A stretch of DNA of 20,676 nt from assembly GCA_029259115.1 (NCBI GenBank), contig JAPDJO010000065.1, positions 1-20,676 on the forward strand, in the 5' to 3' direction. Numbering within the stretch: position 1 is the stretch's first letter; the number at the start of each line of letters is the position of its first letter. A program made the position numbers and the translations under genes. The notes below the pieces were generated by a model. That model was not told where the DNA came from. It ran no database searches and saw only the letters and a program-made list of their open reading frames with translations. This stretch comes from Thermoplasmatota archaeon. GTDB taxonomy: Archaea > Thermoplasmatota > E2 > DHVEG-1 > B18-G2. This document shows, piece after piece, positions 1 to 20,676 of this stretch.

Positions 1-698
1 CCGGAAGAACATACGACCAGATAAGGATGTGTGTCGCTTATTCAAATATGAATGTCAAACTTTTCGTTACTCACGCAGGATTGAGCGTTGGTAAAGATGG
101 AGTAAGCCATCAGATGCTTGAGGATCTTGCTTTAATGAGGGTACTGCCGAACATGAAGGTCTTTGCTCCAAGTGACCCGTATCAAACAGGGAGAATAGCT
201 GAACTTATGGCTGAGAACTATGGGCCGATGTATGCAAGGATAGGCAGAGAACCAATGTATGTGATTTATGATAAAAAGGAGATCGAGGACATAGAGATAG
301 GAAAAGCAGTAGAGGTAAGAGATGGAGATGATGTAACAATCCTAGCTCATGGAACCATGCTCTACGAAGCCATAAAGGCGGCGGAGGAGCTTGAGAGGAA
401 AGGAATATCTGCCAGAGTTTTAGATATGTGGTCCATAAAACCATTTGACAGAGATGCTGTTCTCAGGTCAGCGAGGGATACGGGTAGAATTATCGTGGCT
501 GAGGAGCATTCTGTAATAGGCGGTCTTGGAAGTGCAGTATCTGAGTTTCTCATGGAAAGAGGAATAAATGTCAGGTTCAGGATGATAGGAATCAGGGATG
601 TATTCTGCGAATCCGGAGAGCCGTACGAACTTCTCAGAAAGTATGGTCTATCAAGAGAAAACATCATCAAAACAGCGGAGGAACTGGTGAAGGGATAG
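1..698 (+). CDS. Transketolase, C-terminal (pyrimidine-binding + C-terminal domain) subunit, 5'-truncated by window edge
   Basis: Frame is open from base 3 (GRTYDQIRM...). Motifs THAGLSVGKDGVSHQMLEDLALMR, GPMYARIGR, EEHSVIGGLGSAV and IGIRDVFCESG are typical of split archaeal transketolase beta subunits. Confidence 0.92.
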   Translation, partial: GRTYDQIRMCVAYSNMNVKLFVTHAGLSVGKDGVSHQMLEDLALMRVLPNMKVFAPSDPYQTGRIAELMAENYGPMYARIGREPMYVIYDKKEIEDIEIGKAVEVRDGDDVTILAHGTMLYEAIKAAEELERKGISARVLDMWSIKPFDRDAVLRSARDTGRIIVAEEHSVIGGLGSAVSEFLMERGINVRFRMIGIRDVFCESGEPYELLRKYGLSRENIIKTAEELVKG

Positions 699-705
699 TT
701 TTTTT
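699..705 (+). terminator. Oligo-T archaeal-type terminator (putative)
   Basis: T7 run immediately after the TAG stop of the transketolase gene. Confidence 0.45.
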
Positions 706-731
706 GAGATGTTTTATAGGCGATGATGGGT

Positions 732-827
732 ATTTCACTTAATGTTCCGAAGATAAATGAAGTTAAGCCGAAAGCTCAATTTGGGCGAAGTGGTAAAGCC
801 TTTTATCCGCTGTTGTGCGAAGTTGCC
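732..827 (-). mobile_element. attC-like integron cassette recombination site (degenerate R')
   Basis: Minus strand reads GGCAACTTC-GCACAAC(R'')-AGCGGATAAAAGG...TTGAGC-TTTCG-GCTTAA...CATTTATCTTCGGAAC-ATTAAGT(R', ATT instead of GTT)-GAAAT. GATAAA/TTTATC form inner arms and there is a central hairpin. It starts 7 nt after the stop codon of the 835..3156 gene. Confidence 0.65.
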
Positions 828-834
828 GAGATTC

Positions 835-3156
835 TTAGGAAAATATTCCCTGAATTTCAACGTAGTTAATATTACCGTTTTTAATATCTTCTTTTAGAGC
901 CTCTTTAATTTCTCCTTTCGCAGAGAAATATATAATTTGCCATCCTAATTCAGAAATTTTCCTTAACATTTCAATTTGTCGTTGTAACCTATCTGGATCA
1001 GCTTTTATGAATGGGTCATCCATAATAAAAAATCCTTTTTTGTCTTTCAAGAGTTTTTCTCCAAGGGCAAGTCGAATAGAAAGATATAATTGGTCGTATG
1101 CACCCCCTGATAGTTTTTCTGCTTCTAATATTACTCCATCCTTACGTTTAACTTCAATTTTCCCTGTCTCTTGATTAAAAGTAACTTCCTCATAAAGACC
1201 GTCTGTTATTTCATTAAAATACCTTGAAATGGGACTTTCCTTACCAAAAAGCTCAGAAACCTTTTCTTTTTCTTCTGCTTCTATTTCTTCAAAAATTTCT
1301 ATGAGTTCTAATACATCGTCTTTGTTACGTTCATTTTCATTTATAAACCTTTGCAGTTTCTCTTTAATTGCTTCCAGATCCACCAGTGTTTTGCAGTATA
1401 AATATTCCTTTTCCAATCGCAGAATTTCATTTGCCTTTCGCTCTACTTCCTCCATCTCTTTTTGAATCGATTTCATATTCTCTTTTAACGTTTCCAATTC
1501 TTGTTCAAGTTTCTGTCTTTTCTTTTCCAGCTTTGATGCAGTAGTTTCATTATATTTTACATCCTTTGCTTTATCCTTATACTCTTCCAGCTTTCTGATT
1601 TCTTCATCCCAAAATAGAATGTTTTCTTCTAATTCTTCGTCTTTTTTTCCAAAGTGGCTTTCCAAAACGCTTTTTTGGCTTTTGATTAACCCTTCAACTT
1701 CCTGTTTCGATTCAAGTCCCTTGCTATAGTCTTCCAAGGAATCTTTTCCTGACTTTATTTTTATCTCATTTATTTTCTTTTCAGTACCTTCAATCTTATC
1801 TTCTATTTCTGGTATGCATTTATCTCGTAATTCCTTGATTTTCTCTTCTAAATTTTCTTTTTTTATTTTCATCTCTTGTAGTTCAAGGTTTTTCTTTCTA
1901 TATACATCATCAAATTTCTGAACATTTGAAAGAATCTCCTCGATATCTGTAGCATCCAACTTAAATTTTGCGAGCTCAAACCTAATCCTTTCAAATTCTC
2001 GGGAAAGCCAAGCTTTATTGTTCACAAACTGGAACTTAAATATTACCGACACTCCCCCTAAGATTAAAAATAATATCGTCAAAATGTAAAATAATAATGA
2101 TGGACTGAAGATACAACCGAATAAAGATATTCCAAATAAAATTGTAGAAATTATTCCAAGTGGGGTAAAAAATTTGCTTTTACTTTCCTGTTGTACTAAC
2201 TCTATGCTTTTGCTCTCATAATTCTTCAAAGCGGGTCTAATTTCTTCGTCTAATTTTTTTCTTCTCCCTTCTAGAATCTGAAAATTTCCTTCTAATTCAC
2301 TTAATTTTTCGCTTATCTCCTTAAGTTCCCTTTCTTTTTCCTTAAGTTCAGCAAGTAATTTTTCTTTTTCCTTACTATATCTTTTGATGTCTTTCTCACT
2401 ATCTCTCCATAATTGCTCATCTTCCTCATTGTAAATATTCAAATCCTTAAGTTTTTCTAATGCCTTTTTGAGATTGTCCAGCGCTTTTTTCCCTTCCTCG
2501 TATTTTTCTCTTTTTCTGGCATCTTCAAAGTTTTTTATTTCTTGTTTAATCCTTTTTATCTCTTCTTCTAACCTTACAGACTCTTCTTCAAGTTCATCGA
2601 ATCCCTTTTCTTTAACCTCACTACTTAAACTCTCAATTTTCTCTATAAGCTTCTTCGCTTCTTCTACCCTTGTTTTTAATTTTTCATCTTTAATATCCCT
2701 AAACATGCCTGTTGGTGTTATTTTACCCATTTCCCTAAGAATCCCTTTTATTTTGGAGATTTCTTCCGTCCTTAACCCTGTGAGACGATCTGTTACATTG
2801 GTATAAAATTCACTCTCCCGAGCGATAGAGAGATCACTATTTCTTATCACGAAGATATTGCGACATTCTGAGGAAGTTAAATCTGCGATTTTTGTTAAAT
2901 TTCCCCTTTCTGGCAACTTGATTTCTTTACCTTTATCGTCTTCTATAATTACATAACCTTCTGGATTTTCCTCTACCCGATCTATGCGTTCAAAATCCCT
3001 GACATTTCGCCCCAATAATAACTTTACCAGAGCGTCTATTGTAAGCGTTTTACCATCTTCGTTTTTACCCCAAAATAGATTGAAATTATGTAGTGAGATT
3101 CTACCTGTATTCGGTAGAGGACCATATCGCATTATCGAGAATTCTTTTATTTTCAT
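835..3156 (-). CDS. SbcC/Rad50-like SMC-family ATPase of the YhaN (AAA_27)-type, with central transmembrane hairpin
   Basis: N-terminal Walker A (WGKNEDGKT), long coiled coils, ABC signature LSGG and Walker B FFIMDDPF. Two hydrophobic helices lie at aa ~329-375. Start overlaps the nuclease stop (ATGA). Confidence 0.88.
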   Translation of the reverse strand: MKIKEFSIMRYGPLPNTGRISLHNFNLFWGKNEDGKTLTIDALVKLLLGRNVRDFERIDRVEENPEGYVIIEDDKGKEIKLPERGNLTKIADLTSSECRNIFVIRNSDLSIARESEFYTNVTDRLTGLRTEEISKIKGILREMGKITPTGMFRDIKDEKLKTRVEEAKKLIEKIESLSSEVKEKGFDELEEESVRLEEEIKRIKQEIKNFEDARKREKYEEGKKALDNLKKALEKLKDLNIYNEEDEQLWRDSEKDIKRYSKEKEKLLAELKEKERELKEISEKLSELEGNFQILEGRRKKLDEEIRPALKNYESKSIELVQQESKSKFFTPLGIISTILFGISLFGCIFSPSLLFYILTILFLILGGVSVIFKFQFVNNKAWLSREFERIRFELAKFKLDATDIEEILSNVQKFDDVYRKKNLELQEMKIKKENLEEKIKELRDKCIPEIEDKIEGTEKKINEIKIKSGKDSLEDYSKGLESKQEVEGLIKSQKSVLESHFGKKDEELEENILFWDEEIRKLEEYKDKAKDVKYNETTASKLEKKRQKLEQELETLKENMKSIQKEMEEVERKANEILRLEKEYLYCKTLVDLEAIKEKLQRFINENERNKDDVLELIEIFEEIEAEEKEKVSELFGKESPISRYFNEITDGLYEEVTFNQETGKIEVKRKDGVILEAEKLSGGAYDQLYLSIRLALGEKLLKDKKGFFIMDDPFIKADPDRLQRQIEMLRKISELGWQIIYFSAKGEIKEALKEDIKNGNINYVEIQGIFS

Positions 3157-4217
3157 GATCTTACCTCCATCATTGCTTTTATTACCAGCTCACGCAATCG
3201 TTTCTTCTTTTCTTCATCGTAATCAGTTTGTTCAAGTTTCTTTATGAAGCTTTTAAACAAGTCATCTTCAAGTATTGCACGAATATCCTTGAATTCAAAA
3301 CGCTCTTCTGCTACCGATTTCCCTCTGATAATCTCTTTTATTTGTTTTACAAGTTCGGATTCACTTATTTTAATCTTCTCACTGTTAATATATCCCTTGG
3401 TTGCCAAGATAATACTTGCTTCAGAATGTACTCCTTTGAGATGTTCTTCTATTATCTCAACTGGATGTTTTTCTATAAAAGGGTCAAGTTCTATTACCAC
3501 TTCTTCAAAATGAAAAGTATCAAGAGGATATTCCTTAGGCGGCTTTCCAACTTCAAAAATATTTACTTTTCTTTGCCCTACTTCTCTTTTAGTTATTGAG
3601 ACAGGTGATCCGGGATAAACAAAGTATCCCCCATCTTCTAATGGCCATATATCAAATTTTGAATGGAGATGTCCAGCAAGCACATAGTCAACATTTAAAT
3701 CCTTGAAATAAGAAAGTTTGACAGGCATGTATCTTTTTTCACCTTCTTCTCCAAAATCTTTCCTTGAAAAGAATGCATCAAGCAATTCCCCATGATAGAG
3801 CAAGATATTTCTCTTATCTGTAGCTAAATTATTTTTTAATGAGTGGAGCTTATTGAGAATTTTCTCACCTTCTATGTCTTCAAAAGGTAATCCCCATATC
3901 ATTAGATCCTTATATTCAAAAGGTTCATCTAAATCCGTTAAAACAATTGTATCTTCACCAAAATACATACCGCTTTTATATGCTTCACTATCGTGATTTC
4001 CTGGAATTAAAATTATTTTGAAACCATTGTTTGAAAAAATTTTCCTTATTTTAGGTCTTAGAATTTCTGCATCAATGCCTTTATCAAAAAGGTCTCCACT
4101 TATCACGAAGAGTTCAATTTTTTCTTTCTTTCCAATCTCAATTAACCTTTGGAGGGTCTTCCACCTCTCATCTCCATATTCCCTCAAGTGAATATCTGCT
4201 GTATGAAGTATCTTCAT
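3153..4217 (-). CDS. Mre11/SbcD-family metallophosphoesterase DNA nuclease
   Basis: All calcineurin-like motifs are present: HTADIH, SGDLFD, PGNHD, YHG, GHLH, plus YPGSP. GGGTGA ribosome-binding site at 4224-4229. Confidence 0.92.
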   Translation of the reverse strand: MKILHTADIHLREYGDERWKTLQRLIEIGKKEKIELFVISGDLFDKGIDAEILRPKIRKIFSNNGFKIILIPGNHDSEAYKSGMYFGEDTIVLTDLDEPFEYKDLMIWGLPFEDIEGEKILNKLHSLKNNLATDKRNILLYHGELLDAFFSRKDFGEEGEKRYMPVKLSYFKDLNVDYVLAGHLHSKFDIWPLEDGGYFVYPGSPVSITKREVGQRKVNIFEVGKPPKEYPLDTFHFEEVVIELDPFIEKHPVEIIEEHLKGVHSEASIILATKGYINSEKIKISESELVKQIKEIIRGKSVAEERFEFKDIRAILEDDLFKSFIKKLEQTDYDEEKKKRLRELVIKAMMEVRS

Positions 4218-4237
4218 TTTTATTCACCCACTTTTAA

Positions 4238-4269
4238 GGCAATTTCGGACAACGAGTATTTCACACAAC
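4238..4269 (-). mobile_element. Cassette 5' core site (GTT box) with upstream tandem copy; attI-like
   Basis: Minus strand GTTGTGTGAAAT-ACTC-GTTGTCCGAAATTGCC. The downstream box (4238-4253) is a 14/16 inverted match to 812-827 (GTTGTGCGAAGTTGCC). Confidence 0.55.
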
Positions 4270-4472
4270 TTTTTATTCGTATAGTCTCTCAAAGGGAAGT
4301 TAAAGCGAAATTTTACAGAATCAAATTTCATGTAATTTCCATGGACTCAGATGTTAAAAATCTTACGTCACAAGAACGATATGATGCAATAGGAAAAGAT
4401 TTGTCTAGGTAGCAAAAAATTATCTGAAGATCCAAAATCCATCTAAAAACTGCGCCCTCCGTCCATCTACAC

Positions 4473-5588
4473 TCACTTCCTCGTCACAATCTGTATGACA
4501 TCTCCATCCATCAGGATATGATCGAGACCAACCTTCTGACCCTGATATTTGACTGATTTACCCCAGACCCGGGCATATTTGAACTTTCTTATGAAGTCCT
4601 TGTGAAGCCTCTTACAGACATCCTCTATCCTGTTGCCCTCTCTCAGTATCATCGGTTTTGAATAATCCACTTCTCCTTTTGGTGGCTTTGTAAATACTCT
4701 TATGAGCCTGAGATTCTCATATATCGCTTTCCTCAACTCTTCTATCCCATGTTTGTATTTTGCAGAAACAGGCAGAACTCTCCATCCCTTTGATTCTATG
4801 AATTTTACAGTTTCTTCAACCCTTTCTTCATCCGCCAGGTCTATCTTGTTGAGAACCACTATCGCAGGGATGTATACCCTATTACTCATGAAGGAATCTA
4901 TCAACTGCTCCTCTGTCAAATCATCTCTTATTATGATGTCCGCATTGACGAAATATTCGGATGCTATACCTCTTATCTCCCTTTCCGATAATCTGGTATC
5001 TGCTGGCTTGAATACTCTTATACCACCCTCCCCTCTTCTCACCACCTTAACATAAGGTTTCTCCTGATTCAATCTGAAACCAGCCTGATAAAGCTCTTTT
5101 GATATCACTTCCATCTGACTCTCCGCTCCCTCTATATCCAGTATTATTATCAGCATATCCATGGTTCGTAAGGCAGATAGAACCTCCCTTCCCCTCCCTC
5201 TTCCTTCAGATGCCCCTTCCAGTAATCCCGGAAAATCCAGTATCTGAATCTTTGCCCCATTGAACTCCATCATACCAGGAATCGCTTCGAGAGTGGTGAA
5301 ATCGTAGTCTCCTATTTTGCTTTCTCTTTCGACAAGCGCATTGAAAAGCGTACTTTTTCCAACACTTGGAAAACCAACTATGCCAACGCTTGCATCACCT
5401 TCTTTCTTCACGGAAAAACCTTTTCCCGGCCTTCCTTTCGATTTCGCTTCCCTCAGTTCTTCCCTGAGTCTCGCGAGCTTGGCTTTGAGTTTACCGAGAT
5501 GATGCTCCGTTGCTTTATTCTTCTGTGTCTTCAGAATCTCCTCTTCTATTTCCTTTATCTTCCTCTTTATCTCCTCAATGTCTGCCAT
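4473..5588 (-). CDS. drg: DRG/Rbg1 subfamily OBG GTPase with C-terminal TGS domain
   Basis: N-terminal TQKNKATEHHLGKLKAKLA, G1 GFPSVGKST, G2 YDFTTL, G3 DFPG, G4 NKID, and TGS tail GQKVGLDHILMDGDVIQI. Confidence 0.95.
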   Translation of the reverse strand: MADIEEIKRKIKEIEEEILKTQKNKATEHHLGKLKAKLARLREELREAKSKGRPGKGFSVKKEGDASVGIVGFPSVGKSTLFNALVERESKIGDYDFTTLEAIPGMMEFNGAKIQILDFPGLLEGASEGRGRGREVLSALRTMDMLIIILDIEGAESQMEVISKELYQAGFRLNQEKPYVKVVRRGEGGIRVFKPADTRLSEREIRGIASEYFVNADIIIRDDLTEEQLIDSFMSNRVYIPAIVVLNKIDLADEERVEETVKFIESKGWRVLPVSAKYKHGIEELRKAIYENLRLIRVFTKPPKGEVDYSKPMILREGNRIEDVCKRLHKDFIRKFKYARVWGKSVKYQGQKVGLDHILMDGDVIQIVTRK

Positions 5589-5589
5589 G

Positions 5590-6525
5590 CTACTTTGTTA
5601 TATGAGTCCCAGTTTCCCCTTTTAAAGCTTCCCATGCATGATCGATATCTGCTATTATTGCCCTCTCGCCACCATTCTCCAAGAATCTAATAGCTGCAAG
5701 AATCTTTGGACCCATGCTCCCAGCGGGAAAGTGTCCATCTTCGTAGAACTTTTTTATCTCTTCCAGATTAACCTTCCTCAAAGGTTCTTGATCCTCAGAT
5801 CCATAGTTGAGATATACGTAGGGAACATCAGTCAGAATAAGCAAAACATCTGCACCAATAGCCTCTGCAAGCCTCTCAGCAGAGAGATCTTTATCTACCA
5901 CCGCCTCTCTACCATCAAGACCCCATCCTTTTCTTTCTACAACCGGCATGCCTCCGCCGCCGGCTGCGATTACAATAATTCCATCATCAAGCAGGGCTTT
6001 GATTATGTTTGCTTCGATAATGGCTTTTGGATCAGGAGAAGGAACAACAATCCTCCATCCATTCTTTTGCTTTGTCATCTGATATCCGTCTTTGAGTAGC
6101 TTCAAAGCTTGGTCTTCGTTGAAATAAGGCCCTATAGGTTTCGTTGGATTTTCAAATGCAGGATCTTTATCATCAACAAGGACTTGAGTAACTATGGTAA
6201 CTACATCTTTGTTAATTCCTTCTTTTCTGAGAGCATTTGATAAGCACTGCTGAATCATATACCCAATCAACCCCTGACTTTCAGCGACGCATATCCCTAA
6301 AGGCATTGGAGGAACTAGATCTCTGCCAGCTTGGTTTTGGAGAAGTATAGCCCCTACCTGCGGACCATTACCATGGGTTAAAACAACATCCCAACCATCT
6401 TTTATGATTTTAACTATAGACTTAACGGTCTCTCTAGTATTTGCAAACTGTTCATATATAGTTCCTTTCTGTCCAGGCTTAATTAAAGCATTGCCTCCAA
6501 GTGCTATCACTGCTCTCTTTGTCAT
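5590..6525 (-). CDS. arcC: Carbamate kinase
   Basis: Motifs VIALGGNAL, THGNGPQVG, SQGLIGY, NPTKPIGP, VVPSPDP, EAVVDKD and GSMGPK. Confidence 0.96.
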   Translation of the reverse strand: MTKRAVIALGGNALIKPGQKGTIYEQFANTRETVKSIVKIIKDGWDVVLTHGNGPQVGAILLQNQAGRDLVPPMPLGICVAESQGLIGYMIQQCLSNALRKEGINKDVVTIVTQVLVDDKDPAFENPTKPIGPYFNEDQALKLLKDGYQMTKQKNGWRIVVPSPDPKAIIEANIIKALLDDGIIVIAAGGGGMPVVERKGWGLDGREAVVDKDLSAERLAEAIGADVLLILTDVPYVYLNYGSEDQEPLRKVNLEEIKKFYEDGHFPAGSMGPKILAAIRFLENGGERAIIADIDHAWEALKGETGTHITK

Positions 6526-6546
6526 GTATGGGAAAATTACAGATGC

Positions 6547-6555
6547 ATATAAAAA
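6547..6555. promoter_or_regulatory. Shared TATA-like element between divergent arcC and DUF488 genes
   Basis: ATATAAAAA centred at 6551, exactly midway between the two ATGs (6525 and 6577), 26 bp from each. Confidence 0.5.
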
Positions 6556-6576
6556 GGTGAGGGAATTCTGTATCTG

Positions 6577-7008
6577 ATGAAAGAGATTTATACCATAGGA
6601 ACGAGCAACAGAGATCTTGATGAGTTCATTCGCATCCTGAAATCGTTCAATATAGAGTTGATTGTAGATGTAAGAAGGTTTCCAACAAGTAAATTTGAGT
6701 ATTTCAAAAAGGAAAACTTGGAGATCGCTCTGAGAGAGAATGATATAGGATACAGATATCTAGGGGATTCACTTGGAGGTTTTAGAGAAGGTGGGTACCA
6801 AAGATATATGGAAAATGAGGATTTCAAAAGAAGTTTTGAACAACTGCTATCTCTCGCTGAGAGACATAGAGTTGCTATATTGTGTAGAGAAAAATTTCCA
6901 TGGAAGTGTCACAGATGGTTGATTAGCAAAAGATTAACCGAAGAGGGATATAAGGTTATACATATCCTGGATGAGAAAAAGACATATGTTCATAAAACCT
7001 TAAATTAG
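6577..7008 (+). CDS. DUF488 family protein
   Basis: IYTIGTS, IVDVRRFPTS, LGGFR and AILCRE...CHR are the DUF488 hallmarks. Confidence 0.88.
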   Translation: MKEIYTIGTSNRDLDEFIRILKSFNIELIVDVRRFPTSKFEYFKKENLEIALRENDIGYRYLGDSLGGFREGGYQRYMENEDFKRSFEQLLSLAERHRVAILCREKFPWKCHRWLISKRLTEEGYKVIHILDEKKTYVHKTLN

Positions 7009-7014
7009 GAGAAA

Positions 7015-8055
7015 ATGAAAATAGATCTGGTTTGGTTCGACTCGCTTGGCGCAAAAAGTTCCTGCGTGTTTGTAGAAACTGAGGATATCAAAATAATAAT
7101 CGATCCTGGAATTGCAGCGATGCAACCAAGCTTTCCAGCTTCAGATTATAAAAAGATTTTGTGGAGAGAGCAGGGAAGGAGGAAGATCAAGAGTTTTTTG
7201 AGGAAGGCTGATGCAGTAATTATATCTCATTATCATTTTGATCATTTCCTGCCCAAAGATGTCAATCTCTACAGAGGAAAGACACTCTTCGTGAAGAATC
7301 CAAATGAGTATATAAACGAGTCTCAAAGGAAAAGAGCTGTGGATTTTTTCAGTAAAATCAGTAAAGATATCTCTGGTGTAGAGCTTGAAATGGAGAAAAC
7401 GCTTACTAGAAAATTTAGAGACTGCATGGATGATCTAAAAATCTCAAAGGAAAAGGATTTTGGAGATTATAAGGATAGAAGGAGAGAATTATTGAACGAA
7501 GGTAGAAGATGGTTCAAGAAATTATCTGAAAGATGGAATTCATGGAGATACATCAAGGAAATGGAGTATGATGAGATAAAAACAGTCTATCCTGAGGAAA
7601 AAGAATTCAAATTTGGAAATACTAGAATAAAATTTTCTCGACCTTTATTTCATGGCGTGGAATACTCTAGAGTTGGGTGGGTGTTTTATACAGTAATAGA
7701 AGATGCTAATACCAAGATTTTGCACTCCAGCGATCTCAATGGTCCGATTATAGAAGATTACGCTGAGATGATAATCAAAGAAGATCCTGATATTATTATA
7801 CTGGATGGACCGATGACATACATGTTTGGATATCTTTTGAATAGAACTAATCTGAACAGAGCTATCACTAATGCAAAGAGGATAGTTGAGGAATTGGATT
7901 TTGAGCTGATGATCTATGATCATCATCTGCCAAGAGAGCCAAGATTTAGGGAGAGAACAAAAGAGGTATGGGATACAGCAAAGAGACTGGGAAAGAAAGT
8001 TTTGACAGTTGCTGAATATCTGGGTCACTTACCAAAAGTTCTGGATTTAAGTTGA
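7015..8055 (+). CDS. Metallo-beta-lactamase-fold hydrolase, UPF0282-like
   Basis: WFDSLGAKSS, IIIDPG, ISHYHFDH, FHG...GWV, HSSD and DHHL motifs. Confidence 0.85.
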   Translation: MKIDLVWFDSLGAKSSCVFVETEDIKIIIDPGIAAMQPSFPASDYKKILWREQGRRKIKSFLRKADAVIISHYHFDHFLPKDVNLYRGKTLFVKNPNEYINESQRKRAVDFFSKISKDISGVELEMEKTLTRKFRDCMDDLKISKEKDFGDYKDRRRELLNEGRRWFKKLSERWNSWRYIKEMEYDEIKTVYPEEKEFKFGNTRIKFSRPLFHGVEYSRVGWVFYTVIEDANTKILHSSDLNGPIIEDYAEMIIKEDPDIIILDGPMTYMFGYLLNRTNLNRAITNAKRIVEELDFELMIYDHHLPREPRFRERTKEVWDTAKRLGKKVLTVAEYLGHLPKVLDLS

Positions 8056-8909
8056 GCTACAGCAACGCCTATAAGAACTATTGATGCAAAAACGATATCT
8101 CTTACACTCAAAATTTCTCCGAGCATGAAATAAGAAAATATGATAGCGAATACCGGAATAAGGTATGTGAATATTATAAGGTGAGACAGTTCTTCTTCGT
8201 AGAGTATCATGTAGTAGAGAATAGCAGCAATAAAGCTAGCCAATATAGACAGGAGAAGAATATAGATCCATACATCCATGCTGAAAGAAAATATCATACT
8301 CATGTCCTCTAAGAAGATATTCGAAGCAAGGAGCATGAAGAAGCCAAATGTTGTTTCGAAGCAGAGCAAATCAAAAGCTGGAATCTTTGATAGACCTTTT
8401 TTCAGTATAATTCCAGATATTGCATAAGATATGCTAGATACGAGTATCAAAGTGTTACCAAATGTATTGAGATCAAAAGAGAGGCTGCCCTTAGTTGATA
8501 AGAGTATTGTTCCAGTTAAAGCAATGAGCGAACCTATGATCTTGTTAATGGTTTTAGTTTCTTTCAGAAAGATAAATGCCAGAATAATCGTAAAAACTGG
8601 ACTTGTGGACTGAATGACACTTGATATCGATGCAGTAGTATAAAGCATCCCAATGTTTTGGGATATGTTTGGAAGGAATATTGTAAAGAAAGCTAGTGTG
8701 AGAAATAGCTTTAGATCCTCCTTGGAATAATTCTTATAGCTCTTTCTTAAAATCACGATGATTAGCATGGGGATAAAAACTATATGTCGAAGTGTTGCCA
8801 ATGTTATCGGAGGTACTCCGTAGTTTAATAGTAACTTTACAAGAGGATAACTAAGGCCCCATATAAGCATTGAGATCAAGATCAGTATAGTTTTAATGCT
8901 GTCCCTCAT
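8025..8909 (-). CDS. DMT/EamA family transporter
   Basis: About 10 hydrophobic helices in two repeats; motifs IWGLSYP, SPVFTIILAFIFLKE and LIPVFAIIFSYFMLGE. Confidence 0.92.
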   Translation of the reverse strand: MRDSIKTILILISMLIWGLSYPLVKLLLNYGVPPITLATLRHIVFIPMLIIVILRKSYKNYSKEDLKLFLTLAFFTIFLPNISQNIGMLYTTASISSVIQSTSPVFTIILAFIFLKETKTINKIIGSLIALTGTILLSTKGSLSFDLNTFGNTLILVSSISYAISGIILKKGLSKIPAFDLLCFETTFGFFMLLASNIFLEDMSMIFSFSMDVWIYILLLSILASFIAAILYYMILYEEELSHLIIFTYLIPVFAIIFSYFMLGEILSVRDIVFASIVLIGVAVAQLKSRTFGK

Positions 8910-8940
8910 TCTTGAGGAGAATAGAGAGGGTGTTTAAAAA

Positions 8941-9705
8941 TCAGAATGCTGGCTTTCTGTTCCAGAGTCTTCTGAAGGTTATCAGCAAAAGAACTACTGA
9001 AAAAATTAAGAAAGTTACGCCACAGTAAAGATAGAATGGATCTTGGAAAAAAATTTTTAAGTTTGGGATACTCTCTCCACCATCAGGTGACATATATACT
9101 TTTCCCGTGGTGTTACTTTCCTCCTCTGGTAGTGCTTCACTCGAAGTATAGTCGGAATCTTGGTTAAAGGCATAGCAAACATTATCAGCTTGATTTAGAA
9201 TCGTGTGATTCTTGGCTATATTCTTCAATTTCTTCTCAGAAAAAGGTATCATAGAATGATTGTATGGTATTGTTATATTCCCCGTTTCATTACTTACTAG
9301 AGTATCGTTAAGACTTCTCTCTGTAGGAGATACATACATGTCCTTACCTATATCGATATAGAAGCCGTTTCCGTAAATGATTATCTGTGCTATACCTGCA
9401 AGGAGGAAGAGGAAAGATAAGCAGAAGGTTATAACTATCTTTGTGTTATCTGGGTGTAAGAGAGAGGATCCTTTCCAGGATAACTTATAGTAAGTCCATT
9501 TGTGTCCCTCCCTCTCTATCTTCTTAACAAGATCTGCCTGAACAAGCTTGTTCATATGCTCAAGTACCGTTGTTTTACTCAAACCGGTCTTTCTGGCTAT
9601 CTCAGATAGGTTCATCTTCCTTCCATCTAGAGCTTTCAAAATCTCTAGTCTTGCATCAGAAGCTAGAGCTTTGAATGTCTCCTTATCTATCGTTACCTTT
9701 GCCAT
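8941..9705 (-). CDS. Membrane-anchored ArsR-type winged-HTH transcriptional regulator
   Basis: N-terminal FKALASDARLEILKAL...LSEIARKTGLSKTTVLEHMNKL...KWTYYKL, then TM1 (aa ~90-112), a loop with six N-x-S/T sequons, and TM2 (aa ~223-244). Confidence 0.85.
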   Translation of the reverse strand: MAKVTIDKETFKALASDARLEILKALDGRKMNLSEIARKTGLSKTTVLEHMNKLVQADLVKKIEREGHKWTYYKLSWKGSSLLHPDNTKIVITFCLSFLFLLAGIAQIIIYGNGFYIDIGKDMYVSPTERSLNDTLVSNETGNITIPYNHSMIPFSEKKLKNIAKNHTILNQADNVCYAFNQDSDYTSSEALPEEESNTTGKVYMSPDGGESIPNLKIFFQDPFYLYCGVTFLIFSVVLLLITFRRLWNRKPAF

Positions 9706-9748
9706 CTAAAATTTCTTAGATTTTTATGTTTAAAAACGCTTTTGCTTT

Positions 9749-9790
9749 TGTTAGGATTTTTCCTAACACCTGTTTGGCTTTTACCTAACA
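9749..9790. promoter_or_regulatory. Two tandem 20-bp palindromic operator-like sites
   Basis: TGTTAGGA-TTTT-TCCTAACA (9749-9768, perfect 8-bp arms) and TGTTTGGC-TTTT-ACCTAACA (9771-9790, 17/20 identical), 22-bp period, between divergent TATA-like boxes at ~9729-9736 and 9803-9809. Confidence 0.7.
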
Positions 9791-9842
9791 TTTTCTTAGG
9801 CATTATATACGAATTTTTCCATAAAATTGTTTGGTGATATGA

Positions 9843-10394
9843 ATGAGAAAGATAGCAAAAATATGTTTGGCGGTGGTAGTTGTTGGAGCTGTAGTAGGTC
9901 TTGCACTCTTTGGTGCGATGATAAATAGATGTACAGCAACATCCGCAATTAAAGATAACGAAATTTCAATAGATGGTTACTATTTGTTGAAAGAGTCGGC
10001 AACAAATGAAACTCTTAACATCACTTGCATACTATACCTAACAAACAGATGGAACAACTCTGGAGATATACGTATCGTAGCTTATGTTATGGACTCTAAG
10101 GGGCTTGCTGAATACAGGACCGGTGTAGAAATTGGGAGTATAGATATAAACAAGACAGAGGAAGTTAGCATACCTATTGTTCTAAGGGAGGGCAGCAGAA
10201 GGATAGATATACTGATATTCGAAGACGGTTTGCTCAAAATGAAAGGCTACATCTACATAGATGTGTTTTACAATCCGAATCCCTACATAGATAAAGAACA
10301 GAATGACTTGGTGGAGGCTTGGAACTGCCGTATAACATCATCCTCCTTTCCTTCGATTTCACATCCTATAGAGATTGCAAGGACAGAAGACTAG
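9843..10394 (+). CDS. Membrane-anchored/secreted hypothetical protein with probable Ig-like (CARDB/DUF7490-like) beta-sandwich
   Basis: Basic N-terminus plus hydrophobic helix, alternating beta-strand pattern (ITCILYLTN...GDIRIVAYV...VSIPIVL...IDILIFEDG), N-glycosylation sequons, GGTGA RBS at 9833-9837. Confidence 0.65.
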   Translation: MRKIAKICLAVVVVGAVVGLALFGAMINRCTATSAIKDNEISIDGYYLLKESATNETLNITCILYLTNRWNNSGDIRIVAYVMDSKGLAEYRTGVEIGSIDINKTEEVSIPIVLREGSRRIDILIFEDGLLKMKGYIYIDVFYNPNPYIDKEQNDLVEAWNCRITSSSFPSISHPIEIARTED

Positions 10395-10432
10395 AAACCA
10401 TTAAATTCTCATTCTCTTTTTCTTAAAAATCA

Positions 10433-10954
10433 ATGACACAACATCTGGTAGATCTCCTCATATCGTGTGGAGCAATAAAATTTGGAGAATTTGTACTTAC
10501 ATCTGGTAAAAGGAGCAACTACTATATAGACATAAAGCAGGCAAGCACTAATCCTAAAATATTGAGAATGATAGCTAAGGGGATGAAAGATTACACCACA
10601 GGCTATGATGTTATAGCGGGAATGGAACTCGGAGCGGTTCCTATAGCTGTGGCACTCTCCCTAGAATCAGAGAAGCCTTTTGTTATAGTGAGAAAGCAGG
10701 AGAAAATTCATGGTACAAAGAAACTAATAGAAGGCGAAGATGTTAATGGCAAAAAGGTTTTGGTTGTCGAGGATGTAACAACAACTGGTGGATCTGTGAT
10801 CAGAGCTGTAAAAATCCTGAGAGAGAATGGAGCCATTGTAGATAAGGTAATTACGGTTGTTGACAGAGAGGAAGGAGCAAAGGAGAGGTTAAACGAGGAG
10901 AATGTAGAACTAATCCCGCTTGTAACCAAAAGTGAAATTTTAAAAAAGTGTTAA
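10433..10954 (+). CDS. pyrE: Orotate phosphoribosyltransferase
   Basis: [25 protein letters not shown] loop and PRPP-binding [13 protein letters not shown]. Confidence 0.96.
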
Positions 10955-10988
10955 AAACACCTTTCTTATTCTGAGCTTGGGGAGGCAA

Positions 10989-12320
10989 TTGATAAAGGTA
11001 TTAGTTGTAGGCGGCGGCGCAAGGGAGCATGCAATATGCGATGCTGTTTGTAAATCTGAAGATGTGGAGCTCTTTTCTGTCATGCACAATAGAAATCCAG
11101 GGATAATGAAGCTTTCAAAAGATTTCAAGATAGCAAAAGAAACAAGCGTAGATAATGTTGTTGAATTTGCTTTGTCAAAGAATATTGATCTTGTTCTAAT
11201 AGGACCAGAGGCTCCTCTAGAGGCTGGTCTTACAGATGCTCTAAGAGAAAAAGGTATTCAGGTATGTGCTCCTACAAAAGATGCCGCAAGAATAGAAACA
11301 AACAAGGAGTGGATGAGAGAGATAATGGACAGATACAGGATACCTGGACAAATAAAACACAAAAGTTTCAATGATCCAAAGGAGGCAAAAAAGTTTATTG
11401 AGCAATTGAATGGTAACGTTGCTGTTAAACCTATAGGATTGACTGGAGGAAAGGGAGTAAAAGTTGCTGGCGATCATTTTTCAAGCATAGAAGAAGCTTC
11501 AGAGTACGCAAAAGAAGTTATAGAGAAAAAGATAGGTGGAGAGGCAAAGGTTCTTATAGAGGAGAAATTGGAAGGAGAGGAGTTCACTTTGCAAGCATTC
11601 TCTGATGGTAAATCTATATTTCCTACACCAGCGGTTCAAGATCATAAAAGATTACTACCCGGAGATAAAGGTCCTAATACTGGAGGTATGGGATCATACT
11701 CTGCAGAAAACTGGATACTGCCTTTTATGGAGAAAAGCGATTATGAGGAAGGCGCAATGATCCTGCAGAGGGTTATAGAGGCTTTGAACAATGAGGGATG
11801 CCCCTTCATTGGTCCCATCTATGGCCAGTTTATGCTTACAGCAGATGGACCAAAGATAGTAGAGATAAATGCAAGATTTGGAGATCCTGAAGCCATGAAC
11901 ATTTTACCCATATTAAAAGGAGATTTCGTCGAAATATGTTTTAATATGGCAGAAGGAAATCTTGCAAGATCTAAAATAGATTTCGAGAGAAAAGCTACAG
12001 TATGTAAATATGTTGTACCAGAAGGATACGGTATCAAAAGCATGACCGATCAGCCAATTGATGTGGATGAAAAAAGGATAATAGAGGAAGGTGCCCTTTT
12101 GTTCTACGCATCAGTGAATAAAAGAGATGATAAGATATACACGACATCCTCAAGATCTCTCGCTGTTGTTGGTATAGGAGAAAACGTAGAAGAAGCTGAA
12201 AAAATCTGTGAAAGAGGGTTGAAACACATAAAGGGAGAGCATATCTTTATAAGACATGATATCGGAACGAAGGAATTGATAGAGAAGAGAATTGAACATA
12301 TGAAAAAGCTGAGAGGATGA
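10989..12320 (+). CDS. purD: Phosphoribosylamine--glycine ligase
   Basis: KVLVVGGGAREHA, IGPEAPL, GLTGGKGV, QDHKR...GPNTGGMGSYS and EINARFGDPE. TTG at 10989 is preceded by GGAGG (the ORF track starts at 10977). Confidence 0.96.
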   Translation: MIKVLVVGGGAREHAICDAVCKSEDVELFSVMHNRNPGIMKLSKDFKIAKETSVDNVVEFALSKNIDLVLIGPEAPLEAGLTDALREKGIQVCAPTKDAARIETNKEWMREIMDRYRIPGQIKHKSFNDPKEAKKFIEQLNGNVAVKPIGLTGGKGVKVAGDHFSSIEEASEYAKEVIEKKIGGEAKVLIEEKLEGEEFTLQAFSDGKSIFPTPAVQDHKRLLPGDKGPNTGGMGSYSAENWILPFMEKSDYEEGAMILQRVIEALNNEGCPFIGPIYGQFMLTADGPKIVEINARFGDPEAMNILPILKGDFVEICFNMAEGNLARSKIDFERKATVCKYVVPEGYGIKSMTDQPIDVDEKRIIEEGALLFYASVNKRDDKIYTTSSRSLAVVGIGENVEEAEKICERGLKHIKGEHIFIRHDIGTKELIEKRIEHMKKLRG

Positions 12321-12321
12321 T

Positions 12322-13101
12322 ATGGCAACAGATGAACCCATATACGTCTATTTCATTGGCACCGCAGGATCCGGAAAATCTACCCTAACAGCATCATTCC
12401 AAAACTGGTTCAAGTTGAGAGGATTAGATTCCATAACTGTCAATCTAGATCCAGGTGTTGACTCCTTACCATACACTCCAGATGTTGATATAAGGGATTG
12501 GATTTCTCTCAAAGAGGTTATGGAGGAGTACGATCTTGGACCAAACGGAGCACAGATAGTTGCTGCAGACATGATAGCTTTGAATGCAAAAGATGTAAAA
12601 GAATCGGTAGATGGTTTTAAAACAGACTATGTTCTCATAGATACGCCTGGCCAGATTGAGCTCTTTGTCTTCAGAGAAGCTGGGAATTTTCTGGTCACTC
12701 AGCTAAACCCAAGAAGATCTATGGTTGCTTATCTTCTAGATCCTGTTTTATCCAAAACGGCATCGGGATTTGTTACCCAGCTTTTACTATCTCTGACAAC
12801 AAGGTTCAGACTTTCAATACCAGTAGCTAATGTGTTAAGCAAAAGTGACCTTTTGAGTGATGAGGATCTAAAGAGATTGCAGGGATGGTCTAGCATAGAT
12901 GAGGAAATCTATGAGACCATATTAAGAGAAAGGGCATCCGTTTATAGGGAGCTGAGCGAGCAGATTTTGCTTCTATTAAAACATTTTGGCGAGGAAACAT
13001 CTATAATATCTGTAAGCAGTAATAACTATCAAGGGATGGAAGATCTCTATAATGTCATACAAATGTGTTTCAGGGCTGGAGAAGATACAACTAGCGATTG
13101 A
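12322..13101 (+). CDS. GPN-loop GTPase (archaeal)
   Basis: GTAGSGKST, VNLDPG, LGPNGA, DTPGQIELF and LSKSD motifs. Confidence 0.93.
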   Translation: MATDEPIYVYFIGTAGSGKSTLTASFQNWFKLRGLDSITVNLDPGVDSLPYTPDVDIRDWISLKEVMEEYDLGPNGAQIVAADMIALNAKDVKESVDGFKTDYVLIDTPGQIELFVFREAGNFLVTQLNPRRSMVAYLLDPVLSKTASGFVTQLLLSLTTRFRLSIPVANVLSKSDLLSDEDLKRLQGWSSIDEEIYETILRERASVYRELSEQILLLLKHFGEETSIISVSSNNYQGMEDLYNVIQMCFRAGEDTTSD

Positions 13102-15262
13102 AGATGATTATACTCCTTCTCTCTAAAGATATTTTACGGTTGTCAATTATAAAAACCCATATCCATGCCTTCATCCAACTAACTTTTGGACTTATTATAG
13201 TATAGGCTCTAAATGTTACGCTTGAACCTAATCTAACTCGCGGAATTCTTAGTGGAGAACTCATAATGACAATAGCACTAACCGGCTTACCGTACTTATC
13301 TACAATACTTACATAAAATTCTCTTCCCTCATAAACATAATCTGGAATATCAACGTAGTAATCACTTCTTTCTACTCTCACAAGTATATAATCTTCACTA
13401 ACTCTCTGGTTTCTATCTTTAACAACAAGTTTGACAGTATACCATCCTTCCGTGACATTCGTTATATTCCACTCGTAAAGTATACCCTCTTTAACTTCAA
13501 GTTTACTAGAGTATAGTAAATTCCATTCTCCATCTTTGTAAAACTCTTGCGGATTGAATGGACCCATGTATTTACAGTACAATTCATATTCATAAAATTC
13601 TCTAGCTTTTGCTACCCCTCTAAATACTATAGTATTTAACCGATTTTCTGAATCAAAGAAGATAGCAACAGGTGGGGGAGATGTAAGATTCAACAGTTTA
13701 TAAGCGTCTATTCTACCAAATCCTTGGTATGTCATTGGATAACCAAGGTCTTTGGCTGTGTATCTCAAAGCTGCCCTGATCTCAAATGGATCCCAATCTG
13801 GATGCTCTTCCAAAAGGAGAGCAACAACTCCAGTAACATGAGGAACTGCCATGGATGTTCCACCAAGCTTGACATAGTAATTATCCACAGATTTTCCAAC
13901 TCTGCATTGGTTTGCTCTCGTTGATACTATTGCATAATCATATCTATCTGTATCGTTTTGTTCCAGAGAGATATCTACATCTCCGCCAGGCGCAACTATA
14001 TCTGGTTTTACTGTTAATAACCTAGATGGTCCCTTGCTACTGTATTTAGCTACATGATCCGGACCTCCACTTGGTATACTACCAACAAGATGTGTAGAGG
14101 CTCCAACGGCTATAACCTTTCTGGCACAGGCTGGAGAGTATATAGTATGCTTGAGGGGTTTATCTAGACCTACAGACCAGCCATCATTTCCAGCTGCAGC
14201 TATTACTACAATTCCAGCATCAACAGCTTTATCTGCGTTCATACTAAGAGGATCATTAGGATCACCCTCATTACCGAAGATTATATACGGATCAGTAATT
14301 CCTAAACTCATAGAGATGATATCTACATGATCTGAAAAATTTCCATCACCATTTGGATCTATTGACTTATTTATAGCGCTGATTATATCGCTGATATATC
14401 CAAAGCCATTTTTATTTAATACTTTATAAACATAAAGCTTAGCGTCGGGCGCTATACCTCTATAAACACCATTAGACATGTCTCCATTTCCTGCTATAAT
14501 TCCACAAACGTGGGTTCCATGACCACTATCGTCCATAGGATCTAAGTCTTCTTCAAAAATAGATCCGTTCGCATCCAATACGTAACTGTCATCGAGATCG
14601 CCGTCTCCATTCTTGTCTACACCAAAATCCTTTTCACTGTAAATTTTTGTCTTGTTATTGGCCTTAGATTCGTTATATTTACTGTAGCGGTCGTCAAGAT
14701 CACCATCTCCATTGATATCAACGCTATTTACAAAATCATAGCCCCCTGCATAGCAATTTTTCAAATCTGGATGATTGTAATCTATACCAGTATCTATAAC
14801 GGCAACAGTAACATTTTTTCCAGTAAGATTTTTGATTTTCCATACCTTGTCTAGTCCTATTAGAGGGAGAGAATCTTTTAACAGAGCTTTAACCTTTACA
14901 TCTGGAAAAACTCTCTTGACAAAGGGTAGCTTTTCTATGTATGGAACTAGTCTTGGAGGTATTCTTACACTTAACCCATTAAAGACATTAAAATACTCCT
15001 TTATCCTGACTTTTCCAACTCTATTCTCTATCCATTCCTTTATATTGGCATGAATCTTTGCGAGTTTTTCTCTGTAAGATAGAAGATATTTTTGTGAGTT
15101 ATTTTGATGACTGATGTTTTTCCAGTAATCAACGAGTGGAGGCAGATTTAATTCGATTATGTAGGACTCTCTCCTGCTTCCAGTATCAATATTTACCCCT
15201 ACCGATGCTAATGTGGAAAGAAGAATCAAGGATACGCATAGCAATACAGCTAGACTTCTCAT
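13091..15262 (-). CDS. Secreted subtilisin-like S8 serine peptidase with I9-type propeptide
   Basis: Signal peptide; propeptide (YFNVFNGLSV); catalytic triad VAVIDTG / GHGTHVCG / GGTSMAVPHV; oxyanion AAGN; C-terminal beta-rich extension. Confidence 0.93.
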   Translation of the reverse strand: MRSLAVLLCVSLILLSTLASVGVNIDTGSRRESYIIELNLPPLVDYWKNISHQNNSQKYLLSYREKLAKIHANIKEWIENRVGKVRIKEYFNVFNGLSVRIPPRLVPYIEKLPFVKRVFPDVKVKALLKDSLPLIGLDKVWKIKNLTGKNVTVAVIDTGIDYNHPDLKNCYAGGYDFVNSVDINGDGDLDDRYSKYNESKANNKTKIYSEKDFGVDKNGDGDLDDSYVLDANGSIFEEDLDPMDDSGHGTHVCGIIAGNGDMSNGVYRGIAPDAKLYVYKVLNKNGFGYISDIISAINKSIDPNGDGNFSDHVDIISMSLGITDPYIIFGNEGDPNDPLSMNADKAVDAGIVVIAAAGNDGWSVGLDKPLKHTIYSPACARKVIAVGASTHLVGSIPSGGPDHVAKYSSKGPSRLLTVKPDIVAPGGDVDISLEQNDTDRYDYAIVSTRANQCRVGKSVDNYYVKLGGTSMAVPHVTGVVALLLEEHPDWDPFEIRAALRYTAKDLGYPMTYQGFGRIDAYKLLNLTSPPPVAIFFDSENRLNTIVFRGVAKAREFYEYELYCKYMGPFNPQEFYKDGEWNLLYSSKLEVKEGILYEWNITNVTEGWYTVKLVVKDRNQRVSEDYILVRVERSDYYVDIPDYVYEGREFYVSIVDKYGKPVSAIVIMSSPLRIPRVRLGSSVTFRAYTIISPKVSWMKAWIWVFIIDNRKISLERRSIIIFNR

Positions 15263-15300
15263 GCTCCTTATACAAGTTTATATTTTATTCCTTATTAAAT

Positions 15301-16236
15301 TTATTTTTCAATCTTTATCAAATTCTTCTCTCTACTAAGCAGAACAACCCTAGAATCTCTACTCTCACTTAGATAATGATATCCCAGTTCCTGAGATAGT
15401 TTTTTCCCGAATTCTTTTATTTTCTCAAATGATGGCATATTATCTATCGTTAATCTTTTCCTTGAATAGCCAACAAACATATACGCTTTTGGCTCTATAA
15501 ATAGAGGGTCTGCCTTTTCATCTAACTTTGCAAATTCTTTTATGTACTCATCTTTCATATTCCATCCATCTACCAGTGTATGCCTTATCACTATCCTTGT
15601 ATCCAAAGAGGGTAAAATCTCTAGAGTTTTTTGTAGCCTCTCCCAACCCTTTCTTATCATGGGTCTACACAGTTTTTTGTAGATATCCTCACTTGGTGCA
15701 ACCATGGAAACATAAAGCTGGGTAGGTAAGGGGTCAAGATTTTCCAAAACTTCAGGATTTGTTCCATTTGTCACTAAAAATGTTGTCATTCCCTTTCTAT
15801 GCGCGATCTCAAAGAACTCTCCAAGTCTTGGATATATCGTAGGCTCTCCAGTTAATGAGCATGCAATATGCCTAGGTTCATTAGCCTCTTTCCACTTATT
15901 TATATCCACTCTCGGATCTCCTTTATATCCTGTAATGAGTCTTCTCTGAGCTTTTATGGCTTCTTCTAAGATAAACTCTGGATCATCTGGATCTTTTATT
16001 GTTAGTTCTGTAAATCCTTGGTATCTCCAGCAGAAGAGACAGTTCTGGGTGCAGTGATTTATAGCTGTCGTGAGTTGTAAGCAGCGATGACTCTCGATAC
16101 CATAGAATTTTTGTTTGTAGCACACTCTATTATGAAGTAAGCTTTGCCTTAACCAATGGCATAGTTTAACTCCAGAATGTTTCCCAACAATGGCGTATCT
16201 CTGCTTTCTTAATATCTTTAGGATTTCTTCATTCAT
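15301..16236 (-). CDS. tyw1: 4-demethylwyosine synthase (tRNA wyosine radical SAM enzyme Tyw1/Taw1)
   Basis: HSGVKLCHW, CYKQKFYGIESHRCLQ, CTQNCLFCWR, SLTGEPT, TFLVTNG and EPKAYMFVGYSR. Confidence 0.96.
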   Translation of the reverse strand: MNEEILKILRKQRYAIVGKHSGVKLCHWLRQSLLHNRVCYKQKFYGIESHRCLQLTTAINHCTQNCLFCWRYQGFTELTIKDPDDPEFILEEAIKAQRRLITGYKGDPRVDINKWKEANEPRHIACSLTGEPTIYPRLGEFFEIAHRKGMTTFLVTNGTNPEVLENLDPLPTQLYVSMVAPSEDIYKKLCRPMIRKGWERLQKTLEILPSLDTRIVIRHTLVDGWNMKDEYIKEFAKLDEKADPLFIEPKAYMFVGYSRKRLTIDNMPSFEKIKEFGKKLSQELGYHYLSESRDSRVVLLSREKNLIKIEK

Positions 16237-17005
16237 AGCCTATCCTCATTCCATAGGCTTTGCAGAGAGCTTTTATTCTGTCATCTATATTATACCCTTT
16301 CGGCTTGTAACTCTCTGAGTAAAGTTCTCTAAGCTTATTTGCTATCTCAGGTGAATATTTACCCATGATGTGCAAAAATCTTTCTTTCACGTCTCCTTTC
16401 AACTCTAAATATTCATATATAAGATGACTTGCGCCTGCCTCTCTAGATAGTTTTATCATATCCTCTATATCCATCTCTGTCAGGAAGGGGATCACTGGGA
16501 AGATAGCTACGCCTGTTCTTATTCCTTCTTTTGATAATCTCTTCAAGGCTTCCAATCTTTGTGATGGTAAAGGTGCATTTGGTTCCAGCAACTTTGAGAG
16601 GTTGCTATCGAGGGTTGAGAGGCTGAAGGTGACTCTCACATCCCTTTCTTTTAATAAGTCGATGTCTCTCTCAACAAGATTTGATTTTGTTAGTATATGA
16701 ATAGGAAAACCTTCTTCAAGAAGAATGCTCAGTATCTCTCTGGTTATCTTGCTCTCCTTTTCTATCATCTGATATGCATCAGTTGAAGAGCCTATGATTA
16801 CCGTTGCCTTTTTAAGAGACTTTATCTCTTTCCTCAGCAGATCCGGGGCATTGTATTTTATGTAGATCGTATCCTCAGCTGCATCACAATATAAGCAAGA
16901 TATATCGCACTTCTGATAAGGATCAATAAGATATTTCCCTCCGAAAATCTTATCCTCCTTTGTCACTTCATTTATCAACCTATTGCATGATATCCATCTG
17001 TACAT
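16229..17005 (-). CDS. Radical SAM protein, SPL-like/Rv2578c-like (COG1533-type) family
   Basis: DPYQKCDISCLYC (CxxxCxxC), STDAYQ, ILTKS and EPNAPLPSQRLEAL. ATG at 17005 overlaps the argS stop (TGATG); the ORF track uses GTG at 17008. Confidence 0.82.
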   Translation of the reverse strand: MYRWISCNRLINEVTKEDKIFGGKYLIDPYQKCDISCLYCDAAEDTIYIKYNAPDLLRKEIKSLKKATVIIGSSTDAYQMIEKESKITREILSILLEEGFPIHILTKSNLVERDIDLLKERDVRVTFSLSTLDSNLSKLLEPNAPLPSQRLEALKRLSKEGIRTGVAIFPVIPFLTEMDIEDMIKLSREAGASHLIYEYLELKGDVKERFLHIMGKYSPEIANKLRELYSESYKPKGYNIDDRIKALCKAYGMRIGYE

Positions 17006-18735
17006 CACATCTCCTCTGGAGCATCTATCCCAAGGAGATGTAAGCCGTTTCTCAATACTATTCTTGTAGAATCTACAAGAGCTAATCTCTCTTTCTTTAG
17101 AATCTCGCTTTCAGCTTTCAAGACAGGACAATCTCTGTAGAATTGATTGAACTGTGATGCCAGCTCGAATAGATAGGAAGGTATTAGATGAGGTCTATTA
17201 TTTAAACAAGCATCTCTCACAACAATCGGAAATCTAGATAATGTCTTTATCAATAGTATCTCCTGTTTATGCTTCAGATTTTCTATATCTATCTTCTCTG
17301 GAGGTGACGCTTTTCTCAATATACTACAGGCTCTTGCATGAGCATACTGGATAAATGGTGCAGAGTTTCCTTCAAAGTTAAGAGCCTCTTCCCATTTGAA
17401 AACTATATCCTTCTCTGGCTGGATTTTTATTATATTATATCTTAAGGCTCCGATACCAACAGATTTAGCTATTTTCCTTAGTTTATCTTCGCTTAACTCG
17501 TTTCCCCTTCTCTTTTTCACCTCTTCATAGGCTCTCTCCACAGCCTCATCTATCAGGTCATCGAGATATATTACTCTGCCTCTTCTCGTGGATAGTTTTC
17601 CTTCAGGTAAAGTTACGAATGAATAGAATACAACCTTTGGTAATTTTTTGACCCCTAGAATTTTTAAGGCGATCTCGACCTGCTTGGCCTCGAGCTTATG
17701 ATCTTCTCCAAGTACATTTATCAGTATATCTGCCTGTTCTGCCTTCCACATATGATAAGCGATATCTCTAGTGGCATATAGAGTGGTACCATCACTTCTT
17801 GTAAAGAAAAATCTCGTATCCCTTCCTTTTATACCAAATTCTTTTAGATCTATGTACCAGGCTCCTCCTTCATGGGATGCATATTTACTCTTCTTTAAGG
17901 CAGAAACCACTTTATCAACGCTTCCGTCTCTGACAAATCTCGATTCTTCTATAAATGAGTTAAACTCTACATGGATCTCTTTGAGACTTTCTTTTATTCC
18001 ATCAAGTGCTTTGGTATATGCAGATCTGACCATCTCTATGGTTTCTTTGTCTCCTTTCTCGCATAGTCTCGTTATTTCGTTGATTTCTTCAGCAATCTTT
18101 TCATCTTCTTCCATGAGTTGATATGCCTTTTGATAGAATCTTACCAGATAATGATCTGGCTTATCCCTCAAAGGTTCAGGAAGTATGGAAGGATCTATAT
18201 TTTTAAGTCCCCAAGCTAGAATAGCTACTTGCTTACCAAGATCATCAACATAAAATTGAGCTTCTACATTGTATCCATAAAATCTGTACAACCTGACGAG
18301 AGTATCTCCAATTATAGGATTTCTCGCTCTTCCAACATGAAGGGGACCATTAGGATTTGCTGAGGTGTGCTCTATTATTACCTTCTCTCTCTTTTTCTCA
18401 AAACCACCGTATTGTTCATCGAGTTCCCTTATCAGTTTGACAGTTTCTTTAGCCAGTTTGTCTTCGTCTATAAAGAAGTTAACATAACCTCTGTCGGTCT
18501 CTATCTTCTTTACCCATCTCTTAGGTTGTATAACTCTCGTTATTTCCTCTGCTATGTCTACGGGCGATTTTTTCAAAATCTTTGCAAGGGGGAAACATGC
18601 GAAAGCAAGATCTCCGATATCAGGAGATGGTGGTACTTCTAGCTTTATCTCCTTAAGATTTATTCCCATATCCGTTAATGCGACTGTCAATGAATTTTCT
18701 ATCTCTTCCCTAAATTTATCTAACGGATATTTCAT
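17005..18735 (-). CDS. argS: Arginine--tRNA ligase
   Basis: EHTSANPNGPLHVGRARN (HIGH-like), RSDGTTLYATRDIAYH, KLSTRRG, FIQYAHARACSI and C-terminal GIDAPEEM. Confidence 0.97.
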   Translation of the reverse strand: MKYPLDKFREEIENSLTVALTDMGINLKEIKLEVPPSPDIGDLAFACFPLAKILKKSPVDIAEEITRVIQPKRWVKKIETDRGYVNFFIDEDKLAKETVKLIRELDEQYGGFEKKREKVIIEHTSANPNGPLHVGRARNPIIGDTLVRLYRFYGYNVEAQFYVDDLGKQVAILAWGLKNIDPSILPEPLRDKPDHYLVRFYQKAYQLMEEDEKIAEEINEITRLCEKGDKETIEMVRSAYTKALDGIKESLKEIHVEFNSFIEESRFVRDGSVDKVVSALKKSKYASHEGGAWYIDLKEFGIKGRDTRFFFTRSDGTTLYATRDIAYHMWKAEQADILINVLGEDHKLEAKQVEIALKILGVKKLPKVVFYSFVTLPEGKLSTRRGRVIYLDDLIDEAVERAYEEVKKRRGNELSEDKLRKIAKSVGIGALRYNIIKIQPEKDIVFKWEEALNFEGNSAPFIQYAHARACSILRKASPPEKIDIENLKHKQEILLIKTLSRFPIVVRDACLNNRPHLIPSYLFELASQFNQFYRDCPVLKAESEILKKERLALVDSTRIVLRNGLHLLGIDAPEEM

Positions 18736-18773
18736 TGATAAAGGAAAAAGGGGAAGAGGATTAAAAGGTTTAG

Positions 18774-19631
18774 CTAGAAGTATCCTCTCTTATAGAAGTA
18801 TATGATTACAGATATCGCTATCAGAGCTAGGAGTATTGTAATTACGATGGGCCATGGAATCTCTGTCGGTTTTGTTGGTTTTTCGTATGGATTAATTGCA
18901 CCAGACGCAGGATCGTAAACATAATCTACAACTCCATCCCCATCAGAGTCTATAAGATACTTGCCCTCTTCATTTTGCTCTACACTTGTCTTTGTGTTTG
19001 TCTCTGGATCATAGAATGTATCATAGATGCCATCGTTATCTGTATCTACTAGATAAGTTGTTTTACCATCTATGATAGGTTCTACATACTCATTTGCATT
19101 CTCTGGATCTGATCCAATCTCTTGTTCTAGAGTATCATTCAATCCATCGTTATCATCGTCAGGATCTACGGAATCTGGTAATCTATCGCTGTCTGTGTCT
19201 TTTGGATAGCTGCTAGCATTGTATGGATCTGTTTTATATATAATTTCTTCCTGATCGCTCCATCCATCGTTGTCTGAATCTGGCTGTATCTCTATCTGCT
19301 TTGATGTGGAATTTGACAAACCATCGTTATCAATAACTGTTAGAGTAATGGTGTAGTTTCCAGGTTCAGAATATGAATGAGCTATTGTAACTCCATATCC
19401 TGTTTCTCCATCTCCAAGGTTCCACGTGTAATTAACAATATTTCCATCCGTATCATAGCTTTGAGATGCATCTAATGTTATGGTCTGATTTACTAGAGCT
19501 GAGTCTGGTGCTGAGAATATGGCTACAGGTGGTTTTTGAGCTGTTGGTGCAGCTCTCAGTGTAACTGTCACAACAAGTACAAGCACAATCACTAGAATTT
19601 TTAACCAGTTCTTTATAAGAGGATTTCTCAT
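18774..19631 (-). CDS. Cell-surface protein: PKD domain, Asp-rich Ca-binding (TSP3-like) repeats, C-terminal TM anchor
   Basis: Signal peptide; PKD motif (LDASQSYDTDG...YTWNLGDG...HSYSEPGNYTITLTVIDNDG); DSDNDG/DTDSD/DDDNDG/DTDNDG/DSDGDG repeats; hydrophobic tail followed by YKRGYF; GGAGGT RBS. Confidence 0.88.
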   Translation of the reverse strand: MRNPLIKNWLKILVIVLVLVVTVTLRAAPTAQKPPVAIFSAPDSALVNQTITLDASQSYDTDGNIVNYTWNLGDGETGYGVTIAHSYSEPGNYTITLTVIDNDGLSNSTSKQIEIQPDSDNDGWSDQEEIIYKTDPYNASSYPKDTDSDRLPDSVDPDDDNDGLNDTLEQEIGSDPENANEYVEPIIDGKTTYLVDTDNDGIYDTFYDPETNTKTSVEQNEEGKYLIDSDGDGVVDYVYDPASGAINPYEKPTKPTEIPWPIVITILLALIAISVIIYFYKRGYF

Positions 19632-19782
19632 GTTTTTCTACCTCCCTACAGGCTTCAACACACATGATTGCTTTCTTCGGTGGGATTTCCGAGTCTAGAT
19701 TTCCTCCTCACCACATGATAGTGTTAACCGCAAACCTATTTTAAAAGTTTTTAGTTTTTTGCTGTGGACACTGTCAACTTTT

Positions 19783-20409
19783 TCACCTCCAGCATGGATT
19801 ATAGATAGCACACCACGCCATAGTCCAGGTTCTGATACCCTCCAGCGAGCTATGATATGGAAATCTCTTCCAGAATCTCTTTACCCTAGCTTTAAACAGA
19901 CTGTACCATTGCTCTATAGCATTTCTTTCTCCAAAGGTTTGATGATTGTATCTCAATCCCAATCTCTGCAGAGCCCATCTATACCATGGTCCTCCATCTA
20001 CTAAAATCAAAGGTTCATTCTCACAGCATTCCAGAACCTTTCTCAGGAAATACAATGCATCCAGAGATGTTCTGGTTGTGGAAACATGTACGGCTATAAC
20101 CTCGCGATTATCCATATCTATAGCATTCCATATGTAAATCCACTGATTTTCCAGTTTAACCTTGGTCTCATCTACCGCTATAGCTCTACGATGTTTCTTC
20201 TTGTGAACAAACAAAACCTTCAATCTAAAATACCATTTACGTAGAGCCTCATGAGAAAATGGCTCTATACATTCAAGGAGGTCTCTCACCTTTCTGTATG
20301 ATATACCCACCTGGTAGATTAAGACCGCTAGAACTTTGATCTCCAGGTTCTTCCTATCCCAACAAAAGATTTTTCTATCCATAATTATCTTCACAAGTCT
20401 GTCTAGCAA
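19783..20409 (-). CDS. IS6-family DDE transposase
   Basis: AVDETKVK, WNAID, LVDGGPWY and RNAIEQWYSLFKAR. TTG start preceded by GGAGGGG. Confidence 0.93.
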   Translation of the reverse strand: MLDRLVKIIMDRKIFCWDRKNLEIKVLAVLIYQVGISYRKVRDLLECIEPFSHEALRKWYFRLKVLFVHKKKHRRAIAVDETKVKLENQWIYIWNAIDMDNREVIAVHVSTTRTSLDALYFLRKVLECCENEPLILVDGGPWYRWALQRLGLRYNHQTFGERNAIEQWYSLFKARVKRFWKRFPYHSSLEGIRTWTMAWCAIYNPCWR

Positions 20410-20416
20410 TTTTATC

Positions 20417-20450
20417 CCCTCCTAGACCAGTTTGAATAGGTCTAGGAGGG
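20417..20450. repeat. 12-bp perfect inverted repeat over the transposase RBS
   Basis: CCCTCCTAGACC (20417-20428) and GGTCTAGGAGGG (20439-20450), 10-nt loop. Confidence 0.9.
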
Positions 20451-20527
20451 TTTAAACACTTAAATCCACAAAAAGTTGACAGTCTCATTACAGGGCGCTG
20501 TCAACATTAGTCTGAAAGAATAAAAAT

Positions 20528-20588
20528 AATTGCACCCCATTCCTCTTGCTCGAGGTGATATCCAAATGGAGGGGAATGGGGTGCAATT
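20528..20588. repeat. 16-bp perfect inverted repeat over the second transposase start region
   Basis: AATTGCACCCCATTCC (20528-20543) and GGAATGGGGTGCAATT (20573-20588). Confidence 0.9.
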
Positions 20589-20676
20589 GTTAAGAGATTT
20601 GTTGAGAGAAAAATCTATCGTCATAAGAGAAAGAACACCTGTAGAGATTATCCTCTACAGCGTGTTCCTTTACCTC
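20566..20676 (+). CDS. Probable IS6-family transposase, N-terminal part (3'-truncated by window edge)
   Basis: MEGNGVQLLRDLLREKSIVIRERTPVEIILYSVFLYL... parallels the first transposase's N-terminus (DRKNLEIKVLAVLIY). GAGGTGA precedes ATG 20566; alternative GTG start at 20581. Confidence 0.7.
   Translation, partial: MEGNGVQLLRDLLREKSIVIRERTPVEIILYSVFLYL

Follow-up and report, generated by a model that had tools for sequence, protein, structure and literature searches.

A probable integron-type gene cassette carrying an Mre11/Rad50-like nuclease pair in a Thermoplasmatota archaeon

Gene cassettes that lie singly in a chromosome have a precedent in the SALINs, for which attC x attG insertion has been described (bioRxiv 10.1101/2022.09.11.507474). 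In archaea, integrons and CALINs are known from MAGs that contain attC-type sites and cassettes; sharing of cassettes across domains has been reported, and the cargo often has restriction or toxin-antitoxin functions (Ghaly et al., 2022, Sci Adv, PMC9668308). That survey left out all singleton attCs, the class to which the site described here belongs, and its main text does not name Thermoplasmatota, the nine phyla being listed in its figure and data files. Cassettes may also carry anti-phage systems (bioRxiv 10.1101/2024.07.02.601686), although the words SbcC, SMC and Rad50 are absent from the main text of that source. With respect to cargo, the relevant precedent is SbcE/SbcF (YhaN/YhaO) of Bacillus subtilis, described as a resident repair and competence factor, in which the gene for an SbcD-like nuclease adjoins that for an SbcC-like SMC ATPase without a CxxC hook and with many hydrophobic residues in its central domain (PMC2811018).

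The locus considered here lies in a stretch of 20,676 nucleotides from a Thermoplasmatota archaeon (contig JAPDJO010000065.1 of assembly GCA_029259115.1), referred to below as the window. We consider it likely that positions 743-4252 of its minus strand are a single, SALIN-like integron-type gene cassette located between the genes for transketolase and a DRG GTPase (Table 1). As in SALINs, one coding unit has one attC-type site at its end, an integrase was found neither nearby nor in the genome, the GTT-containing insertion site is outside a classical integron, and there are relatives with an empty site. The locus differs in that the host is archaeal, the cassette comprises two genes over about 3.5 kb, IntI was not found beside sites of its type, and the target has further core-like boxes and, in relatives, other cargo, and is thus platform-like rather than a random GWT site. 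An earlier note on this DNA had proposed a two-ORF cassette of about 3.5 kb at this position, which is supported by a covariance-model match, by empty sites and by arrays in other genomes.

Table 1. Coordinates of the cassette, its sites and its flanks in the window.
Feature	Position	Strand	Basis or remark
Transketolase, C-terminal part, runs off window start; housekeeping flank	3..698	+	Pfam Transketolase_C 8.6e-38, Transket_pyr 4.9e-18
Native transketolase 3' flank, retained in empty-site form	699..712	.	X3 contig joint 712->4470
Box after cassette, ATTAAGT (degenerate GTTRRRY core, 743-737) + GAAATACCC	728..743	-	Alignment to site family
attC-type site, decayed	737..818	-	R2 match; fold no better than shuffles
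R' ATTAAGT	743-737	-	
Spacer GGAAC	748-744	-	
L'	760-749	-	
Branched middle	about 798-763	-	
L''	810-799	-	
R'' GCACAAC	818-812	-	
GGCAACTTC, conserved 9-nt extension 5' of R''	819..827	-	After stop codon in window, L070, L072, L081, L082, L100
Rad50/SbcC-like ABC ATPase, SbcE/YhaN type, 773 aa	835..3156	-	NCBIfam, PDB, motifs
Mre11/SbcD-like metallophosphoesterase, 354 aa	3153..4217	-	Pfam Metallophos 4.7e-19
Short leader, purine-rich (GGGTGA) before ATG, in mobile unit	4218..4237	-	Conserved with L081, L082, L084, L086, L072
Cassette 5' box, GTTGTCC core (4253-4247) + GAAATTGCC (4246-4238); right repeat arm	4238..4253	-	
Second box GTTGTGTGAAATACTC, directly upstream of cassette, recipient platform	4254..4269	-	Conserved in sister species G003
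Stretch specific to own genome, possible half site (..AACTTC..GTTGTGT)	4270..4324	-	Absent from G003; R2 only 11.2 bits, weak
Non-coding segment of inserted platform, 95% to G003	4325..4381	.	Missing from empty-site form
Remaining inserted DNA up to DRG stop codon	4382..4469	.	Skipped by joints 712->4470, 697->4471
DRG-type GTPase (MMR_HSR1, TGS), housekeeping flank, co-directional with cassette	4473..5588	-	Pfam

The 3' element belongs to a family of sites in which a RYYYAAC box and a GTTRRRY box flank a covarying 12-bp stem with a branched loop. Two covariance models, R1 and R2, were trained on sites chosen within this analysis and are distinct from the public attC models (IntegronFinder, HattCI). 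R1 has 20 matches in 36 sources, every one on the cassette strand, while R2 was built from sites that follow other, unrelated cassettes, the window site and all sites of the same cassette being left out. When applied to the window, a check for which the earlier note had called, R2 matches 727-828 (-) with 55.8 bits (E 4.8e-11), the second-best match reaching 11.2 bits (E 0.9) at 4237-4288 (-), and the window site is the sole match in the whole genome. In 11 sites belonging to other cassettes, stem pairing is 85.5% and both sides change in 12 of 19 pairs; their covariation score is 0.440, compared with 0.200 when shuffled (0 of 500 shuffles reach 0.440) and at most 0.122 when slid, and 14 sites gave a similar outcome. 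The bottom strand is the more stable one in 20 of 20 sites, and intact copies fold well (−19.6 kcal/mol for the bottom strand of the L082 site, with none of 200 shuffles as good). The window copy shows signs of decay, its R' box beginning with A instead of G and two mismatches occurring in its L stem, and on neither strand do 699-834 or 727-828 fold more stably than shuffles (dG −5.7 to −7.3 kcal/mol, z +0.6 to +1.1). The imperfect palindrome of about 80 bp described earlier is weak in this copy: the end ...GGAAC-ATTAAGTGAAAT and the 12-bp stem stand, whereas the folding does not exceed that of shuffles. The site type also departs from the textbook attC in its spacing (R'' and L'' are 1 nt apart, L' and R' 5 nt) and in that pairing reaches 9 nt beyond the R boxes. 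The box that follows the cassette is the junction with the recipient site and, as read by eye, shares 12 of 16 positions with the upstream box (4269-4254).

Relatives of the two proteins are numerous, 2593 of 6554 candidates matching the Mre11-like protein at E<=0.001 and 804 the ATPase, and the best 120 of each set are 69-96% and 56-100% identical, respectively. Their source names include Altiarchaeales, Methanophagales, Aenigmatarchaeota, Aerophobetes, Atribacteria, Glassbacteria, Chloroflexi, Deltaproteobacteria and Armatimonadetes, and many of the contigs are just 3-4.4 kb long. The nuclease and ATPase genes adjoin in L070-L077. The unit recurs at 70-96% protein identity on contigs assigned to many phyla of both domains, and its boundaries are common across loci, always with the same 5' box (GTTRNNY-GAAATTGCC) and the same 3' sequence enclosed by unrelated DNA. 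In 9 of 12 aligned loci the 5' box lies at the same distance from the ATG, the sequence upstream of GTT being unrelated, and in 5 of 5 units it complements the unit's own R'' and extension better than the post-site box does. The same site type is found 3' of unrelated ORFs in co-oriented arrays (L072, L081, L082 and L084), in 10 of 30 relatives from the host's order and, among bacteria related to G031, in 23 of 41, a single genome having as many as 26. Arrays of this site type indeed contain close homologs of both proteins, a point raised by the earlier note, and judged by these comparisons the pair (835-4217, -) forms a discrete mobile unit.

No IntI was found in the archaeon's own genome, in agreement with the original description of a cassette without an integrase, and the TIGR02249 cut-off is passed by none of 31 genomes of the host's order. 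The IntIs of the archaeal survey have the IntI-specific domain (PMC9668308), and none with it was found here. Mobilisation by an IntI in trans, as the earlier note supposed, remains a supposition, because no canonical IntI adjoins this site type in the stretches searched: the 12 IntI-bearing stretches contain no R2 match. This null result also favours the most serious alternative, in which the same unit and sites are served by a Xer-type tyrosine recombinase without the IntI-specific domain, forming an integron-like system, a reading that is possible but unlikely. Recombinases of a distinct clade are located about 0.6-1.7 kb from R2-type sites on G017:C182 (an archaeon), G035:C62, G057:C82 and G046:C31. 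They score best on XerA_Arch (207 bits, cut-off 220) and their two stretches of match to TIGR02249 do not cover profile positions 180-237, so that the IntI-specific part of the profile is lacking; the archaeal enzyme has 57-64% identity with its bacterial counterparts compared with 45-53% with other archaeal ones. However, every adjoining copy is truncated or has stop codons, the adjacencies number just four and come from related data sets, and the sole intact relative (G062:C80, 46% identical) belongs to a genome without R2 matches. Of 41 genomes in the site-rich clade, moreover, 11 have a canonical IntI and 7 of these also have sites, and since MAG contigs frequently break at arrays a missing adjacency is weak evidence.

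That DNA has been inserted between transketolase and DRG is real. The two genes directly adjoin in G005, G006 and G008, whose transketolases are 59-67% identical to that of the window (96% for the sister species G003), and contigs of a close relative contain the joints 712->4470 and 697->4471 (runs X3 and X8; the X3 contig with the former joint has a depth of 32), so that the empty site sought by the earlier note exists. DRG is present in 31 of 31 genomes searched, and its nearest named homologs are from Thermoplasmata/Thermoplasmatota. The nuclease had no match in 5 of 5 relatives searched, and the ATPase gave weak partial matches only, in 5 of 30. The insertion, 713-4469, exceeds the cassette by about 250 nt, of which 219 nt are on the DRG side and common to the sister species; similarity to G003 past transketolase extends to 722. 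In G003, GTGAAATACAC-GTTGTCCGAAATT precedes another ORF at the same GTT core (L045 83-113 resembles window 4241-4271 at 90%), and an X8 contig departs from the window exactly at 4251. It is improbable that the pair is instead cargo of a larger integrative island that targeted the DRG 3' end via another recombinase, the attC-like site being a relic. A repeated gene 3' end is the usual mark of integration of this type, and in G003 a four-gene block separates DRG from a copy of its last ~118 nt (76% identical), while in the window the inserted DNA extends to the DRG stop (joint at 4470) and includes those 219 nt outside the cassette. Yet the DRG 3' end is not repeated in the window, the G003 block is a separate event because it lies on the far side of the shared platform segment, and changes of cargo fall at the GTT core, not at DRG.

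The ends of the cassette form an imperfect inverted repeat. The plus strand reads GTTGTGCGAAGTTGCC at 812-827, which comprises the GGCAACTTC extension and R'', and GGCAATTTCGGACAAC at 4238-4253, the reverse complement of which agrees with the former at 14 of 16 positions; this 16-nt repeat had been noticed earlier, and its coordinates and its distances of 36 nt to the Mre11-like ATG (4217) and 7 nt past the Rad50-like stop (835-837) are confirmed. With up to 2 mismatches, each arm finds only its own copy and its partner across both strands of the 1,397,555-base assembly. A repeat search with a seed of 8 missed the repeat, as no exact run in it exceeds 5 nt. As 14/16 or better arises in 51 of 2000 dinucleotide shuffles of 699-834 and 4218-4472 (P = 0.026, for this gene pair alone), the repeat by itself is only marginally beyond chance, and it is the comparison across loci that gives it meaning. 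Hairpins are common 3' of genes, and this P value and the poor folding of the window copy would suit an ordinary extragenic palindrome or terminator, a chance repeat and spread of the pair by unspecific horizontal transfer. This is very improbable, however, given that the site, with its boundaries constant at the GTT and AAC boxes, accompanies the pair from one domain to another, is found 3' of unrelated genes in arrays, consistently favours the bottom strand and shares its core with other cargo. Hardly credible is the notion that the archaeon inherited the pair vertically as its own Mre11-Rad50, or that the contig is a chimera produced by binning or assembly: Mre11 and Rad50 are to our knowledge universal in archaea and MAG contamination is 5.48%, but a canonical Rad50 lies separately on C20 (720-aa frame, 105 + 73 bits), searches of relatives did not find the pair, both flanks retain archaeal gene order, and an X1 contig (3011 nt, identical over 582-3592) bridges transketolase and cassette, although X1 may be the source sample and not independent.

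The single-cassette reading envisages a promoter-poor two-gene unit with a GTT core at its start and its own attC-type site at its end. In the circular form, the 5' box GTTGTCC-GAAATTGCC would sit behind the 3' site and pair with GGCAACTTC-GCACAAC, forming the base of a bottom-strand hairpin, and the folded site would have been joined by a trans-acting tyrosine recombinase to a GTT-containing target downstream of DRG. The target region seems to act as a small cassette platform, because other cargo is found there in the sister species and a related population. The cassette is probably now immobile and fixed in the host genome, because its own site has decayed and the genome has no suitable recombinase.

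The two cargo genes overlap by 4 nt. The nuclease has the phosphoesterase motifs I-III and GHxH of SbcCD and Mre11-Rad50 (DIH 8, GDLF 41, GNHD 73 and GHLH 182), its metal-binding motifs being intact, and the ATPase has Walker A (30-37), the LSGG signature (682), Walker B (FFIMDD, 709) and long coiled coils. The nearest solved structures are SbcD (1.4e-6) and Rad50 (2.2e-7), but every curated model is far under its cut-off (TIGR00619 sbcD 2.4e-15; NCBIfam Rad50 models 2.7e-11 and 2.8e-10) and the host has a separate canonical Rad50. The zinc hook, too, is missing: the ATPase lacks CxxC and has a hydrophobic hairpin at 328-379, as do 121 of 121 family members, of which one has a mid-protein CxxC, and the coiled-coil apex would be this hydrophobic hairpin of about 50 residues. 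AAA_27, which we take to be a YhaN-type domain, is carried by atlas clusters near the ATPase, its own match falling below cut-off (19.5 vs 22 bits). These likenesses point to an SbcF/SbcE (YhaO/YhaN)-type nuclease pair, although here the nuclease gene comes first, the ATPase has 773 residues, the locus has no yhaM-like gene and the pair is a probable cassette rather than a resident factor.

PADLOC gave only weak, partial matches for the pair (LmuB 38 bits, JetC, DndD, PDC-S10). It nevertheless resembles the cassette-borne anti-phage systems as an accessory nucleic-acid enzyme system with GmrSD_N and AAA_15 ATPase genes among its array neighbours; 6 of 10 neighbours are without a Pfam family, and the neighbours look like defence genes. 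Most likely, the pair would cut DNA ends or hairpins at the membrane. Collectively, these comparisons show the nuclease module in circulation among the cassette arrays of numerous lineages of bacteria and archaea, where, to judge from its neighbours, it may act against incoming foreign DNA.

The window forms contig C19 of a 94-contig, 1.40-Mb assembly (completeness 98.7%, contamination 5.48%) whose host is a Thermoplasmatota archaeon, as judged from the source names of the nearest homologues of its DRG-type GTPase and from the archaeal genes (proteasome, SBDS, exosome) of its relatives. Between the DRG gene and a transketolase gene lies a pair that encodes a Rad50/SbcC-like ATPase and an Mre11/SbcD-like nuclease (see table). 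The assembly has a canonical Rad50 on contig C20 and an SMC protein on contig C3, so the Mre11/Rad50-like pair is an extra one. Searches with the ATPase returned weak, partial matches (25-31% identity) in five of 30 relatives, which frame lengths suggest are probably the Rad50 genes of those organisms, and the nuclease query gave no match in the genomes G001-G004 and G007.

Features of the locus (positions in the window)
Feature	Position	Strand
Transketolase gene, end part	3-698	plus
Integron-type cassette	743-4252	minus
Inverted repeat, first arm	812-827	
Rad50/SbcC-like gene, 773 aa	835-3156	minus
Mre11/SbcD-like gene, 354 aa	3153-4217	minus
Inverted repeat, second arm	4238-4253	
DRG-type GTPase gene	4473-5588	minus

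If the pair has been inserted between housekeeping genes, as the earlier note proposed, relatives should have transketolase and DRG adjacent, and in some of them this is the case. DRG is present in all 31 genomes searched, and in three of the six DRG loci inspected (G005, G006 and G008) transketolase is convergent and directly beside it, with few bases separating the stop codons. The gene order around DRG is rearranged in G007, no transketolase match was found within the DRG stretch fetched from G022, and in the sister species, G003, other genes occupy the place beside DRG. Comparison of public contigs with window positions 300-5000 gave two joints. A contig from the DNA run X3 (depth 32) joins position 712 to 4470, and one from X8, an RNA library of the same sample, joins 697 to 4471 with six other letters between; the flanks of both differ from the window by around 5-7%. 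These joints point to a close relative with an empty site and define the inserted DNA as 713-4469. Contigs of X8 also cover parts of the cassette, which is not proof of transcription because the library may contain DNA and carries no strand information, and window parts that lack contig cover in X3 and X5 are not informative.

The pair behaves as a discrete unit in other organisms. Close relatives of each protein are very numerous, the best 120 for each being 69-96% identical to the nuclease and 56-100% to the ATPase; the source names of their contigs cover several archaeal and bacterial phyla, and many of these contigs are hardly longer than the pair itself. Among the loci fetched, 10 from genomes and 26 from metagenomes, the two genes are neighbours in unchanged order in L070-L077. 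Nine of 12 aligned loci have a 5' box, GTTRNNY-GAAATTGCC, approximately 40 nt ahead of the ATG, and the DNA upstream of its GTT is unrelated between groups of loci. In the flank alignment, the stop codon is followed immediately by (A)AATGTTA-GGCAACTTC-GCACAAC, and in the window and four other loci (L072, L081, L082, L085) the 3' sequence continues for about 80 nt to ..AAC-GTTATAC or a variant. In all five units compared, the unit's own GGCAACTTC-GCACAAC pairs better with the 5' box than with the box that follows the 3' site (14 versus 9, 13 versus 6, 15 versus 9, 10 versus 6 and 11 versus 8 complementary positions), which is the pattern expected of a cassette linearised at its own core. Distant homologues (around 35-69% identity; for example, L075-L079 and L090-L099) are without the conserved ends and may be resident versions of the genes. 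Irregular copies were also observed. In the Omnitrophota chromosome CP070807.1 (L078) the Mre11-like gene is split into segments at 1224-1819 and 6001-6531, some 4.2 kb apart, and the ATPase is matched over its first 27 residues only, so that this copy of the pair is disrupted. In L073 (~4730-4808) and L088 (~4920-5000) the nuclease leader before the annotated ATG resembles a second copy of the protein's own N-terminus (..KILHTADIHLG..), either because the start is duplicated or because a longer start is frameshifted, as it may be.

These conserved ends put the 16-nt inverted repeat from which the cassette was originally proposed into perspective. The repeat is present as described, with 14 of 16 positions complementary, and when each arm was searched against the whole assembly with up to two mismatches the sole match was the other arm. 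Its longest exact run is 5 nt, and a seed-8 repeat search missed it. When the two intergenic stretches were shuffled 2000 times with dinucleotides preserved, 51 shuffles did at least as well, and the inverted repeat taken alone is weak evidence. Judged from the alignments, the two arms are nevertheless the conserved 5' box and the conserved 3' box of the unit.

The integrated cassettes of integrons end in attC sites, bounded 5' by the inverse core RYYYAAC and 3' by the core GTTRRRY. In four loci (L072, L081, L082 and L084) close homologues of both proteins lie among co-oriented ORFs, every one of which is followed by a site of shared, attC-type architecture. The order is RYYYAAC (R''), one base, an 11-12-nt arm (L''), a middle part (..CGCCCAAATT..CCTTCGG..ACTTC), the complementary arm (L'), five bases (NNAAC or NAGAC) and GTTRRRY-GAAAT, which includes R'. 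The AAC and GTT are near-invariant across the family, with R'' exemplified by GCCTAAC, GGCTAAC, GTATAAC and GCACAAC, and R' by GTTAGGC, GTTAGGT, GTTGTGC and GTTATAC. The arrays hold four sites in L081 and three each in L082, L084 and L072, all on the cassette strand. Among the products of ten neighbouring cassettes, six have no Pfam family; the others include a GmrSD-type restriction domain, an AAA_15 ATPase, a helicase fragment and an RNase H-fold protein.

The imperfect L''/L' palindrome of these sites is conserved in structure rather than in sequence. In a set of 14 sites, pairing in the L helix amounts to 81.5%, and eight of 12 pairs are changed on both sides. In the 11 sites that belong to other cassettes only, pairing is 85.5% over all cells and 88.5% in the L helix, and again eight of 12 pairs are changed on both sides. 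The covariation score of these 11 sites is 0.440, compared with 0.200 in shuffles (none of 500 as high); with slid partners it does not exceed 0.122. The predicted DNA folding energy is lower for the bottom strand at 20 of 20 sites, a statement that concerns folding and not recombination. On that strand intact copies are much more stable than shuffled sequence: the site in L082 has -19.6 kcal/mol, a value that none of 200 shuffles attained, and the one at L082 2593-2697 has -22.1 kcal/mol, attained by 1 of 200. The folds have a one-sided bulge of 4-5 nt between the R and L stems, whose spacing differs between the two sides (1 nt versus 5 nt). A search of 36 sources with a covariance model built from 14 sites (R1) gave 20 matches, each of them on the cassette strand and three outside the training set; L087, L092 and L102 were left out of this search. 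A home-made hairpin finder was prone to false positives where the DNA is AT-rich and did not recover the window site; a version restricted to RYYYAAC/GTTRRRY had no hits, not even in the arrays, and a looser one was uninformative around IntI genes, so that no conclusion is based on the three. A second conserved non-coding element stands immediately 5' of the GTT core of some cassettes (L082 ~3880-3935; L083 ~950-1000; L084 ~160-290; L072 ~8170-8270), with two short hairpins around ..GGTATA.. and ..AAAATGGGARTATAWGCGA..TCG..TAT.., and is a candidate for a further class of site or for a sequence similar to attI.

The window carries a single, decayed member of this family. A second covariance model, R2, whose training set excluded the window and every site of the nuclease-pair cassette, matches 727-828 on the minus strand with 55.8 bits (E 4.8e-11), in agreement with the suggestion that an attC-type site lies there; the second-best match in the window, 11.2 bits, falls on the boxes at 4237-4288. 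The R'' of the window site is GCACAAC and its R' is degenerate (ATTAAGT). In the imperfect palindrome reported after the last stop codon, 10 of 12 L pairs are present, and the stretch 3' of the Rad50-like stop folds no better than shuffles on either strand. The site is the sole R1 or R2 match in its own assembly, and DNA searches with both intergenic stretches against G000 (the host genome) to G004 found no further copies, the sole real match being contig C86 of G003. Rfam at the gathering threshold had no match in the window and ARAGORN no tRNA. Elsewhere in the window, the crude hairpin finder reported an 18-19-bp stem at 20515-20595 (minus strand) which has no R1 or R2 match, lies outside the site family and is possibly a terminator.

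The surroundings of the cassette bear on whether it struck the DRG-downstream locus by chance. The inserted DNA reaches 219 nt past the cassette on the DRG side, and the sister species has parts of it in common (window 4325-4381 at 95% and 4241-4271 at 90%). There the same GTGAAATACAC-GTTGTCCGAAATT is followed by another leader and another ORF (MKDKKNLNYGGTGWHIY...), which runs off the contig end. Similarly, a contig from X8 agrees with the window down to 4251 and is unrelated thereafter, so that the break falls at the GTT core. The post-cassette box ATTAAGTGAAATACCC and the pre-cassette box GTTGTGTGAAATACTC are alike at 12 of 16 positions when read by eye. Together with the empty joints, the ORF of the sister species and the X8 break indicate that the locus exists in empty, nuclease-pair and other-cargo states, and on these comparisons it appears to be a platform rather than a random target.

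Further features were noted in this region. The 57-nt non-coding segment 4325-4381 is 95% identical between the host and the sister species, above the adjoining DRG coding sequence (85%), and is missing from the empty-site form. Contigs from runs X1 and X3 match the window rightwards from 4298/4299 and have two different sequences leftwards, making 4298-4299 (..TTTAAC|TTCCC.. on the minus strand) a further similarity break inside the platform. In the sister species (G003 contig C86, L045) a four-gene block (genes at 294-3388: a TauE-type exporter, two HhH-GPD glycosylases and one unknown gene) has the complete DRG gene on one side and, on the other, a copy of the last ~118 nt of DRG with 76% identity, with the DRG-end repeats at 156-271 and 3483-3600; by its arrangement the block looks like another element integrated into the DRG 3' end.

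Which enzyme would move such cassettes is less clear-cut. That the cassette has no integrase of its own, as the earlier note had it, agrees with the IntI search of the host genome. Its two tyrosine recombinase genes score at best 30.7 bits against the integron integrase profile TIGR02249 (cut-off 265), and neither resembles an integron integrase. The cut-off was passed in none of the 31 genomes of the host's order. The site type itself occurs in 10 of 30 relatives from that order, at one to three per genome, none of the 10 belonging to the same genus. With 80 bits, the highest-scoring site of this family is in the relative G017 (contig C182; L134 2428-4088), where a recombinase gene with two in-frame stops, a 153-aa ORF without a family match and the site follow one another on one strand. 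The layout is integron-like, except that the recombinase is co-oriented, broken and without the IntI insertion; no recombinase of this type was found in the host genome. An assignment as IntI of the strong TIGR02249 matches in G017, G011 and G022 is rejected, since a family scan classed them as XerA/Xer-like with the IntI-specific part absent. The G017 and G011 enzymes have archaeal XerA as their best model (207 and 209 bits; cut-off 220), and their match to TIGR02249 is split in two with a gap at profile positions 180-237, which we take to be roughly the place of the IntI-specific insertion.

The site type is abundant in a group of 41 bacterial genomes related to G031, from which L072 derives. 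Sites are present in 23 of them, a single genome having as many as 26, with several sharing one contig and strand. Canonical IntI scores above the cut-off in 11 of the 41, seven of which also have sites. Three stretches with fragments of G017-type enzymes bear sites (G035 contig C62, G057 contig C82 and G046 contig C31), and the recombinases that adjoin sites are missing profile positions 180-237. With 57-64% identity, the archaeal G017 enzyme is closer to the bacterial copies than to the archaeal ones. Every site-adjacent copy is broken, and the sole intact relative (46%; G062 contig C80) is in a genome without sites. A recombinase near sites on G031 contig C441 is an ordinary XerD, and its adjacency is treated as chance. 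The reading of the element as an integron-type cassette is supported, but its link to canonical IntI is unproven, given that R2 had no match in 12 IntI-bearing stretches; the absent adjacency is itself weak evidence, since MAG contigs tend to break at arrays. Because the sites lie beside broken Xer-like enzymes and not IntI, the element is termed integron-type only and the enzyme is left unnamed.

The cargo is read as an SMC-type nuclease pair. The nuclease retains the calcineurin-type phosphoesterase motifs DIH (8), GDLF (41), GNHD (73) and GHLH (182) and matches Pfam Metallophos with 70 bits, all SbcD/Mre11 models being below cut-off (for example, TIGR00619 with 57 versus 77.65 bits). In the ATPase, Walker A (30-37), LSGG (682) and FFIMDD (709) are accompanied by long heptad-rich arms, with a hydrophobic stretch of around 50 residues (328-379) in place of the CxxC hook; the central third of the protein has no CxxC. 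The hydrophobic central segment is found in 121 of 121 family members examined and CxxC in just one of them. Among solved structures, heads of SbcD and Rad50 come closest. Assignment as Rad50/SbcC proper is rejected, as despite the head motifs the zinc hook is absent and the ATPase reaches 42 bits with Rad50 models whose cut-offs are 700-1000. Nor is the pair assigned to Lamassu, Wadjet or Dnd, for which PADLOC matches are weak and partial. AAA_27 is below cut-off on the ATPase and is present in 52-100% of members in the eight nearest Atlas clusters listed. To our knowledge, the family has been characterised only through work on SbcEF of B. subtilis. SbcE (YhaN) has no CxxC and a central domain that is hydrophobic and insoluble. 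Together with its partner SbcF (YhaO) it takes part in the repair of double-strand breaks and in transformation, and SbcF foci appear at the pole when cells are competent (PMC2811018). Compared by description, the cargo matches SbcE/SbcF: its ATPase lacks CxxC, has a hydrophobic centre and is encoded adjacent to an SbcD-like gene. From its sequence features we infer that the cargo would be an ATP-driven nuclease for DNA ends or hairpins which acts at the membrane. It may also act against incoming DNA, a possibility raised solely by its cassette neighbours.

Integrons and attC clusters are known from archaea, with 75 MAGs in nine phyla, in a survey that left out singleton attCs and would therefore have missed events of this kind (PMC9668308). 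As the only site of its genome, that of the window resembles the single cassettes outside integrons (SALINs) known in bacteria (bioRxiv 10.1101/2022.09.11.507474), in having one attC-type site and a coding unit with no other site and no IntI nearby. An integron with IntI differs: co-oriented arrays of ORFs and sites occur in other loci, whereas no integrase with the IntI-specific domain was found beside an array in the stretches searched. The decay of the window site and the lack of a recombinase at hand indicate that the cassette is probably a fixed relic. Among the papers listed by a literature search, none has an SbcCD-type integron cassette as its subject by title, which is not proof of absence, and the cassette lists of PMC9668308 (data S1, S6) and bioRxiv 10.1101/2024.07.02.601686 may include the cassette or the site family. 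What is new is an archaeal single cassette with its boundaries resolved and an empty site and alternative cargo observed, loaded with an unusually large two-gene SMC-nuclease module that is common to both domains.

A more far-reaching reading, which as a whole we consider unlikely, would join three propositions: that the integrase-less platform downstream of DRG in this Thermoplasmatota genus is a working one, that Xer-like enzymes recombine the sites, and that the cargo is a defence module. The enzymes would belong to a cross-domain clade of Xer-like tyrosine recombinases without the IntI-specific domain and would not be classical integron integrases, while the cargo would be anchored in the membrane via its coiled-coil apex, act against incoming DNA and be spread in both domains as a 3.5-kb cassette.

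Gene capture of the integron type can be followed to its boundaries in an archaeal chromosome, at a site whose empty, filled and alternatively filled forms are all observable, which is beyond the reach of single-genome surveys. The recurrence of broken Xer-like neighbours, together with the missing link to canonical IntI, raises the question of which enzyme serves so abundant a family of sites. The case also shows that a complete two-gene SMC-nuclease machine of approximately 3.5 kb is able to move as one cassette between Bacteria and Archaea, and its family is a plausible candidate for a membrane-sited function in defence or DNA uptake.
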